From contig CAZFSS010000015.1 in assembly GCA_964521715.1 (NCBI GenBank), positions 10,060 to 74,059 of the forward strand: a DNA stretch of 64,000 bases, in the 5' to 3' direction. This document shows, one piece after another, positions 1 through 64,000 of this stretch (position 1 is its first letter; each line of letters begins with the position of its first letter). The position numbers and the translations under genes were made by a program. The notes below the pieces were generated by a model. That model searched no databases, was not told the DNA's origin, and was given only the letters and a program-made list of their open reading frames with translations. This DNA is from an uncultured candidatus Brocadiaceae bacterium. GTDB lineage: Bacteria > Planctomycetota > Brocadiia > SM23-32.

Positions 1-72
1 GTCGAGCATTACACGGCAGTGGCGAATGAACGCGCCCAGATCCGGGAAGCACTCCACAAGCCGGTAAGCTAA
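1..72 (+). CDS. 3' end of a truncated hypothetical ORF (VEHYTAVANERAQIREALHKPVS*)
   Basis: Open frame from base 1 to TAA at 70-72, same strand as the rest of the element. Confidence 0.4.
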   Translation, partial: VEHYTAVANERAQIREALHKPVS

Positions 73-108
73 GTTGAGATGGATTGCCCCCCTGACGAAA
101 CGTGGCGA

Positions 109-327
109 ACGGCGCCGGCCCGTGGGAAACGGGCTCGCTGCGGGGGACCTCGGCATGTCCCGCGCGCCGTGGGGTCGGCGGGGTGAATCCGCCCAACCCT
201 CGACTTCTGATCATGGGGCACGTCGCCGCTCTGGCCGAGGAGTGCCCCCCCGCGCTCGTAACGCGGCCGGCGACAGCGTCTATGGTACGCCGGGGTTGGG
301 CCGGGCCTCTTGTAGGTACGGCCCGAC
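109..327 (+). ncRNA. Candidate structured RNA (three-way junction plus five tandem hairpins); strand assumed
   Basis: Pairings 109-115/164-170 enclosing 118-123/129-134 and 140-148/157-163; then 177-181/189-193, 215-221/242-248, 250-254/262-266, 267-272/288-293, 295-303/319-327. Confidence 0.4.
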
Positions 328-350
328 TTCCGGCGTGGAGGAGATGAGTC

Positions 351-710
351 ATGTCGGTGACGGCGAGCGAGAACCTTGGAGGATGGCAAGTAGTCTACGA
401 GTGGCTGTCGGATGGTTCGGGGGATGCGTCGGTTGCGGATACCACACAACTGCGCGGCTACGTGATGCGCATGGTCACGGTGCCTGATGCGGTTGCAGTG
501 CCGGCGGATGATTACGATGTGGAGCTTCACGACGGCGACGGGGCGGATGTTCTGGCCGGCGCCGGAGCGAACCGTGACGAGGCAACGCCAGAGAGCGTGA
601 ATCCGAGTGCACCGCCCTATGTGAACGGCAGTTTGACGCTGGTGGTGAGCAACGCGGGCGACGCGAAGGCCGGAAGTGTGCGGGTCTATCTGCGCAAGTC
701 GAAGGACTGA
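351..710 (+). CDS. Hypothetical beta-rich protein, possibly phage virion/head-module associated
   Basis: SD GGAGGAG 337-343; 119 aa; motifs P-x-DDYDV-x-L-x-D and GAGANRD recall an uncharacterised phage family (recall, not searched). Confidence 0.65.
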   Translation: MSVTASENLGGWQVVYEWLSDGSGDASVADTTQLRGYVMRMVTVPDAVAVPADDYDVELHDGDGADVLAGAGANRDEATPESVNPSAPPYVNGSLTLVVSNAGDAKAGSVRVYLRKSKD

Positions 711-712
711 CC

Positions 713-1045
713 ATGAATGACGAGGGGCTGCGCGAAGAGGAGGAGCTGGATTTTGCGCGGGAGAGGGCGCTTGATCTGGTTGCCGAACTGGAGGTAGGTG
801 AGCTGCGTCGGGGTTGCCCGGGCACCATCAGTAAGATCATCGAAGCGGCACGCGGCGAAGGCGCGGCGGCAGAGCGGGACCGGGCGCGGCAATTGGAGCG
901 GGCATTGCGCGGGGATCCACGCACGGCGCTGGAAGCCATCCTTCGCGGGCTCTCCGTCGAAGAGGCGAAGGGGATGGCCTACGACCGGGTCCAAGCGCGG
1001 ATCAGGGAGCTTGAGCGCAGGCCGGATCAAGCTGAGGACAGCTGA
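713..1045 (+). CDS. Hypothetical charged, helical protein (110 aa)
   Basis: Starts 2 nt after upstream stop, AAGGA upstream; E/R/A-rich. Confidence 0.65.
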   Translation: MNDEGLREEEELDFARERALDLVAELEVGELRRGCPGTISKIIEAARGEGAAAERDRARQLERALRGDPRTALEAILRGLSVEEAKGMAYDRVQARIRELERRPDQAEDS

Positions 1046-1067
1046 AATTGGACAATGTGTCCAATTT
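1045..1067. promoter_or_regulatory. Perfect 10-bp inverted repeat, candidate operator
   Basis: AAATTGGACA-atg-TGTCCAATTT; AT-rich in a GC-rich background. Confidence 0.5.
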
Positions 1068-1214
1068 GGCGGAGGGTGTCAGGTGCGCGTGCCACAAGAA
1101 TCGCACCCCCAGAGGCGGGGGCAAGGTCGCATGGCGGGACTTTTGTGGCGTAGCGGGGCTCTGGTGACGTGCAGGCGCGATTCTGGCGGCAAGGAGGCAA
1201 GGAGTAGAAAGGGC

Positions 1215-1244
1215 TTGACAAGGACGGCGTGAAAGGAGTATGAT
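1215..1244 (+). promoter_or_regulatory. Sigma70-type promoter
   Basis: TTGACA-18 nt-TATGAT. Confidence 0.7.
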
Positions 1245-1286
1245 CGTGGGTGTGAAGAATCGGCCAGTCAGAACAAGCGGAACTGC

Positions 1287-1606
1287 AACGCCCCGTGTGT
1301 GTGTCGGGGCGTTTCCATGTCGGGCGTCAGGTTCCGGGGCAGGCGACTGTCCCGGCGGCTCAGCCGAGCCGTTCACAGCCTGACGCCCGAGTCTTGTACG
1401 AAAGGAGCAAGGTCAGAGGAGCGCGACGCCCGGGGCCGGCGGCTGGGCCCCACCAGCAATGGCACTGCCGGCCCCGTGGCTGCGCGCATGGAGAGGGAAG
1501 TTCAGGAGTTGGCAAGTTTCGGTGTGGAAGGCGGCCTATTCGCACAGAACAGGCCGGGAAGGGTAGAGCCTGGTGCCGGATCGGAGGAGAAAACCCGAAC
1601 CGGCCA
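1287..1606 (+). ncRNA. Candidate structured leader/sRNA downstream of the 1215-1244 promoter
   Basis: Stems 1287-1295/1305-1313, 1320-1331/1379-1390 (12 bp perfect) enclosing a GCGA-tetraloop hairpin and 1356-1361/1366-1371, long stem 1421-1487, hairpins 1533-1555 and 1571-1606. Confidence 0.45.
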
Positions 1607-1626
1607 CGGGAGGAAAGGAGACGGCG

Positions 1627-1932
1627 ATGGGTACGTTGACGAGGGAGGAGAGGTGTCTGGTGCCGGAGCTGCATGGTCCTGCCTTGGATGTGCTGTTTGA
1701 CGAGTGGCGCATCTACGAAGCGCGGGCGGACAGCGGCTTCCAGCGGCTCACGCGGCAAGTCGTCGTATGGCGCCGCGGGAAGGTCGTGGCGACGCAGGAG
1801 TTCATCGGCCCGGCGGCCATCCTGGTGCCAATCGAGGTTGTCGAGTATCAAACCGATCAGGATGCGGAAGACCAGTACCGGCGCTCCTCTGAACATGAAC
1901 ACCGGCGGGCGGTGGCAGCGCAAGCGGAATGA
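1627..1932 (+). CDS. Hypothetical protein (101 aa)
   Basis: Strong SD AGGAAAGGAG 1611-1620 before ATG 1627; in frame with the 1573..1932 ORF. Confidence 0.6.
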   Translation: MGTLTREERCLVPELHGPALDVLFDEWRIYEARADSGFQRLTRQVVVWRRGKVVATQEFIGPAAILVPIEVVEYQTDQDAEDQYRRSSEHEHRRAVAAQAE

Positions 1933-1984
1933 CGCGCCTTTTTCGCCGGCATGTGCTGAGAAGTAAAGACGGGCTCCGTCCGGG

Positions 1985-2013
1985 TTGACTTCCACCGGAT
2001 CAGGGGTTAGCAT
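1985..2013 (+). promoter_or_regulatory. Sigma70-type promoter upstream of xis-int
   Basis: TTGACT-17 nt-TAGCAT. Confidence 0.5.
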
Positions 2014-2270
2014 ACGAGCGGGAAGATGATGGCAGCGGAGGGGGCGAGAGTACCCCCCCCCCCTTTGGGTCCTTTCAAAGGGAAATGCAGCCGGCAGGTT
2101 GATGGGCTGTGCCCCGAAAACGTGTCACAGGTCGAGATTTTTGGTATCAAACAGTATCAAGAGGCGGGTCGTCTGAAGTAGCAAACGGAGGAAAGGGAAG
2201 GAGGGGAGCGGATGGCCGACGCAATGTCTGATCGGCCAGTGAGGTGTCTGGCATGGAGGGTGGAAGGAGA

Positions 2271-2555
2271 ATGGCAGGGCCGGTCCTTGCGACGGCTGGC
2301 GACATCATTACCGACCTGGCTGAACTGCCGGGGGAGGCGCTTGTTACTCAGGCGTACATAGCCCACGTCCTAGGCGTGACGGCAAGGACGGTGCGCAACA
2401 TGGTTGTGCGCAACGAGCTGCCGGGGCCGATCCAGATGGGCCGGCGGGTCTACTGGGTCGCGGGGGTCCTGCGAACTTACATGCGGGAAGCAGCCGAGCG
2501 GGAAGCAGAAAGGGCGGCGGCGGAGATCCGGCGATACAAGGCACTAAGGCCGTAG
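2271..2555 (+). CDS. AlpA/excisionase-like HTH protein
   Basis: SD AAGGAG before ATG 2271; IAHVLGVTARTVRNMV...LPGPIQMGRRVYW; directly upstream of the integrase. Confidence 0.8.
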   Translation: MAGPVLATAGDIITDLAELPGEALVTQAYIAHVLGVTARTVRNMVVRNELPGPIQMGRRVYWVAGVLRTYMREAAEREAERAAAEIRRYKALRP

Positions 2556-2564
2556 GAGGCTGGC

Positions 2565-3845
2565 GTGGCCTACGTCTTCCGTAGCAAGCGCAAGGATGGC
2601 GCGCCGTATGGGCCCTGGCGCTTCCAGTTCACCGACTGGACCGGGCGACGCCGGACAGCAACCGCCAGTGCCTCAAAGACGCGGACCGAGAAGCTCGCCC
2701 AGGAGGTCGACCTGGAGCACCGACTTATTCGTCAAGGGCTACGGCCTGCGCCGGATCCTCATGCAGAGCACAAGAGGCGTCCCTTCTCGGAGCTTGCAGC
2801 GGAGTACTGCGAGTGGGGCGAAAGTCAGGGCGGGCGTGGTGGCCGGCCCTGGAGTGCAACACATGCCCGGATGCGGCGGACCTATCTGGCATGGTGGCGT
2901 GATAGCTTGCACCTTACGAGCTTAGGCGACCTTGGAGGCTGTCTGCCGCGCGTCGAGAAGGTGTTGCGTGACTTGCAGGGCAAGGGCCTCTCCAACAAGA
3001 CCGTCAGGAACTACGCCGAGGCGCTGATGGCCTTCTGTGGCTGGGGCACCATGCGCGGGTATCTGACCGAGAATCCGCTGAGGGGCCTGCGGGGTTTCGA
3101 CACCACGCCGGGCCACAGGAGGCGGGCGCTCACGCCCGAGGAGATCGGGCGCCTGCTGGAAGTTGCCCCGCCGGATCGGCGCATACTGTATCAGGTCGCC
3201 CTTTGCTCGGGGCTGCGGGCGAATGAACTGAGGTCCCTCACGCCAGCGGACCTGGACACGCAGAAGGGCGGACTACTGCTTCGGCCCGAATGGACGAAGA
3301 ACCGAAAAGGCGGCTTCCAGCCGTTGCCTGTGTGGCTCTTGCGGGAGCTGGCCGACTACGCCACCAGGGACAGAGCGACGGCGGCCTACCGGGAAGCGTA
3401 CGAGCAGGCCCACGCGGTAACGGAGGCGCCGGCTGGGCGCTTGCTATTCGTCCCTTCCCATCCGGCGGGGAGCTTCGACGAAGACTGTGCGGCGGCGGGT
3501 ATCCCAAAGCGAAAGCTCGGGGGCAAAGTAGACTTTCACGCGCTGCGGACGACCTTCGTGACGCTGTTGGACGGGGCTGGCGGCAGCGTAAAGGAGACAC
3601 AGACCTTGGCGCGCCATGCTGATCCCGCCCTAACCTGGAACGTCTACGGGCGGGCCTCAGAGGAGCGCCTTGCGGAACTGGCGGCAGTCGTGGGGGAGGT
3701 TGCGCGGGGGCGCGTACGTTACCCTGAGAGCATACAGGGAGCAGTACGCCGGATGGCCGTAGGCGCGCAAGTCTATGAGGAGCAAGAGGATAGGATGGTC
3801 GGGGCGGCGGGATTTGAACCCGCGATCTCTAGCCCCCCATGCTAG
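2565..3845 (+). CDS. Tyrosine recombinase/integrase
   Basis: SGLRANEL (R), WTKNRK (K), DFHALR (HxxR), ARHADPALTWNVY (H, Y); SD AGGAGG; C-terminus overlaps the tRNA antisense. Confidence 0.95.
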   Translation: MAYVFRSKRKDGAPYGPWRFQFTDWTGRRRTATASASKTRTEKLAQEVDLEHRLIRQGLRPAPDPHAEHKRRPFSELAAEYCEWGESQGGRGGRPWSATHARMRRTYLAWWRDSLHLTSLGDLGGCLPRVEKVLRDLQGKGLSNKTVRNYAEALMAFCGWGTMRGYLTENPLRGLRGFDTTPGHRRRALTPEEIGRLLEVAPPDRRILYQVALCSGLRANELRSLTPADLDTQKGGLLLRPEWTKNRKGGFQPLPVWLLRELADYATRDRATAAYREAYEQAHAVTEAPAGRLLFVPSHPAGSFDEDCAAAGIPKRKLGGKVDFHALRTTFVTLLDGAGGSVKETQTLARHADPALTWNVYGRASEERLAELAAVVGEVARGRVRYPESIQGAVRRMAVGAQVYEEQEDRMVGAAGFEPAISSPPC

Positions 3846-3874
3846 CGCCCTAAGCCAGGCTGGGCCACGCCCCG
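3796..3874 (-). tRNA. tRNA-Pro(GGG)
   Basis: CGGGGCG/CGCCCCG acceptor, anticodon arm CTAGC-ATGGGGG-GCTAG, GGTTCAAATCC T-arm, encoded CCA. Confidence 0.95.
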
Positions 3875-3886
3875 ACCGTCGGCACT

Positions 3887-3914
3887 ATTATAGTCTGCCC
3901 CTCGGAGGAATCAA
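3887..3914 (-). promoter_or_regulatory. tRNA-Pro promoter
   Basis: TTGATT-16 nt-TATAAT on the minus strand, 12 nt before the tRNA. Confidence 0.65.
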
Positions 3915-3964
3915 GCTTCAGGCGAAAGCGCGCGCCTTCGCCGCCAAGCAAGGAAACGCGCGTC

Positions 3965-4384
3965 TCATTCCCCGATGATCTGAACGAAGAGCTCGCGCTC
4001 GCGCGCCCGCACGTCGAAGTCGAAGAACACGATCTGCTGCCACGTCCCCAGCATCAGCCGGCTGTCCCGGAAAGGGATCGTGACGGACGGGCCGATCAGG
4101 CTCGCGCGCACGTGGCTGTGGCCGTTCTTGTCGTGCCATCGCTCCTCGTGGTGGTAGTAATGATCGTGCGGGGCCAGCTTCTCGAAGACTTCCTCCATGT
4201 CTTTGACCAGTCCCGGCTCGAACTCCATGGTGGTCACCGCGCCGGTTGACCCGGGGACGAAGACGGTCACGACACCGTCCGAGACGGAGCTGTCGGCCAG
4301 GATGTCGGACACGTCTTTGGTGATGTCCACCACGTCCATCTCCGCTTCCGTGCTGAACACGAATGTCCTGGTCTCTACGGTCAT
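3965..4384 (-). CDS. yjbQ: YjbQ/UPF0047 family protein
   Basis: VFVPGSTGAVTTMEFEPGL, HEERWHDKNGHSHVRASLIGPS, LGTWQQI; start reassigned to ATG 4384. Confidence 0.9.
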   Translation of the reverse strand: MTVETRTFVFSTEAEMDVVDITKDVSDILADSSVSDGVVTVFVPGSTGAVTTMEFEPGLVKDMEEVFEKLAPHDHYYHHEERWHDKNGHSHVRASLIGPSVTIPFRDSRLMLGTWQQIVFFDFDVRARERELFVQIIGE

Positions 4385-4499
4385 CTTATCTGTGTGCCTT
4401 CCGCCTTTTGGGTTGTATTCGCCACTAACTGCGCTATGATACCGTGACGGCAGGCAAAATGCGAAGTCCAAAATCCCCTGGCGCAGGCGAGCAGGGACG

Positions 4500-5156
4500 A
4501 TGTTCGGCGACCGCACGGACTACGACGGCGCTCGCAAGGCCATGGTGGATCAGCAGTTGAGACGCCGGGGCATCAAGGACGAGGGGGTGCTGGCGGCGAT
4601 GGGGAACGTCCCTCGGGAGAGGTTCGTGCCGCCGGACAGCCGCTCGCGGGCCTACTGCGACGGCGCCATGGGGATCGGATTGGGGCAGACGATCTCGCAG
4701 CCCTACATGGTCGCGTTGATGACGGAGGCCCTTCATCTGACGGGCACTGAGCGGGTGCTGGAGGTAGGCTCGGGCTCCGGCTATCAGGCGGCCGTCCTGG
4801 CGGAGCTTGCCGCGCACGTCTATACGGTGGAGCGGATCGCGGAACTGAGCGAGGGGGCGCGCAAGGTGCTCTGCGAGGAGCTGGGCTACGCGAACGTCTC
4901 GTTCAGGGTGGGGGACGGCACGCTGGGCTGGCCCGAGGAGGCGCCCTTCGATCGGATCATGGTGACGGCCGGGGCGCCGCACCGGCCCGCCCGGCTGGTT
5001 GACCAGCTTGCGCCGCTGGGGGAGGCGGTCGTGCCCGTCGGCGGGCAACACTGGCAGATGCTGACTCACTATCGCAAGGAGCCGGACGGGACGATCCGGG
5101 AGAGGGAGGTCTGCGAGTGCGTCTTCGTGAAGCTGATCGGTGAGGACGCCTGGTAG
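4500..5156 (+). CDS. pcm: Protein-L-isoaspartate O-methyltransferase
   Basis: GQTISQPYMVA, VLEVGSGSGYQAAVL, APFDRIMVTAG. Confidence 0.95.
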   Translation: MFGDRTDYDGARKAMVDQQLRRRGIKDEGVLAAMGNVPRERFVPPDSRSRAYCDGAMGIGLGQTISQPYMVALMTEALHLTGTERVLEVGSGSGYQAAVLAELAAHVYTVERIAELSEGARKVLCEELGYANVSFRVGDGTLGWPEEAPFDRIMVTAGAPHRPARLVDQLAPLGEAVVPVGGQHWQMLTHYRKEPDGTIREREVCECVFVKLIGEDAW

Positions 5157-5174
5157 CCCGGACCACGCGGCCCG

Positions 5175-6356
5175 TCACGCACTTCTCTGCGCCAGCAGTT
5201 CGCGGTAGAGTGCTTCGGTCCGGTCCACCATGGTCTCGATGCGGAACTGGTCGGCGAACCGGCGGCGCCCTTCCCGCGCCATGCGCCGCGCGTCCTCGGG
5301 GTTCCGGATCGTCCACACGACCGCTTCCGCCAGCTCGTCCACGGACTGCGGCGGCACCAGCCGGCCCGTCACACCGTCCAGTATGACCTCCGGCGCTCCG
5401 TCCAGATCGTAGGTGACCACCGGCCGCTCGCACAGCAGGGCCTGGACCAGCACGCGCGCCAGCCCCTCGCGCAGGGAGGCGTGGACCAGGACGTCCATGG
5501 CCCCGATTATCGCGGGGATGTCCTGCGGCGGAATGAGCCCGGCGAAAACCACCCGGTCGGCGATTCCGAGCTCGGCGGCCTCGGCGGCCAGCCGGTCCCT
5601 CAGGACGCCGTCGCCGACAAACAGGAACCTGGCCTGCGGGCATCGCGCGACGATCTTTGGGGCGGCCCTGAGAACGAACTCGTGGCCCTTCAGCTCGAAC
5701 AGGCGGGCGATCTTGCCGATGACCACGTCGTCCGCCCCGAACCCGAACCGGCGCCGGACGGATTGCCTCGTGCGGTCGGCGTCGCGATAGGCGTCCACGT
5801 CCATCCCGCTGTAGATGACGGTGAAGCCACCGCGAGGCCGGATGCCGGCCTGCCTGGCCTGCTCGACCATGGCTTGCGCCACACACACGATGCGGTCGGT
5901 GACGCGGGCGGCGGCTCGCTCCGCCAGGATGAAGGCGGCGTTGACGTGAGCCGGGGCATAGGGGTGGAAGGGCAGCCCCTCGACTGTGTGGATGACGGCG
6001 GGCACGCGCAGCAGATTTGCGGCGAAGCGGCCGAGGATGCCGGCCTTGGAGCTGTGCGTCTGCACGATGGCCGGTCGAAAACGCCGCAGCACTTGCACGA
6101 GCCTGAGCAAAGCTGCAGCGTCGCGGCAGGGGCGGACGGCCCGGCGCAACTCCGGGACCACGACGCAGGGGATGCCCCGGCGGCGCACTTCGGTGAGCAG
6201 CTCCCCCTCGGGGCCTATCGGCGGACCGGTCACGAGCAGCACTTCCCACTCGGGCCGCCGGTGCAGGATGTCGCAGGTGTGGAGGGTGTTCTCCTGGGCC
6301 CCGCCCAGGATCATTCTGGTGATGACGTGGGCGACACGGACGGGGGCAGTTCCCAT
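5175..6356 (-). CDS. Glycosyltransferase family 4 (GT-B)
   Basis: GGAQE, HSSKAG, EGLARVLVQAL, DGAPEVI. Confidence 0.9.
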   Translation of the reverse strand: MGTAPVRVAHVITRMILGGAQENTLHTCDILHRRPEWEVLLVTGPPIGPEGELLTEVRRRGIPCVVVPELRRAVRPCRDAAALLRLVQVLRRFRPAIVQTHSSKAGILGRFAANLLRVPAVIHTVEGLPFHPYAPAHVNAAFILAERAAARVTDRIVCVAQAMVEQARQAGIRPRGGFTVIYSGMDVDAYRDADRTRQSVRRRFGFGADDVVIGKIARLFELKGHEFVLRAAPKIVARCPQARFLFVGDGVLRDRLAAEAAELGIADRVVFAGLIPPQDIPAIIGAMDVLVHASLREGLARVLVQALLCERPVVTYDLDGAPEVILDGVTGRLVPPQSVDELAEAVVWTIRNPEDARRMAREGRRRFADQFRIETMVDRTEALYRELLAQRSA

Positions 6357-6398
6357 GCCATATCCCGGCGAGGATCACAGGCGCTGAGGTCGCAGCTT

Positions 6399-7646
6399 TC
6401 AGCCGGTGAACCTGCGAAAGGCCAGTGAGACGTTGTGGCCGCCGAACCCGAAGGAGTTGTTCAGGACGACGTTGATCGGCCGCTCCTGGGCCTGGTTCGG
6501 CACGAAGTTCAGGCCACAGCACTCGGGATCGGGGTCGTCCAGGTTTATGGTCGGAGGGCACACGTTGTCGCGCATGGCCCAGAGGCAGACGGCGCTCTCC
6601 AGGGCGCCCGATGCGCCGAGCAGGTGGCCGAAAACGCTCTTGGAGGAGCTGATCGCGAGTTTCCGGGCGTGTTCGCCGAAGACGGCGCAGATGGCCCTGG
6701 CCTCGACGTCGTCGCCGGCCCGCGTGCCGGTGCCGTGGGCGTTGATGTAGTCCACGTCCTCGGGGGCCAGGCCGGCGTCCAGGAGCCCGTTCTTCATGGC
6801 GAGGGCCGCGCCTCCACCTTTGGGGTCGGGCAGGGTGATGTGATGCGCGTCGCTGCTGGCGCCATAGCCGACCAGCTCGGCCAGGATCTCGGCGCCGCGC
6901 TTGCGGGCGCGCCCCAGGTCCTCCAGCACCAGGATGGCGGCCCCTTCGGCCATGACGAAGCCGTCCCGGTTCAGGTCGAAGGGCCGGCTGGCGGCTTCGG
7001 GGTCGTCGTTCCGGGTCGAGAGCGCCTTGGCCTGCTGAAAGCCGCTCAGCCCCATGGGCGTGACGGCGGCCTCGGCGCCGCCGCAGATGACGGCGTCGGC
7101 CATGCCGGCCCGGATGCATTGCAGCGCTTCGCCCATCGCGTGGGAGGCCGAAGCGCAGGCGCTGGAGACGGACATGCTGGGGCCGTGGAGGCCGTACTTC
7201 ATGGCCACCTGCCCGGCAGCGGCGTTGGTCATGAGCTTGGGGATCATCAGCGGGCTGGTGCGTCCAGGGCCGCTTTCGAGCAGGCGCTGATGCTGAACCT
7301 CGATCTCGTGGAGGCCGCCGATGCCGGTTCCGACAAACGCGCCCCACCGGCTGCGGTCCTCTGCGTCCAGATCCAGGCCGGCGTCCGCGATCGCCTGATC
7401 GGCCGCGACCATGGCGAACTGCACGAACTGGTCCAGCCGGTTCAGCTCCCGCTTGGACCAGTATTGGAGGGGATCGAAGCCCTTGACCTCGCCGGCGATG
7501 TGCACGTCGTAGCCGGAGGTGTCGAACGACTCGATGCGCCGGATCCCGCTTCGCCCATCGCGAACAGCGGGCCAGGCCACCTCCTCGCTACAGCCGACCG
7601 GCGACACAACCCCTACGCCCGTGACGACGACACGTCTGCGGCTCAT
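6399..7646 (-). CDS. fabF: 3-oxoacyl-ACP synthase II
   Basis: SACAS, INAHGTGT, GHLLGASG, NNSFGFGG. Confidence 0.97.
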   Translation of the reverse strand: MSRRRVVVTGVGVVSPVGCSEEVAWPAVRDGRSGIRRIESFDTSGYDVHIAGEVKGFDPLQYWSKRELNRLDQFVQFAMVAADQAIADAGLDLDAEDRSRWGAFVGTGIGGLHEIEVQHQRLLESGPGRTSPLMIPKLMTNAAAGQVAMKYGLHGPSMSVSSACASASHAMGEALQCIRAGMADAVICGGAEAAVTPMGLSGFQQAKALSTRNDDPEAASRPFDLNRDGFVMAEGAAILVLEDLGRARKRGAEILAELVGYGASSDAHHITLPDPKGGGAALAMKNGLLDAGLAPEDVDYINAHGTGTRAGDDVEARAICAVFGEHARKLAISSSKSVFGHLLGASGALESAVCLWAMRDNVCPPTINLDDPDPECCGLNFVPNQAQERPINVVLNNSFGFGGHNVSLAFRRFTG

Positions 7647-7891
7647 TGTCCCTGCTTCTGGCTCTCTTTGATATAGTGGACGGCCTGGCCAATGGTCTCG
7701 ATCTTCTGCGCTTCCTCGTCGCTGATCGTCAGGTCGAACTCCTCCTCCAGATCGATGACCAGTTCGGCCATGTCCAGCGAGTCGGACTGGAGATCGTTGA
7801 CAAAGTGGGTGTCCGCCGTCAGTTGGTCCGGCTCGACGCCCATCCGTTCTGCCACCAGGTTGACGACCCTGTCCATTATCTCATCAGGCAC
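7643..7891 (-). CDS. acpP: Acyl carrier protein
   Basis: DLQSDSLDMAELV. Confidence 0.97.
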   Translation of the reverse strand: MPDEIMDRVVNLVAERMGVEPDQLTADTHFVNDLQSDSLDMAELVIDLEEEFDLTISDEEAQKIETIGQAVHYIKESQKQGQ

Positions 7892-7986
7892 TTCATTCCC
7901 TCCGCGTGTATGGACTGGTATGTCTCTTGTCAGTTGCCTGCCTTGAATCAGGTCAGCTGTGCAGCCGCCCCGTTGCCCATGCGGGA

Positions 7987-8016
7987 ATTGTAGTCACGGC
8001 CTCGTCGGCGTTGCAA
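7987..8016 (-). promoter_or_regulatory. Internal promoter for acpP-fabF
   Basis: TTGCAA-18 nt-TACAAT on the minus strand. Confidence 0.5.
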
Positions 8017-8038
8017 GCGCAGCAGGGCGAGAACGGCC

Positions 8039-8782
8039 CTACATGGCCATGCCGCCGTCGACGCGGATGACTTCCCCCGTGACGTAGCCCGAGTCGGGCG
8101 AGGCGAGGAACGCGACGACCGCCGCCACGTCCTCGGGCTGACCGAACCGGCCGCTCGGGATGGCGGCAAGGTTGGCCTCGCGGGCCTCCTGGCTGAGCTG
8201 GGCGGTCATCGGCGTTTCGATGAAGCCCGGAGCGACGGCGTTGACCGTCACGTTGCGCCTGGCCAGCTCGCGCGCGGCCGTCTTCGTCAGGCCTATCACG
8301 CCCGCCTTGCTGGCCGAGTAATTGGCCTGACCGACGTTGCCCCTGATGCCCACGACGCTGGCGATGTTGATGATGCGGCCGCTGCGCTGCTTCGACATGA
8401 TCCGGGCCACGGCCCTGATGCCGTTGAAGACGCCCTTGAGGTTGATCGCCAGCACCTGGTCCCACTCCTCGTCGTCCATGCGGATGAGCAGGTTGTCGCG
8501 CGTGATGCCGGCGTTGTTGACCATTATGTCGATGCTGCCGAACGCCTCGGCCGCCCTGGCGACGGCGTCTTTCATCTGATCCGACCGGGACACGTCAGCC
8601 TGGAGGGCCAGGAATTCGACGCCCTGCTCGCGAACGAGCGACCCCGCCTCCTCCAGGGCTTCGGGGATCACGTCGATGCCGACGACGTTGGCGCCCTGCT
8701 CGGCGAGCTTCAGGCAGATGGCCCTGCCGATGCCGCGAGCGGCGCCGGTGACTACGGCCGTTTTCCCCTCCAGCGGCTTCAT
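8039..8782 (-). CDS. fabG: 3-oxoacyl-ACP reductase
   Basis: TGAARGIG, NNAGITRD, YSASKAG; start MKPLEGK at 8782. Confidence 0.96.
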   Translation of the reverse strand: MKPLEGKTAVVTGAARGIGRAICLKLAEQGANVVGIDVIPEALEEAGSLVREQGVEFLALQADVSRSDQMKDAVARAAEAFGSIDIMVNNAGITRDNLLIRMDDEEWDQVLAINLKGVFNGIRAVARIMSKQRSGRIINIASVVGIRGNVGQANYSASKAGVIGLTKTAARELARRNVTVNAVAPGFIETPMTAQLSQEAREANLAAIPSGRFGQPEDVAAVVAFLASPDSGYVTGEVIRVDGGMAM

Positions 8783-9729
8783 GTGCCTTTCCTTTCTGCA
8801 TGTGTCCGGACGTCCTGCGCGCGGTTGATCGTCGAGCACGTCTTCGACGGATCTATGCGCTTGAGAAGCCCCTGCAGAACGCGGCCGGGGCCCACTTCGC
8901 AGTACTGCTCGACCCCTTGCGCGATGAACCACCGCATGCAGTCGACCCATCGGACGGGGCTGACGATCTGGTCCACCAGCAGGCGGCGTATCTCGTCTGG
9001 GTCCGCCGCAGGCCGGCCGGTCACGTTGGCCACGACGGGGCACCGGGGCGCACGGATGGGCGCCTCGGACAGCTCGGCCGCCATCCGCTCGGCTGCGGGC
9101 CGCATCAGCTCCGTGTGGAATGCGCCCGCCACGTTGAGCCGGATGGCCCGCCGAGCTCCCATCGCGGCGCAGAGGTCGGCCGCCATGCGCGCGGGCTCCT
9201 CCTCTCCGCTCACGACGACCTGGCCCGGGCAGTTGTAGTTGGCTGGCCAGACGCCTCCGCCGCTCTGCTCCCGGGCGGACTGGCAGGCCTGCTCCACCTG
9301 ACCGTCTTCGAGTCCGATGATGGAGTACATGGTGCCGGGGTTCGCTTCGCAGGCCTCCTGCATGTAGAGGCCGCGCTTGCGCACGAGCCGAAGGGCGGAG
9401 GGGAGGTCCAGAGCGCCGGCCGCCACGAGGGCCGAATACTCGCCGAGGCTGAGGCCCGCCGTGCCCGCCGGTGCGAATGGGGAGCCGGCCTCCTCCTCCA
9501 TGGCCCGCAACGCGGCTAGGCTTACCGTGAGGATGCCGGGCTGGGCCACGTCGCTGCGCGAGAGCTCCTCCAGCGGGCCCTCGAAGCAGAGCCTGGCGAG
9601 CTCCATGCCAAGCACCTCGTTGGCCTGGCGGAAGACGGCCCCGGCGGCCGGGTAGTGTTGGGCCAGGTCCCGGCCCATGCCCACCTCCTGGGCCCCCTGG
9701 CCGGGGAAGAGAAGCGCTGTGCCGCTCAT
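8779..9729 (-). CDS. fabD: Malonyl-CoA:ACP transacylase
   Basis: FPGQGAQ, GLSLGEY, AGAFH, EVGPG. Confidence 0.96.
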   Translation of the reverse strand: MSGTALLFPGQGAQEVGMGRDLAQHYPAAGAVFRQANEVLGMELARLCFEGPLEELSRSDVAQPGILTVSLAALRAMEEEAGSPFAPAGTAGLSLGEYSALVAAGALDLPSALRLVRKRGLYMQEACEANPGTMYSIIGLEDGQVEQACQSAREQSGGGVWPANYNCPGQVVVSGEEEPARMAADLCAAMGARRAIRLNVAGAFHTELMRPAAERMAAELSEAPIRAPRCPVVANVTGRPAADPDEIRRLLVDQIVSPVRWVDCMRWFIAQGVEQYCEVGPGRVLQGLLKRIDPSKTCSTINRAQDVRTHAERKGT

Positions 9730-9765
9730 TGTCGCGTGCCCGTGCCGGGGAAGCGAAGCCCCGCC

Positions 9766-10761
9766 TCAGTACCGGATCAACGTCGAGGCCCAGGTCAGGC
9801 CGCCGCCGAAGGCCAGCAACAGGACCAGGTCCCCGCGTTCGAGCTGCCCGTTCTGGACCGCTTCCGTCATGGCCAGCGGGATCGAGGCTGCCGAGGTGTT
9901 GCCCACCCGCTCGATGTTCATGTACGCCTTCTCCAGGTCCAGCCCGGCCCTCTCGAAGGCGCTCTTGATGATCCGGACGTTGCTCTGGTGGGGGATGACC
10001 ATCTTGATCTCGTCCAGCGACACGCCGGCCAGCTCGGGCACCCTTTGCAGGAGCTCGGTCATCTTGTTCACTGCGAGCTTGAAGACTTCCCGCCCCTGAA
10101 GCTTCATGTAGTGCCCTCGGGCGTCGACGGTCTCGTGCGAGGCCGGCTCGCGGGAGCCGCCGGCGGGCAGGATCAGTATCTCCGGGCACGACCCGTCGGA
10201 GCCCATCTCGCTGTAGATCACCTCGCCGCCGTTCTGCGCGGGCCGGAGGATGGCTGCGCCGGCGGCGTCCCCGAACAAGATGCAGGAGCGCCTGTCCGCG
10301 TAGTCGGTGAATCGGGAGAGCGCTTCCGCGCCGATGACCATGACGTGGCGCGCCACGCCCGAGGCCACGACCCCGGCGCCCCAGGAAAGGGCGAACACGA
10401 ATCCGCTGCACGCGGCCTCCAGGTCGAAGGCCATGGCATCCCGCGCGCCCAGGGCTGCCTGCACCAGACACGCCGTCGCCGGGAAGAAGTGGTCCGGCGT
10501 GGACGTGGCCACCACGATGGCGTCGAGCTCGTCCGCGCTCATTGACGCCGCCTCGAGCGCGCCCGTTGCGGCCGCAAGGGCCATGTCGCTGGTCGCCTCG
10601 CCGTCTGCCAGCAGATGGCGTTCCTTGATGCCGGTCCGGGGGTAGATCCACTCGTCGGACGTGTCGACCATCTGCTCCAGCTCGGAGTTGGTAAGGACGC
10701 GCTCCGGCAGGTAGCTGCCCAGGCCGGCGATCTCTACGGGCAAGTGCTGGCGGGTATGCAT
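9766..10761 (-). CDS. fabH: 3-oxoacyl-ACP synthase III
   Basis: EAACSGF, PHQSN, GNTSAASIP; start reassigned to MHTRQHL. Confidence 0.96.
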   Translation of the reverse strand: MHTRQHLPVEIAGLGSYLPERVLTNSELEQMVDTSDEWIYPRTGIKERHLLADGEATSDMALAAATGALEAASMSADELDAIVVATSTPDHFFPATACLVQAALGARDAMAFDLEAACSGFVFALSWGAGVVASGVARHVMVIGAEALSRFTDYADRRSCILFGDAAGAAILRPAQNGGEVIYSEMGSDGSCPEILILPAGGSREPASHETVDARGHYMKLQGREVFKLAVNKMTELLQRVPELAGVSLDEIKMVIPHQSNVRIIKSAFERAGLDLEKAYMNIERVGNTSAASIPLAMTEAVQNGQLERGDLVLLLAFGGGLTWASTLIRY

Positions 10762-10814
10762 GTCAGTGTCTCGCGGGGCTCCGTTGCCGATGGAAACGGA
10801 CAGGGGGCAACCGG

Positions 10815-11876
10815 TCAGGCGGACAGGTCCCGGGGCGTGGCGCTTTTCTGCACGGCCGCCTCGATGTGTTCGTTGACGCTTAGCTCCACGAACGCCCGGG
10901 CCTCCCGGATGGCGTTCTGGATGGCCCGCCTGTCCGAAGTGCCGTGAGTTATGATGATGACGCCGTTGACGCCGAGCAACGGGGCGCCGCCGTACTCGCT
11001 GAAGTCTGCGCACTGCCGCAGATGCATGAAGAGGTCCTTGCAGAGGACGAAGCCCAACTTGTAGCGCAGGCTGCCCTCCACCTGCTCGCGCATCCAGGCC
11101 AGGAGCCGCATCACGAGGCTTTCGCTCGACTTCAGGAGCACGTTGCCGACGAAGCCGTCGCAGACGAGTATGTCACATGCATGCCGGAACAGCGCCTGGG
11201 GCTCCATGTTGCCGACGAAGTTGAGGTCCGCCCGCGAGAGCAGCTCGAACGCCTGCTTGGCGAGGTCATTGCCCTTGGCGGCTTCCTCGCCCACGTTCAG
11301 CAGGCCGACCCGCGGGTTCTTGATGCGCAGCACCTCCGTGGCGAACACGGTGGCCATGATGCCGTACTGGAGCAGGTGCCTGGGCTTGCAGTCGACGTTG
11401 GCCCCGACGTCGATGGCGACGACGGGGTAGTTGATGACCCGCATGGCGGCGGCTATCCCGGGCCGAAGGACGCCCTTGAGCCGCCCCAGCTTCAGGCTGC
11501 TGGCGGCGGCGACCGCCCCGGTGTTGCCCGCGCTCACGAAGGCGTCCGCGCGGCCGTCGGCCAGCATCTCCAGGGCGACCACGATGGAGCTCTTCTTCTT
11601 CTCCCGGAGGGCCTGGACGGGGGACTCGTGCATGCCGATGCGCTCGGGCGCGGCCACCAGCATGACGTTATCGGGCCTGCCGCCCAGGTCGCTGATCTCC
11701 TGCTCCATCCGGTCGGGCTCGCCGCACAGGATCACCTCCGTGTCGCTGTAGAGCCAGGCGGCGTTGACGGCTCCGGCCAGCCTCTCCCCGAGGGGAGCGT
11801 CCCCGCCGGTGGCGTCGAGAGCCACCCGGGCGGCGTATGGACGTGCATGGACGTCGGCCGATGGAAGGTTTGCCAT
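10815..11876 (-). CDS. plsX: Phosphate acyltransferase
   Basis: LDATGGDAP, SAGNTGA, DVGANVD, YGGAPLLG; start uncertain. Confidence 0.95.
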   Translation of the reverse strand: MANLPSADVHARPYAARVALDATGGDAPLGERLAGAVNAAWLYSDTEVILCGEPDRMEQEISDLGGRPDNVMLVAAPERIGMHESPVQALREKKKSSIVVALEMLADGRADAFVSAGNTGAVAAASSLKLGRLKGVLRPGIAAAMRVINYPVVAIDVGANVDCKPRHLLQYGIMATVFATEVLRIKNPRVGLLNVGEEAAKGNDLAKQAFELLSRADLNFVGNMEPQALFRHACDILVCDGFVGNVLLKSSESLVMRLLAWMREQVEGSLRYKLGFVLCKDLFMHLRQCADFSEYGGAPLLGVNGVIIITHGTSDRRAIQNAIREARAFVELSVNEHIEAAVQKSATPRDLSA

Positions 11877-11943
11877 GGTCCGTGGTCGCCGGCAAGCAGT
11901 CAGGCCCCGCACCTCGCGCTCAGTCCCAGTTGCACTCGGTGCC

Positions 11944-12168
11944 TTATCTCTCCACTTCCACGAGGGATCGGCCGCGATAGTAGCCGCAGTTCGGACAGAC
12001 TGCGTGAGGGGCCTTGGGTTGGCTGCAATTGCTGCAGAAGAACCTCCTGGACCGGCTCCCCTCGGCCCTCACGCGCTGGCTCTTGGGGATGTTCGGCATG
12101 GTGAGGGCCAGGTGAGACCGATTCTTGCGTTTTCGCTGTTTGCTGTGTCTTCTTTTGGGTACCGCCAC
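11944..12168 (-). CDS. rpmF: 50S ribosomal protein L32 (Zn-binding, with insertion)
   Basis: GTG start, AVPKRRHSK...CSNC...PHAVCPNCGYYRG. Confidence 0.93.
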   Translation of the reverse strand: MAVPKRRHSKQRKRKNRSHLALTMPNIPKSQRVRAEGSRSRRFFCSNCSQPKAPHAVCPNCGYYRGRSLVEVER

Positions 12169-12341
12169 TTTCGTGTCCTCTCGGAGTAATCGTTGGAGCG
12201 ACATCGCGGAAGGGACGCGAGGAAAGCCGCTCCAAGCAGCGCTTCGGTTTCGGAACGTTGCCACGAAGGCGATCGGGCACGCCCAGCTGCCAGGAGAGCC
12301 GTTCGGGGAACAGCGCCCCCCGGTTCCTTACAAGACCTGCG

Positions 12342-12371
12342 ATTCTAACTTCGGGCGGGGCTTTCTGTCAA
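12342..12371 (-). promoter_or_regulatory. Promoter of the rpmF-plsX-fab operon
   Basis: TTGACA-18 nt-TAGAAT on the minus strand. Confidence 0.7.
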
Positions 12372-12407
12372 TGGGACGCCGGCGCAGAGGCGCCGCGGGG
12401 CGCTGTC

Positions 12408-12436
12408 TTGACGGCCTGTTCCACGCCCGGTAGAAT
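12408..12436 (+). promoter_or_regulatory. Promoter of the protease operon
   Basis: TTGACG-17 nt-TAGAAT. Confidence 0.7.
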
Positions 12437-12497
12437 CGGGATGGCAATGTCGCGCGCCCCTGTGGTGCCCGTCTACAACCGAGAAGCGAGGAGACAG

Positions 12498-14198
12498 ATG
12501 ACGCTTAGAGCCTCTAACAGAATGCCGCGTGAGCCGCGTTGCGCTTCCGGCCGGATGGATGCAAGGAAGGGCTCCGAGCCCGTGCCAGGGTCAGGCACGG
12601 CGAGGAGACCTGACACAGCAGACGCCGGCCTGAGGCGCAACCCGAAGGGACGGGCGTCCTTCGCCGCATTCCGGCGTCGCGCAGGCTTGGCGCATCGGAC
12701 CCCTAATGCGCCGGCGCCCGACGCTCCTTGGCCTGCGGCGAAATCCGCTCCGTCGCGGCCACGGGTCATTCTGTTAGAGGCTCTTAGAGTGCCTGCAATG
12801 CTGTTCGTGGTCCTCGTCGCGCTCCTTGCGTCCGGCTGCGCGTCCAACGCGCGTGTGGCACGCCTTCAAGCGGAGGTGGAGCACCTTCAGCAGGTCCAGC
12901 AGCGGACCGACTTCGTGCACGTCATAAACGCCGCCAAGCGGAAGGTTTACCCCGTCATCGTCTACCTCAAGCCGATCCAGGAGACCTTCGAAGAGGGCGA
13001 ACAGGCCGAGCGCCAGGTGATTGGCAGCGGCGTCATCGTCAGCCAGGACGGCTACGTCGTCACGAACTACCACGTGGCCGAGAAGGCCACCAAGATCAGG
13101 GCCGTCCTGTCCAACGAGGAGCAGGTGACGGTCTCCGTCGTCGGCCAGGATCAGGACACGGACATCGCCCTGCTGAAGATCGACGCGGCCGAAGGCGGCG
13201 GGCCGCTGCCCTACGCCGAGTTCGGCGATTCCTCGCAGCTGGAGGAGGGCGACTTTGTGATGACCATGGGTTGCCCGCTCGGCTTGACGCGGTCCGTCTC
13301 CTTCGGCGTGGTCAGCAATACGAAGCGCTACCTGGGCGAGGATCTTTCGCGTTATAACCTGTGGATACAGACGGACGCGGCCATCAACCCCGGCAACAGC
13401 GGCGGGCCGCTGGTCAACACGAAGGGGGAGATCGTCGGCATCACCACCCTGGGCACGTCCTGGTACGAGGGCATCGGGTTCGCCATTCCCTCGGACGTGG
13501 TCGAGAGGGTCGTGGCCGACCTGAGGGAGCACGCAGAGGTCAAGAGGGTGTGGACGGGGATCACGTTCCAGGCGCTCAAGGACTTCGAGAGCAACACGAT
13601 TGTGGAGGCCGAGCGCGGGGTGCTGGTCGCCCACATCGAACCGGACTCGCCGGCGGCGGAGTCAGGACTCCAGCCCCAGGACCTGATCGTGGCGCTGAAC
13701 GGCGAGCCGGTGAGCGGCACGTTCGTCGAGGACCTGCCGGCGGTAAGGACGGCGTTCGCCCGTCTGCCCGCCGGCGAGCCCGCGACCGTGTCCGTCGAAC
13801 GGGGCGGGCAGCCCGCCACGGTGACTCTGACCCCCATCATCAAAGGTGAAGTGGAAGGCGCGGACTTCGACTGCAAAGAGTGGCAGATGACGATCAAGGA
13901 GATCAACAAGTTCGCCGACAGGGCCATCTACTACTTCCGCAAGCGAGGCGTCTACGTGCAGGGCGTCAAGCGCCCCGGCAACGCGTGGGGCAGCGGCCTG
14001 CAGGAAGGGGACATCGTGATCGAGGTCGGCGGGCGGGACGTTGATTCGCTGGAGTCGGCGCGACGGACCTACGAGGAGCTGAACGAGAGGCCGGAAGGGC
14101 AGAGGAAGGTCCTCTTGCAGGTGCTGCGCGTCGGCGTGCCCCAACTCGTCGTGCTCGACTACAACAAGCGCGACGCGGAGTACGAGGAGGAGAAGTGA
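12498..14198 (+). CDS. HtrA/DegP-like serine protease lipoprotein with PDZ domains, MITE inserted in frame near the start
   Basis: TNYHV, DTDIALLK, GNSGGPL triad; lipobox LASGC; SD AGGAG before ATG 12498; alternative ATG at 12798. Confidence 0.9.
   Translation: MTLRASNRMPREPRCASGRMDARKGSEPVPGSGTARRPDTADAGLRRNPKGRASFAAFRRRAGLAHRTPNAPAPDAPWPAAKSAPSRPRVILLEALRVPAMLFVVLVALLASGCASNARVARLQAEVEHLQQVQQRTDFVHVINAAKRKVYPVIVYLKPIQETFEEGEQAERQVIGSGVIVSQDGYVVTNYHVAEKATKIRAVLSNEEQVTVSVVGQDQDTDIALLKIDAAEGGGPLPYAEFGDSSQLEEGDFVMTMGCPLGLTRSVSFGVVSNTKRYLGEDLSRYNLWIQTDAAINPGNSGGPLVNTKGEIVGITTLGTSWYEGIGFAIPSDVVERVVADLREHAEVKRVWTGITFQALKDFESNTIVEAERGVLVAHIEPDSPAAESGLQPQDLIVALNGEPVSGTFVEDLPAVRTAFARLPAGEPATVSVERGGQPATVTLTPIIKGEVEGADFDCKEWQMTIKEINKFADRAIYYFRKRGVYVQGVKRPGNAWGSGLQEGDIVIEVGGRDVDSLESARRTYEELNERPEGQRKVLLQVLRVGVPQLVVLDYNKRDAEYEEEK
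12508..12783. mobile_element. 276-bp MITE with 17-bp TIRs and TTA target duplication
   Basis: TTA|GAGCCTCTAACAGAATG...CATTCTGTTAGAGGCTC|TTA; no transposase; internal hairpins. Confidence 0.88.
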
Positions 14199-16606
14199 AC
14201 ACCGCAAAGCAGACGCCGGTCGTCCTCGTCGCGTTGGCGCTGGCAGCCGTCCAGCTATGGTGGCCCGCCGTCAGGGCCTGCCGGGCCGAGCCCGACGTGG
14301 GCGCGCTGGAGGCCGAGCAGGTCCAGGAAGAGGAGGCGCAGAGGGAGGCCGTGCAAAGGGCCAGGGAGATGGCGTCTCAGCTCTTCTACGACGTGCGCCT
14401 CACCTTCACGGACTTCCAGCCGAGCACCGTTCGCGAGATCGAGCAGCACTTCGCTTACGGTTGGGTCAACAACCTGGCGATGCGGCTGGCGATCGACAAG
14501 CGCACCGTGACGCTTGACGCTATGCTGGTCGATCCCGAACAGGGCCTGTTCGTCATGGCCGACCCGGACATCAACCTGGACTCCGTGGCATCCCTTGAGC
14601 TGGTCACGGACTCGGGCGAGACGCATCCCGTCGAGGTAGTCGGCCTATACCCCCAGCAGAGCGCCTGGCTGCTGCAAGCCTCGGGCCTGAAGCTTCAGGT
14701 GACGATGCCCCGTTTCGCAGCGGACGCGGTGCAGGACGGCCAGAAGGTGCTGCTGACGGACGTGACACGATTCGCCGGGCGGAAAGACGTCAGGGTCCGG
14801 GCGCTCACCCTGAACAGCTACCTGACCCACGGGGACGAGCTGGAGATGTTCCCCCTTGGCCGGGGCGGCGTGGAGCAGCTCCAGGGCGACGAGTGGCCGG
14901 TGAGCAACTGGCTGCTGTTCGACAGGGAGGGCCAGGTGGCTGCCATCGTCGTCTGGCCCGTCCTGATCCGGATGGGGGACCGGGCGAATTACTTCGCCGG
15001 CTGGCCGACGCCTGCGGATGCCCTGTCGATGGGCGCGCTTCGCGAGACGATCACGGGCGCGGTCAGGGAGGTGGACCGCTGGACGCGCGGCGTGAAGTTC
15101 CATTTCCGCCAGGAGGAGCAGGCCGGCCGCCCATCCTACTACGCGCGCAGCGGCGGCCGCGAGGACGTGCCCGAGGACGAATGGATCACCTACGGCCTGT
15201 CGGTGAGCGCCGACCTGATCTTCGTTCCCTATGAGCTGGACCGGGAAAGGATCGAGAGGATCGAGCGCGTCGAGGTGCTGACGGATCACGGGCCGGTGCC
15301 GGCGGAGTTCGCCGGCGCGTTCGAGGAGTTCGGGGGCATGCTCGTGGCGCCGTCCGAGCCGATGGACTTCGTGCCGGACCTCTATGAGTCCAGGCCGATC
15401 GACGACCTGACCGTATTCGTGGACGTGTCCGTCAAGCACCGCTTCGGGTCAAAGGACGCGCTGCCCAAGTACAACCGCTTCTTTGGCACGCAGAAGGGCT
15501 ACAAAGACAGGGCATTCCGCGATCCGGAGCGTCCGCTGCTGGCCGGATCGTTTGTGCTTACGCAGGACGGGCGCCTGTATGGCTTTGCCACCTATGAGAA
15601 GCGCTACGAGAGCGTGGCCGAACAGGAAGCGCTTCGTTTCCGGGCGGGCTACGGCTCTTCCGTTGCCTACTACGCCGCAGGGGGGGAAGACGTCCGCTGC
15701 TTCAGCTTTGCCGATGCGAAAGAGCAGTTCCAGAATCCCCAGCGGCACCTCGACCCCCGCATCAAGGTGAAGAGGATGCAGGAGCGGAAGGAATTGGCAT
15801 GGCTGGGCGTGGAGTTCCAGGCCATAACGCCCGAGCTGGCCAAGGAACTGGACGTCGAGAAGGAGACGCGGGATGGGCTCTACGGCTTGCTTGTGAACCT
15901 CGTGTACGACGACTCGCCGGCCCAGAGGTTGGGCATTGAGCCTGGCGACGTGCTGCTGAAAGTCCAGGAGAAGGGCAAGGCGGGCGAGCATCTGCTCCGC
16001 GCCGAGGCGGACCGCTACTACCGGGGCAGCCTGGACAGCCTCCGGTACGCGAGTTCCCTGCCCGCTAGCGCGTCCCTCGCTGCCCGCGGCTGGTTCAACA
16101 GAAGGAACTTCCTGACGGAGCTGCTGACCGGTCTCGGCGTCGGCACGGACCTCATCCTGACCTTCAGCCACGGGCATGAGGTGAGGACCGCCGAGTTCAC
16201 GATCGAGAAGGCTCCCCCGGACCTCAGCAGCGCCGAGAAGTACAAGAGCGTATCTACCGGCCTCACCGCCAAGGACGTCACATACGAGGTGCGACGCATC
16301 CTGAGGCTGCCCGCAGGATTCGCGGGGGTCATCGTCTACGAGGTAGAGCCCGGTTCCGCGGCAGCCGTCGGTCAGATCACGCCCATGGAGTTCATCGAGG
16401 AGATCAACGGCAGGCCGGTGCCCGACATCGGGGCGTTCCAGGCCATCCTCGAGCAACTCGCGGCCAGCGGGGCCCGGTCGGCGACGCTCAAGGTGCGCAA
16501 CCTCGACCAGTCTCGCTTCGTCGAGGTCCAGCTCGAACAGCCGCGCGAGGGGCAACGGGCTTCGGAGCAATTGCCCCAAAGCGTCCCGGGACTGGTGCCC
16601 GAGTGA
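14195..16606 (+). CDS. Exported 803-aa protein with C-terminal PDZ domains
   Basis: Signal-peptide-like N-terminus; WLGVEFQ...GIEPGDVLLKV and GVIVYEVEPGSAA...IEEING; GTGA overlap with the protease stop. Confidence 0.8.
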   Translation: MNTAKQTPVVLVALALAAVQLWWPAVRACRAEPDVGALEAEQVQEEEAQREAVQRAREMASQLFYDVRLTFTDFQPSTVREIEQHFAYGWVNNLAMRLAIDKRTVTLDAMLVDPEQGLFVMADPDINLDSVASLELVTDSGETHPVEVVGLYPQQSAWLLQASGLKLQVTMPRFAADAVQDGQKVLLTDVTRFAGRKDVRVRALTLNSYLTHGDELEMFPLGRGGVEQLQGDEWPVSNWLLFDREGQVAAIVVWPVLIRMGDRANYFAGWPTPADALSMGALRETITGAVREVDRWTRGVKFHFRQEEQAGRPSYYARSGGREDVPEDEWITYGLSVSADLIFVPYELDRERIERIERVEVLTDHGPVPAEFAGAFEEFGGMLVAPSEPMDFVPDLYESRPIDDLTVFVDVSVKHRFGSKDALPKYNRFFGTQKGYKDRAFRDPERPLLAGSFVLTQDGRLYGFATYEKRYESVAEQEALRFRAGYGSSVAYYAAGGEDVRCFSFADAKEQFQNPQRHLDPRIKVKRMQERKELAWLGVEFQAITPELAKELDVEKETRDGLYGLLVNLVYDDSPAQRLGIEPGDVLLKVQEKGKAGEHLLRAEADRYYRGSLDSLRYASSLPASASLAARGWFNRRNFLTELLTGLGVGTDLILTFSHGHEVRTAEFTIEKAPPDLSSAEKYKSVSTGLTAKDVTYEVRRILRLPAGFAGVIVYEVEPGSAAAVGQITPMEFIEEINGRPVPDIGAFQAILEQLAASGARSATLKVRNLDQSRFVEVQLEQPREGQRASEQLPQSVPGLVPE

Positions 16607-16620
16607 GCGGCGGGCCTCCG

Positions 16621-17118
16621 TCAGCCGGCCCCCAGGCCTCTCAGCTCATCGCTGAGCAACCTGATGTGGCTCATCTCCTCGCGGATGATCGTCTCCACGT
16701 CGGACCTGCCGAGGCGCTCCGGAACGGCATCCCGGATGCCCAGGTAGTACACGACGGAATCCTTTTCGAGCTGGATCGCCGCCTGGAGCACTTCGCGGCT
16801 GTCCGCCATCTCCGCCACGGCCCGGGGCTGCATGCGGTAGACGTTGAAGACCTGCGTGTCGGCGGCCGCCCGCAGATACAGCCCGACTTCGTCATTGGGG
16901 TCAAACAGAATCTCGGGGGCGGCTTCGCCGGAGAGCTTCCCCTGCATCTTCGCGAACGTACGCTCGTGATCCGCTTCCATCTGGGCCAGCTTGAGGAGCA
17001 AGTCCCTCAGGCGGCCGTCCCGGCTCTTCTTGGCGGCTTCCCGGTAGAACCGCTGACCGTTCCGCTCGATCTGGACCGCCATCTCGAACACTTCGTAAGC
17101 GCTGAAACTCGCAGCCAT
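16621..17118 (-). CDS. Ferritin-like/rubrerythrin family protein
   Basis: AVQIERNG..FY, EADH, LEKDSVVYY, EEMSH. Confidence 0.88.
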   Translation of the reverse strand: MAASFSAYEVFEMAVQIERNGQRFYREAAKKSRDGRLRDLLLKLAQMEADHERTFAKMQGKLSGEAAPEILFDPNDEVGLYLRAAADTQVFNVYRMQPRAVAEMADSREVLQAAIQLEKDSVVYYLGIRDAVPERLGRSDVETIIREEMSHIRLLSDELRGLGAG

Positions 17119-17278
17119 CTGAGAGATCCCCTCCAGGAGGCAAGCGCGCACGTCTTCGGCGCGGCCGGCCCGCCTGGCGGGCGCGATGCCGTACGGCCGC
17201 TTTGACTCATGCGCGAAGAGGCACCCCCTCACTTATAGCCCGGCTGGCGCAAGCGTTCAAACGCCCGGAGGGCGCGGG

Positions 17279-20200
17279 TCACGGCTCCTCTTGCGCCGCG
17301 CCTTCTTCGGGCGCCGGCCGGCGTATGCCCCAGAGGCGCAGCATCTTGTCGTTGGAGCCGGTCGCCAGTAGCCGTCCGTCAGGGCTGAACGCCACGGCCG
17401 TGACCCAGTGGCCGTGCGCCGGCAGGCTGCGCAGCTGCGCCTTGGTCCGGAAGTCCCACAGCGTAACCGTCCTGTCCCGGCCACCGATCGCCAGCAGCCT
17501 GCCGTCGGGCGAGAATGCCAGCGCCAGGGCCGATTCCCCGACCGGCAGGGAGCCCTGGTCCCAGTCCGGCTCATTCGACAGCTTCCACAGTCGGACCTTC
17601 CGGCCGCCCATCCCGGTGTAGGACGTGACCAGCCCGCGGCTGTCCGGAGAGACCGCCAGCATGGCTGGCATGCGCGACCATTCGATCTTGCGCATCAGTT
17701 GGCCGTCCGAGGTGGACCACAAGCCCACGCAGCCCGGCTCGACTGCGGCCGCAAGCCACCGTCCGTCGGGCGAGAACGCAGCCGGCCGCTTGCCCTCGAT
17801 GGGCCCGAGACCCGCGGGCTGCCCCGCTATCGGATCCCACAGGCAGACGTGATACGCGTCGGCCGAGACGAGCAGCGTGCCGTCAGGGGAGAAGCCCAGC
17901 GAGCTGATCCGGCTGGCGTGGCCGCGCAGCTCGTGAAGGACGGTCCCGTCCTGGCGCAACCAGATGACCACGGAGCCGTCTTCGTGACCTGTGGCCAGCA
18001 GCCGGCCGTCCGGCGAGACGGCCACCGCCCTGACGTCGGACTGGCGGCTGAAGCTCGCCAGCACTGCCCCGTCGGCCGGGTCGTGCAGCGTGACGATGCC
18101 GTCCGTCGCGCCGACCGCCACGAAGCTGCCGTCCGGGGCGAACGCGACGGACTTGACGGGTCCGCCGTGCTCGCACCCCGGGCAGACCGGCGCCAGGTTC
18201 TCCAGCGTCTCCCTCCTGATGACGGAGTCGAGCTCCCGGTGCAGTTCGGGCAGTTTGCCCCGCCACGCTTCAGCGTCCTGCACCTGTCCGGCTTGTAGAA
18301 GCTGCTGCGCCGAACCCAGGATCTGTTCGGCCCGCTCCCAGCTAAGGGCGTCCATGGCGCGCGCGAAGGCGCGCTCATGCTGGCGCAGGTAATGCCCGTC
18401 CGGCGCCGCCGACAGCTCCGCCAGAAGCTCTCGGGCGTCGGGGGCGTAGGGGCTCTCGGGCAGGAGCTCGATGAACCGCCGTATCCTGTCCAGCGTCTCG
18501 GACCGCGTGTAAGCGGCGTCCACAGCGTCCTGCAGGTCCTGCCAGCAGTAGCGGTCGAAGTCCGGCTCGACCTGGGCGGCCTGCTCGCTCAGGTCGTCGT
18601 AGGGGAGGTCGGGCGCAAGGGCGGCCAGGCGCCGTGCCTCGTCCCCGGCCTCTGCGTAGCGCTGATCCCTCACGCCGGCCGCGAACGCCTCCTGTCCCGC
18701 CGTCACGGTGTCCTCGGCCGCCTGGCGAACGGCGTCGGGCAGGCCGGCCACGCCGGCTTCATCCGGCATGAACTGGCCGGCCATCTCCGCCAGCCAGCTC
18801 GCCTTCTGCCACTGCCCCTCAACGATGAGCTGCTGGACCTTTTCGGCGGCCCTTTTGGCGTCGCCCATTATCTTGTCGAGTTCCTGGCGCTCCGTCTCGA
18901 GCTGCTGGGCCACCTGGGTGTGCTGTTCGACGAGCCTGCCGGTTCTCTTCGTGAAGATCACGGTAAGGGCCGCAACGACGATGGCGGCCAGGACGATGGG
19001 GATCAGGACCCTTCGATTGCGCCACGCCCAGCGGTTCAGCCTGTAGCCGAGGGTGGCGGGACGAGCGCTGATGGGCCGCCCGGCCAGGAAGCTCTCCAGG
19101 TCGCGTGTCAGCGCCTCCGCGCTCTGGTAGCGCAGCACCTTGTCCTTCTGGATGGCCTTCAGGAGGATGATCTCCAGGTCGCGGGGCAGGTTGGGGTGCA
19201 GTGCGGACGGCCTCAAGGGCGCGGCCTCGCGCAAGAGCTCCAGCACTCCCAGCCCGTGCGCGTGCTCGATCGGGTAGGGCAGGACGCCGACCAGAAGCTC
19301 ATACAGGATCACGCCGAGCGCGTAGACGTCGGTGCGTTCGTCCACGTCTTTGGGCCGCCCGAGGGCCTGCTCGGGGCTCATGTAGCGGGGAGTGCCCATC
19401 AGTTCGCCCGTCACGGTCAGGCCCGCCGCACCCTCCTCACCCTCTACCGACGTGCGTGAAAGCCCGAAGTCGAGTATGCGCGGCCGGTTCAGGCCGTCCA
19501 CCATGATGTTGCCCGGCTTCAGGTCGCGGTGGATCACGCCGTGCTCGTGCGCGTAGTGGACTGCGTCGCACACGCGCACCATGAGCCGGCAGATCTCCTG
19601 TCGGCTCAGCTCGTTCCGTCGCACGTAGGTGAGCAGGTCGACCCCCTCGACGAACTCCATCGTGAAGTAGGGCTGGCTGCCCGCTTCGCCGTACTCATAG
19701 ACCGGCACGATGGCCGGATGCTTGAGCATGGCCACCGCCTGCGCTTCGCGCTCGAAGCGCTGGCGATGCCTGCTCGAGGCAAACGCGCCGCCCAGCATCA
19801 GCTTGAGGGCCACGTCGCGCGACGGGCGCCGCTGATGGGCCCTGTAGACCGCGCCCATCCCTCCGCGGCCCAAGAAGCCGACTATGTCGTAGCTGTCCTG
19901 GAATTGGGCCTGCATCCACTTCAGGTCGGCCATCTGGGCCTCGGTGGCCTGGGGTTGGGGGCCCTCGGGTGACGTCTTGGCCGTGTGGACGTCCACGGCC
20001 GGGGGCCCGGACCCCGGCCCGGCTTGCTCCAGGTCCATGGACGTGCCGCACTCGGGGCAGACGAATCTCTGCTGGTCGGCGGGAACCGTGAACTCCTTGC
20101 CGCACTGCCTGCAATTGACGCGGAGCTTCGCAGCGCGGACCGTGCGGGCCTCGGGGGCAAAGACGGGGGCCCGGCCCCCTTCGGCGAGGGTCTCGGCCTC

Positions 20201-20302
20201 GGCGTCTACGGCAAACGACTTCCCGCAGGATTCACATGACACCGTGGCCGAGCCGGCCGGGACCTGCAGCACCGAGCGACAATGGGGGCATACGACATAC
20301 AC
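17279..20302 (-). CDS. Ser/Thr protein kinase: Zn-ribbons, kinase, TM, WD40
   Basis: CPHC/CESC/CRQC/CPEC; GRGGMG, HRDLKP, DFG, GTPRYMSPEQ; TM segment; repeated AFSPDG WD40 units. Confidence 0.93.
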   Translation of the reverse strand: MYVVCPHCRSVLQVPAGSATVSCESCGKSFAVDAEAETLAEGGRAPVFAPEARTVRAAKLRVNCRQCGKEFTVPADQQRFVCPECGTSMDLEQAGPGSGPPAVDVHTAKTSPEGPQPQATEAQMADLKWMQAQFQDSYDIVGFLGRGGMGAVYRAHQRRPSRDVALKLMLGGAFASSRHRQRFEREAQAVAMLKHPAIVPVYEYGEAGSQPYFTMEFVEGVDLLTYVRRNELSRQEICRLMVRVCDAVHYAHEHGVIHRDLKPGNIMVDGLNRPRILDFGLSRTSVEGEEGAAGLTVTGELMGTPRYMSPEQALGRPKDVDERTDVYALGVILYELLVGVLPYPIEHAHGLGVLELLREAAPLRPSALHPNLPRDLEIILLKAIQKDKVLRYQSAEALTRDLESFLAGRPISARPATLGYRLNRWAWRNRRVLIPIVLAAIVVAALTVIFTKRTGRLVEQHTQVAQQLETERQELDKIMGDAKRAAEKVQQLIVEGQWQKASWLAEMAGQFMPDEAGVAGLPDAVRQAAEDTVTAGQEAFAAGVRDQRYAEAGDEARRLAALAPDLPYDDLSEQAAQVEPDFDRYCWQDLQDAVDAAYTRSETLDRIRRFIELLPESPYAPDARELLAELSAAPDGHYLRQHERAFARAMDALSWERAEQILGSAQQLLQAGQVQDAEAWRGKLPELHRELDSVIRRETLENLAPVCPGCEHGGPVKSVAFAPDGSFVAVGATDGIVTLHDPADGAVLASFSRQSDVRAVAVSPDGRLLATGHEDGSVVIWLRQDGTVLHELRGHASRISSLGFSPDGTLLVSADAYHVCLWDPIAGQPAGLGPIEGKRPAAFSPDGRWLAAAVEPGCVGLWSTSDGQLMRKIEWSRMPAMLAVSPDSRGLVTSYTGMGGRKVRLWKLSNEPDWDQGSLPVGESALALAFSPDGRLLAIGGRDRTVTLWDFRTKAQLRSLPAHGHWVTAVAFSPDGRLLATGSNDKMLRLWGIRRPAPEEGAAQEEP

Positions 20303-20422
20303 CGGTCAGTCTCGCGATGTCTGCGGCGCGCCTATTTGAAGGAGGTCGGAAGCGCCGGGCAGATTATACCGCCCGGAACGCCCGCAGCGCCACAAGGCAG
20401 CCCGGCCCGCCCCCGCCTGCTC

Positions 20423-21229
20423 TTACGGCACACTCTTGGCGGCGGCCGCCATCTGCCGGATGAAGGAGAGCGCCACTTCGGCGGCGTCCGCCCCTTGCTC
20501 GGCCGCCCGGGCCATGCGCTTGACGATGGCACTGCCGACGATCACGCCGTCCGCCGCCCGCGCGACCGAGGCCGCCTGTTCGGGCGTCGAGACGCCGAAG
20601 CCGACCGCGACGGGGACGTCCGTCAGCGACTTCAGCTCCCGGATGTTTTGCACGAGGTCGGACGGGACCCCGGCCCGCTCCCCCGTGATGCCGCGGACCG
20701 AGATGTAATAGATGAACCCGCGCGCATGCTCGGCGACCATCGCGCGGCGCGGCTCCGTTGTGGCCGGCGTAACGAAGCAGATCAGGCGGAAGTCCCGGCC
20801 GTCAGCCACCCGGAAGAACGCAGCCGCTTCCTCAATGGGAAGGTCCGGCACCGTCGCCCCGTCCAGACCCGCCTTGAGGGCGCGGTCCAGGAATCCCTCG
20901 AAGCCCCACTTGAACACGATGCTGTACGAGACCATCGCCACGATGGGCAGCGTGCACGCCCTGCGCGCGGCCTCGACCATCTCCAGGACCTGCGCCACGG
21001 TCTGGCCCCTGGACAGCGCCCGCTGATAGGAGGCCTGGATGGTCGGGCCGTCCGCGATCGGGTCGGAGAAGGGGAACCCGAGCTCTATCAGGTCCGCCCC
21101 TGCGTCCGCCGCGTTCTCGAGCACCCGCCGCGTTGCCTCGAGGTCGGGGTCGCCGGCGGTCAGAAAGGGGATGAAGGCGGCCTTGTGCGAGTCCGCCAGG
21201 GCCCTGAAGCGGGCGTCAATGCGGTTCAT
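20423..21229 (-). CDS. trpA: Tryptophan synthase alpha
   Basis: [27 protein letters not shown]. Confidence 0.97.
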
Positions 21230-22461
21230 GCGCGCCCTTCTCCCGCATCGTCGGAGTAGAGGCCCAGGATCTCGCCCACCTCGAACAGATCCTTATCGCC
21301 ACGGCCTGACATGCAGATCACGGTGATCTCGTCCGGCCCGGTGCGGTTGCCTTCCCTCATCAGCCAGGCCACGGCGTGTGCGCTCTCCAGCGCCGGGATG
21401 ATGCCCTCCGTCTCCGCGAAGAAGCGGAAGGCGTCGAGCGCCTCCTGGTCCGTGACCGAGTGGCACTCGAGCCTGCCGGTTGACTTCAGGTAGCTCAGCT
21501 CCGGCCCGACGCCGGGGTAATCGAGCCCCGGCGCCAGGGAGTGCACGGGGCTGGTCTGGCCGTCCTGGTCCTGGAGGACGTAGCTCTTGGAGCCGTGCAG
21601 GACGCCCGGCTGGCCCCGGCACAGGGTGGCTGCGTGCTCCCCCAGGGCGCTGCCCCGGCCGCCGGCCTCGACTGCGATCATGCGGACCGACTCGTCCCCC
21701 AGGAAGGGGTGGAACAGCCCCATGGAGTTGCTGCCGCCGCCGACGCACGCTACCAGGGCGTCGGGCAGCCGGTTCTCCTTCTCCAGCACCTGCCGGCGCG
21801 TCTCGCGCCCGATCACGGACTGGAAGTCGCGCACGATCATCGGGAAGGGATGAGGGCCCACCACGCTGCCCAGGATGTAGTGCGTCTCCTCGAAGGAAGC
21901 CATCCAGTCCCGCAACGCCTCGTTGGTTGCGTCTTTCAGCGTCCTGGCGCCCGTGTGCACGGGGACGACGCGGGTTCCGAGCAGGCGCATCTTGAGCACG
22001 TTCGGCTTCTGCCTGCGGATGTCCTCGTCGCCCATGTAGACGTCGCAGGGGAGGCCAAACATGGCGGCGGCGGTCGCCGTGGCCAGGCCGTGCTGGCCGG
22101 CGCCCGTCTCGGCGATGATGCGCTTCTTGCCCATGCGCAGGGCCAGCAGCGTCTGCCCGAGCGTGTTGTTGATCTTGTGGGCGCCGGTGTGGTTCAGGTC
22201 CTCGCGCTTGACGTAGACCTTCCCGCCTCGGAGCCGCCCGCCGAACCGCTCCGCCAGGTAAAGGGGAGTGGGCCGTCCCACGTATTCCCGCAGATAGTAG
22301 TCCAGCTCCCTCTGGAAGGCTTCGTCCTGCCTGGCTTCCTCATAGGCTTGCTCCAACTGCTGGAGCGCCGGCATCAGCGTTTCGGGGACGAACCTGCCGC
22401 CGAACTCGCCGAAGTAGCCCCGCGCGTCCGGGACGCGCGCTTTCCCCTTCGTCTTCGCCAT
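21226..22461 (-). CDS. trpB: Tryptophan synthase beta
   Basis: [27 protein letters not shown]; start MAKTK at 22461. Confidence 0.97.
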
Positions 22462-22548
22462 TGTGCAAAGGGCCTTCCAGTAGGCTTGTGCAGCCGCAGG
22501 CGGCCAGGACCGGTGAGGAAAGGGCAGAGAGCTCCCGCCGGAAAGCCC

Positions 22549-22578
22549 ATGATATGGCCCGTCGGCGCGGCGTGTCAA
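22549..22578 (-). promoter_or_regulatory. Promoter for trpBA
   Basis: TTGACA-18 nt-TATCAT on the minus strand. Confidence 0.5.
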
Positions 22579-22753
22579 CAGCAGGTCGGGCGCGGCCGCG
22601 CCGTGTCTGTTCGCGTATATGTGACTGACAGAGGTGGAGTTAGGGGTGCTCGTCGTGGGCCGACAGCCTTGACAGGCGTCCGAGCCATCAGGTACCTTCC
22701 CCGTGGCCGGACGGGAGGCCGCGCCGGCCGTCGGGCAGAATGCGGTGGGCTCT

Positions 22754-23947
22754 ATGCGCTACAGGTTCGTCAGTTTCTGCGGGCTGCTGGTGATGCTCGG
22801 CCTGGCCTACGCGCTGAGCGAGAAGCGCCGGGCCATCAAGCTGCGGCCCGTCGTGTGGGGGCTGGTGCTCCAGCTCGTCCTGGCCGTCTTCGTGCTGAAG
22901 ACGGGGCCCGGCGCGTGGCTGTTTGGGCGGGTGGACCGGCTGTTCGGCCGCATCCTGGCGTTTAGCACGGAGGGCGCCGGCCTGCTGTTCGGGGACCTGG
23001 CCGTTAGCGTTCCGACCTACGGGGCGCTGGTCGCCTTTCAGGTCTTGCCCGTGGTCATATTCGTCGCATCGCTTTCGGCGATCCTCTACCACCTGGGGAT
23101 CATGCAGGCGGTCGTTCGGGGCATGGCCCGGGTGATGCAGCGGACCATGCGCGTCTCGGGGGCCGAGGCCGTGGCGGCGGCGCTGCTTGTCTTCATGGGC
23201 ATTGAGTGCGTTGCGGCCATCGGGAAGTACGTGGGGCGCATGACCCGCTCGGAGATCTTCGTGGTCATGACGGCGTTTCTGGCCACGATCGCCAGCTCCG
23301 TGATGGCCGCTTACGTGAAGTTCGGCGCATCGGCCGGACACCTGCTGGCGGCCTCGCTGATGAGCGCCCCGGCCGCCATCGTCATCGCTAAGGTCATGGT
23401 GCCGGAGACGGAGGTCCCGCTGACGGCCGGCCGCGTCGAGTTCGAGCCGGAGGTCAAGACGTTGAACCTCGTCGACGCCGCTGCGAGCGGGGCCGCCGAC
23501 GGCGTCAACCTGGCCATCAACATCGGTGCCATGCTCATCGCGTTCGTGGCGCTGATCGCCCTGGTCAACTTCGTCCTGGACTGGGCCACCGGCTGCACGC
23601 TCCAGCAGTTGTTCGGCTATGCTTTCTCGGGATTCGCGGCCGTGATGGGCGTGCCGAGGGGCGAGTGGCTCCAGGTCGGCGAACTGCTGGGCATCAAGAC
23701 GGCGCTCAACGAGTTCCTGGCCTATCAGCGCATGCAGGGGATGGTCCTGAGCGAAAGGGCCAGGATCATAGCCACGTACGCGCTGTGCGGGTTCGCGAAC
23801 TTCGGCAGCGTCGCCATCCTGATAGGGGGCCTGAGCGGCGTCGCGCCGGGCCGGCGGGGCGAAGTGGCCGGCCTCGGCATCAAGGCGCTCATTGCGGGAA
23901 CCCTTGCCGCTTTTATGACGGCCTGCTACGCCGGCATGCTCGTGTGA
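22754..23947 (+). CDS. nupC: Concentrative nucleoside transporter (NupC/CNT)
   Basis: [33 protein letters not shown]. Confidence 0.92.
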
Positions 23948-24062
23948 GGGCCTGCAGGCGGGGCGGGCTCCGGCGGCCGTCCGGCTGTCCAGAAACGAGC
24001 TCCGAGCGGGCCGGCATGTCCGGTTCCGGACCGAAAAACGGCCGCCTGCCGGCCGGAATCGC

Positions 24063-24090
24063 TTGACTTTCGTTTGGGATATGCTAGAAT
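24063..24090 (+). promoter_or_regulatory. S10 operon promoter
   Basis: TTGACT-16 nt-(TG)cTAGAAT. Confidence 0.65.
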
Positions 24091-24151
24091 CGTAGAATTC
24101 GTGCCTTCCGGACCATCTTGTCTCTCGCGTCCGCAATCAGTGAGAAAGCAT

Positions 24152-24460
24152 TTGGCTCAGGAACGCATACGGATTCGGATGGAAGCGTACGATCACCGCG
24201 TGCTCGACCGTTCGGCCAGGCAGATCGTGGAGACGGCCACCAGGACGGGCGCGAAGGTGAGCGGGCCCGTGCTGCTGCCGACGCACATCGAGCGCTACAC
24301 GGTGCTGCGGTCGCCGCACATCGACAAGCGGTCGCGGGAGCAGTTCGAGATTCGCACGCACAAGCGTCTCATTGACATAACGGAACCGACCGTCCACACG
24401 GTGGATGCCCTCAACAACCTGAAGGTGCCCGCCGGAGTGGAGATCAAGATCAAGGTGTGA
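24152..24460 (+). CDS. rpsJ: 30S protein S10
   Basis: TTG start; [28 protein letters not shown]. Confidence 0.97.
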
Positions 24461-24722
24461 CAGGCTGCAGCCGTCAGCCGTTGCAGTTACGCTGTGAGGC
24501 ATGCCGCCGGGCCCGGGCTGACGGGTCGGAAGGTTCGTCCTCGTGGCGTGGGACGGCGTGCCCTCAATCAAATCCCGCGGGGCGTATGTTTTAATGCGTC
24601 TTCTCCCCAATCTAGGGCCCGGGGGATTTGTGCCTGCGTACGGCTGAATGGATGCGGTCTGAGCGTCCAGGCTGACTGATTCGGACATGTCGGCCAACGG
24701 CGGACCAAGGAACGAACGACTC

Positions 24723-25382
24723 ATGGTCAAAGCGCTGCTGGGCAAGAAGATCGGCATGACCCAGGTGTTCGACCCGTCGGGCAAGCGCCTGCCGGTGACG
24801 GTCCTGCGGGTCGGCCCCTGTACGGTCACGCAGGTGAAAACCGCCGAGACCGACTGCGTCCCCGCGGTGCAGATCGGCTTCGAGGAGCGGAAGCGGAAGA
24901 ACACGCGTCAGCCGCTGGCGGGCCACTTCGCCAAGGCCGGCACGTCGCCCAAGCGGATCCTCAGGGACGTGCAGCCGGACGGCGATCAGGTTCCCCAGCC
25001 GGGACAGCAGATCGGGCTGGAGGTCTTCGAGGGCGTGTCTCATGTGGACGTGACGGGCGTGAGCAAGGGACGCGGCTTTGCGGGCGTCGTCAAGCGACAC
25101 CACTTCTCCGGCGCTCCGGAGACGCACGGCGGACGCTTCGGCCGGCGCACCGGCTCAATCGGCAGCAGCACCGCTCCCGCGCGCGTCTGGAAAGGCAAGC
25201 GGATGGCGGGCCACATGGGCTGCGAGAAGGTCACCGTACGCAACCTCGAAGTCCTGAGGCTGGAGCCCGAACGGCACCTGATGCTCCTCAAGGGCTCCGT
25301 GGCCGGCAGCAACGGCAGTTACGTACTGGTCCGCAAAGCGGTTTCCCCGCCCCGCCGACCCAGCCGGCCCGACGAGGCTTAG
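24723..25382 (+). CDS. rplC: 50S protein L3
   Basis: GKKIGMTQVF, SKGRGFAG, KRMAGHMG. Confidence 0.97.
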   Translation: MVKALLGKKIGMTQVFDPSGKRLPVTVLRVGPCTVTQVKTAETDCVPAVQIGFEERKRKNTRQPLAGHFAKAGTSPKRILRDVQPDGDQVPQPGQQIGLEVFEGVSHVDVTGVSKGRGFAGVVKRHHFSGAPETHGGRFGRRTGSIGSSTAPARVWKGKRMAGHMGCEKVTVRNLEVLRLEPERHLMLLKGSVAGSNGSYVLVRKAVSPPRRPSRPDEA

Positions 25383-25404
25383 CATCGGACGGAATTGAGG
25401 CGTC

Positions 25405-26082
25405 ATGGACATTGCCGTTTACAGCATGGCCGGGCAGGTCATCGACCACATTGCGGTGGACGAATCGGCCCTGGGCGGCAGGCCCAACAGGACGCTGATT
25501 CGCGAGGCCATCGTGATGTACGAGGCCAACAGACGCGTGGGCACCGCCGCGGCGAAGACCCGCCACCAGGTGTCCGGCAGCGGACAGAAGCCCTGGCGTC
25601 AGAAGCATACGGGCAGGGCCCGGCACGGGACCCGCACCAGCCCCCTCTGGGTGGGCGGCGGCGTCACGCACGGCCCCAAACCGCGCGACTTCCGCAAGAT
25701 GATGACGAAGACTGCGCGGCGGCGCGCCCTCCACTCGGCCTTCCTGGCCAAGGCCCTGGACGGCCAGGTCCTGGTCCTGGACCGGCTGGAGTTGCCCCGG
25801 ATGAAGACGGGGGAGGTCGCGAAGGTCCTGAAGAACCTGGGCGTTGAGCGCACCTTCCTGATCGTGCTCCAGCAGGGCAGCCCCGACCTGTGGCGGTGTA
25901 CGAGGAATATCCAGGGCGCCGCCATGATGACGTGCGGCGACCTGAACGCCTACGAGATGATCCGGCCGCATCGGGTCATCTTTCTTTTGGGCGCAATCCA
26001 GGACTTCCTGGCGGATGCGTCTGGCGCGCAAGAGAGCGAGCAGCCCGCTGCCGAAGAAGTGGGGGTCGGCGAGGATGGATAG
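25405..26082 (+). CDS. rplD: 50S protein L4
   Basis: KPWRQKHTGRARHG, GGGVTHGPKPR. Confidence 0.97.
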   Translation: MDIAVYSMAGQVIDHIAVDESALGGRPNRTLIREAIVMYEANRRVGTAAAKTRHQVSGSGQKPWRQKHTGRARHGTRTSPLWVGGGVTHGPKPRDFRKMMTKTARRRALHSAFLAKALDGQVLVLDRLELPRMKTGEVAKVLKNLGVERTFLIVLQQGSPDLWRCTRNIQGAAMMTCGDLNAYEMIRPHRVIFLLGAIQDFLADASGAQESEQPAAEEVGVGEDG

Positions 26083-26359
26083 CCAGCAGGTTATCATTCG
26101 GCCCCTGCATACCGAAAGAAGTGTAGCAGACATCCGCTCGAACAATACGTACCATTTCGAAGTGGACCCTCGGGCGACCAAGACCCAGATTCGTCACGCC
26201 ATCGAGGAGCTCTTCCCGGGCCGCAGGGTCGTCGGCGTCAGGACCGTCTTCGTCAAAGGCAAGCGGCGGCGCGTCGGCTTCAACGTGGGACGGACGCCGG
26301 ACCGCAAGAAGGCCATCGTGCGGCTGCGGACGGGCGACGCCATAGACATCGGGTACTAA
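26075..26359 (+). CDS. rplW: 50S protein L23
   Basis: IIRPLHTE, ATKTQIR, KKAIVRL. Confidence 0.95.
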   Translation: MDSQQVIIRPLHTERSVADIRSNNTYHFEVDPRATKTQIRHAIEELFPGRRVVGVRTVFVKGKRRRVGFNVGRTPDRKKAIVRLRTGDAIDIGY

Positions 26360-26389
26360 GCGGCAGGCCACCGCAAGGAGCAGCAGACC

Positions 26390-27217
26390 GTGCCCATTAA
26401 GCAGTACAAACCGACTACTCCCGGCCGGCGGGGCATGAGCAGGTCCGACTTCTCCATGATCACGCGGGACAAGCCGGAGAAGTCGCTGCTTCGGCCTCTG
26501 AAGAGCAGCGGCGGCCGGAATAACTACGGCAGGACGACGGCGCGCTTCCGCGGCGGCGGGCACAAGCGGCGTTACCGCCTGATAGACTTCAAGCGGAAAA
26601 AGGACGGCGTGCCCGCCATGGTGGTCAGCGTGGAGTACGACCCGAACCGCAGCGCCCGCATCGCCCTGCTCGAGTACGAGGACGGGGAGAAGCGCTACAT
26701 CCTGGCGCCGGACAAGCTCCGGGTGGGCCGCAAGGTCGTCAGCGGGCCGGAAGCCGAGCCCAGGATCGGCAACTGCATGCCCCTGGGGCGCGTGCCCCTC
26801 GGGATGTTCGTGCACAACGTGGAGCTTGAGCCCGGCAGGGGGGCCCAGATCGTGCGCAGCGCCGGCGCTGCGGCGCAGGTGAGCGCCCGCGAGGGCGGGT
26901 ACGTGCACCTGATCCTGCCCAGCGGCGAGGTTCGCCGCGTCTCGTCGCCCTGCAAGTGCACGATCGGGCGCGTCAGCAACATCGAGCATCAGAACGTCAA
27001 GATAGGCAAGGCGGGCCGCTCGCGGTGGAAGGGCCGCAGGCCGCGCGTACGCGGTTCGGCGATGAACCCGGTCAGCCATCCCATGGGCGGCGGCGAGGGC
27101 CGGCGTGCAGGAGGCCGCCATCCCGTCGGCCCGACCGGCGTGCTCTCGAAGGGCGGAAAGACGCGTAAGCGACGCAAGCAGAGCGATCGCCTGATAGTCA
27201 GAAAGAGGAGAAAGTAA
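26390..27217 (+). CDS. rplB: 50S protein L2
   Basis: [29 protein letters not shown]. Confidence 0.98.
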
Positions 27218-27223
27218 CGCCTC

Positions 27224-27490
27224 GTGAGCAGATCACTCAAAAAAGGCCCTTACGTGGACGAGAAGCTCCTGCGCAAGGTCATGCGCCAGAAGGAGACGGG
27301 CGAGCGGGAGCCGATCCAGTGCTGGGCCAGGGCCTGCACCATCATCCCTGATTTTGTCGGGCATGCCTTCCTCGTGCACAACGGGAAGAGCTTCGACAGG
27401 GTCTTCATCAGCGAGGACATGGTGGGGCACAAGCTGGGTGAGTTCGCGGCGACGCGGACCTTCCGCGGGCACGGCGGGCGACGACGCTAG
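27224..27490 (+). CDS. rpsS: 30S protein S19
   Basis: [18 protein letters not shown]. Confidence 0.98.
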
Positions 27491-27561
27491 CCGGGCCGGG
27501 TCCGAGGGGCGCAAGAGTGCGGGCCGCCGGGCAGGTGCTTGCGGGCGTGCGAGAGAGGACA

Positions 27562-27897
27562 ATGGAATTCGTGGCAAGGCACAGAGGCGCGCCGCTTTCG
27601 GCGCGGAAGGCCAGGCTGATCGTTGACATGATCCGTGGCAAGCACGTCAACGACGCCTTGCACATCCTGCGCGCCACGCCGAAGAGGGCCGCATACTTCG
27701 TCGACAGGGTGCTGCGTTCGGCGATGGCGAACGCCGACCAGAGCCTGGAGGCGGATATGGAGCAGCTCCGGATCTCAAGGGCGTGGGTCGACGGCGCGGC
27801 GATGCGCAAGAGGTGGCGGGCCAGCGCCCGAGGGCGCTCGGCGATCGAGCGCGCCCGCACGTGCCACATCAATATCGTCCTGGACGACGGGCAGTAA
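27562..27897 (+). CDS. rplV: 50S protein L22
   Basis: SARKARLIVDMIRGK, TCHINIV. Confidence 0.96.
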   Translation: MEFVARHRGAPLSARKARLIVDMIRGKHVNDALHILRATPKRAAYFVDRVLRSAMANADQSLEADMEQLRISRAWVDGAAMRKRWRASARGRSAIERARTCHINIVLDDGQ

Positions 27898-27908
27898 CGG
27901 GAGGTCCC

Positions 27909-28586
27909 ATGGGACAGAAGGTCCGGCCGACGGGATTCCGACTGGGCATCACGGAGGACTGGCGTTCGCACTGGGTCGCCAACAAGAAGATGTTCGGCGA
28001 GTACGTCGTCGAGGACGTGAGGATCCGCACGTACGTCAAGCACCACTACTACTACGCCGGCATATCCAAGACCGAGATACAACGCATCAGGGACAACGTG
28101 CACGTGAGGATTCACTGCGCCAGGCCCGGCCTGATCATCGGGCGGAGGGGCGTGGAGGTTGAGCGCCTCAAGAACGCCCTGGAGGAGCTGACGGGGCGCA
28201 ACGTGGAAGTGGCCATCCAGGAGGTGACGGCCCCCCTGCTGGACGCGCAGCTCGTGGCCGAGGACGTGGCCCAGCAGATCGAGCGGCGCGCTTCGTTCCG
28301 CCGCGCCATCCACCGGGCGGCCGAGATGACGATGATGGCCGGCGCGGTGGGCGTCAAGGTCCAGATGTCCGGCCGGCTTGGCGGCTCCGAGATGGCCCGC
28401 AAGGAGAAGGTCGAGCAAGGGAGCTACCCGCTGCACACGCTCTGCGCTCAGATCGACTACGGCTTCACCGAAGCGCGAACCAAGTACGGCAGCATCGGGG
28501 TGAAGGTGTGGATCAACCGCGGCTTGCTGCCCGAAGGCGAGACGCTGTACGACCAGCAGGAGCGTGACGATGGCCTTAATGCCTAG
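27909..28586 (+). CDS. rpsC: 30S protein S3
   Basis: MGQKVRPTGFRLG, GRLGGSEMAR. Confidence 0.98.
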   Translation: MGQKVRPTGFRLGITEDWRSHWVANKKMFGEYVVEDVRIRTYVKHHYYYAGISKTEIQRIRDNVHVRIHCARPGLIIGRRGVEVERLKNALEELTGRNVEVAIQEVTAPLLDAQLVAEDVAQQIERRASFRRAIHRAAEMTMMAGAVGVKVQMSGRLGGSEMARKEKVEQGSYPLHTLCAQIDYGFTEARTKYGSIGVKVWINRGLLPEGETLYDQQERDDGLNA

Positions 28587-28989
28587 AAGGGTCAAGCACC
28601 GCAAGTTCCAGCGGGGCAACATGAAGGGAAAGGCCACGCGCGGCAACCGCGTAGTCTTCGGCGACTACGGCCTGCAGTCGCTCGGGCGGGGCTGGATCAC
28701 CGGCGAGCAGATAGAGGCCGGGCGGCTGGCCGTGATGCACTTCTTGCGGCGCGAGGGAAAGCTGACGATCCGCATCTTCCCGCACAAGAGCGTGACGGCC
28801 AGGCCCGCCGAGACGAGGATGGGCAAGGGCAAGGGTGAACCGGCGCACTGGGTGGCGGAAGTCAAGCCCGGCACGATCCTGTTCGAACTGAGCGGCGTCC
28901 CCGAGGCCCTTGCCGTCGCCACGTTCGCGCGCATCGCGCACAAGATGCCGGTCAAGACCAGGCTGGCCCGTCGGAGGGTGCAGGTATGA
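28570..28989 (+). CDS. rplP: 50S protein L16
   Basis: MPRRVKHRK, RMGKGKG. Confidence 0.98.
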   Translation: MALMPRRVKHRKFQRGNMKGKATRGNRVVFGDYGLQSLGRGWITGEQIEAGRLAVMHFLRREGKLTIRIFPHKSVTARPAETRMGKGKGEPAHWVAEVKPGTILFELSGVPEALAVATFARIAHKMPVKTRLARRRVQV

Positions 28990-29216
28990 AGGCCAAGGAG
29001 CTCAGAGGCAGGGATGCCCAGGACCTCCGGCGCGAGCTGGGCCAGTTGCAGCGGGAGCTGTTCGACCTGAGGTTCCAGTGGCAGGCCGAGGAGAATCCCG
29101 ACAGCAGCCGGCGGCAGCGCCTCAGGAGAGATATCGCCAGATACATGACCGTCCTGCGCGAAATGGAACTGCAGCAGCAGGCAGCCGCTGAGTCGCAGGG
29201 CCAGGTTTCCGGATAG
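28986..29216 (+). CDS. rpmC: 50S protein L29
   Basis: KAKELR...ELFDLRFQ...RRDIAR. Confidence 0.95.
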   Translation: MKAKELRGRDAQDLRRELGQLQRELFDLRFQWQAEENPDSSRRQRLRRDIARYMTVLREMELQQQAAAESQGQVSG

Positions 29217-29232
29217 GTGTCAGGTGCCCAGG

Positions 29233-29559
29233 ATGAGCGAGAGAATCCGTAAGGCCAGGAAAAGGACCCAGGGCGTGGTCAAGAGCGACAAGATGGATCA
29301 GACCGTCACGGTCTCCGTCGAGCGTCTCGTGAAGCACCCGCGCTACGGCAAGTACGTCCGGCGCAACAGCACCTTCATGGCCCACAACGCCCACAACCTG
29401 GCCAGGGAAGGCGACGTGGTCGAGATAGAGAGCACCAGGCCCCTGTCCAAGAACAAGCGCTGGCGCCTGGTGCGGATAGTGCGGCGCGCCGCCGGCACGC
29501 TCCCGGGCACTGTGGCCGTGCAGGAACCGCAGGAGAACGTGCCCGAGCCGGAAGCGTGA
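29233..29559 (+). CDS. rpsQ: 30S protein S17
   Basis: GVVKSDKMDQT, TRPLSKNKRW; start 29224 or 29233. Confidence 0.96.
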   Translation: MSERIRKARKRTQGVVKSDKMDQTVTVSVERLVKHPRYGKYVRRNSTFMAHNAHNLAREGDVVEIESTRPLSKNKRWRLVRIVRRAAGTLPGTVAVQEPQENVPEPEA

Positions 29560-29587
29560 TGGCATACGTCGTCTGAGGGTTGGTGTG

Positions 29588-29956
29588 ATGATCCCTGAAC
29601 AGACAGTCCTGGACGTGGCCGACAACACGGGCGCCCGCGCCGTGCGCTGCTTCAAGGTGCTCGGCGGCAGCCGGCATACCTACGGTGCCGTCGGCGACGT
29701 CGTGGTCGGCAGCGTTATCAAGGCCATCCCCGGCAGCGACATCCAGAAGGGCGAGATCGTGCGGGGCGTCATCGTCCGCACCAAGGCCGCCATACGAAGG
29801 GAAGACGGCAGCTACGTGCGGTTCGACCGCAACGCCATGGTGATCCTGCAGCCGGACGGCAACCCCAGGGGCACGCGCATCTTCGGCGCCATCCCCAGGG
29901 AACTGCGGTACAAGAATTACATGCGCATCATCAGCCTGGCAAGCGAGGTAGTCTAG
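29588..29956 (+). CDS. rplN: 50S protein L14
   Basis: VADNTGA, GTRIFG. Confidence 0.98.
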   Translation: MIPEQTVLDVADNTGARAVRCFKVLGGSRHTYGAVGDVVVGSVIKAIPGSDIQKGEIVRGVIVRTKAAIRREDGSYVRFDRNAMVILQPDGNPRGTRIFGAIPRELRYKNYMRIISLASEVV

Positions 29957-29971
29957 GACGGCGGGACAGCA

Positions 29972-30319
29972 ATGAAGCCCAAGCTGCACGTCATGAGCGG
30001 CGACACGGTGCAAGTGACCGCCGGAAACGCCCAGGGCGCCCGGGGCAGGATCCTTAGAGCCATCCCCTCGTCGGGGAGGGTAGTGGTTGAGGGAGTCAAC
30101 TTCGTCTGGAAGCACATCCGCCCCAGCCGCGAGCATCCCAAGGGCGGGCGCATACAGATCGAGGCGCCCATACACGTATCCAACGTGGCCCTCATCTGCG
30201 CAAACAGGGAGTGCGCGAAGTACGACAAGCCCGTTCGCATCAGAAAGGTCGTCAACGAGGGCGGCCGGAAGGTGCGCGTGTGCGCCAAGTGCGGCGCGGA
30301 GATACCCACGGCGGAGTAG
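29972..30319 (+). CDS. rplX: 50S protein L24
   Basis: VVVEGVN, EAPIHVSNV. Confidence 0.96.
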   Translation: MKPKLHVMSGDTVQVTAGNAQGARGRILRAIPSSGRVVVEGVNFVWKHIRPSREHPKGGRIQIEAPIHVSNVALICANRECAKYDKPVRIRKVVNEGGRKVRVCAKCGAEIPTAE

Positions 30320-30362
30320 CCCGGCCACGGCCGGCCCGCCGTAAGCACCGCGGGAACGTGAA

Positions 30363-30941
30363 ATGAGCGAAACAGGCCAGACCACGGCGACGGATGCGCA
30401 CGAGCCCCGGCTGAAGGACCGCTTCAAGCGCGAGGTGGTGCCGCGCCTGATGGAGCGGTTCGGGCTTTCGAACCCCATGGCAGCGCCGCGGCTTGAGAAG
30501 ATCGTGCTGAACATGGGCATCGGCGAAGCCGTCGGCGACCAGACGCTCATGGAGGATGCCGTCGAGGCCCTGCGGTCGATCACCGGCCAGCAGCCGGTCC
30601 TGACGCGCGCGCGCCGCAGCGTGGCCGGCTTCCGCCTGCGCCGCGGCATGCCGATCGGCTGTAAGGTTACGCTGCGCGGCACCCGGATGTACGAGTTTCT
30701 TGACCGCCTTGTCAGCATCGTCCTGCCGCGAGTGCGCGACTTCCGGGGCCTGTCCCCGAACGCCTTCGACGGCTCCGGCAACTACAGCCTTGGAATCGCC
30801 GAGGTGGCCGTGTTCTCCGAATTGGACCTGGACAAGCTGAAAAGGATCTACGGCCTGGACATCACCGTCGTGACCACGGCGAGGACGGACCAGGAAGGTT
30901 TCGAACTCCTAAGTCTGCTCGGCGTGCCCTTCCGGCAGTAG
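30363..30941 (+). CDS. rplE: 50S protein L5
   Basis: [18 protein letters not shown]. Confidence 0.98.
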
Positions 30942-30987
30942 GGCGGCCCGCGAGGTCGCCGGCGGAGGAGACGGAACGGACCTTGAT

Positions 30988-31173
30988 ATGGCTCGGAAAG
31001 CGCTTATAGAGAAATCATTGCGCAAGCCGAAGTTCGCAGTGCGCCATCGGAACAGGTGCAGGCTGTGCGGGCGCCCGCGTGGCTACTTGCGGAAGTTCCG
31101 CATCTGTCGGATCTGTTTCCGTAAGCTGGCCAGCGCAGGCGAAATACCGGGCGTGAGGAAGGCCAGCTGGTAG
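30988..31173 (+). CDS. rpsN: 30S protein S14, Zn-binding type Z
   Basis: 61 aa, CRLC...CRIC. Confidence 0.97.
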
Positions 31174-31268
31174 GCGTCCCCCCCGGCCGCGCCGGCGGGC
31201 GGCTCGGGGCCGACGGCCGGCCCGGGCAGGCACGCGGACTTCGGCCGGGGCTACAGAGGCGACCAGAC

Positions 31269-31664
31269 ATGATGACAGACCCCATTGCGGACATGCTGAC
31301 CCGTCTGCGCAACGCGATTCAGATCGGCGAGGAGTCGCTCGAGATGCCGTCGTCCACGGTCAAGGAGAGCATTGCGCGCGTGCTCCGGGACGAGGGATTC
31401 ATCGAAGACTACCGGGCGGCCGGTGAAGAACCTGTCCGGCTGCTCAAGATCTACCTGAAGTACGGTCCGCTGGGCGAGAAGGTCCTGCAGGAGGTCAAGC
31501 GCGTCTCGAAGCCCAGCCGGCGTGTCTACCGGTCCGCAAGGACGCTTGGCCATGTGCGCGACGGCCTGGGCATCTACGTCGTCTCGACCAACAAGGGCGT
31601 CCTGAGCGACCGCGAGTGCCGCAAGCTCAACGTCGGCGGCGAGGTGCTGTGCTCCGTGTTCTGA
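31269..31664 (+). CDS. rpsH: 30S protein S8
   Basis: MTDPIADMLTR, STNKG. Confidence 0.98.
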   Translation: MMTDPIADMLTRLRNAIQIGEESLEMPSSTVKESIARVLRDEGFIEDYRAAGEEPVRLLKIYLKYGPLGEKVLQEVKRVSKPSRRVYRSARTLGHVRDGLGIYVVSTNKGVLSDRECRKLNVGGEVLCSVF

Positions 31665-31710
31665 CGGCTTCGGCCGCCGGCTCGGCCCAAGGCGAGGAGA
31701 GCGAGAAGAG

Positions 31711-32286
31711 ATGTCGCGCGTTGGACAGCAACCGATCACCGTGCCGCGAGCCGTCCAGGTCGAGCTGGACGGCAACCGCCTGAAGCTCAAGGGCAAGCTG
31801 GGCGAGCTTGAGCACGAGCTGCCGGAAGGGCTGGAAGTCGTCTTCGCGGATGGTGGAGGCCGTCTGGAGGTCACCCGCAAGAGCGAGGCCCGCGGCATCC
31901 GCGCGATGCACGGGCTGCATCGGGCGTTGATCGCCAATAAGGTGCAGGGCGTCGCCGAGGGCTTCTCCAAGCGCCTGGAGATATACGGCACCGGCTACAA
32001 CGTGAACCTCCGGGGCAACACGCTCGTCCTGCAGGTGGGCTTCTGCCACGAGGTCACGTTCGACCTGCCTGAGGGCGTCACGGTGCAGATAGAGCAGAAC
32101 GCCGCCCAGGTGGACCGCCCCGCCCGGTTCGTCGTCCGGGGAATCGACAAGGGGGTAGTGGGCCAGTTCGCCGCGAAGGTCCGCGCCGTCCGGCCTCCCG
32201 AGCCTTACAAGGGCAAGGGCGTCAGGTACGAGGGCGAGTACGTCCGTCGCAAGGAAGGCAAGGCGTTCACCGGACTGGAGCGATAG
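31711..32286 (+). CDS. rplF: 50S protein L6
   Basis: MSRVG, RPPEPYKGKG. Confidence 0.98.
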   Translation: MSRVGQQPITVPRAVQVELDGNRLKLKGKLGELEHELPEGLEVVFADGGGRLEVTRKSEARGIRAMHGLHRALIANKVQGVAEGFSKRLEIYGTGYNVNLRGNTLVLQVGFCHEVTFDLPEGVTVQIEQNAAQVDRPARFVVRGIDKGVVGQFAAKVRAVRPPEPYKGKGVRYEGEYVRRKEGKAFTGLER

Positions 32287-32333
32287 CGCACGGGGTCTGA
32301 CCCCTCTGAACGGCACACGAGGCCCAGCGACAC

Positions 32334-32717
32334 ATGAGCAAGACCAAAGAGAAGATCCTGCGCAGGGAGCGGCGCCATCGCCACGTGCGCAAGAAGGTGG
32401 AGGGCACCTCGGAACGGCCGCGCCTGTGCGTGTTCCGCAGCAACAAGCATATCTACGCCCAGGTCATTGACGATTGGGCTCAGCACACGCTCGTGAGCTG
32501 CTGCTCTCTCAGTCCGGAGCTGAGGGAGGAAGGCAAGCACGGCGGCAACGTCCCGGCGGCCGCCAGAGTCGGCGCGCTCATCGGCCGCAGGTGCATCGAA
32601 AAGGGCATAGCGGCCGTCGTCTTTGACCGCGGCGGCTATCGCTACCACGGCCGGGTCAAAGCCCTGGCGGAAGCCGCCCGAGAGCAGTTCAGGCAAGCCG
32701 GCGCCGAAGGCTTCTGA
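32334..32717 (+). CDS. rplR: 50S protein L18
   Basis: [27 protein letters not shown]. Confidence 0.98.
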
Positions 32718-32757
32718 GCCCCGGCGCGGCAGGAAGCAGCGAGCACACGGAGGCAAC

Positions 32758-33324
32758 ATGTCGGACAGGCACGAAGAAGGCGGGCTCAAGGATGAGGTCA
32801 TCTCCATCCGCTTTCACACCAAGGTAACGAAAGGCGGCCGCAAGCTCAGCTGCGCGGCTCTCGTGGCCGTTGGCGACGGTCAGGGCAAGGTGGGGCTCGG
32901 CTATGGCACGGCCACCGGCGTCCCCATGGCCATCGAGAAGGGCGTCAAGGAAGCCCGCGCGAACATGAAGAAGGTGTGCCTGGTGGGCGACACCGTGGGC
33001 CACACCGTCGTCGGGAAACACGACGCCGCACGCGTGCTGCTCAAGCCCGCCAGCCCGGGCACGGGCGTCAAGGCCGGAAGCACGGTGCGGGCCGTCCTCC
33101 GGGTGGCCGGCGTTCACAACGTGCTCAGCAAGGTGTACGGCAACACCAATCCGGTCAACGTGGCGAAGGCCACGCTGAACGCGCTGCGCAAGGTGCGGTC
33201 GGCCGAGGAAGTGGCCAAGCTGCGCGGCGTTGACGTTCGGTTGTTCCACCCGCAGAGCCCGGCGACCCCCCGGCGGGCGGCGGAGACCGCCCCCCGTGGC
33301 AGGGATGCCGAGCCGCGGGCGTGA
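32758..33324 (+). CDS. rpsE: 30S protein S5
   Basis: KVTKGGR, PASPGTG, GNTNPVNV. Confidence 0.97.
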   Translation: MSDRHEEGGLKDEVISIRFHTKVTKGGRKLSCAALVAVGDGQGKVGLGYGTATGVPMAIEKGVKEARANMKKVCLVGDTVGHTVVGKHDAARVLLKPASPGTGVKAGSTVRAVLRVAGVHNVLSKVYGNTNPVNVAKATLNALRKVRSAEEVAKLRGVDVRLFHPQSPATPRRAAETAPRGRDAEPRA

Positions 33325-33361
33325 CCAAAGCCCTCTGGCGTGATCGGGGCGGAGAGAACAG

Positions 33362-33871
33362 ATGGACATCTCAGAAGCCAAACGGCGCGTGCAGCCGCGC
33401 CCGAACAAGAAGCGCGTTGGACGCGGCGCGGGCAGCGGCCACGGACGCACTTCCGGACGAGGTCACAAGGGCGCTCGCTCGCGCACCGGCTGGACCTCCC
33501 GCGGGATGACCGGGGGCGTCGGGTCGTGGTGGCGCCGCCTGCCCAAGAGGGGCTTCTCCAACGCGCCCTTCAAGACGACGTACAGCGTGGTCAACGTCGG
33601 CCAGTTGAGCCGTTTTGCCCCCGGCTCGCTCGTCACCCCGGAAGAGCTGCGTAAGTCGGGCATGGCCAAACAGATGCCCGACGGCGGCGTCAAGATCCTC
33701 GGCGACGGCGAGCTGGACCGGCCTCTGACCGTCAGGGCTCATGCCTTCAGCGCCAGCGCCGTCGCGAAGATCGAGGGGGCCGGCGGAGCCGTGGAGAGGA
33801 TACCCGGGCCCCGGCCGCCCGTGCGCCACAAGATGAAGGCCAAGAAGCCTGCTCGGGACGTCACCTCGTAA
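33362..33871 (+). CDS. rplO: 50S protein L15
   Basis: RVGRGAGSGHGRTSGRGHKG, RRLPKRGF. Confidence 0.97.
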   Translation: MDISEAKRRVQPRPNKKRVGRGAGSGHGRTSGRGHKGARSRTGWTSRGMTGGVGSWWRRLPKRGFSNAPFKTTYSVVNVGQLSRFAPGSLVTPEELRKSGMAKQMPDGGVKILGDGELDRPLTVRAHAFSASAVAKIEGAGGAVERIPGPRPPVRHKMKAKKPARDVTS

Positions 33872-33906
33872 GGGCACTCGCGCGCCGACCGCGTGAGGAC
33901 GTGCAC

Positions 33907-35304
33907 ATGAGCGTACTGGAACACCTGGCGAACCTCTGGCGCATTCGCGACCTTCGCCGGAAGATCCTGATCACCGCCGCCCTGCTCGCCGTCTGCCGCG
34001 TCGGCGTCTACATCCCGCTGCCCGGCATTGACGTCCAGGCGCTCAGGGCGTTCCTGGGCAGGATCAGCGACACGGCGGGCGGCCACGTGATGGGACTGAT
34101 CAACCTGTTCGCCGGCGGTGCATTGTACCAGGGCGCCATCTTCGGCCTCGGCATCATGCCCTACATCAGCGCCTCGATCATCTTCACGCTCCTGGCGAAC
34201 GTCGTCCCAAGCCTCGAAGCGATACGCAAAGAAGGCGCAGCCGGCCAGAAGAAACTCAACCAGTACACGCGCATCGCCACCGTCTTCATCTGCCTGTTCC
34301 AGGGCGCTGTCGTGATACGCGGTCTCTACGGATTCGGCGTCATCCCCGAAGCCGTCGCCGAGAGCTGGCTTGCCTCGCTCAAGCTCATGGTTACCAGCGG
34401 CTTCCTGCTCACGGTGGGGACCATGTTCCTGATGTGGATTGGCGAGCAGATCGACGAGCACGGCATCGGCAACGGCATATCGCTGATCATCACGGTGAAC
34501 ATACTGGCCCGATTGCCCAATGGCATACAGAGCCTGGCGCTCCAGATAAGGAACGCCGAGAGCCAGCAGAACGCAATCCTCAAGGTGGTGCTGCTGCTGG
34601 CCCTCTTCATCGGCGTCGTCATGGCCATCGTCTACATCACCCGGGGGGAACGCCGGATCCCCGTCCAGCAGCAGAAGCACGTGCGCGGTCCCCGGGTCTA
34701 CGGCGGCCAGAAGCACTATCTGCCGCTGCGGGTCAACCAAGCGGGCGTGATGCCCATCATCTTCGCTTCGGCGCTGCTGATGTTCCCGCAGATCATTGCC
34801 GGCTCGGCCGAGCGGGCCCTGTCGGGCAATCCCGACGGCTTCTGGTACAAGTTCTTCGTGGTCATCAGCGACGCAATCTCCCGGCAGAGCCCCACGATCA
34901 CGTACGTGACGCTTTACGGCCTGCTGATCTTCTTCTTCTGCTACTTCTGGACGGCAGTGATGTTCAACCCGCACGAGATGAGCGAGAACCTCCAGAGCTA
35001 CGGCAGCTTCATCCCCGGCATCCGGCCTGGCAAGCGCACGGCCAACTACCTGGAGGGCATCATGAACCGCGTCACGCTGGCCGGCAGCGCGTTCCTGCTG
35101 ATCATCGCCATCATGCCCATGATGGTGATGTCCGCCCTCGGAGTGAATTGGGGAATCGCTGCCTTCTACGGCGGCACCAGCATCCTGATCGTCGTCGGCG
35201 TGACGCTGGACCTCGTGAGCAAGATAAACGAACACCTCGAGATGCGGCGCTACAGCGGGTTCGCCGCCGGCGTCGGCGGCCGGCGCAGAAGCAGGCGGCG
35301 TTGA
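33907..35304 (+). CDS. secY: Preprotein translocase SecY
   Basis: LGIMPYISASI, PIIFAS, FIPGIRPG, GGTSILI. Confidence 0.98.
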   Translation: MSVLEHLANLWRIRDLRRKILITAALLAVCRVGVYIPLPGIDVQALRAFLGRISDTAGGHVMGLINLFAGGALYQGAIFGLGIMPYISASIIFTLLANVVPSLEAIRKEGAAGQKKLNQYTRIATVFICLFQGAVVIRGLYGFGVIPEAVAESWLASLKLMVTSGFLLTVGTMFLMWIGEQIDEHGIGNGISLIITVNILARLPNGIQSLALQIRNAESQQNAILKVVLLLALFIGVVMAIVYITRGERRIPVQQQKHVRGPRVYGGQKHYLPLRVNQAGVMPIIFASALLMFPQIIAGSAERALSGNPDGFWYKFFVVISDAISRQSPTITYVTLYGLLIFFFCYFWTAVMFNPHEMSENLQSYGSFIPGIRPGKRTANYLEGIMNRVTLAGSAFLLIIAIMPMMVMSALGVNWGIAAFYGGTSILIVVGVTLDLVSKINEHLEMRRYSGFAAGVGGRRRSRRR

Positions 35305-35345
35305 GCGGCGAGCGCTCCCTTGCCCCGGCCGGAGGATGGACAGCC

Positions 35346-35996
35346 GTGAAACTCGTCTTCCTGGGACCTCCGGGCGCAGGCAAGGGAACGCAGGCCGAGC
35401 GCCTGGGCGGGCAGTTCGGCCTCGTGCATGCCAGCACGGGAGACATCTTCCGGCAGGCCGTGGCCGAGCGGTCGGAGCTCGGCAAGACCGTGAAGGACTA
35501 CCTCGACGGTGGCAGGCTCGTGCCGGACGCGGTGACCTCGCGCGTCGTCGGCGAGATGGTGCTCGCCAGGACGGACGACTACATCCTGGACGGCTATCCC
35601 CGCACGCTCCAGCAGGCGCGGGATCTGGATGGCATGCTGCGGGAGCGCGGCGAGCGGCTGGATGCGGTCCTCTACTTCCACATTGGCGACGAGGAGGCCG
35701 TCCGGCGCCTGACGGGCAGGCTGGTCTGCACCGGGTGCGGAGCGAATTACCACAGGCAGTTCATGCCCCCTCGGGTCGAAGGGGCCTGCGACAAGTGCGG
35801 CGGCGCGCTCGCCGTCCGGAGCGACAGCGCGGAGAACGTCGTCCGGAAGCGACTGCGCGAATACCACGTGAAGACTCGGCCGCTGGTGGAGTTCTACAGG
35901 GAGCGCGGGCTGATCGAGCAAGTCGATGCCTCGGCGCCGCCGGATGAGGTGGCCCGGCGCACGGAAGCCGTCCTGAGCGGGATCGCCGAAGGCTGA
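35346..35996 (+). CDS. adk: Adenylate kinase (Zn-lid)
   Basis: GPPGAGKGTQ, LDGYPR, CTGC...CDKC. Confidence 0.97.
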   Translation: MKLVFLGPPGAGKGTQAERLGGQFGLVHASTGDIFRQAVAERSELGKTVKDYLDGGRLVPDAVTSRVVGEMVLARTDDYILDGYPRTLQQARDLDGMLRERGERLDAVLYFHIGDEEAVRRLTGRLVCTGCGANYHRQFMPPRVEGACDKCGGALAVRSDSAENVVRKRLREYHVKTRPLVEFYRERGLIEQVDASAPPDEVARRTEAVLSGIAEG

Positions 35997-36044
35997 GCCC
36001 GGGGACGGCGGCCGCAGGCTGCCCCGGCCGCGTGAGGAGGCGGG

Positions 36045-36806
36045 ATGACGCCGATCACCCTGAAGTCGCCCCCTGAACTGGCCAGGATGCGCGAGGGCGG
36101 TCGGCTTCTGGCGCAGGTGCTCCGGCTCCTTGAAACCATGGCACAGCCCGGCACGACGACCGGGGACCTGGATCTGGCCGCCGGGCGATACATCGAGGAA
36201 CACGGTGCCAGAGCGGCCTTCAAAGGCTACAGGGGCTTCCCGGCGAACATCTGCACGAGCCTGAACGAGGAGGTCGTCCACGGCATCCCGGGCTCCCGTA
36301 AGCTGAAGGAAGGCGACCTGCTGAAAGTTGACGTCGGCGTCGTCTGGGAAGGCCTCTTCACCGACGCCGCCCTTACGGTGCCCGTCGGCCAGGTGAGTGA
36401 GGAGGCGAACCGGCTGATGGCGGCCACGCAGGAAGCGCTGAATGCGGGCGTCGCGGCCGTGCGAGCCGGCGTGAAGGTCAGCCACATCTCGGCAGCCGTC
36501 CAGAGGACGGCCGAGGGCCGAGGCTTCCGCGTGGTGACCGAGTACACGGGCCACGGCATCGGCCGGGCACTGCACGAGGACCCGAAGGTGCCTAACTTCG
36601 TGTCCGCGGGCCTGTTGCGACACGACGCGGTCTTGCAGAAGGGCGTGACGGTGGCGATCGAGCCTATGGTCAACGCGGGGACGCACCGCACGCAGCTCCT
36701 GGCCAACGGCTGGACCGTGGTGACGCGGGACGGCAGGCTGTCCGCGCACTTCGAGCACACCGTGGCCGTCGAGCAGACTGGGCCCGTCATACTGACGTTG
36801 CCGTAA
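36045..36806 (+). CDS. map: Methionine aminopeptidase type I
   Basis: HGIPG, GHGIG, EPMV, HFEHT. Confidence 0.97.
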   Translation: MTPITLKSPPELARMREGGRLLAQVLRLLETMAQPGTTTGDLDLAAGRYIEEHGARAAFKGYRGFPANICTSLNEEVVHGIPGSRKLKEGDLLKVDVGVVWEGLFTDAALTVPVGQVSEEANRLMAATQEALNAGVAAVRAGVKVSHISAAVQRTAEGRGFRVVTEYTGHGIGRALHEDPKVPNFVSAGLLRHDAVLQKGVTVAIEPMVNAGTHRTQLLANGWTVVTRDGRLSAHFEHTVAVEQTGPVILTLP

Positions 36807-36811
36807 GGGAC

Positions 36812-36840
36812 TTGCAGCGACGAGGAACCGCTGATATAAT
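36812..36840 (+). promoter_or_regulatory. Internal promoter upstream of infA
   Basis: TTGCAG-17 nt-(TG)aTATAAT. Confidence 0.65.
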
Positions 36841-36858
36841 GGCAATTTTGAGCTAGGC

Positions 36859-37074
36859 ATGGCAAAAGAGGAACCGATCAGAGTCAAGGCCAGGGTGAAG
36901 GAGGCCCTTCCCAACGCCATGTTCCGCGTGGAGCTGGAAGACGGCCATGAGGTTCTGGCTCACGTCTCTGGCAAGATGAGGATGAGGTTCATCCGCATCC
37001 TGTCGGGCGACATGATTACCCTCGAGATGTCCCCCTACGACCTGACCAAGGGAAGGATCGTCTGGCGGGATTAG
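36859..37074 (+). CDS. infA: Initiation factor IF-1
   Basis: [27 protein letters not shown]. Confidence 0.98.
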
Positions 37075-37175
37075 GGCCTTCCCTCCGGAGGACCGGGAAG
37101 CGCCGCCCCGGCCCTCGGAGGTGATCGAACGTTGCGGCGGTTGCGGATGCATCAGAAGAGCGGCGGGTGATTCAG

Positions 37176-37289
37176 ATGAAAGTCCGGTCATCGGTCAAGC
37201 GGCTTTGTGAGGAATGCAAGGTAGTGCGCCGCAAAGGCGTCGTGCGCGTCGTCTGCCGCAACCCGAAGCACAAGCAGCGGCAAGGATGA
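37176..37289 (+). CDS. rpmJ: 50S protein L36 (absent from the ORF track, 37 aa)
   Basis: Hand translation [37 protein letters not shown]. Confidence 0.97.
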
Positions 37290-37334
37290 CGCCGGTCCGG
37301 CGCGTTGGCTCAAGCGTGAGGTGGGAGAGAAGAC

Positions 37335-37721
37335 ATGCCGCGCGTAGTCGGAGTCGACATCCCTGGGGAGAAGCGCATCGTGATCGCGCTTAGAACCATT
37401 TATGGGGTCGGGAACACCTCGGCGGAGCACATCTGCGATGTGCTGAGCATCGATCCCAATAAGCGCGCGCACGAACTGACCGAGGACGAGCTGAGCCGCA
37501 TCGCCTCCTACGTGGACCAGAACTTCATCATCGAAGGCGAACTGAAGCGGCTGGAAGCGGCCAATATTGCAAGGCTGCGCAACATCGGCTGCTACCGGGG
37601 CATACGGCATCGCAAGGGCCTGCCCGTCCGCGGCCAGCGAACGCGCACCAACGCCCGTACGCGCAAGGGCAAGAAGCGCACCGTGGCCGGCAAGAAGGGC
37701 GTCAAGGAGCTCGGCCACTAA
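37335..37721 (+). CDS. rpsM: 30S protein S13
   Basis: GLPVRGQRTRTNARTRKG. Confidence 0.98.
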   Translation: MPRVVGVDIPGEKRIVIALRTIYGVGNTSAEHICDVLSIDPNKRAHELTEDELSRIASYVDQNFIIEGELKRLEAANIARLRNIGCYRGIRHRKGLPVRGQRTRTNARTRKGKKRTVAGKKGVKELGH

Positions 37722-37751
37722 GGCCCCCAAGCGCAGGCGTCGTCGCCCTGA

Positions 37752-38600
37752 GTGGGTCTTCTGAACACGGCAGGTGAGCGTGTGGAACATGGCGCACTTC
37801 TGAACCGCCTGCTCGGCAGGCAGGACCTGCTCAAAGCGATCGAGCTGCTGGGGCCGGACGGGCAGAGCGACACTCGCAAGTCCAAGAAGCTGCGCGAAGT
37901 CTGCGGCTTCTGCGAGCTGATACTCAGGTACGTCGGCGCGTGCCTGGCCAAGCAGGATTTCGTACGGATCGTTGAGTTCTCCTGTGGGAAGAGCTACCTG
38001 GGCATTGTCCTGGTGCTGTTGCTGCGGGAGCTGCTGGGCAAGGAGGTGGCCCTGATCGGGGTGGACGTCAACCCGGATCTGGTGGCCAAGTGCAGGCAGG
38101 TGGCCGCCGCGGCCGGCCTGGAGGACGCGGAGTTCGCGGCCAGCCGGACGCTGGAGTTTCGGACGGACCAGGCGGTCCACGTCGTCGTTGCGTTGCACGC
38201 CTGCGACACGGCCACGGACGAGGCCATCGCCAGGGGCATCCAGTTGGGCGCCCCGTTGATCCTGGCGGTTCCGTGTTGCCAGAACCAGATACGTGGGCAG
38301 ATCAAGTCCGGCCATCCGTTGACGGCCATGACGGAGTTCGGCCCGATCCGGTATCATCTGGCGAATCTGCTCACGGACGTGCTGCGGGCGCAGTTCCTGC
38401 ACAGCGCGGGCTACCACGTCGAGATGCTTGAGATTGGCTCTCCGCGGTTGACCCCAAAGAACCTGTGCATCTGCGCCCGAAAGGTCAAGCGCGCCGCGAG
38501 GGCCGGACGCGACAGCGGCTACAAGATGCTGAAGGAGTTCTTCGACGTCCGGCCGAAGGTCGAGCAGTTCTGCCCGGGCGTTATCAGCAACGGGGAGTGA
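37752..38600 (+). CDS. Class I SAM-dependent methyltransferase (Methyltransf_32-like)
   Basis: [28 protein letters not shown]. Confidence 0.88.
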
Positions 38601-38653
38601 TGCTGCCGCCGGCGACGGCGGCTTGGAGCGCGAAGACGAGAGGATCCGACGCA

Positions 38654-39031
38654 ATGGCCAAGAGCAAGGCAGTGACCCGCCGGGCGGGCAGCAGGGCCGT
38701 GGCTCACGTGCAGGCCACGTTTAACAACACGCGCATCACGATTACGGACCTGAAGGGCGACGTGCTCTGCTTCGAGACCGCCGGCACGTGCGGGTTCACG
38801 GGCTCGCGAAAGAGCACGCCGTTCGCCGCGCAGCGGGCGGCAGAGCGCGTGGCCGACAAGGCCAAGCGCATGGGCGTACAGGAACTCGAGGTGAGGGTGA
38901 AAGGGCCCGGTTCGGGCAGGGAATCGGCGATCACGGCCCTGGAAGCCGCGGGCCTGTCGATACAATCGATTGAGGACGTGACGCCTCTGCCTCACGACGG
39001 ATGCCGGCCGCGCAAGCGGAGGCGCGTCTGA
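38654..39031 (+). CDS. rpsK: 30S protein S11
   Basis: [25 protein letters not shown]. Confidence 0.98.
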
Positions 39032-39108
39032 GCGTGGAGACGGCCCTGCGCCGCACCGTGGCCCGGGCGCAGGCTGCGAACTGCACCGCTGTTGAGGAAA
39101 CACAAAGC

Positions 39109-39729
39109 ATGGCCAGGCATACTGGACCTAAGTGCAAGCTGTGCCGCCGCGAGAGCGTCAAGCTCTACCTGAAGGGAGCCCGCTGCCATACTGCCAAGTG
39201 CCCCATGGAAGGGCGGCCCAAGCCGCCGGGGATGCACTGGCGGCGAAAGCGGCCCACCGAATACGGCATCCGGCTGCGCGAGAAGCAGAAGTGCAAGCGG
39301 TACTACGGCGTGCTGGAGAGGCAGTTCCGACGGTACTTCGCCATGGCCCAGAAGATCGCGGGCAACACGGGCGACACCTTGCTGCGCCTGCTCGAGCGAC
39401 GGCTGGACAACGTGCTGACGATCTGCGGCTTCGCCCTGTCCAGGGCTCAGGCGCGGCAGCTCGTGGCGCATCGCCGCGTCCAGGTCAACAGCACGCCCGT
39501 CAACGTGTCCAACTACCTGGTCGAAGAGGGGGACGTGATCCGGCCCGTGCCGGACGACGCGATCCTGGAGGCCGTGCGGGCCAGGCGCGAGGAGACGGGC
39601 CACCCCCAGCCCGGCTGGTGCGAGGTCAACGACGCGGACCTGACCATTAGAGTGGTTAGGATGCCCGTGCGGGAAGACGTGACGGCTCAGGTCGAAGAGG
39701 GCCTCGTCGTCGAGTTCTGCGCTCGCTGA
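39109..39729 (+). CDS. rpsD: 30S protein S4 (Zn-type N-terminus)
   Basis: CKLCRRE, LREKQK, LERRLDN. Confidence 0.98.
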   Translation: MARHTGPKCKLCRRESVKLYLKGARCHTAKCPMEGRPKPPGMHWRRKRPTEYGIRLREKQKCKRYYGVLERQFRRYFAMAQKIAGNTGDTLLRLLERRLDNVLTICGFALSRAQARQLVAHRRVQVNSTPVNVSNYLVEEGDVIRPVPDDAILEAVRARREETGHPQPGWCEVNDADLTIRVVRMPVREDVTAQVEEGLVVEFCAR

Positions 39730-39801
39730 GGTCCGCGCAGTTCCCCGGGAAACGAGGGCGGTTACGCCCTGTTCCTCCAAGACGCGATCGGAGGCGAATA
39801 G

Positions 39802-40806
39802 ATGGCTATGAGAGCAAGATGGCGGGGGCTGGAGCTTCCCGTTCAGGTCCGGGTCAGCCGGGACACGCTGACGGACACCTACGGCGAGTTCATCGCGGAG
39901 CCGTTCGAGCGTGGATTCGGCAACAGCATCGGCAACAGCCTCAGGCGCGTCCTGCTGTCGTCGATCGAGGGCTCGGCCGTCGTGGCCGTCAAGTTCGGGC
40001 GCGTTCAGCAGGAGCTGAGCGCCATCAAGGGCGTCCTGGAAGACGTGCCCGAGATCATCCTGAACATCAAGGAGCTGGTGTTCAGGCTCCACCCGGACGA
40101 TGAGAAAACGCTCCGCGTCGAAGCCCACAAGAAGGGCGTCGTGACCGCTGGCGACATCAACCCCGACCCGGACGTGGACATCATCAAGCCCGCCCAGGTC
40201 ATCGCCACCCTGACGGACGACGCCGACTTCCTCTGCGACATGACCGTCAGGAAGGGCAGGGGATACGTCCCCTCCGAGGAACATGAGAACTTGCCGAAAG
40301 ACATCGGCATGATCCCCGTCGACGGCCTGTTCTCGCCCGTCAGGCGCGTCAGCTACCGTGTGGAAGATACCCGCGTCGGACGCAAGACCAACTACGACCG
40401 CCTTATCCTCCAGGTGCACACCAACGGCGTCGTCGACCCCGAAATGGCCGTCGTGGAGGCCTCCAAGATCCTGCGCAAGCACCTCAACCCCTTCGTCGAA
40501 TACTTCGAGCTGAGCCGGCAGCTCCCCCAGCAGGAGCCCGAGCCCATCGCTGAGATAAAGCACCTGGACAGGCCGCACATACCCGAATCGACGCTCTCGA
40601 TGCCCATCTCGGCGCTCGACCTGAGCGCCCGGGCCTCCCACTGCCTCCAGGGCGAAGGCATCAAGACCATCGAGGACCTGCTCGCCAAATCCGAAAAGGA
40701 TTTGCTGGACGTGCGCAACTTCGGCAAAGTGTCCCTGAGCGAGGTGGCCCAGAAGCTGGCCGAGCATGGGCTCGAGGTCGGACTGCTGGCCAACCAGGAA
40801 GGCTGA
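39802..40806 (+). CDS. rpoA: RNA polymerase alpha subunit
   Basis: EPFERGFG, GNSLRR, RNFGKVSL. Confidence 0.98.
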   Translation: MAMRARWRGLELPVQVRVSRDTLTDTYGEFIAEPFERGFGNSIGNSLRRVLLSSIEGSAVVAVKFGRVQQELSAIKGVLEDVPEIILNIKELVFRLHPDDEKTLRVEAHKKGVVTAGDINPDPDVDIIKPAQVIATLTDDADFLCDMTVRKGRGYVPSEEHENLPKDIGMIPVDGLFSPVRRVSYRVEDTRVGRKTNYDRLILQVHTNGVVDPEMAVVEASKILRKHLNPFVEYFELSRQLPQQEPEPIAEIKHLDRPHIPESTLSMPISALDLSARASHCLQGEGIKTIEDLLAKSEKDLLDVRNFGKVSLSEVAQKLAEHGLEVGLLANQEG

Positions 40807-40854
40807 CGCCGGACCGTTGCCACGGCGCTTCCGCAGAACTCCGAGTGACCGAAC

Positions 40855-41499
40855 ATGAGACACAGGAAAAAGGGACGCAACCTCAGCAGGTCAAGCAGCC
40901 ACCGGCTGGCCCTGCGCCGCAACATGGCCCAGGCGCTGCTGCTCCGCGAACGGATCATCACCACGCCCGCCAAGGCGAAGGAAGTCCGCCCGTTCGTCGA
41001 GCGCCTCATCACGCTCGCCCGGCGCGCATTGCCCTTCAGGGACACCGGCGACCCGGTTGACAGGGCGAAGTACCTGCACAACTACCGCCAGGCGCTGCAG
41101 CGCCTCCAGAACAAAGAGATGGTGCAGAAGCTGTTCGGCGAAGGCCGCTGGCGGCAGGAAGAGCAGTGCCTCGCCGAGCGCTACGCCGACAGGCCCGGCG
41201 GCTATACCCGCATCGTCCGGCTGGCGGGCAGCCGTCTCGGCGTCCCCGTCGGCACAACCGTGGGGGACATCCCTGAGCTCCCTTATGAGATCGCCGGCGC
41301 CGAGAGGGTGCTGCGACTGACGGGCAACCGCCTCGGCGACAACGCGCCGCAGGTCCTGTTCGAGCTCGTCGAGAAGCGCAAGGCCCTGGCGGAGGAAGAG
41401 GTGGCTCCCGCCGTTACCGTCTCGGAGGAGGTCGAGGAATCCGAACCAGAGGAGGCACCCGAGGAAGAGCCCGCAGACGAGGCCGAACCGACCGCGTAG
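40855..41499 (+). CDS. rplQ: 50S protein L17 with insertions and acidic tail
   Basis: MRHRK, RIITTPAKAKE, GGYTRI, RLGDNAP. Confidence 0.96.
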   Translation: MRHRKKGRNLSRSSSHRLALRRNMAQALLLRERIITTPAKAKEVRPFVERLITLARRALPFRDTGDPVDRAKYLHNYRQALQRLQNKEMVQKLFGEGRWRQEEQCLAERYADRPGGYTRIVRLAGSRLGVPVGTTVGDIPELPYEIAGAERVLRLTGNRLGDNAPQVLFELVEKRKALAEEEVAPAVTVSEEVEESEPEEAPEEEPADEAEPTA

Positions 41500-41525
41500 G
41501 CTGAGTCACCCATCGTGCATGAGAG

Positions 41526-41551
41526 AGCGGACCACCAGACGGTGGTCCGCT
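41526..41551. terminator. 11-bp hairpin between convergent rplQ and trxA
   Basis: AGCGGACCACC-agac-GGTGGTCCGCT; U-tract weak. Confidence 0.5.
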
Positions 41552-41687
41552 TCCGCTTCGGGGGCAGACATTCCCCCAGATATGACAGCCCACGCCGTAG
41601 CAGCGCACGTACGGGGACCCGCGCGTGCCTCAGGCGGGGACGGCATGCCCAGCGACTGGCTCCCCCAGATCTGACCTTGAAGGTGTC

Positions 41688-42026
41688 CTAGCCCCCGGTC
41701 AGCTTGTCGATGGCCTTCTGGTACTCGGACTTCGGCCGGGCGCCGATCATGCGCAGATTCTGCACCTCGGCGCCGCCTCTAAAGAACAAGACGCTGGGAA
41801 TGGCGCTGATGCCGTAGCGGGCCGCCACGTTTGGGCTCTCGTCCACGTTGACCTTGCAGGTCTTGACCTTGCCGGAGTTCTCCTTCGCCAGCTCCTCGAT
41901 GGTGGGCGAGACCATCCGGCACGGCCCGCACCAGGGCGCCCACATGTCCACCACGACCGGAAGGCCGGACTTCAGAACCTCGGCCTCGAATGTCTTGTCG
42001 GTCACGTCCAGCGCCGTTCCGCTCAA
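41688..42026 (-). CDS. trxA: Thioredoxin
   Basis: WAPWCGPC; TTG start. Confidence 0.96.
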   Translation of the reverse strand: MSGTALDVTDKTFEAEVLKSGLPVVVDMWAPWCGPCRMVSPTIEELAKENSGKVKTCKVNVDESPNVAARYGISAIPSVLFFRGGAEVQNLRMIGARPKSEYQKAIDKLTGG

Positions 42027-42061
42027 GCTTCAGTCTCCCCGGCCGGTTGGCCGAGCCTGCG

Positions 42062-42637
42062 CTACGCTGAAGGGATGGTTTCCAGCATGTCCTGCGCCTT
42101 CACCTTCAGGTTGGTCAGTTGCCGCTTGGCCACCCGCTTGTTGTAGTTCGGCTCCTGTGGCCGGCCGTAAATCGACTCGTGCTCCTTCTTGTAGGGCTGC
42201 TCGGGCTTGACCTGGTCGGCCGTCGTCTGGAGCCATTTCATAAGCTCCGTGGTGGCGTCGCGGGCTTCCTCGTACTTGGCCCGCGCGAGCTTCGACTCGC
42301 CCTTGGCCCCCAGGGCGTCGCCGGCGAGAATCATGTCGCCGATCTCGCGCATTCTCTGCACGGGGTACTTGAAGAGATCCGGCTTCTGCGCGAAGGTCTT
42401 CTCCACCGCCCCCTGGTACATGTAGCCGGAGAAGACGAAGGCCGCGAAGCCGAGCGTCACGCCCAAAAGCAGGCCGCCGCCGAAGTGCTCAGGGTGCTTG
42501 TCCTTGCCCTTTGCCTTCTTGACTCTCGACTCGAAGGCCTCGCCGCTCTTCAGGTTCACGCCGCAGTGCTTGCACTCGATATCCCCCAGTTCCACGTCTT
42601 TCCCGCAACTGGGGCACTTCAGGATGACCTTCCCCAT
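42062..42637 (-). CDS. Zn-ribbon membrane protein, unknown function
   Basis: CPSC...CKHC, one TM, helical C-terminus. Confidence 0.75.
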   Translation of the reverse strand: MGKVILKCPSCGKDVELGDIECKHCGVNLKSGEAFESRVKKAKGKDKHPEHFGGGLLLGVTLGFAAFVFSGYMYQGAVEKTFAQKPDLFKYPVQRMREIGDMILAGDALGAKGESKLARAKYEEARDATTELMKWLQTTADQVKPEQPYKKEHESIYGRPQEPNYNKRVAKRQLTNLKVKAQDMLETIPSA

Positions 42638-42838
42638 CTCCGTTCCTCCCCGCTATCGCGCCCGCCGACTCTGGACCGACCTCCCATATTCTAGCAAACG
42701 GGACCCCGCTGTCAATCGTTGCACCTCGCGGATGGCGCGCGCCGTGCCCTTACTTCAGTCCGCCTGCCCACGTCTTGACTTCGGCGGCTGGAGGGCCAGC
42801 TTTCCGGTTGAGCCTTGCCATAGGCAGATGCCTGGCGG

Positions 42839-43939
42839 CTACTCCGTTCCGCCGTGTTCGCGCAGCAGGTCGGCGATCTCGTTGTGGCCCTTGTCCAGGG
42901 CGAGGCGCAGGGGAGTCTTGCCCTCCCAGTCGTGCGGGTTGACGTCCGCGCCGTGGGCCAGCAGGACCTCCACGACGTCCCGATGACCCTCCAGAACTGC
43001 GAGGTGCAGGGGCGTGTAGCCGTTCTTGCTCGTTGCGTTCACGTCGGCGCCGTTGGCCAGCAGGAACTCGGCGACGTTCGCGTGGCCCTCGTCGGCCGCA
43101 ATGTGCAGGGCCGTATAGCCATTGTCGCCGGCCGCATTAACACGGACACCCAGGTCGAGGTACCAGGACAGCCCCTCAGGGCTGCCCGAGCGCACTGATC
43201 GCCGGAACCACTGCTCGTATTCCTTCCTGTGTTGCTCTTCCCAATATGCCATCGTGCGCGCCTGGTCCCACGATGAGTAAAAGCCCGCGCCGGCGTACAG
43301 GAGCGCGACTGCGGCGGCGAGGACCAGGGGCACTCTCCCCCCGGGGGGCTTGTCCCACAGCTCGTCCACCCGCCGCTGGATCTCGCCGGCGTCGGCTTTC
43401 AGCGGACACATGAAGACCGGGCGCATGACGTACCCCCCCCTTACCAGGTAGAACCAACATAGCCCAATAGCGCTGTTGCACACGGCTAACAAACCGGCCA
43501 CTCCGATGCGGCGGGCCGCCGCCTCGCTGACGAAGAGCCGGGCTCCCGTGGTCAGCCATGCCTCCATGCCCCCGGGCAGGGCGAAGATGACGGAGACCGC
43601 GAGGACGATCAGCCAGACAAGCAGCCCCTCACGTGCCACGCGCGCATTCCGCGCCCCCGTCGTCTTACTCGCGAACAAGATGCTGGCTGCCAGCCACAGG
43701 GCAACGAACCCGAACCAGAAGACGCCCAGAATCGCCCACAAACGCCCCTCGGAGTTCCGTCCGGGTACGACGAACAACTCGAGGAGCAGGAATAGGTCCA
43801 GCAAGGCAAGGAGAAGCTTCCGGCTCACGCGTCCGTTGCGGGCTGCCGCCCTGTTCATGGCAAACAGAATGGTCGCCGGCGAGATGGCGATAAGCCCGAT
43901 GACGATTGCGCCCGCGGCAAGCCAGACGGCGCCGGCCAT
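42839..43939 (-). CDS. Multi-TM protein with C-terminal ankyrin repeats
   Basis: Hydrophobic segments then GYTALHIAA, GYTPLHLAV, GKTPLRLA. Confidence 0.85.
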   Translation of the reverse strand: MAGAVWLAAGAIVIGLIAISPATILFAMNRAAARNGRVSRKLLLALLDLFLLLELFVVPGRNSEGRLWAILGVFWFGFVALWLAASILFASKTTGARNARVAREGLLVWLIVLAVSVIFALPGGMEAWLTTGARLFVSEAAARRIGVAGLLAVCNSAIGLCWFYLVRGGYVMRPVFMCPLKADAGEIQRRVDELWDKPPGGRVPLVLAAAVALLYAGAGFYSSWDQARTMAYWEEQHRKEYEQWFRRSVRSGSPEGLSWYLDLGVRVNAAGDNGYTALHIAADEGHANVAEFLLANGADVNATSKNGYTPLHLAVLEGHRDVVEVLLAHGADVNPHDWEGKTPLRLALDKGHNEIADLLREHGGTE

Positions 43940-44076
43940 GCCCCGACCCCCCCTCAGCCCTGCGACATAACGCCGGCGATTGTATGTGATGGCGAATGGC
44001 CCCGTCAAGGCCGGTTCGATCCTCGAGGGCTCCCGCCCCGGGCGCCAAGCGCGGCTCGTGGGGCCGAACCGCTCCC

Positions 44077-44143
44077 GTAGGGGCACGGCGTCCGGCCTTC
44101 GCAGCCGAAGCTGTTTCGGCGGAGTAGGCCGCCGTGCCCCCAC
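44077..44143. repeat. REP-like nested palindrome
   Basis: GTAGGGGCACGGCG...CGCCGTGCCCCCAC enclosing GCCGAAG..TTCGGC. Confidence 0.55.
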
Positions 44144-44239
44144 CTCGGTCCGCGTGTGCAAGTCTTGACTTGGGCGGCGTGCGAGGGCTAAGCTGTGCCT
44201 GGACGCCCCCGACCCGCCCTGGCGTGCAGCGTGCGCACT

Positions 44240-45472
44240 ATGGAACAGCGAAACCAACGCGCAAAGGAACACAAACGCGTGGCCACGTTGCGGGGGGAGC
44301 TCGCCGCATGGGCGGGCCTCCGGCCGGAGGACGTGCGCGTCGTGCGGAGCCCATACCGCGTCTGCCCTCTCGGGGCGCACGTGGACCATCAACTGGGCAT
44401 GGTGACGGGCATGGCCCTTGACCGCACGCTCCTTGTTGCGTTCGCGCCCCGTGACGACCGGCGCCTCGTGCTCAAGAGCCACCAGTTCCCGAGCGTGAAA
44501 GCCATCCCGCTGGACGCGCTGCCCCCGTTTGCCGTCGGCGACTGGGCCGACTACGCGCGGGGCGCGGCCTTCGCCCTCGAGAGGCGGTCGCGCCTCGGAC
44601 GCGGGATCACGGCCATCGTGGACGGGCACGACGATGTGGGCGGCCTGAGCTCCTCCGCGGCGGCCGGCGTCGCCTACCTCCTGGCCCTGGAGGCGGCCAA
44701 CGGATTGGACGCCTCGTCGGCCGAGAACATCGAACTGGACCGCGTCATCGAGAACGACTACATCGGCCTGAACAACGGGATCCTCGACCAGTCCACGATC
44801 CTGCTGAGCCGCGCGGGCCACCTGACCCACGTCGACTGCGAGAGCGGCGAGAGCCGGCTCGTCCCGTTCGGGGGGACCGAGGAGTTCTCGGTGGCCGTGC
44901 TCTTCAGCGGGCTGCGCGCAAGGCTTTCCGACACGGATTACAACAAGCGTGTGCGCGAGTGCGACGAGGCGGCGGCCGTGCTGCTGGAGGCGGCCGGCAT
45001 CCAGGTGCACCCGGACCCGAAGCTGCGGGACGTCCCGCCGGAGGCGTTCGAGGAGCACGCCCGCCTGCTGCCCGAGCAGTGGCGACGGAGGGCGGCGCAC
45101 TTCTTCGGCGAGCAGGACCGCGTGCGGCGGGGCGTCGAGCTGTGGAAGCAGGGCGACCTGGAGGCGTTCGGCGGGCTGGTCAACGAATCCGGCCGCAGCT
45201 CGATCGAGAACTACGAGTGCGGCAACGAGTACCTGCGGACGGCTTACGAGGTGCTGCGCGACTGCTCGGGCGTCTACGGGGCGCGCTTCAGCGGAGCCGG
45301 CTTCCGGGGCTGCTGCGTCGGGCTGGCCCGGCCGGAGTGCGAGGGAGGGATCGCGCAGACGGCGCTCTCGGCCTACCTGGAGGCGCATCCCGACATGGAA
45401 GGGGAGGCGAAGGTCTACTTCTGCCGTCCGGCCGACGGCGCCGGGCTGCTCGATCGGGACGCCGCCCGATGA
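44240..45472 (+). CDS. GHMP sugar kinase, galacturonokinase-like
   Basis: PYRVCPLGAHVDHQ, GLSSSAA, GARFSGAGFRGC. Confidence 0.88.
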   Translation: MEQRNQRAKEHKRVATLRGELAAWAGLRPEDVRVVRSPYRVCPLGAHVDHQLGMVTGMALDRTLLVAFAPRDDRRLVLKSHQFPSVKAIPLDALPPFAVGDWADYARGAAFALERRSRLGRGITAIVDGHDDVGGLSSSAAAGVAYLLALEAANGLDASSAENIELDRVIENDYIGLNNGILDQSTILLSRAGHLTHVDCESGESRLVPFGGTEEFSVAVLFSGLRARLSDTDYNKRVRECDEAAAVLLEAAGIQVHPDPKLRDVPPEAFEEHARLLPEQWRRRAAHFFGEQDRVRRGVELWKQGDLEAFGGLVNESGRSSIENYECGNEYLRTAYEVLRDCSGVYGARFSGAGFRGCCVGLARPECEGGIAQTALSAYLEAHPDMEGEAKVYFCRPADGAGLLDRDAAR

Positions 45473-46596
45473 GGACCATTCGAGAGATCACGGGGCGCGT
45501 CTTCCCGAAGCGGATGCCCTGGCACGTGCTGGCGTTGGCGCTCGCGCTGACGTGCATCGGGGCGGCCTTCATCCGCAGCGCGCACTCTGCCGCGTACGCC
45601 TACAGGCACCTCGTGTTCGCCGGGATAGGGTGCGCGGCGTTCGTGGGGCTGTCCTTCTTGGACTACCGGCACCTGCGCGGGATCGCTTTGCTGCTCTACG
45701 GGGCGGGGATGCTGGCGCTGGCGGGGCTGCCGCTGTTCGGCGTGGTGGTCAACAACGCGCGGCGGTGGTACGACCTGGGGCTGTTCCACGCTCAGCCGTC
45801 CGAGCCGATGAAGTACCTGCTGGTCATCGCCCTGGCGGACTACTTCCGGCTGCGGCCCCGGCGCGACCGGCTCAGGGACATGCTGGCGCCGCTGGCGCTG
45901 ACAGTCGTCCCCATGCTGCTGATCGCCATTGAGCCGGACTTCGGGACGGCGCTGATCTTCGCTCCCGTGGTGTTCGGAATGGCGTTCCTGGGCGGGGTGA
46001 AGGTGCGCAACCTGGCGATCCTTGCGGCGGGGGGCTGCCTGCTGCTCGCGGCGGTCTGGTTGACGCCTGGCGCCCTGAGGGACTACCAGAGGGAGCGGGT
46101 CATGAGCTTCGTCGATCCGGGCCGCAATCCGGACACGAGCGCCGCCTACAATGCGCGGCAGGCCACGATCGCCATCAGCGCCGGCGGTCTGAGGGGACAG
46201 GGCTGGGGGCAGGGCGTACTGAATCGCCTGGGCCGCGTGCCCGAGCGGCATACGGACTTCATATTCCCCGTGATTGCGGAGGAATGGGGATTCGTCCGCA
46301 CGGCCGGCGTCATCTTCCTGTACTTGCTGCTTGTGTTCCTGCTGGCGCGGCTGGCGCGGGCGACCCGTGAGCCGTTCGGGCGCCTGCTGATAGGGGGGGT
46401 CATGATCGTCTTCGCCGTGCAGAGCCTGCTGCACATGGCGATCTCGCTGCGGCTTGCCCCCATCACGGGCCTGACGCTGCCGCTGATCAGCTACGGGGGG
46501 TCCTCGCTGGTGAGCACGTACGCCGGCCTGGGGCTGGCCGCGAGCGTGCGCATGCACCGGAGCGTCGGGTTCGAGGGTGACGAGCCGGGCTGGTAG
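45469..46596 (+). CDS. rodA: SEDS protein (RodA/FtsW family)
   Basis: ARRW, QPSE, EPDFGT, HTDFIF, LISYGGSS. Confidence 0.9.
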   Translation: MRTIREITGRVFPKRMPWHVLALALALTCIGAAFIRSAHSAAYAYRHLVFAGIGCAAFVGLSFLDYRHLRGIALLLYGAGMLALAGLPLFGVVVNNARRWYDLGLFHAQPSEPMKYLLVIALADYFRLRPRRDRLRDMLAPLALTVVPMLLIAIEPDFGTALIFAPVVFGMAFLGGVKVRNLAILAAGGCLLLAAVWLTPGALRDYQRERVMSFVDPGRNPDTSAAYNARQATIAISAGGLRGQGWGQGVLNRLGRVPERHTDFIFPVIAEEWGFVRTAGVIFLYLLLVFLLARLARATREPFGRLLIGGVMIVFAVQSLLHMAISLRLAPITGLTLPLISYGGSSLVSTYAGLGLAASVRMHRSVGFEGDEPGW

Positions 46597-46691
46597 GGCG
46601 CCGGTTGAAAGGCTGCCCGGTGCGCCTTAGAATGCCTCCGAGCGCCGGGCAAGGCGCTCTCGACGGCAACACGTTCGATCCGGAGACTGCC

Positions 46692-48041
<1,350 letters not shown>

Positions 48042-48048
48042 CAGGGCG

Positions 48049-48921
48049 TCAGAGCACCACTTTGTTGAGCGGGTACTCGATGATGCCTTCGGCGCCTGCG
48101 CGCTTCAGCTCGGGGATAAGGGACCGGGCGACGCTCTCGTCCAGGACCGTCTCGACGGCGTAGCCCGATTCGTCCGCCAGGTTGCTGATGGTCGGCCTGC
48201 GCAGGGCGGGCAGCAGCTCGAGCACCTGGTCCAGCGCGCCGTTGGGCACGTTCATCTTGAGGCCTACCTTGCTCTGGCCCAGCACGGCGCCTTTGAGCAG
48301 CATGCCCAGGTTCTCGATCTTCGTGCGTTCCCAGGGGTCCTCCCACGCCTCGTGCGAAGCGATCAGCTCGGTCGTGCTCTCCATGACGGTGTCAACGATC
48401 CGCAGGCGGTTGGCGCGCAGGCTCTCACCGGTCTCGGTCAGCTCCACTATGGCGTCCACCAGGTCGGGGACTTTGGTTTCGGTGGCGCCGTGGCTGAACT
48501 CGACTTCGGCCTTCACGCGCCGCTGCTGGAGGAACTTGCGGGTCACGTTGACCAGTTCGGTGCTGACGGCCTTGCCGTTCAGGTCTTCGACGCGCTGGAT
48601 GGGCGAGCCGTCGGGGACGGCGATGACCCAGCGGACGGGCATCAGTCGCTGCTTCGCGTAGACGAGCTCGACGACGGTGACGACGTCGCTCTCGTTCTCG
48701 GCCACCCAGTCCGTGCCGGTCAGCCCGCAGTCGACCGTTCCCTTCTCGACGAAGCGCGACATGTCCTGGGGCCGCATCAGGCGCGCCTCGATCTCGTCGT
48801 CGTCGATAGCGGGGTAATAGGAGCGGCCGCTCGCCTCCACGCGGTAGCCCGCTTTGAGCATGATCTGGACGGTGGCTTCTTGGAGGCTTCCTGTTGGGAT
48901 TCCAAGGACGAGCTTGTTCAT
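48049..48921 (-). CDS. hisG: ATP phosphoribosyltransferase, long form
   Basis: IPTGSL, HGATE, DAIVELTETG. Confidence 0.96.
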   Translation of the reverse strand: MNKLVLGIPTGSLQEATVQIMLKAGYRVEASGRSYYPAIDDDEIEARLMRPQDMSRFVEKGTVDCGLTGTDWVAENESDVVTVVELVYAKQRLMPVRWVIAVPDGSPIQRVEDLNGKAVSTELVNVTRKFLQQRRVKAEVEFSHGATETKVPDLVDAIVELTETGESLRANRLRIVDTVMESTTELIASHEAWEDPWERTKIENLGMLLKGAVLGQSKVGLKMNVPNGALDQVLELLPALRRPTISNLADESGYAVETVLDESVARSLIPELKRAGAEGIIEYPLNKVVL

Positions 48922-48975
48922 CGTTGTCTCCGGCGGCTGAAGCGCTGGGCCCGGCCCGCGCAGGGCCCCGGCCCG

Positions 48976-49641
48976 TCACTTCCCGCCGTTGCACAGGGCT
49001 GCCAGCGGGCACCTATCGCACAGAGGATCCTCGGGCAGGCAGACGTCCTCAGCGTAGTCGCAGAAGAACATATGCAGCGTCGGGAAGTACGCGCGATCGA
49101 AGGTTTTGGCCAGGGCGCGCTGGTTCTTCAGGGTCGGACGAGGGTTGTCCAGCAGGCCGAGGCGGTGGCACATCCGGCCAACGGCGGCCGAGCACGGCAG
49201 CACATCGACGGCCAGGCTGAGCAGGAGCACTTCGTCGGCGAGCTCCCGGCGCACCAGGGGCAGGCTTTCCAGGCAGCTGCGGGCCTGTGTCGGCGTCAGC
49301 TCGCTCAGGAAGTTCAGGTTCGTCCTGTTGTAGAGCTGGTAGAGCCCGCCGAGGAGCCAGACGACTCGTTCGGCGCCTTCCCGCGCCCACGAGGCGGACG
49401 AAAGGGCAGCCGCCACTTCCGCCGGATGGCTTACGCGCACCTCGTTCCAGTCAACGAAGGCGTGCTTCAGCTCGCTGAGGGCGCGCGTGGCCCTGCGCAC
49501 GCTGGTCAGGTGGTAGAAGACGCTCAGGACAAGCTGGTCCAGCGGGGGCCTCTCCTTGCGGTTCTTCAGCTCACCATGCTTGTCGATGGCGACGCGGATC
49601 AGCCTGGCCGCTCGTCTGGTTCGTTCTTTCTTCGAAAGCAC
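48976..49641 (-). CDS. Endonuclease III-like HhH-GPD protein, catalytically degenerate
   Basis: FVDWNEVRVS, HhH-like segment, C-x6-C-x2-C-x5-C. Confidence 0.8.
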   Translation of the reverse strand: MLSKKERTRRAARLIRVAIDKHGELKNRKERPPLDQLVLSVFYHLTSVRRATRALSELKHAFVDWNEVRVSHPAEVAAALSSASWAREGAERVVWLLGGLYQLYNRTNLNFLSELTPTQARSCLESLPLVRRELADEVLLLSLAVDVLPCSAAVGRMCHRLGLLDNPRPTLKNQRALAKTFDRAYFPTLHMFFCDYAEDVCLPEDPLCDRCPLAALCNGGK

Positions 49642-49674
49642 CGATAGCTCGCCGTCTGAGTTCCCCGCAAGGGG

Positions 49675-50043
49675 TCAAGAAGTCTCCCGGAACTCCCGGT
49701 CCTCCCGCCGCGCTTCGTCGATGAGCTTCTCGACGCGCATGGCCCTATGCAGTTCGACGTCCTCCGCAAACTCGAGGACCGGCGTATAGCGCAGCTTAAG
49801 GCGATCGCCGATCAGACCCTGGATGTAGCCTTTGGCCCGCCTCAGCGTGCGGAGCGTACGGTCCCTCTGCTCATCCGAGCCGTGCACGACGATCTTGACC
49901 TTCGCGGAGCGCTGATCTGCGCTCAGTTCGACGCCCGTGAGAGTCACGAAGCCGGCGCCGGGATCCTTCATCTCATACAGGACGATGTTGCTGAGCTCCC
50001 GGCGCAGCATCTCCTCGATTCGTCTCTGCTTGCGAGGGTTCAT
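49675..50043 (-). CDS. rbfA: Ribosome-binding factor A
   Basis: VTLTGVELSADQRSAKV, LRYTPVLEF. Confidence 0.95.
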   Translation of the reverse strand: MNPRKQRRIEEMLRRELSNIVLYEMKDPGAGFVTLTGVELSADQRSAKVKIVVHGSDEQRDRTLRTLRRAKGYIQGLIGDRLKLRYTPVLEFAEDVELHRAMRVEKLIDEARREDREFRETS

Positions 50044-50071
50044 TGCCTGTCACCGCGGACGAGAGGATGGC

Positions 50072-50353
50072 CTACAGGATCTCGATGGTATAGTCCACGA
50101 GCTGAACCGCAGGGAACCTCCTGACGGCGTCCACGAGCTTGTCGAGCGAGCCGTTCGTGTACCGGCTGTCGTTGGAGACCTGCGCCGCGCCGATGACGGC
50201 GCTCTGAATCATGTCCTGGTTGCCTATCTCTGCGATGCTGACGTTGAAGCTCCGCCGGAGCCTCTCCTTGAGGCTTGACAGGACGCGCCTCTTGTCCTTC
50301 AAGTTCTGGGCCTCGCGAAGTGACAGCCGGATCTCCACCGTGCCGACGATCAT
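50072..50353 (-). CDS. DUF503 (YlxP-like) protein
   Basis: LKDKRRV, FNVSIAEI; sits between infB and rbfA. Confidence 0.9.
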   Translation of the reverse strand: MIVGTVEIRLSLREAQNLKDKRRVLSSLKERLRRSFNVSIAEIGNQDMIQSAVIGAAQVSNDSRYTNGSLDKLVDAVRRFPAVQLVDYTIEIL

Positions 50354-52674
50354 CGTTCTGCCGACGCGCCGGTGCCGCCTGCGGGCTTAACGGGCCCCCC
50401 TGCGGCCCTGGACGAAAGGGTACGCTTGACCTCAACCACGTTGAAGCACTCTATCCGGTCCCCGACCTCGATGTCGTTGAATCCCTGGATGTTGATGCCG
50501 CATTCGCGGCCGGCCTGGACCTCGCGAACGTCGTTCTTCTCCTGCCGCAGGGAGGCGATGGTGCCTTCGTGGATGGCGCGCCCGCCGCGGGTGACCCGGA
50601 CGCGGCAGTTGCGGCGCACGACGCCTTCAGCCACCTGGCAGCCCGCAATCGTGCCGTAGCGGCTGATGTGGAAGGTCTGCCGGACGTCCACCCACCCGAC
50701 GTGTTCCTCCTTCTCCCCCGGCTCCAGAAGCCCTTCGAGGGCAGCGCGGACCTGCTCGATCACGTTGTAGATGACCTCGAACCGGGCGACCTCGATGCCG
50801 GTTGAGGCAGCCATCTCCTGGACCTTCTCGTCCACGGCGACGCGATATGCAAGGATGATGGCATCGGAAGCGTCCGCCAGCAGGACGTCGCTCCGGTTGA
50901 CCTTGCCGACGCCGCTGTGGATCATCTTGACTGACACCTCTTCGTTGCCCAGCTCGGCCAGGCTGTTGAGGAGCGGCTCAAGCGATCCCTGCACGTCCGC
51001 CTTCACGATGACGTTGAGCTGCCGCGTCTCGCCGCGCTGAAGGCTCTCGAACAGGTTCTCCAGAGTGACGTGGCGCCGCGGCCGCAGGCGCACGGCCTCC
51101 AGCGTGCGCTGGCGCTCTTCGGCGGCGTTGCGGGCGATCTCCAGGTCGTCCACGACGACGAAGGTGTCGCCCGCTTCCGGCACTCGGTTCAGGCCGCTGA
51201 TGGCGGTCGGCTGGGCCGGCCCGGCCTCGTGGACTTCCTCGCCGCGATCGTTGTAGAGGGCCCGCACCGTGCCGTAAGCATTGCCGCACACGAGGATGTC
51301 GCCCTTGCGGAGCGTCCCGTTCTGCACGATGACGTTGGTCACGGCGCCCCGGCCGGGCATGATCCTGGCTTCCAGAGCGGCGCCCGTTGCGCTGCGGTTG
51401 GGATTGGCCTTCGTCTCCAGGAGCTCGGCCTCGAGCGTTATCCGTTCCAACAGGTCGCTCACTCCGCGGCCGGTCAGCGCGCTGAGCTCCACGCAGCCGA
51501 CGTCTCCGCCCCATTCTTCCGGATTGAGTCCCCGGCTGGCCAGTTGCTGCCGCACGCGCAGCGGGTTCGCCTCGGGCTTGTCTACCTTGTTGATGGCGAC
51601 GACGATGGGGACCTCAGCGGCCCGGGCATGGTCGATGGCCTCGATCGTCTGAGGCATGACGCCGTCATCCGCGGCAACCACCAGGACGACCACGTCCGTC
51701 ACGCGGGCTCCGCGCGCTCGCATGGCGGTGAACGCCTCGTGGCCCGGCGTGTCGATGAAGGTCACGGTATGGCCGCCGACCTGCACCTGCCAGGCGCCGA
51801 TGTCCTGCGTGATTCCCCCTGCTTCGCTCTCGGCGACGTGGGTATTGCGGATCTGGTCCAGTATGGAGGTCTTGCCGTGGTCGACGTGGCCGAGCAGCGC
51901 AACGACGGGCGGCCTGGGCACCAGATCCTCGGGGGAATCCTCGGGCAGGGACTCCAGCAGCACGTCCTCGGCGGACTTGGGTTCCGTGAGGGTGATCTCG
52001 ACCCCGTAGTCCAGGCCCAGAAGCCCCACCACTTCGTCGCCCAATATCTCGTTGATGTTGGCCCGCACGTTGTGGTTGAACATCAGCTTCTTGATTATGT
52101 CGTTGACGGGCATGCCGAGCCTTTCGGACAGCTCGCGCACGGAGACAGGGCGCATCATCTGCACCTTCTCTTCGCGCTTCTTCTCCGGCACCTTCCGCTG
52201 CTGCTTGAAGATGATCGTGCGCGTGGTTATGTGCTCGTCATCTTCGCGCTTCTTCGGCACCCGGCGCCTCCGGCGCGGCGTCGACACGTCCTCGTCGACT
52301 TCCTCCTCCTCTTGGACCGCCCGAGTCGCGCCCCGTGGTTTGGGCGGCGGCACAGGCTTGACTTCCTTGGTCAGCGGAACGGGCTCCTTCGGCGCGGGCT
52401 TCGGGGCCTCGGGCGCGGGCTTCGGAGCCTCGGGCGCGGCCCTCTCCGCCTTCGGAGGCGGCGCAGGCTTGGGCTTCGCCTTGGGGACGGGCGGCGCTTT
52501 CGGCTTGTAAAGCTTGATCGCCGTCTTGCGGATCTCGTCCGCTTCCTCGCGCGAGACGGCGTTCGAGTGGTGCGCAATGTGGGAATAGCCGCCCCTCTGG
52601 CATATCTCGACCAGCTCTGCGCTCGATATGCCGATGGCTTTGGCTATCTCGTATATCTTTACCTTATCGGGCAT
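50350..52674 (-). CDS. infB: Initiation factor IF-2
   Basis: [21 protein letters not shown]. Confidence 0.98.
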
Positions 52675-52747
52675 TGGCTGCTTCCACGGCAAGAGCACAA
52701 CTGGCTGTCAGGCCGCGCCGGCCACACCCGCGCCGTGCGCGGCAGGC

Positions 52748-54028
52748 TCAGGCTTCAGTAGAGTCCATCTCTCCTGAGTCGCGGCTCAGATCATCCGTCA
52801 ATCGCACTGCGTCCAGTCGCCCGGCCCGATCGGCCTCTTCCGGCGCCTCCACCTGTGCGACGATCTCGACCGGTTCCTGGTCCTCTGCGCGCTCGACCTG
52901 CTGGTCCGTCTCGGCGGCCAGGGCGTCCCCTTGCTCGGGGGCCACCTCTGGCTGCTCGCCCTCGGGGGCCACCGGCTCCGGTTGCTCCAACTCCCCTCCC
53001 GTCTCGGCTGGGGTGACGGCGCCTTCTTCGGTTAGTACCTCGGGCTGTCCATCCGCTTCGCCCTCTTCCGGGGGCGCCTCTTCTTCCACAGGCTCGGGCG
53101 GCTCGATGTCGATGTCCCAGCCGGTCATCTTCACGGCCAGGCGGACGTTCTGCCCCTTCCATCCGATGGCCCACGAGAGCTGGTCCTCCGGGACGACCAC
53201 GACGGCGCGCTTGGTCTCTTCTCCCTCTTCGAGCGTGATCTGAAGTATCTCAGCGGGGCGCAGGCTGGCGGCGATGAGGGTCTCGGGCGCCTCGCTCCAG
53301 GGGATGATGTCGATCTTCTCTCCCTTGACCTCGTCGATGATGCTCTTGATGCGCGTGCCCCGGACGCCCACGCAGGCGCCGATGCAGTCCACGCGGGGAT
53401 CCAGGCTCTCGACGGCGACCTTCGTGCGCAGGCCGGGCTCGCGCGCGATCTTCTTGATCTGCACGATGCCCTCGGCGACCTCGGGGACTTCGAGCTCGAA
53501 CAGGCGTCGGATGAAATCGAAGCTCGTCCGGGACAGGATGATCTTGACCAGGCTGTTCATCTTGCGCACGTCCAGGATGACGGCGCGCAGTCGTTCGCCG
53601 GCCTGGTAATGCTCGCCCGGGATCTGCTCGCTGCGTGGCAGGACGGCCTCCGTCCTCTCGACGTTGACGATGATCGTGCCGCCCTCAAAGCGCTGGACCA
53701 CGCCCATCACGAGGTTGCCGATCCGGTCGATGTACTCGTTGTAGATGGTCTCGCTTTCGGCCTCCCGCGTCTTCTGGATGAAGACCTGCTTGGCAGTCTG
53801 GGCGGCGATCCTGCCCAGAGCTTCCGGCTCGATGCGCTGGCCGTCCTTGACGGCCACCAGCTCGCCCGATTGGCGGTCGATGTGGACGGTGATGTCCTCC
53901 TCCATGCCGAAGTGCTTGCGGGCCGCCGATTGGAGCGCGCTCTCGATGGCCTGGAAGATCACCTCCTGATCGATGTCCTTGTTGCGGTGGAGGCTGTCTA
54001 CCAGGCGAAGTATCTCTTTGCCCTGCAT
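52748..54028 (-). CDS. nusA: NusA with acidic C-terminal tail
   Basis: IAAQTAKQ, AREPGLRTK, GEKIDII, GQNVRLA. Confidence 0.97.
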   Translation of the reverse strand: MQGKEILRLVDSLHRNKDIDQEVIFQAIESALQSAARKHFGMEEDITVHIDRQSGELVAVKDGQRIEPEALGRIAAQTAKQVFIQKTREAESETIYNEYIDRIGNLVMGVVQRFEGGTIIVNVERTEAVLPRSEQIPGEHYQAGERLRAVILDVRKMNSLVKIILSRTSFDFIRRLFELEVPEVAEGIVQIKKIAREPGLRTKVAVESLDPRVDCIGACVGVRGTRIKSIIDEVKGEKIDIIPWSEAPETLIAASLRPAEILQITLEEGEETKRAVVVVPEDQLSWAIGWKGQNVRLAVKMTGWDIDIEPPEPVEEEAPPEEGEADGQPEVLTEEGAVTPAETGGELEQPEPVAPEGEQPEVAPEQGDALAAETDQQVERAEDQEPVEIVAQVEAPEEADRAGRLDAVRLTDDLSRDSGEMDSTEA

Positions 54029-54217
54029 AAGGCGCCCACCCGGAGGCCAAAAAAAAGGTGCTCTACCCTTGCCCACCAAGCTCGAGCAACGCTTGCCGAA
54101 GCAAACGGGTAACGCACCAGCACTTTCCGGCACCGGCGCAATCTGCGCCGTGCCTGCTCGCACTCTTTCTACACCACTGCTGGCCCTCTCGACGCGCAGA
54201 CGGCAGGCAAGGCCTCT

Positions 54218-54247
54218 ATTGTACCCCACGCGCCCTCTGCCTGTCAA
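54218..54247 (-). promoter_or_regulatory. nusA-infB operon promoter
   Basis: TTGACA-18 nt-TACAAT on the minus strand. Confidence 0.7.
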
Positions 54248-54341
54248 GGCTGAGCCGGCCCTCCGGCAGCCCCTCAAGCCCGAGCGGGCGCCTCTGGGGC
54301 CCGGGGTCCGCGGCCTCGGCCCCGACCGGTTTCCTTGGCGG

Positions 54342-57329
54342 TCAGACCAGCCGCGTCTGCCACGCCGCCTTGAGCCGCTCCAGCGGCGCCTGGACCAACC
54401 GACGCCTGTCCAGCCCCCGGATCGTCAGCGCCCCCGAGGAGTTCGTATCCCCCACGCACGCCACCGGCAGCCCGGCCAGGGCCGCCTCGAAGTCGGCCGC
54501 CCGCTGCGGCTCGACCTCGGCCAGGAAGCGGCTGGCGGATTCGCTGAACAGCAGCACGGGATCCAGACGTTGCTCCTCCGGGCCGTCGAAGGGGACCGCG
54601 TCCAGCCGGACGTGAAGTCCCACAGCCCCCGCGAAGGCCATCTCCGCCGCAGCCACGGCCAGCCCGCCCTCGGACAGGTCGTGGCACGAGCGCACCAGGC
54701 CCCGCCGGATCGCGCCGTTCAGGGCGTTCATGATCCCGCGGGCCGACTCGATGCGGACCTGGGGCACCGTGACGCCCCACAGCCCGAACAGCTCCAGGTA
54801 GTGGGAGCCGCCGAGCTCCGGACGGGTCGCGCCCACCAGGTAGAGGCGGTTGCCCGGCGCCTTGAGGTCCATCGTGACTGCCTGCCGCACGTCGTCCATC
54901 ACGGCCATGGCGCTGATCAGAAGCGTCGGGGGGATGGATATGGTCTCGTCGCCCGTGTTGAACTCGTTGTTCAGGCTGTCCTTGCCGCTGATGAAGGGCA
55001 CGCCGAAGCCCATGGAGCAGTCATAGCAGGCCAGGGCCGCGCGCACGAGAGTGCCCAGTTGCTCGGGCCGGCGGGTGTTGCCCCAGCAGAAGTTGTCGAG
55101 GATGGCCGCGCGCTCGATGGAGGCGCCGACGGCCGTCAGGTTCCGGAGCGCCTCGTCCACGGCGCAGGCGGCGCTGTGGTAAGTGTCGATGTCCCCGTAC
55201 CTGGGATTGAGCCCGCAGGCGACGGCCAGGCCCTTGCGCGAGCCCAGCACGGGCGTGACGACGCAGGCGTCTCCGGGCCCATCGCAATCCACGCCCACCA
55301 GGGGTTTTATGACCGTCTGCCCCTGCACCTCGTGGTCATACTGGCGGATGATCCATTCCTTGGAGCGGACGTTGGGCGCCGCCAGTATCCGCTCGAGCGC
55401 CTCCGCGCAGTCGTCCGGTCCTTCAAGCGCTCGGCGGCACGCCTCGGCCTCCTGGGCCGTCGCGCTTTGCAGGGACCCGTCGACGAGGGGGTCGGGAAAC
55501 GTGGGCGGCTCCCACCGGCCCTGGCCCCTGAACCGCGGCAGGCCGTTGTGGACGAAGTCCATCGAGAGCTGCGCCACCGTATTGCCGTCGTACCTGACCG
55601 TAAGCATGCGGTCGTCCGTGTAGCGGCCGATGACGGTGGCTTCGACGTTTTCGCTCTCGAAGACGTGCATGAGGGCGTCGAGCTTCTCGGGCGGCACGGA
55701 GAGGACCATGCGCTCCTGGGCCTCGGAGATCCATATCTCGGTGTATGAAAGGCCCTCGTATTTGAGTGGGACGTCCCGTATCTCCGCCTCGGCGCCTGTT
55801 TCGGCGCCCATCTCGCCCACGGCGCAGCTCAGCCCCCCGGCGCCGCAATCGGTGATGGCGGTGTAGAGGCCGAGGTCGCGCGCCTTCAGCACCGTGTCCA
55901 CCACCTTTTTCTCCGTGATGGGATTGCCGATCTGCACGGCGCCGCCGCTAACCTCTTCGCTCTCGCTGGTCAGCTCGACGGAGGAGAAGGTGGCGCCGTG
56001 AATGCCGTCCCGGCCCGTTCGCCCGCCGACGACGACCGCCAGGTCGCCCGGGCGGGCCGCCTTTCGCACGCAGTCCCTGGGTATCAGCCCGATGTTGCCG
56101 CAGTAGACGAGCGGGTTGCCGGTGTAGCGCTCGTCGAAGTAGACGGCGCCGTTGGCCGTCGGGATCCCCATGCGGTTCCCGTAGTCGCGCACCCCGGCCA
56201 CGACGCCCTTCATCACGCGGCGCGGGTGAAGGGCGCCGCGCGGAACGTCCTCCTCGGCCATGTCCGACGGGCCGAAGCAGAAGACGTCCGTGTTCAGGAT
56301 GGGCTTGGCGCCCAGGCCCGTGCCGAGGGGGTCGCGGATGACGCCTCCGATGCCGGTGTTGGCGCCGCCGTACGGCTCAATGGCGCTGGGGTGGTTGTGG
56401 GTCTCGACCTTGAAGCAGACGTGATTGTCCTCGTCGAACTCGATGACGCCCGCGTTGTCCTCGAAGACGCTCACGCACCAGGGCTTGTCCAGCTCCCGCG
56501 TGGCGCGGGCGATGGTCTGGCCCAGCAGGTTGTCCAGAACGAGCCGCCCCTGGTCGTCCACGTAGTCGTCCCAGCCGTCCGGGATCGGCCCCTCGTAGGT
56601 GATGTGGCCTTTGAGGGTCTTGTGTACGCAGTGCTCGCTCCAGGTCTGAGCCAGGATCTCCAGCTCCACGTCGGTCGGCTCGCGGCCCAGTTGCCGGAAG
56701 TGCTCCTGGATGGTCTTCATCTCCTCCAGGGACAGCGAGAGGACCCCCTCGCGGCTGATGCGGAGCAGCTCCCCGTGCCCGGCCTCCAGGATCGGCACGG
56801 TGACGAGCTGGAAATCGTAACCTACGGAACGGAGCGGGTACTGGACCTGCGGCTGGTCGATGTGGACTTCCTCGATCGTGTTGTTGGCGAGCGCTCTCCA
56901 GGCGATCCGCTCCAGTTGCTCGCCGGTCAGGTCGCCGCGGATCAGGTACTTGCTGGCGGTGCGGATGGCCTCGACCTTGTCGGCCAGACCCAGGTCGCCC
57001 GCTCCTTTCAGGGCGCTCTGCTGCACGGGGTCCATCACGCCAGGCTTTCGCTTCACCTCGATGCTGTGGACGCCCGGCCCCTCCGCCCAGGGCCATCGTT
57101 CCTGATCGGGGCCGCAGATGCGGTACTGCTGCACCACGGGGTCGAGGAAGAGCTTCTCGGCAAGGGCGCACACCTCATCGCGTCCCAACTGCCCGTCAAC
57201 GAGGAACACGCCGACTGCGTGCACGTCGCGAGCACCGTCTATGCCGAGGTCACGGATGTCCGCCAGGGCGCTGAGCCCGGCGGGGTCCCGGCAGTCCTGC
57301 TTGTGGATTACTTCGATCCTGTATTGCAT
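54342..57329 (-). CDS. purL: FGAM synthase PurL with N-terminal PurS-like domains
   Basis: QTWSEHC, ETHNHPS, DCGAGG, SESQER-like SEAQER, GKDSL. Confidence 0.96.
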   Translation of the reverse strand: MQYRIEVIHKQDCRDPAGLSALADIRDLGIDGARDVHAVGVFLVDGQLGRDEVCALAEKLFLDPVVQQYRICGPDQERWPWAEGPGVHSIEVKRKPGVMDPVQQSALKGAGDLGLADKVEAIRTASKYLIRGDLTGEQLERIAWRALANNTIEEVHIDQPQVQYPLRSVGYDFQLVTVPILEAGHGELLRISREGVLSLSLEEMKTIQEHFRQLGREPTDVELEILAQTWSEHCVHKTLKGHITYEGPIPDGWDDYVDDQGRLVLDNLLGQTIARATRELDKPWCVSVFEDNAGVIEFDEDNHVCFKVETHNHPSAIEPYGGANTGIGGVIRDPLGTGLGAKPILNTDVFCFGPSDMAEEDVPRGALHPRRVMKGVVAGVRDYGNRMGIPTANGAVYFDERYTGNPLVYCGNIGLIPRDCVRKAARPGDLAVVVGGRTGRDGIHGATFSSVELTSESEEVSGGAVQIGNPITEKKVVDTVLKARDLGLYTAITDCGAGGLSCAVGEMGAETGAEAEIRDVPLKYEGLSYTEIWISEAQERMVLSVPPEKLDALMHVFESENVEATVIGRYTDDRMLTVRYDGNTVAQLSMDFVHNGLPRFRGQGRWEPPTFPDPLVDGSLQSATAQEAEACRRALEGPDDCAEALERILAAPNVRSKEWIIRQYDHEVQGQTVIKPLVGVDCDGPGDACVVTPVLGSRKGLAVACGLNPRYGDIDTYHSAACAVDEALRNLTAVGASIERAAILDNFCWGNTRRPEQLGTLVRAALACYDCSMGFGVPFISGKDSLNNEFNTGDETISIPPTLLISAMAVMDDVRQAVTMDLKAPGNRLYLVGATRPELGGSHYLELFGLWGVTVPQVRIESARGIMNALNGAIRRGLVRSCHDLSEGGLAVAAAEMAFAGAVGLHVRLDAVPFDGPEEQRLDPVLLFSESASRFLAEVEPQRAADFEAALAGLPVACVGDTNSSGALTIRGLDRRRLVQAPLERLKAAWQTRLV

Positions 57330-57339
57330 GGGGGGCGAT

Positions 57340-58212
57340 CTACGTCCTGGGCCTTGGGGTCTCGCGCACTTCGACCAGCCGGTCCCTTTTCTGCTTGGCG
57401 GACACGAGCGCGCTGCGGAGGTCCTCCACGTCGCCGGCCATCAAGTGGTCTGCAAGCTGCTGGAGGAAGGCCACGTAGCTGTTCAGCGCGTCGCGGATCT
57501 CCTCGCGGTTGGTCTGGCAGATGTCCACCCAGAGGTCGGGGCTGCCGCTGGCCACGCGGGTCGTGTCCAGCAGTCCCCGTCCGCAGAGCCGCATGTCCTG
57601 CTCGCTGAGGACCTCCACGAGCGCCACGGCCGCGAGGTGCGGCAGATGGCTGATCCTGGCGACGGCACGGTCATGGGCCTGGGGGCTCATGCTGACCACG
57701 GTGGCGCCCAGGGCCTTCCACAGGTGGACGATCTCGCTCTTGGTCTCTGGGAAGGTATTGCTCAGCGGCGTGATGATGCAGATGCAGCCCTCGAACAGGT
57801 CGGCGCTTGCCGCCAGCGGGCCGCTCTGCTCGCTTCCCGCCATAGGGTGGGAGGGGATGTAGGAAACGTCAGGCCGGCCGTCCAAGGCGGAGATGATCGT
57901 CTCGACGACCCTGGCCTTGCTGCTGGCAACGTCGGTGAGCAGGCTTTCGGCCCTGAGCGAGGCGGCCAGTCGCGGCGCCAGCTCGCCGAACGTGCCGATG
58001 GGGCTGGCAAGAACGACCAGCTCCGCCCCCGACACGCCCTCCTCCAGATCGAGCGTCGCCTCGTCAACGGCCCCGACCTTCAGCGCTTTGTCCAGGGACT
58101 CCTGGCGCCGGCCGATTCCGACCACCGCCTCGGCCAGGCCTCTCTTGCGCAGCGCCATACCCATCGAACCGCCGATCAGGCCCGGCCCGACTATCGCCAC
58201 CCTGTTGAACAT
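57340..58212 (-). CDS. tyrA: Prephenate/arogenate dehydrogenase
   Basis: GPGLIGGS, HPMAGSE, SHLPH, TRVAS. Confidence 0.93.
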   Translation of the reverse strand: MFNRVAIVGPGLIGGSMGMALRKRGLAEAVVGIGRRQESLDKALKVGAVDEATLDLEEGVSGAELVVLASPIGTFGELAPRLAASLRAESLLTDVASSKARVVETIISALDGRPDVSYIPSHPMAGSEQSGPLAASADLFEGCICIITPLSNTFPETKSEIVHLWKALGATVVSMSPQAHDRAVARISHLPHLAAVALVEVLSEQDMRLCGRGLLDTTRVASGSPDLWVDICQTNREEIRDALNSYVAFLQQLADHLMAGDVEDLRSALVSAKQKRDRLVEVRETPRPRT

Positions 58213-58371
58213 AAAGGCTCCTGAACTCAGCAAGCGTCACCGAACTGCCAAGGAGAGAGGCCGGCCCCCGGAAGCGGCCGCCGACGGTATCGTAGTGCGG
58301 CCCAAGAATCCTGTCAACTGAAGCTCGGGTCCGCTCGCGGCGGGGATCGGCGGCGGGAAGAGGGCCATGCA

Positions 58372-60393
58372 TCAGCGGAGCACGGCGCCCAGCTCGCGCT
58401 CGAGCGCCGACAAGATGGCGCTGCGTGCGTCTTCCGCCTCCTCGGCCGTTATGGTGCGGTCGCGACGGCGGAAGGTGAGCGAGAAGGCGACGCTCTTGCG
58501 TCCCTTCGGCACGGGCTCGCCGCGGTAGACGTCGAAGAACTCGACCTGCTCCAGCGTCTCGGGAGCGCTCCTCCTGACGCACTCGTCTATCTGCGCCCAG
58601 AGCACGTTCTCATCCACGACGACCGCGACGTCGCGCCGGGTGGCCGGGTAGGCGGGCACGGGGCGATACGGCTGGTCCAGGCGGCAGCGGTCGGCCAGGA
58701 GGTGGAAGTCGACCTCCATGAGGGCGGGGGGGTTCCTGAGCTCCAGCGCCTCGGCGTGCCCCGGGGCGGTCAGGCCCACGCATCCCAGAAGCTCGCCGTC
58801 CATGAGCAGCGTCACCGCGCTGTCCGCCTCAAAGGGACCCGCGCAGCCGGGCGCCTCCGAGAGCTTAGCCTCGACGCCCAGCTCGTCCAGCAGGTTGTCG
58901 AGCGCGCCCTTGAGCACGCGCACGCCGTCGTCGCGGTCCGTCAGGACGGAGAGCGCCAGCTTCTCCTCGGGCATGTCTTCGCCGCGGCGGGGCACGTAGA
59001 TCATGCCGAGCTCGAACAGGTCGACGGGCCACGTGCCCAGGGACTGGTTGACCTGTTTGACCAGGAGCAGGTTGGCCATGTTCGTCAGTCGCAGGTGAGT
59101 CCTTTCCACGCTGACGGGGTTCCGGATGCAGATCGGCTCGCCGCCGTGCCATGGCTGCGCGAGCTGAAGGGGAGTGGGGGCAATCAGGCTGTAGGTCATC
59201 ACTTCGCTGAAGCCTTCGCCGGCCAGCATTCGGCGGGCGCGCCTCTCGGCCAACTCGGCCACGGCCGGCGCCACGCAGCGGACGGCCATCTGGGTCGTCT
59301 CGCCGATCTTGTCGTAGCCGTGTATGCGCGCGACTTCCTCGATAAGGTCGATCTCGCGGCTCAGGTCGCTGCGCCAGCTCGGCACGCGCACGGTCACGCC
59401 CTCGTCGCTCTGGCCGAGCACCTCCAGGCCCAGGCTTTCGAATATGCCGACCACTTTGGTCCGGGGGACTTCGATGCCCAGCACGAGGGCCAGCCGCGCC
59501 AGGCGCAAGGTCACCTCGGGCAGCGAGGTCGAGTCCGTGCGCGCCTCGGCGACGCCCCGGAGCAGCGTGCCGCCGGCCAGTTCCAGGATCAGCCCGCAGA
59601 CCCTCCGCGAGGCCCAGTCGGTGATCTCGGGATCGACGCCGCGCTCGTAGCGATAGGAGGAGTCGCTCGCCAGGCCGTGGGCCCGAGAAGTCCTGCGGAT
59701 GCTGGTGGGCGCGAACCGTGCCGCCTCGATCAGGATGTCCTTCGTCTTCTCGGATATCTCCGAGTCCAGCCCTCCCATCACGCCGCCGAGCGCGATGGGC
59801 TTGAACTGGTCGGCGATCACGCACTCCTGGCCGGCAAGCTCGTGCTCGGTGCCGTCGATGGTCGTCAGGACCTCGCCGGCGCGGGCGCGGCGGACAACGA
59901 TCCTGGCCCCGCGGATGAGGGCCAGATCGAACGCGTGCAGCGGCTGCCCGCACTCGAGCATCATGAAGTTGGTGGCATCCACGACGTTGTTCACGGGACG
60001 CACGCCGCAGACGGTCAGGCGTTCCTGGAGCCACGTGGGGGAGGGCCCCACGCGGACGCCCTTGATTACGCGCGCCGTGTAGTGGGGGCACAGGTCGGGG
60101 GCCGTCACCTCCACGGACGCGGCCTCGGCGACGGCCTGCGCGCGGTCTTCCGGAAGGTCGAACTCGGGGCGCCGCGCCTGCCCCCCCGTGACGGCGGCCA
60201 CCTCCCGCGCGATCCCCAGGTGGCACAGGCAGTCCGGCCGGTTGCTCTTCACCTCCACGTCCAGCATCCAGTCGTCGCCGTGCGGCTCGTAGCTGTCCAC
60301 TCCCAGGCCGCTGTGGCTCAGGCGCTCGGCCAGCTCGCGGGCGGGCAGGTCGAAGTCGCAGTAGTCTTTCAGCCAGTTGTAGCTCGCCTTCAT
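58372..60393 (-). CDS. pheT: Phe-tRNA synthetase beta (short form)
   Basis: NRPDCL, GQPLHAFD, RYERGVD, EEVARIHGY. Confidence 0.96.
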   Translation of the reverse strand: MKASYNWLKDYCDFDLPARELAERLSHSGLGVDSYEPHGDDWMLDVEVKSNRPDCLCHLGIAREVAAVTGGQARRPEFDLPEDRAQAVAEAASVEVTAPDLCPHYTARVIKGVRVGPSPTWLQERLTVCGVRPVNNVVDATNFMMLECGQPLHAFDLALIRGARIVVRRARAGEVLTTIDGTEHELAGQECVIADQFKPIALGGVMGGLDSEISEKTKDILIEAARFAPTSIRRTSRAHGLASDSSYRYERGVDPEITDWASRRVCGLILELAGGTLLRGVAEARTDSTSLPEVTLRLARLALVLGIEVPRTKVVGIFESLGLEVLGQSDEGVTVRVPSWRSDLSREIDLIEEVARIHGYDKIGETTQMAVRCVAPAVAELAERRARRMLAGEGFSEVMTYSLIAPTPLQLAQPWHGGEPICIRNPVSVERTHLRLTNMANLLLVKQVNQSLGTWPVDLFELGMIYVPRRGEDMPEEKLALSVLTDRDDGVRVLKGALDNLLDELGVEAKLSEAPGCAGPFEADSAVTLLMDGELLGCVGLTAPGHAEALELRNPPALMEVDFHLLADRCRLDQPYRPVPAYPATRRDVAVVVDENVLWAQIDECVRRSAPETLEQVEFFDVYRGEPVPKGRKSVAFSLTFRRRDRTITAEEAEDARSAILSALERELGAVLR

Positions 60394-60417
60394 CGGTCCC
60401 GTCGATCTGTGCTGCGG

Positions 60418-61428
60418 TCAGAACTGACTGAGGAAGCGCAGGTCGTTCTGGAAGAGCAGGCGCCCGTCCGGTATCCCGTGCTTGAGCATCGTTATCCTGT
60501 CCACGCCCAGGCCGAAGGCGAAGCCCGTGTATCGCTCGGCGTCGTAGCCCACGGCCTCGAACACGTTGGGATCGACCATGCCGGCTCCCAGCACCTCCAC
60601 CCATCCCGTGTACGAGCAGGTCCGGCAGCCCTCGCCGTGGCAGACCACGCAGGTGCAGTGCACCTGCGCGCTCGGTTCCGTGAAGGGGAAGAAGTCCGGC
60701 TCGAACCGCACCGCGACGTCCTCGCGGAAGAACTGCCGCAGGAAGATGTGCAGCACGGCCTTCAGGTCGCCGAAGCTGACGCCCTCGTCCACCATCAGGC
60801 CTTCGAGCTGGTGGAACATCGAGAAGTGGCGCGCGTCCTCCGTGTCGCGCCGGAAGCAGCGGCCCGGCACGACGATGCGCAGCGGCGGCTGACGCGTCTC
60901 CATGGCCCGTATCTGTCCCGGAGATGTGTGGGGACGCAGCAGCACTTCGTCGGTGATGTAGAAGGTGTCCCACTCGTCCCGCGCGGGATGGTCGGGAGGG
61001 ATGTTGAGTGCCTCGAAGTTGTACCAGTCCAGCTCGACCTCGGGCCCCCGGACAACCTCGAACCCGAGCGTGCGGAAGGCGTCCAGCATCTCCTCCAGCG
61101 TTCGCGAGACGGGGTGGACGTGTCCGTGCGGAGGACGAAGGGCAGGCAGCGTCGGGTCGGGGCGCACCTCGGTCCGCGCCGCCTTGCTGTGGACGCGGTC
61201 CTGCGCCTGATTGAAGAGCTCGGTGAGGGCCTGCTTGAGTTGGTTGGCGGCCCGCCCTGCGGACGGTCTGGCCGAGGGGGGGAGCGTCGGTATCTCGGCG
61301 ATCAGCCGGGCGACCTTGCCCTTGCGGCCAAGGAATTCGACGTGCGCGGCCCCTACGGCCTGCTCCGTCTCGGCCTGCTCGAGCACGCGGCGCGCCTCAG
61401 CCAGGATGCGGTCGGGCGTCTCGCTCAT
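60418..61428 (-). CDS. pheS: Phe-tRNA synthetase alpha
   Basis: HPARDEWDTF, GRCFR, FPFTEPS, GFAFG. Confidence 0.97.
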   Translation of the reverse strand: MSETPDRILAEARRVLEQAETEQAVGAAHVEFLGRKGKVARLIAEIPTLPPSARPSAGRAANQLKQALTELFNQAQDRVHSKAARTEVRPDPTLPALRPPHGHVHPVSRTLEEMLDAFRTLGFEVVRGPEVELDWYNFEALNIPPDHPARDEWDTFYITDEVLLRPHTSPGQIRAMETRQPPLRIVVPGRCFRRDTEDARHFSMFHQLEGLMVDEGVSFGDLKAVLHIFLRQFFREDVAVRFEPDFFPFTEPSAQVHCTCVVCHGEGCRTCSYTGWVEVLGAGMVDPNVFEAVGYDAERYTGFAFGLGVDRITMLKHGIPDGRLLFQNDLRFLSQF

Positions 61429-61513
61429 GCCGGTCTGCCTTCACTGAGGGCGCGAGAGGAGGGGCGCCGTACGGGAACCTGCGCGTCAGGTCGAGGGCCG
61501 GCGGCGGCGTGGA

Positions 61514-61864
61514 TCAGAGCGCCTCCCTGGCCAGGCCCACCAACTGGTCGAACGCGTGTTCGTCGGTCAGGGCCAGGTTGGCGAGGACCTTCCGGTTCAG
61601 CTCCACGTTGGCGCGCTTCAGGCCGGCCATGAACCGGCTGTAGTTGATGCCCCTCATGCGTGCCGCGGCGTTGATCCGGGCTATCCAGAGCCTGCGGAAA
61701 TCGCGCTTCTTGGCCCGGCGGTCGGTCCTGGAGTACCACCAGGCACGCCTCACGGTTTCCTTGACGACGCGCAGCAGCGTTCTGCGGCTGCCGCGGTAGC
61801 CCTTCGCCGCTCTGTGCAATCTGTTGGCGCGGCGTCTGCGGACGAATCCTGTCTTCGTTCTCAT
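61514..61864 (-). CDS. rplT: 50S protein L20
   Basis: FRRLWIARINAA, LNRKVLA. Confidence 0.97.
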   Translation of the reverse strand: MRTKTGFVRRRRANRLHRAAKGYRGSRRTLLRVVKETVRRAWWYSRTDRRAKKRDFRRLWIARINAAARMRGINYSRFMAGLKRANVELNRKVLANLALTDEHAFDQLVGLAREAL

Positions 61865-61905
61865 TTCTGGTCGACGTGCCTGCGCTGCGGGTAACGGAGG
61901 GAAGG

Positions 61906-62109
61906 CTACGTGATACCGTACTGGCGTCTGAAGGACCTGCGGAGGCCCTTATCGAGCTCGCGCCACCCCGACAGGCGCCGGCGCCTTCGGGACGATTTGT
62001 GGCTCAACAGGTGGCGCCTCCCGCGCGCTCTGTAAAGGAGCTTGCCGGTGGCGGTCCTTTTCAGCCTCTTCTGTATCCCTTTGTGTGTTTTCGCTGTTTT
62101 CGCGGACAT
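61906..62109 (-). CDS. rpmI: 50S protein L35
   Basis: [21 protein letters not shown]. Confidence 0.95.
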
Positions 62110-62214
62110 GGCAGCAGAAAGCAGAAGGAAAGCGGTGACAGAGAAACGACGCAGCGGAATGCCCGGCCCCGTTACCGCGGATCAGGCCGGAGCGCCCGGC
62201 CGCAAGGCGCATCT

Positions 62215-62715
62215 CTACCTGGGCGCCAGCAGCATGCTCACGCGACCCATACTGGACCTCTGAGGAGGACGCTCCAGCTTGGCGACGCCCTCGAACCTGG
62301 TGGCGAATTCGGTCATGCGCCCAACGGCGAGGTCGGCGTGGGCCCGTTGCCGGCCCCTGAGTACCATGAAGACTTCGACCGTATCGTGCTCTCCCAGGAA
62401 CTCCTTGATCTGCTCCGCCTTGAACGTCAGGTCGTGCTCCTCGCTGCTGAAGCCGATCCGCATTCCCTTCAGCTTGGGTCGGTGCTGCTTGTGCCCCTGC
62501 TTCTTCTTCTTCTGGCGGTACTTGAACTTCCCGTAATCCAGAAGCTTGCAGACGGGCGGATCGGCGTTGGGCGCGACCTCAACCAGGTCTACTTCGATCT
62601 CCCGCGCCTGCTGGAGAGCATCCTCTCGGGAGACAATGCCCAGTTGGCTGCCATCGGATCCCACAAGGCGAACGGTTTGCGCCTTAATGCGTTCGTTCGT
62701 CCGGTAGCCCTGAAT
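62215..62715 (-). CDS. infC: Initiation factor IF-3 with ATT start
   Basis: SD AAGGAG-7 nt-ATT; NERI, PPVCKLLDYGK. Confidence 0.95.
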   Translation of the reverse strand: MQGYRTNERIKAQTVRLVGSDGSQLGIVSREDALQQAREIEVDLVEVAPNADPPVCKLLDYGKFKYRQKKKKQGHKQHRPKLKGMRIGFSSEEHDLTFKAEQIKEFLGEHDTVEVFMVLRGRQRAHADLAVGRMTEFATRFEGVAKLERPPQRSSMGRVSMLLAPR

Positions 62716-62929
62716 CGTGCGTCTCCTTGCTTGCATTCCGTGCAAAGAGCCCAACCCCCATCTCCAGCGAGCAATGGGGGAACAGTAAACGGACATGGTA
62801 CGGAAAACGATCTCAGAAATCAAGCGGCCGGCTCAGCCGGCCCATGCCCGCCGGGTCCCGGCGCCAGGGATCTGGCCTGACCTTCGGTAGGCATTGAAGC
62901 TCCGCTGAAACCCTTGTACTAGACGGGTT

Positions 62930-64000
62930 TCACCGGAGCTTCCCCTGCAACGTGCCCAGGAGCTGGCGGACGGCCGCCGAGGCCGCGTCCTCGCGTGACC
63001 GCTTGATCGCTTCGGCCTCGCTGTCCGTGTAGGCGCCCTGGCCCTTCCCCTGCGCGGTCAGGACCGTCCGGCTCCCCTCCGGCATGTCGGGGTCGAGTAC
63101 CTTGAACCGGACCGGACAGGAGACGATGAACACCTTGCCCTCCGTGGTCTGGACGGCGTCCGTCAGCTCCGTCTGCGCCTCGCCGATCACGACCAGCAAG
63201 AACTGCCCGGGCGCCAGGCTCCGGCGCAACGGCGAGAAGGCGTCCAGCACGTCGGCCTCGGGGGAGTCCACGCCTAGTTCCCCCGCCTTCACGTACTTCA
63301 GCGCCTCTGCCTCGTCCACCAGCCGGAAGCCATTCTCCGTCATCGCCTGTTTCACGCGCTCCGTAACGACCGGGGGCGCCGGTGAACCGTCTGCTGCCGT
63401 CTCGCGCACGTAGAACGCGAACAAAGTGTTCGACCGCGAGCGCAGCACGTAGCTGAAGGCCGCCTGCGGCCGCTTCAAGTTGGCCGGCGCCGCGCCCGCT
63501 GACAGGTAGTCCAGGTCGAGCTCGGCCACGAGCACGTTGCCCCCCCCGGCGGAAGGGGCCGGCTCCTGAAGCCGCCATTCGGCGGCGCCGTCTTGGCCCG
63601 TGATGGCCCTGCCGATCTGCCGGCCCTCGGGCCCTCCGGCGAGCAGGCGCACGGGCAACCCCGCCACGGGCTTCCGGGCCTCGCCCGCGACGGCCCTCAC
63701 CTGCAGCGGATCCCTCAGCGGCACGCCCGGAGGCACCCATTGGCCGTCGCCGGCCGTCTTCTCTATGGTGAGGCCCGCCAGCAGTTCCTCCAGTTCCTGC
63801 CTGAGGTCCACCAGCACCGGGCCGGGCACGGCCTCGCGCAGCTCTGCTGCGCTCTGCGCCGGCGCCACGGTCACGGCCCGCAACTGCAGCTCGACGGCCT
63901 CCCGCGCCGCTGCCAATGCGTCGAGGTAGTCCTTCAGGGAAGCGGCGTAGTTCTCCGCCTTGCGATGGTTGCGCGCCGACGTGGTCAGGCCGTCGCTCTG
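62930..64000 (-). CDS. 5'-truncated hypothetical protein (start outside window)
   Basis: Frame stays open from 63916 to the window edge; >350 aa. Confidence 0.75.
   Translation of the reverse strand, partial: QSDGLTTSARNHRKAENYAASLKDYLDALAAAREAVELQLRAVTVAPAQSAAELREAVPGPVLVDLRQELEELLAGLTIEKTAGDGQWVPPGVPLRDPLQVRAVAGEARKPVAGLPVRLLAGGPEGRQIGRAITGQDGAAEWRLQEPAPSAGGGNVLVAELDLDYLSAGAAPANLKRPQAAFSYVLRSRSNTLFAFYVRETAADGSPAPPVVTERVKQAMTENGFRLVDEAEALKYVKAGELGVDSPEADVLDAFSPLRRSLAPGQFLLVVIGEAQTELTDAVQTTEGKVFIVSCPVRFKVLDPDMPEGSRTVLTAQGKGQGAYTDSEAEAIKRSREDAASAAVRQLLGTLQGKLR

What the first reader, a model, noticed from the sequence alone, without database searches (positions are those of the whole stretch)
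12498..12800. MITE inserted exactly in frame into a lipoprotein signal peptide
Seen: 17-bp perfect TIRs (12508-12524, 12767-12783) with flanking TTA duplicated. The added 279 nt are 93 codons with no stop. Removing them restores MTLRVPAMLFVVLVALLASG-C, a clean lipoprotein signal behind SD AGGAG. The interior folds into nested hairpins. Knowledge: 3-bp TNA duplications typify IS5-family IS1031/ISL2-type elements, and frame-preserving palindromic insertions are known from Rickettsia RPEs. Inference: a non-autonomous family that can add peptide to proteins or retune export/translation of an HtrA protease.
Basis: partly seen in the sequence, partly recalled or inferred. Interest (0 to 1): 0.8.

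Follow-up and report, generated by a model that had tools for sequence, protein, structure and literature searches.

The report
In-frame MITE in a lipoprotein signal peptide
A 276-bp non-autonomous transposon has landed between codons 3 and 4 of a secreted HtrA-type protease gene without breaking its reading frame, and it belongs to a multi-copy Planctomycetota family whose length and stop-free frame seem to be kept so that copies can sit inside genes, much like the palindromic elements of Rickettsia.

Summary
Window 12508-12783 is a 276-bp element with perfect 17-bp terminal inverted repeats (TIRs), flanked by a duplicated TTA. It adds 93 stop-free codons after codon 3 of an HtrA-family lipoprotein gene.

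An 83%-identical ortholog starts MTLSTPGKLLLVLIMLAAHGC and has the same promoter, leader and start codon. It is the empty site.

The element is a real MITE. About 40 distinct copies (68-100% identity) lie at unrelated metagenome loci, mostly with TTA or TAA duplications. 874-bp IS5-family elements (IS427/IS1031-like, two-ORF transposase) in Planctomycetota genomes carry the same TIR.

- 34 of 40 copies are multiples of 3 in length, and all six multi-base indels are multiples of 3.
- One reading phase is stop-free in both orientations in about 80% of copies.
- The interior fold is kept by compensatory changes.
- Other copies sit in frame in a second lipoprotein signal (also with an ortholog empty site), a Sec signal, a prepilin leader, and the middle of a methyltransferase domain.

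Whether HtrA is translated through the element or from a downstream start (GTG 12789 or ATG 12798) is not shown. In-frame MITEs are already known (RPEs, ERIC, QMITE), so this is a new member of a known kind.

The parts
12408..12436 (+). Promoter-like site TTGACG-17 nt-TAGAAT for the HtrA operon
   Evidence: Consensus scan: 10 of 12 matches, with 0.0 expected in shuffles. Both hexamers are conserved in the 83% ortholog L093.
12489..12493 (+). Shine-Dalgarno-like AGGAG, 4 nt before the ancestral start codon
   Evidence: Read directly from the sequence.
12498..12500 (+). Ancestral start codon ATG (reads MTL and then the element)
   Evidence: CAGATGACGCT is identical in the ortholog L093, whose protein P0002 starts MTLSTPGK.
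12505..12507 (.). Left copy of the target-site duplication, TTA
   Evidence: TTA/TTA is the commonest duplication in the family (12 copies).
12508..12783 (+). 276-bp MITE. Reading frame f2 (codons starting at 12510) is stop-free, and so is the matching frame on the opposite strand.
   Evidence: Copies 100% (L141), 99.6% (L140) and 99.3% (L025) identical lie at other loci.
12508..12524 (+). Left terminal inverted repeat GAGCCTCTAACAGAATG
   Evidence: The same 17-mer ends 874-bp IS5-family elements in L054 and L060.
12767..12783 (-). Right terminal inverted repeat, an exact reverse complement of the left one
12784..12786 (.). Right copy of the target-site duplication, TTA
12789..12791 (+). In-frame GTG, 8 nt after the GAGG that lies inside the right TIR. 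A possible re-initiation codon.
   Evidence: (in-frame start 5 nt after the element end) and the sequence. Its use is inferred only.
12798..12800 (+). In-frame ATG used by the public gene call (466-aa product MLFVVLVALLASGC...)
   Evidence: P0001 is 466 aa and 100% identical to this reading.
12801..12839 (+). Hydrophobic core and lipobox LLASG-C of the signal peptide; the Cys codon is 12837-12839
   Evidence: Translation. A G-C at this position is conserved in orthologs P0002-P0010.
12498..14198 (+). HtrA/DegP-family serine protease gene (Trypsin_2 plus two PDZ domains) with the element inserted in frame
   Evidence: Pfam hits, orthologs, and conserved neighbours (L32, PlsX, FabH, FabD on one side and an 804-aa PDZ protein downstream) in L093.

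Best explanation
Shown: a 276-bp non-autonomous transposon (MITE) inserted at a TTA spanning codons 3 and 4 (CTT AGA) of a lipoprotein HtrA-family protease gene and duplicated the TTA. Its terminal repeats and 3-bp T-W-A duplication match those of 874-bp IS5-family (IS427/IS1031-like) insertion sequences, so a transposase of that kind supplied in trans is the presumed mobiliser.

Shown at sequence level: the element belongs to a family of at least about 40 copies in Planctomycetota-rich metagenomes. The family has three notable properties.
- Lengths are multiples of three.
- The single reading phase that T-W-A targets most often occupy inside GC-rich genes is stop-free in either orientation.
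- The nested-hairpin fold is kept by compensatory changes.
An insertion into a gene in that phase therefore adds about 92 basic, low-complexity residues instead of truncating the protein.

Inferred: in HtrA the added residues lie in the positively charged n-region of a signal peptide that signal peptidase II removes. Translation from the ancestral ATG 12498 through the element would then give a long cleavable leader and an unchanged mature protease. The stable hairpin begins 3 nt after that ATG, so it probably lowers initiation there. Initiation at GTG 12789 or ATG 12798 is the alternative route to the same mature protein.
For: Anatomy and chance.

Empty site: ortholog P0002 starts MTLSTPGKLLLVLIMLAAHGC, and the window with the element removed aligns without a gap through promoter, leader, ATG and signal peptide.

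Family and duplications. A 99% identical copy in L025 sits at the TAA stop codon of a glycosyltransferase gene.

Cognate IS.

Lengths: 34 of 40 copies are multiples of 3. All six multi-base indels (+39, +39, +12, +9, +18, -3) are multiples of 3. The 1-2-nt indels that separate subfamilies sum to 0, -3 or +3. All six lengths that are not multiples of 3 belong to single copies. As a control, 33 other short elements with the same TIR show no such bias, with 13 of 33 being multiples of 3.

Open frames: 32 of 40 copies in f2 and 33 of 40 in r2.

Fold: 76 predicted pairs, 24 with compensatory changes.

Target phase: 66 of 125 TTA/TAA sites in window genes, and 4 of 4 CTTAG sites, lie in the compatible phase.

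Independent in-frame copies:
- L116, a lipoprotein/Tat-like signal. The restored N-terminus MSAVL|RVSDSSYAPLSRRIFLG...GC matches ortholog P0130, MTAMLRSSNASHSRRILVG...GC, and no start codon lies between the element and the hydrophobic core.
- L095, a Sec signal on an SH3-domain protein.
- L128/P0148, a prepilin leader on a GspJ-like pseudopilin.
- P0149/L156, a 309-bp copy that splits a Methyltransf_25 domain between model positions 45 and 44, with the frame kept.

Charge: the 100-residue extension has 21 K+R against 7 D+E. Family means are +9.8 for f2 and +7.6 for r2.
Against: There is no expression data, so translation through the element is inferred.

The public gene call starts at ATG 12798.

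Identical or near-identical copies elsewhere suggest the HtrA insertion is recent. An intact gene therefore says little about whether the insertion is tolerated.

A founder open in both orientations is expected in about 10% of shuffles.

A direct test for avoidance of stop-creating substitutions had no power: 3 observed against about 3 expected.

The in-phase excess among copies next to gene starts is not significant (about 9 of 22 against 7 expected).

Only 20 predicted proteins in 1.8 billion representatives carry the peptide.

No autonomous IS was found in the window (only the element itself matches, and it has no transposase ORF) or on the MITE-bearing metagenome contigs.
Confidence: 0.7

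Rival explanations
1. The element now acts as a structured 5' leader. The ancestral start is blocked by the hairpin, translation begins at GTG 12789 or ATG 12798, and the in-frame, stop-free state in HtrA is incidental. The SD at 12489-12493 could even be brought near ATG 12798 across the base of the helix (a split ribosome-binding site).
For: The gene caller starts at 12798. In-frame GTG and ATG lie 5 and 14 nt after the element. A GAGG inside the right TIR sits 8 nt before GTG 12789. The 31-nt terminal helix starts at +4 of ATG 12498, and in the minimum-energy fold the SD region pairs with bases near 12800. Being open by chance has a probability of about 0.26.
Against: A product starting MLFVV or MPAMLFVV has no positively charged n-region, whereas P0002, P0004, P0006, P0007, P0009, P0010 and P0013 have K or R before the hydrophobic core (the P0003/P0005 gene calls start at MLAVGC and show no n-region). 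In L116 no start codon exists between the element and the hydrophobic core, and in P0149 the element is mid-domain, so read-through must occur at least there if those genes work. The multiple-of-3 pattern across the family has no explanation under a purely untranslated role.
Confidence: 0.3
2. The insertion is a recent, mildly or strongly harmful event, so this HtrA allele is impaired or on its way to being a pseudogene, and nothing adaptive or neutral is going on at this locus.
For: Copies 99-100% identical to this one exist at other loci, so there has been little time for decay. The protein cluster has a single member and no identical gene is on record elsewhere. The downstream 803-aa gene overlaps the HtrA stop and depends on the same transcript.
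Against: The insertion is in frame, stop-free and confined to a segment that is cleaved off. Older in-frame copies with decayed duplications still have intact host reading frames: L095 with GAA/CAA and L156 with no recognisable duplication.
Confidence: 0.2
3. The repeat is primarily a functional structured RNA or DNA-binding module, and its mobility is secondary. The conserved fold and the invariant central block GCGCAACCCGAAGGGACGG would then be the selected feature.
For: There are 24 base pairs with compensatory changes, and conserved sequence blocks persist even in copies only 68-72% identical. The fold has z = -8.8.
Against: There is no Rfam match at E up to 1. Copies occur in both orientations and in 5' leaders, inside coding sequence and at stop codons. 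TIRs and target duplications show transposition. Hairpin-rich interiors are usual for MITEs.
Confidence: 0.15

Closest known systems
Rickettsia palindromic elements (RPEs; Ogata et al. 2000, as summarised in PMC10969869)
   Same: Both are short, hairpin-forming repeats found many times inside unrelated protein genes in frame, adding a peptide segment without destroying the reading frame. The family-level properties are compatible with translation.
   Different: This family has clear IS5-type TIRs, a 3-bp T-W-A duplication and a matching autonomous IS. It is about 276 bp rather than about 150 bp and lives in GC-rich, free-living Planctomycetota. The encoded peptide is not conserved, because subfamilies shift frame locally. 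Most copies seen are intergenic, and most in-gene copies sit in N-terminal leaders. No sequence comparison with RPEs was made.
IS5-family insertion sequences of the IS427/IS1031 groups and the MITEs derived from them
   Same: The ends start with GAG and the target duplication is 3 bp TNA. The partner is about 870 bp with DUF4096 plus a DDE domain in two overlapping ORFs, matching NF033580.
   Different: The MITE interior shares nothing with the IS beyond the ends. The exact subgroup was not determined because ISfinder was not available. PMC2516522 notes that the IS427 and IS1031 features overlap.
Intragenic ERIC elements, Coxiella QMITE1/2 and Anabaena MITEs that form in-frame fusions (PMC10969869, PMC5896051)
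   Same: These are MITEs overlapping annotated genes and contributing residues at gene ends or in the middle.
   Different: Those reports describe individual fusions. The papers read here do not report length kept in multiples of 3, an open phase in both orientations, or repeated insertion into cleavable signal or leader peptides. I did not search exhaustively.

Membership tests
MITE (non-autonomous TIR transposon) | Terminal inverted repeats | tested here: met
   There is a perfect 17-bp pair, extending to 31 nt at 87% complementarity.
MITE (non-autonomous TIR transposon) | Target-site duplication flanking the element | tested here: met
   TTA is present on both sides in the window. Across the family there are 12 TTA, 3 TAA, 1 TCA and 1 TAG exact pairs, and most others differ by one base.
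MITE (non-autonomous TIR transposon) | Multiple copies at unrelated loci | tested here: met
   About 40 distinct full-length copies with different flanks. There is only one copy in the 64-kb window. The copy number per genome is not known.
MITE (non-autonomous TIR transposon) | Small size with no transposase | tested here: met
   The element is 276 bp, and the translated frame has no Pfam hit.
MITE (non-autonomous TIR transposon) | An empty site in a relative | tested here: met
   P0002/L093 at 83% identity. A second case is L116 compared with P0130.
MITE (non-autonomous TIR transposon) | An autonomous element with the same ends in the same genome | tested here: inconclusive
   The same 17-bp TIR sits on full IS copies in other MAGs (L003, L017, L031, L054, L060, L066). 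None was found in the window or on the MITE-bearing metagenome contigs.
IS5 family, IS427/IS1031 groups | GAG ends, a 3-bp TNA duplication and a DDE transposase of the IS5 type | tested here: met
   (NF033580 at 130 bits against a cutoff of 110, split over two ORFs at about profile position 105).
IS5 family, IS427/IS1031 groups | Mobilisation of this MITE by that transposase | not testable with these tools
   This needs a transposition assay.
RPE-like in-frame palindromic elements | Repeated in-frame insertion into unrelated protein genes | tested here: met
   Window HtrA, L116, L095, L128/P0148 and P0149/L156. L098, L124 and P0145 are possible further cases.
RPE-like in-frame palindromic elements | A conserved encoded peptide | tested here: not met
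   Subfamilies A, B and C read a stretch of about 100 nt in different frames (for example ASFAAFRRRAGLAHR against GVFGCMPVSLRLGAS) and return to the same frame at the end.
RPE-like in-frame palindromic elements | Sequence relatedness to Rickettsia RPEs | not tested
   No RPE sequences were on hand, and relatedness is not expected given the composition and ends.
Bacterial lipoprotein signal peptide | A positively charged n-region, a hydrophobic core, and a lipobox ending in Cys | tested here: met
   The restored N-terminus is MTLRVPAMLFVVLVALLASG-C. A G-C is conserved in orthologs. This was judged by pattern only, with no predictor run.
Bacterial lipoprotein signal peptide | Cleavage by signal peptidase II and lipidation | not testable with these tools
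   This needs biochemistry, for example globomycin sensitivity or mass spectrometry.
Known structured RNA families (Rfam 15) | A match to a curated covariance model | tested here: not met
   No match at E up to 1 in 11800-13300.

The most novel reading that the evidence does not exclude
This is a MITE lineage shaped by selection to be invisible to translation. Length is kept in multiples of three, and there are no stops in the one phase that T-W-A targets occupy inside GC-rich genes, in either orientation. That would let it colonise coding sequence in free-living Planctomycetota, especially N-terminal signal, lipoprotein and prepilin leaders, where the added 90-odd basic residues are cut off with the leader. 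It would be an independently evolved, transposase-linked counterpart of the Rickettsia palindromic elements, and a natural source of very long cleavable leaders.
Probability: 0.45. Interest if true: 0.65.

Novelty: new member of a known kind. Interest (0 to 1): 0.5.

Why it matters
In-frame palindromic repeats in genes have mostly been treated as a curiosity of Rickettsia and a few other lineages, and they usually lack a known mobilising enzyme. Here the ends, the duplication and a matching IS5-family element tie such a repeat to a concrete transposition mechanism.

The pattern across the family gives a testable case that a selfish element can be selected for being harmless to reading frames. 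That pattern is shared indels in multiples of three, private indels of one base, and a peptide that is not conserved while its frame is.

The repeated landing in cleavable N-terminal leaders suggests a simple rule for where proteins tolerate large insertions.

There is also a practical point for annotation. Gene callers truncate or mis-start these genes: P0001 loses its charged n-region, and P0129 and P0148 start inside the element.

Tried and rejected
- Looked for more copies or a transposase in the window. There are none.
- Rfam scan of the region found nothing.
- Looked up the window's own HtrA product to find its source contig. It is not on record.
- Tested whether substitutions avoid creating stops in the open frames. 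3 were observed against about 3 expected, so the test has no power. The mixed-subfamily consensus was also frame-broken, so I do not rely on this test.
- Tested for codon-like GC periodicity in the element. There is none (0.67/0.73/0.68), so the interior is not a relic of coding sequence.
- Shuffle test of openness. Both orientations are open in about 10% of trials, so openness alone is weak evidence.
- Phase calls from flanking GC3. The in-phase excess next to gene starts is not significant.
- Profile search of 5.8 billion proteins with the element's peptide found only 8 short hypothetical proteins. The exhaustive scan of 1.8 billion representatives gave 20 hits, which were useful as examples but not as statistics.
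- Considered a chance inverted repeat, a riboswitch-like leader and a captured gene fragment. All were rejected because of the duplications, the multi-locus copies and the lack of periodicity.
Full report
**1. The observation**

The sequence reads gcgAGGAGacagATGACGCTTA, then GAGCCTCTAACAGAATG, about 242 nt of interior, CATTCTGTTAGAGGCTC, and then TTAGAGTGCCTGCAATGCTG.
- The 17-mer and its exact reverse complement at 12508-12524 and 12767-12783 are the only matches in the window, even with three mismatches allowed. Chance expectation is 0.06.
- The repeat finder extends the arms to 31 nt at 87% complementarity.
- TTA flanks both ends.
- Element plus one TTA is 279 nt, and the frame that starts at ATG 12498 runs without a stop to 14198.
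- The RNA of 12480-12810 folds at -192 kcal/mol, z = -8.8.

**2. The host gene and the empty site**

The ORF is an HtrA/DegP-type protease with Trypsin_2 and two PDZ domains. The public gene call for this very locus (P0001, 466 aa) starts at ATG 12798.

The closest ortholog is P0002: 83% identity, 473 aa, with the same neighbours (L32, PlsX, FabH, FabD upstream, and an 804-aa PDZ protein downstream). It begins MTLSTPGKLLLVLIMLAAHGC.

With 12508-12786 removed, the window aligns with that locus without a gap. The alignment runs from a conserved TTGACG-17-TAGAAT promoter, through the leader and the shared CAGATGACGCT, into the signal peptide, giving MTLRVPAMLFVVLVALLASGC. The ancestral start is therefore ATG 12498, and the element lies between codons 3 and 4 (CTT|AGA).

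More distant orthologs keep a G-C lipobox, and most of them (not the P0003/P0005 calls) show a K or R before the hydrophobic core.

**3. It is a transposon relic with an identifiable parent**

Scanning one genome per species for the 17-mer gave 92 loci. Most are from Planctomycetota MAGs (Phycisphaerae, Pirellulales, Brocadiaceae and others).
- In 36 of them a partner repeat lies 89-474 bp away, mostly with TTA or TAA on both sides.
- Two loci (L054, L060) carry 874-bp elements with the same ends and TAA or TTA duplications. These encode DUF4096 followed by a DDE_Tnp_1 domain in two overlapping frames. They match NCBIfam NF033580 (IS5 family), split at about profile position 105.
- Further full copies are in L003, L017, L031 and L066.

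GAG ends, a 3-bp TNA duplication, about 870 bp and two ORFs fit the IS427/IS1031 groups of the IS5 family. That assignment rests on my knowledge of the ISfinder groups; PMC2516522 describes the overlap between the two groups. No autonomous copy was found in the window or on the MITE-bearing contigs.

**4. The specific family**

A metagenome scan for the TIR plus the subterminal bases returned 61 loci. BLAST and end refinement gave about 40 distinct full-length copies of 273-327 bp, 68-100% identical to the window copy.
- L141 is 100% identical, L140 99.6%, and L025/L134 99%, all at unrelated sites.
- Exact duplications: TTA 12 times, TAA 3 times, TCA once and TAG once. Most other pairs differ by one base.
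- In L025 the duplicated TTA is, on the other strand, the TAA stop codon of a glycosyltransferase gene. Five more copies abut a stop codon in the same way.

**5.

(a) Length. 34 of 40 copies are multiples of 3. All six multi-base indels (+39 twice at different places, +12, +9, +18, -3) are multiples of 3. The scattered 1-2-nt indels that separate subfamilies sum to 0, -3 or +3. The six lengths that are not multiples of 3 are each private to one copy. If the six multi-base events are independent, the probability is about 0.0014. Other short elements with the same TIR show no bias, with 13 of 33 being multiples of 3.

(b) Frames. The HtrA reading phase (f2) is stop-free in 32 of 40 copies, and the equivalent phase on the other strand (r2) in 33 of 40. 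The other four frames are almost never open.

(c) The peptide itself is not conserved. Between the compensating indels, subfamilies read different frames and then rejoin. If anything is selected, it is frame and absence of stops, not sequence.

(d) The fold is conserved. There are 76 consensus pairs, 24 with both-sided changes, and an invariant central block GCGCAACCCGAAGGGACGG.

(e) Target phase. Inside this window's genes, 66 of 125 TTA/TAA sites and 4 of 4 CTTAG sites lie in the phase (codon positions 2, 3, 1) that gives f2 or r2. The other phases would need a stop codon or the rare TTA codon.

Cautions:
- Shuffles leave both orientations open in about 10% of trials, and there is no codon periodicity.
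- The stop-avoidance test had no power.
- Copies are related by descent, so counts of copies are not counts of events.

**6. Other in-frame copies**

- L116: ATG AGC GCC GTC TTA A|element|GA GTC... restores MSAVLRVSDSSYAPLSRRIFLGIVLFALVGWTGC. The 80% ortholog P0130 starts MTAMLRSSNASHSRRILVGIVLSVGLCGSGC. There is no start codon between the element and the hydrophobic core, and the JGI gene call P0129 starts at an ATG inside the element.
- L095: MR|element|SVRLAVVLVFAFASPVFA-QT, on an SH3-domain protein, with a decayed duplication.
- L128/P0148: MKAL|element|SHLTTRRAFTLLEMLIAL, with an N_methyl motif and a T2SSJ domain.
- P0149/L156: a 309-bp copy splits a Methyltransf_25 domain (residues 46-88 match model positions 1-45, and residues 197-249 match 44-94). 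Both halves are in one frame, and the TIR changes are symmetrical (AACG/CGTT).
- L098 (DUF1284), L124 and P0145 are possible further cases. L151 and L131 are 5'-leader insertions.

Four of the clear cases, including the window, lie in N-terminal leaders that are removed on export.

**7. How it most likely works at this locus**

Shown: the insertion, its frame, the conserved promoter and start, and an extension of 100 residues with 21 K+R against 7 D+E.

Inferred: ribosomes starting at ATG 12498 read through and make a very long, basic n-region. The hydrophobic core and lipobox then direct export and cleavage, leaving the mature protease unchanged.

Against efficient initiation at ATG 12498: the terminal helix starts at +4. 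Initiation at GTG 12789 (GAGG 8 nt upstream, inside the TIR) or at ATG 12798 would give a leader with no positive charge, unlike most orthologs. I put read-through somewhat ahead of re-initiation but cannot decide between them. Because identical copies exist elsewhere, the insertion may be too recent for the intact gene to prove tolerance.

**8. Comparison with what is known**

The 2024 review PMC10969869 states that in-frame fusions by intragenic MITEs are not unusual, and that Rickettsia palindromic elements do this at high frequency and encode conserved peptides. PMC5896051 reports Coxiella QMITE copies in frame in genes.

This family works like an RPE but differs in four ways:
- It has IS5-type ends, a duplication and a candidate parent IS.
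- Its peptide is not conserved.
- It lives in GC-rich, free-living bacteria.
- It is seen mostly in cleavable leaders.

The family itself has no Rfam match. I therefore file it as a new member of a known kind. The frame-neutral selection hypothesis is the more novel reading.

**9. Verdict**

- Interest is moderate (0.5).

Noticed in passing
Alignment of family copies; window 12634-12652: A central block GCGCAACCCGAAGGGACGG is almost invariant even in copies only 68-72% identical, while the flanking stems covary. It lies at the junction between the two main hairpin domains. Its role is unknown; it could be a binding site for the transposase or a host protein, or an RNA motif.
   Followed up: partly
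L152 12591-12905, L148 5136-5462, and L100/L131/L143: Two different 39-nt hairpin-like segments are inserted at two different places in subfamilies of the element, and one of them has a further 12-nt duplication. They may be tiny nested mobile hairpins.
   Followed up: no
L025 2765-2767; L136, L124 (3693), L138, L100, L123: Several copies sit exactly at the stop codon of a neighbouring gene, so the duplicated T-W-A (or its decayed form) doubles as that gene's stop. This is a second kind of harmless landing site.
   Followed up: partly
L017 and L031 (Solirubrobacterales); L009, L033, L055 (Zixiibacteriota); L023, L039, L068 (Chloroflexota/Anaerolineales): The identical 17-bp TIR, and in the Solirubrobacterales loci L017 and L031 a related full IS, occurs outside Planctomycetota. 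This suggests horizontal spread of the IS lineage.
   Followed up: no
L051 5914-6089 and L009 5999-6149: Adjacent or nested short elements with the same TIR lie within 20 nt of each other, suggesting insertion of one MITE next to or into another.
   Followed up: no
Window 12342-12371 (- strand): A near-consensus promoter-like site TTGACA-18-TAGAAT points towards the divergent L32/PlsX/FabH gene cluster, back to back with the HtrA promoter.
   Followed up: no
Window 12486-12495 and 12600-12609: The 10-mer GCGAGGAGAC that contains the HtrA ribosome-binding site recurs exactly inside the element. It is probably chance.
   Followed up: no
P0001, P0129, P0148: Public gene calls at MITE-bearing genes start either just after the element, losing the charged n-region, or at an ATG inside it. 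N-termini and signal-peptide predictions for such genes are therefore unreliable.
   Followed up: partly
Window 14195-16606: An 803-aa protein with weak PDZ matches overlaps the HtrA stop by 4 nt (GTGA) and is syntenic in the ortholog (804 aa). It probably depends on transcription through the element.
   Followed up: no

What the first reader, a model, noticed from the sequence alone, without database searches (positions are those of the whole stretch)
44240..46596. Bacterial kinase with plant galacturonokinase signatures, coupled to rodA
Seen: PYRVCPLGAHVDHQ replaces the GalK PGRVNLIGEHTDY motif. GVAYLLALE, ENIELDRVIEN, NGILDQS and SSIENYECG match my recollection of plant GalAK (EC 2.7.1.44). 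Its stop overlaps the rodA start (ATGA). Knowledge: GalAK feeds UDP-GalA salvage in plants, while bacteria usually catabolise GalA by isomerase or oxidative routes. Inference: a bacterial uronate-1-kinase salvage route for envelope glycans, and a possible clue to the origin of plant GalAK.
Basis: partly seen in the sequence, partly recalled or inferred. Interest (0 to 1): 0.65.

Follow-up and report, generated by a model that had tools for sequence, protein, structure and literature searches.

The report
Bacterial galacturonokinase-like kinase upstream of rodA
A sediment planctomycete carries a sugar kinase that is a clear relative of the plant galacturonic-acid kinase rather than of ordinary galactokinase. 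It belongs to a large, uncharacterised bacterial family that almost always sits next to a sugar-nucleotide-forming enzyme, so it probably recycles free uronic acid into building blocks for surface polysaccharides.

Summary
Window 44240-45472 (+) encodes a 410-aa GHMP kinase carrying every quoted motif, and its TGA stop overlaps the rodA ATG (ATGA at 45469-45472).

It is 42% identical over its full length to Arabidopsis GalAK (E 8e-98) and only 29-30% identical to solved GalK structures. It falls below the NCBIfam GalK cut-off. In an NJ tree it groups with plant GalAK against canonical GalK at 100% bootstrap. All 11 positions that separate the two groups carry the GalAK residue.

The family is large and bacterial. 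Named members here are Planctomycetota, Anaerolineae, Thermodesulfobacteriota, Dorea and a Lactococcus plasmid.

Outside the window's own lineage, 63 of 74 loci have a sugar-1-phosphate nucleotidyltransferase directly downstream. Twenty-four loci also carry an SDR epimerase and 18 a UDP-glucose dehydrogenase. One cassette lies inside a Lactococcus EPS cluster. This supports a kinase-plus-nucleotidyltransferase route to an NDP-uronic acid.

RodA is the downstream neighbour only in the window's planctomycete lineage (9 of 9 loci). No nucleotidyltransferase lies in the 64-kb window.

The functional meaning of the rodA link and the origin of plant GalAK remain unproven. No enzyme assay exists for any bacterial member. 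I rate it a new member of a known kind, of moderate interest.

The parts
44240..45472 (+). GHMP-family anomeric sugar kinase, GalAK-type (410 aa; alternative GTG start at 44279 gives 397 aa)
   Evidence: Pfam GalKase_gal_bdg + GHMP_kinases_N + GHMP_kinases_C. 42% identity, E 8e-98 to the Arabidopsis GalAK cluster. Below the GalK equivalog cut-off. AF2 model pLDDT 95.1 with a GalK fold, TM 0.8-0.9. ATG start supported by aligned ATGs in relatives.
44351..44392 (+). Sugar-binding signature PYRVCPLGAHVDHQ (residues 38-51), replacing the GalK signature PGRVNLIGEHTDYN
   Evidence: Motif census and per-position counts. Ala46 replaces GalK Glu in 99/99 bacterial and 12/12 plant-clade GalAK-type sequences. 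His50 and Gln51 replace Tyr and Asn.
45469..45472 (+). ATGA overlap of the kinase stop codon and the rodA start codon
   Evidence: Raw sequence. The same overlap is present in L005 and L009. Relatives at about 60-72% kinase identity have spacers of a few to about 40 bases.
45469..46596 (+). rodA-like SEDS peptidoglycan glycosyltransferase (375 aa)
   Evidence: Pfam FTSW_RODA_SPOVE E 2e-87. TIGR02210 rodA_shape 317.3 bits (cut-off 336.7). ftsW 259 bits.
46605..46633 (+). Sigma-70-like promoter match between rodA and the next gene (weak evidence that kinase-rodA is a two-gene unit)
   Evidence: 10 of 12 consensus matches. This is a consensus match only.
46689..48041 (+). Dihydrolipoamide acyltransferase (E2), a conserved downstream neighbour and probably not part of the system
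   Evidence: Pfam Biotin_lipoyl + E3_binding + 2-oxoacid_dh. The kinase-rodA-E2 order is conserved in L006, L007, L009 and L010.

Best explanation
The gene encodes a bacterial orthologue-like relative of plant galacturonokinase (GalAK, EC 2.7.1.44). It is a GHMP kinase that uses ATP to phosphorylate the anomeric C1 hydroxyl of a free hexuronic acid, most likely D-galacturonic acid and possibly also D-glucuronic acid.

The sugar-1-phosphate would then be converted by a nucleotidyltransferase into an NDP-uronic acid, presumably UDP-GalA, for glycosyltransferases that build surface or exopolysaccharides. This would be a salvage route running alongside the de novo route (UDP-glucose dehydrogenase plus UDP-GlcA 4-epimerase).

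In most bacteria the kinase and its nucleotidyltransferase form a two-gene cassette. In the window's planctomycete lineage the nucleotidyltransferase is not linked, and the kinase lies directly upstream of rodA and is probably co-transcribed with it.

Shown here: homology, fold, signature residues and gene neighbourhoods. Inferred: the substrate, the nucleotide used, the glycan made, and any functional tie to RodA.
For: Identity
- 42% identity, E 8e-98, full length, to the Arabidopsis GalAK cluster containing GALAK_ARATH.
- Only about 124 bits and 29-30% identity to solved GalKs.
- TIGR00131 GalK score is 181.7, below the 226.65 cut-off. Arabidopsis GalAK itself scores 182.1.
- In an NJ tree of 141 sequences, the 126 GalAK-type sequences (bacteria plus plants) separate from 15 canonical GalK-motif sequences at 100% bootstrap.

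Residues
- Of 11 positions conserved in the bacterial group and different in GalK, plants agree at 11/11 and the window at 11/11.
- Ala46 sits where GalK has Glu43.
- Arg356 sits in SGAGFRGC where GalK has Gly. This position is Arg in 58 and Lys in 3 of the 99 bacterial sequences in the tree set, and Arg in all 12 plant-clade sequences.
- Catalytic Arg40, Asp183 and the GGLSSSAA ATP motif are intact, and the window protein keeps all of the many columns that are invariant across 53 family members.

Context
- In 63 of 74 loci outside the window lineage, a PF00483 nucleotidyltransferase follows on the same strand, within 150 bp in 50 of them.
- 24 loci also carry an SDR epimerase and 18 a UDP-glucose 6-dehydrogenase. 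The SDR has E 3.6e-106 to PDB 5u4q and is 51% identical to the Klebsiella epimerase gene two genes from ugd.
- The gut loci are from Dorea.
- On Lactococcus garvieae plasmid CP066001.1 the cassette lies inside a Wzy-type EPS cluster.
Against: - No biochemical data exist for any bacterial member, and none were found in the searchable literature.
- No nucleotidyltransferase homologue lies in the 64-kb window, so the second step is unaccounted for in this organism.
- The window carries no pectin or uronate genes. It is a housekeeping region.
- The partner nucleotidyltransferases reach no NCBIfam equivalog cut-off, so their nucleotide and sugar specificity is unknown.
- About 30% of the more distant family representatives carry Phe234/Pro184/Gly353/Gly356, so specificity is probably not uniform across the family.
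- The link from Ala46 and Arg356 to carboxylate recognition rests on my recollection of GalK structures and of the AtGalAK mutagenesis paper.
Confidence: 0.7

Rival explanations
1. It is an ordinary galactokinase (GalK) of the Leloir pathway with a divergent signature.
For: Pfam finds the galactokinase galactose-binding signature, and NCBIfam's best models are GalK equivalogs. JGI and NCBI label relatives 'galactokinase' or 'galactokinase family protein'. The fold matches GalK.
Against: - All five GalK equivalog models score below their cut-offs.
- The GalAK-type versus GalK-type split has 100% bootstrap.
- The Glu that GalK places at human position 43 is Ala here, and the Tyr-Asn pair is His-Gln.
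- No galT, galE or galM lies in the window.
- Relatives pair with a nucleotidyltransferase, not with galT.
Confidence: 0.03
2. It is a GalAK-family anomeric kinase whose real substrate is another sugar, for example D-glucuronic acid or another acidic or modified hexose. The NDP-sugar made would then not be UDP-GalA.
For: - The linked UDP-glucose dehydrogenase produces UDP-GlcA, so a GlcA salvage kinase would fit the cassette equally well.
- From memory, a single Tyr-to-Phe change lets AtGalAK accept GlcA. The family varies at that position, with Tyr in 71 and Phe in 27 sequences.
- A fused GlcA kinase-nucleotidyltransferase exists in zebrafish (PMC3938481).
- The partner nucleotidyltransferases are an unassigned subfamily.
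Against: The window protein has the plant GalAK state at every discriminating position examined: Gln184, Tyr234, Ala353 and Arg356. The co-occurring SDR epimerase makes UDP-GalA the likely end product.
Confidence: 0.2
3. In this lineage the kinase serves peptidoglycan metabolism. It would be an anomeric kinase for a cell-wall sugar (MurNAc or GlcNAc, analogous to AmgK/MurU recycling), which would explain the overlap with rodA.
For: The stop/start overlap with rodA. Kinase-rodA adjacency is conserved in 9 of 9 loci of the lineage, down to about 58% RodA identity.
Against: - The sugar-pocket residues are identical to plant GalAK, and plants have no MurNAc.
- AmgK belongs to a different kinase superfamily (my knowledge).
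- The partner nucleotidyltransferases of relatives score 33-53 bits against MurU models with cut-offs of 250-370.
- Outside this lineage the family is never next to rodA in 84 loci.
- ATGA overlaps are the commonest operon junction and do not by themselves imply a shared function.
Confidence: 0.05

Closest known systems
Arabidopsis thaliana galacturonokinase GalAK (At3g10700, GALAK_ARATH, EC 2.7.1.44; Yang et al. 2009 J Biol Chem 284:21526, cited from memory and from the reference list seen)
   Same: Same GHMP/GalK-like architecture. 42% identity over the full length. Shared signature YR[IV]CPLGAH[IV]DHQ, GVAYLLALE, NGILDQS, SSIENYECG and SGAGFRGC. All 11 GalAK-versus-GalK discriminating positions are shared.
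   Different: The window gene is bacterial. It sits upstream of rodA rather than being a stand-alone nuclear gene. In plants the follow-up enzyme is the broad-specificity UDP-sugar pyrophosphorylase (PF01704 type). In bacterial relatives it is a small PF00483 nucleotidyltransferase encoded next door. Activity has not been tested.
Canonical galactokinase GalK (EC 2.7.1.6; PDB 1WUU, 1PIE, 1S4E)
   Same: Same fold (TM 0.8-0.9). Same catalytic Arg/Asp pair and the same ATP-binding motif.
   Different: 29-30% identity. Signature differs (Ala for Glu, His-Gln for Tyr-Asn, Cys-Pro for Asn-Leu). Arg in motif III where GalK has Gly. Below all GalK equivalog cut-offs. Separate clade at 100% bootstrap.
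Two-gene sugar-1-kinase plus nucleotidyltransferase salvage modules: AmgK-MurU in Pseudomonas, HddA-HddC, and the fused glucuronokinase-pyrophosphorylase of zebrafish (PMC3938481)
   Same: The logic matches. An anomeric kinase makes a sugar-1-phosphate and the adjacent or fused nucleotidyltransferase activates it. The bacterial GalAK family shows this adjacency in 85% of loci outside the window lineage.
   Different: The kinase clade is different, and for AmgK the superfamily is different. The nucleotidyltransferase partner matches none of the MurU, HddC, RmlA or GalU equivalogs. In the window itself the nucleotidyltransferase partner is missing from the neighbourhood.

Membership tests
Galacturonokinase (GalAK, EC 2.7.1.44) | GHMP kinase architecture and fold with intact ATP motif and catalytic Arg/Asp | tested here: met
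   Pfam GalKase_gal_bdg, GHMP_kinases_N and GHMP_kinases_C. AF2 pLDDT 95.1 with a GalK fold. Arg40, Asp183 and GGLSSSAA are among the invariant columns.
Galacturonokinase (GalAK, EC 2.7.1.44) | Closer to the characterised Arabidopsis enzyme than to any other characterised GHMP kinase, and in the same clade | tested here: met
   286 bits, 42% identity to the GalAK cluster, versus about 124 bits to GalK and 35-63 bits to yeast Gal1/Gal3, GalNAc kinase and AbGHMP. GalAK-type clade has 100% bootstrap.
Galacturonokinase (GalAK, EC 2.7.1.44) | Signature P-Y-R-[IV]-C-P-L-G-A-H-[IV]-D-H-Q, with Ala at the GalK Glu43 position | tested here: met
   Window has PYRVCPLGAHVDHQ. Ala is present in 99/99 bacterial and 12/12 plant-clade members, against Glu in 11/15 GalK sequences.
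Galacturonokinase (GalAK, EC 2.7.1.44) | Residues reported to govern sugar choice in AtGalAK (Ala41, Tyr250, Ala368; recalled from Yang et al. 2009, paper not readable here) | tested here: met
   The alignment places window Ala46, Tyr234 and Ala353 at those positions. The functional meaning of these residues rests on memory.
Galacturonokinase (GalAK, EC 2.7.1.44) | ATP-dependent phosphorylation of D-galacturonic acid at C1 | not testable with these tools
   Needs an enzyme assay. No bacterial member has been assayed in the literature searched.
Galacturonokinase (GalAK, EC 2.7.1.44) | A downstream enzyme converting GalA-1-P to UDP-GalA in the same organism | tested here: inconclusive
   No nucleotidyltransferase homologue lies in the 64-kb window (tblastn with four partner sequences). 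The rest of the genome was not available. Relatives have one next door.
Canonical galactokinase GalK (TIGR00131) | Score at or above the curated equivalog cut-off | tested here: not met
   181.7 bits against a cut-off of 226.65. The four other GalK equivalogs are also far below their cut-offs.
Canonical galactokinase GalK (TIGR00131) | Signature G-R-V-N-L-I-G-E-H-T-D-Y | tested here: not met
   Replaced by YRVCPLGAHVDH.
Canonical galactokinase GalK (TIGR00131) | Leloir gene context (galT, galE, galM) | tested here: not met
   None found in the parts of the window that were scanned or in the syntenic locus L010.
RodA (SEDS peptidoglycan glycosyltransferase) for the downstream gene | FTSW_RODA_SPOVE domain, with RodA as the best equivalog | tested here: inconclusive
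   Pfam E 2e-87. TIGR02210 scores 317.3 bits, just under its 336.7 cut-off but well above ftsW at 259.4. It is a SEDS protein and RodA-like.
AmgK/MurU-type peptidoglycan sugar recycling | MurU-type uridylyltransferase partner and an AmgK-type kinase | tested here: not met
   Partner nucleotidyltransferases of relatives score 33-53 bits against MurU models with cut-offs of 250-370. The kinase is GHMP, not AmgK-like.

The most novel reading that the evidence does not exclude
In this planctomycete lineage the uronate kinase has been wired into the cell-elongation machinery. Translational coupling to RodA would tie salvage of galacturonic acid (as GalA-1-P or UDP-GalA) to peptidoglycan polymerisation, for example to decorate peptidoglycan or a wall-attached polymer with uronic acid. 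Separately, the streptophyte GalAK that feeds pectin synthesis may have been acquired from bacteria of this family.
Probability: 0.1. Interest if true: 0.75.

Novelty: new member of a known kind. Interest (0 to 1): 0.5.

Why it matters
Galacturonokinase has been characterised only in plants, where it recycles pectin-derived GalA. This analysis shows that the plant enzyme has a large bacterial family behind it, present in sediment planctomycetes and in very common human-gut Dorea.

That family has its own dedicated, still uncharacterised nucleotidyltransferase partner, and in several lineages it is linked to UDP-GlcA and UDP-GalA synthesis genes and to an EPS cluster. If the predicted activity holds, bacteria have a direct GalA to GalA-1-P to NDP-GalA route in addition to the catabolic isomerase and oxidative pathways. 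This is relevant to how gut and soil bacteria use pectin breakdown products for their own capsules.

There is also a practical side. Enzymologists have reported lacking a stable GalA kinase for making GalA-1-P and UDP-GalA (PMC7984243). Bacterial homologues with their partner nucleotidyltransferases are obvious candidates.

The data also give a starting point for asking whether streptophytes obtained GalAK from bacteria.

Tried and rejected
An alignment query would have reached further. The metagenome scan with alignment A1 made up for this but carries no taxonomy.
- The original GalAK paper (Yang et al. 2009) and the Gla_KP paper could not be opened. Statements about the AtGalAK mutants and about Gla_KP rest on memory.
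- PDB 5u4q could not be identified from the literature. That it is the Klebsiella UDP-GlcA/GalA 4-epimerase is inferred from its length, from a score matching the Klebsiella homologue (357 versus 359 bits), and from that gene's position two genes from ugd.
- AF2 model coordinates are not readable in the sandbox, so I could not measure whether Arg356 and Ala46 line the C6 pocket.
- No RNA runs hold this sequence. Only three sediment-metagenome DNA runs do, so kinase-rodA co-transcription could not be checked.
- The NJ tree does not resolve the position of the plant clade (bootstrap below 15% on the backbone). I make no claim about the direction of transfer.
- Rejected: canonical GalK, and a pseudogene or degenerate copy (all family-invariant residues are retained).
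- Considered and given low weight: a MurNAc/GlcNAc kinase role.
Full report
**Observation**

The + strand ORF ending at 45472 translates to a protein containing SPYRVCPLGAHVDHQ, GVAYLLALE, ENIELDRVIEN, NGILDQS and SSIENYECG.

The most likely start is the ATG at 44240 (410 aa), because seven relatives have an ATG at the aligned position. Automatic gene callers chose the GTG at 44279 (397 aa).

The sequence ...GCCCGATGAGG... at 45463-45475 shows that the kinase TGA stop overlaps the ATG of the next gene as ATGA. That gene (45469-46596) is a SEDS protein: Pfam FTSW_RODA_SPOVE E 2e-87, with rodA_shape as the best NCBIfam model at 317 bits, just under its cut-off.

**What the kinase is**

- Pfam finds the galactokinase sugar-binding signature plus both GHMP kinase domains.
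- All five NCBIfam GalK equivalogs are missed. TIGR00131 scores 181.7 against a cut-off of 226.65.
- I queried the protein database with my recollection of Arabidopsis GalAK. It returned the real cluster at 97% identity, and that cluster contains GALAK_ARATH / NP_187681.2.
- The window protein aligns with it end to end at 42% identity, E 8e-98.
- Against solved structures, the best sequence hits are galactokinases at about 124 bits.
- The AlphaFold model (pLDDT 95.1) superposes on GalK at TM 0.8-0.9 with 29-30% identity. No GalAK structure exists in the PDB.
- Arabidopsis GalAK scores 182.1 on TIGR00131, essentially the same as the window protein. Both are equally far from GalK.

**Phylogeny and residues**

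An exhaustive search of 1.84 billion cluster representatives found 681 clusters at E ≤ 1e-30. The top 150 contain two motif classes: P[YL]R[IV]CPLGAH[IV]DHQ and the canonical PGRVNLIGEHTDYN.

In an NJ tree of 141 full-length sequences, the 126 GalAK-type sequences (bacteria plus plants) separate from the 15 GalK-type sequences with 100% bootstrap. The window sits in a 20-member clade with 99% support. Plants are monophyletic at 100%.

Eleven alignment positions are conserved in the bacterial group and differ from a conserved GalK residue. Plants share the bacterial residue at all 11, and so does the window.

At the position of human GalK Glu43, every GalAK-type sequence has Ala. Tyr47-Asn48 becomes His-Gln. 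In motif III the window and all plants have SGAGFRGC where GalK has Gly in place of the Arg.

From my knowledge of GalK structures, Glu43 and His44 contact the sugar C6 hydroxyl. Losing the acidic residue and gaining a basic one is what a C6-carboxylate substrate would need.

The window has the plant state at all four positions that vary within the family: Gln184, Tyr234, Ala353 and Arg356.

**Genomic context in relatives**

This is the most informative new result. I used called-gene tables for six homologues and then 80 metagenomic loci found with a family alignment. I mapped neighbours by tblastn and by all-against-all clustering of ORFs.

- Outside the window's own lineage, 63 of 74 loci with enough downstream sequence have a PF00483 sugar-1-phosphate nucleotidyltransferase on the same strand after the kinase. 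Fifty of these lie within 150 bp, often with a 4-base overlap.
- These nucleotidyltransferases reach no NCBIfam equivalog cut-off, and their best PDB match is only 47 bits. They form an unassigned subfamily.
- Twenty-four loci also carry an SDR epimerase. It has E 3.6e-106 to PDB 5u4q, is 51% identical to the Klebsiella epimerase gene two genes from ugd, and also hits the Bacillus cereus UDP-GlcA 4-epimerase and MoeE5.
- Eighteen loci carry a UDP-glucose 6-dehydrogenase: TIGR03026 at 310 bits, above its cut-off.
- The gut-metagenome versions belong to Dorea. Their kinase clusters hold 6639 and 2063 member sequences, so the cassette is very common in the human gut.
- On Lactococcus garvieae plasmid CP066001.1, the order epimerase, kinase (frameshifted), an unannotated gap of about 0.8 kb that I did not examine, then dehydrogenase lies inside a typical Wzy-type EPS cluster with a priming transferase, a tyrosine kinase and several glycosyltransferases.

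Taken together, the family is built into nucleotide-uronic-acid supply for polysaccharide synthesis.

**The window's own context**

All nine independent loci of the window's lineage have rodA directly downstream (kinase identity 60-88%; NCBI labels them Candidatus Brocadiaceae or Brocadiia, phylum Planctomycetota). In most of them the E2 acyltransferase follows rodA.

The ATGA overlap occurs only in the closest relatives. The others have spacers of a few to about 40 bases.

No nucleotidyltransferase homologue exists anywhere in the 64-kb window. The window is otherwise a housekeeping region. It holds the ribosomal protein operon, rpoA and thioredoxin. It also holds hisG, rbfA, infB, nusA, purL and pheST, together with fab genes, trpAB and one GT4 glycosyltransferase.

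A promoter-like match lies between rodA and the E2 gene. No RNA data exist. The sequence is found only in sediment metagenomes.

The rodA link is therefore a conserved, lineage-specific gene order with probable co-transcription. Nothing here shows that it is functional. ATGA overlaps are the commonest junction in bacterial operons.

**Mechanism proposed**

1. Free GalA, possibly also GlcA, is phosphorylated with ATP to the sugar-1-phosphate by the kinase. This step is inferred from homology and residues.
2. The sugar-1-phosphate reacts with an NTP to give an NDP-uronic acid. In relatives the adjacent nucleotidyltransferase would do this. In this organism an unlinked enzyme would be needed, and none has been seen.
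3. Glycosyltransferases use the NDP-uronic acid to build envelope or exopolysaccharide. This step is inferred from the EPS-cluster and Ugd/epimerase linkage in relatives.

I put 0.7 on this overall and about 0.6 on GalA specifically.

**Rivals**

- Canonical GalK (0.03). It is contradicted by the cut-offs, the tree, the residues and the context.
- A different substrate within the same family, notably GlcA (0.2). It is not excluded, because the linked dehydrogenase makes UDP-GlcA and because the family varies at Tyr234/Phe. However, the window has the plant state everywhere.
- A peptidoglycan-sugar kinase tied to RodA (0.05). It is disfavoured by the plant-identical pocket and by the absence of rodA linkage in 84 other loci.

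**Comparison with what is known, and novelty**

The enzyme kind is known from plants. AtGalAK has a Km of about 71 µM for GalA, as tabulated in PMC3938481.

I found no paper describing a bacterial GalAK. IMG already labels some homologues 'galactokinase/galacturonokinase' or 'galacturonokinase', and NCBI labels them 'galactokinase family protein'.

The kinase-plus-nucleotidyltransferase logic has precedents in AmgK-MurU, HddA-HddC and the fused zebrafish glucuronokinase-pyrophosphorylase.

The window gene is therefore a new member of a known kind. The bacterial cassette as a whole is an uncharacterised variant that deserves an assay.

**Origin of plant GalAK**

The nearest sequences to land-plant GalAK are from zygnematophyte algae: Closterium, Mesotaenium and Spirogloea. 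In the NJ tree Closterium and Mesotaenium join the land-plant clade at 64% bootstrap. Spirogloea was left out of the tree by the length filter and is placed only by BLAST (47% identity to AtGalAK).

The remaining members for which a source gives a taxon name are bacterial. The many unnamed metagenomic representatives could not be assigned. Bacterial sequences reach 44-49% identity to AtGalAK.

The position of the streptophyte clade among the bacterial sequences is unresolved. A bacterial origin is plausible but not shown.

Noticed in passing
window 2565-3874: A tyrosine recombinase (Pfam Phage_integrase, E 3.7e-10; 2565-3845, +) overlaps the 3' side of a tRNA-Pro(GGG) gene (3796-3874, -). This is the usual mark of an integrated mobile element. 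The first ~3.8 kb of the window have few ORFs with the genome's codon signature.
   Followed up: partly
window 17279-20302 (-): A 1007-aa protein combining a eukaryote-like Ser/Thr protein kinase domain with a C-terminal WD40 beta-propeller.
   Followed up: no
window 42839-43939 (-): A 366-aa protein with C-terminal ankyrin repeats and an apparently hydrophobic N-terminal half (by eye, not tested), transcribed divergently from the kinase. It is conserved next to the kinase in the identical contigs L002 and L003 but not in L010, so it is probably not part of the system.
   Followed up: partly
family representatives P0257-P0406: About 30% of the more distant GalAK-type representatives carry Phe234, Pro184, Gly353 and Gly356 instead of Tyr, Gln, Ala and Arg. 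They may form a subfamily with a different sugar specificity, perhaps GlcA. None of the 93 loci examined belongs to it.
   Followed up: partly
L014, L016, L017, L021, L028, L031, L032, L053: Two different nucleotidyltransferase partner types exist. One is a short ~245-265-aa form. The other is a ~317-aa form with a C-terminal left-handed beta-helix (LbH/GMPPB_C). In L014, L016 and L017 the long form is followed by a response regulator and a GAF-STAS protein, and an XdhC gene and an MFS transporter lie upstream and divergent.
   Followed up: no
L098 (Lactococcus garvieae plasmid CP066001.1) 10101-11277: The GalAK-type kinase in this EPS cluster is annotated as two 'hypothetical protein' CDS and matches in two pieces, so it looks frameshifted. 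The adjacent SDR epimerase is annotated 'GDP-mannose 4,6-dehydratase', which is probably a mis-annotation.
   Followed up: partly
window 62930-64000 (-) and L011 8918-9982 (+): Two sizeable ORFs with a good coding signature have no Pfam or NCBIfam match. One is a 356-aa protein cut by the window end. The other is a 354-aa protein immediately upstream of the kinase in L011 and L012.
   Followed up: no
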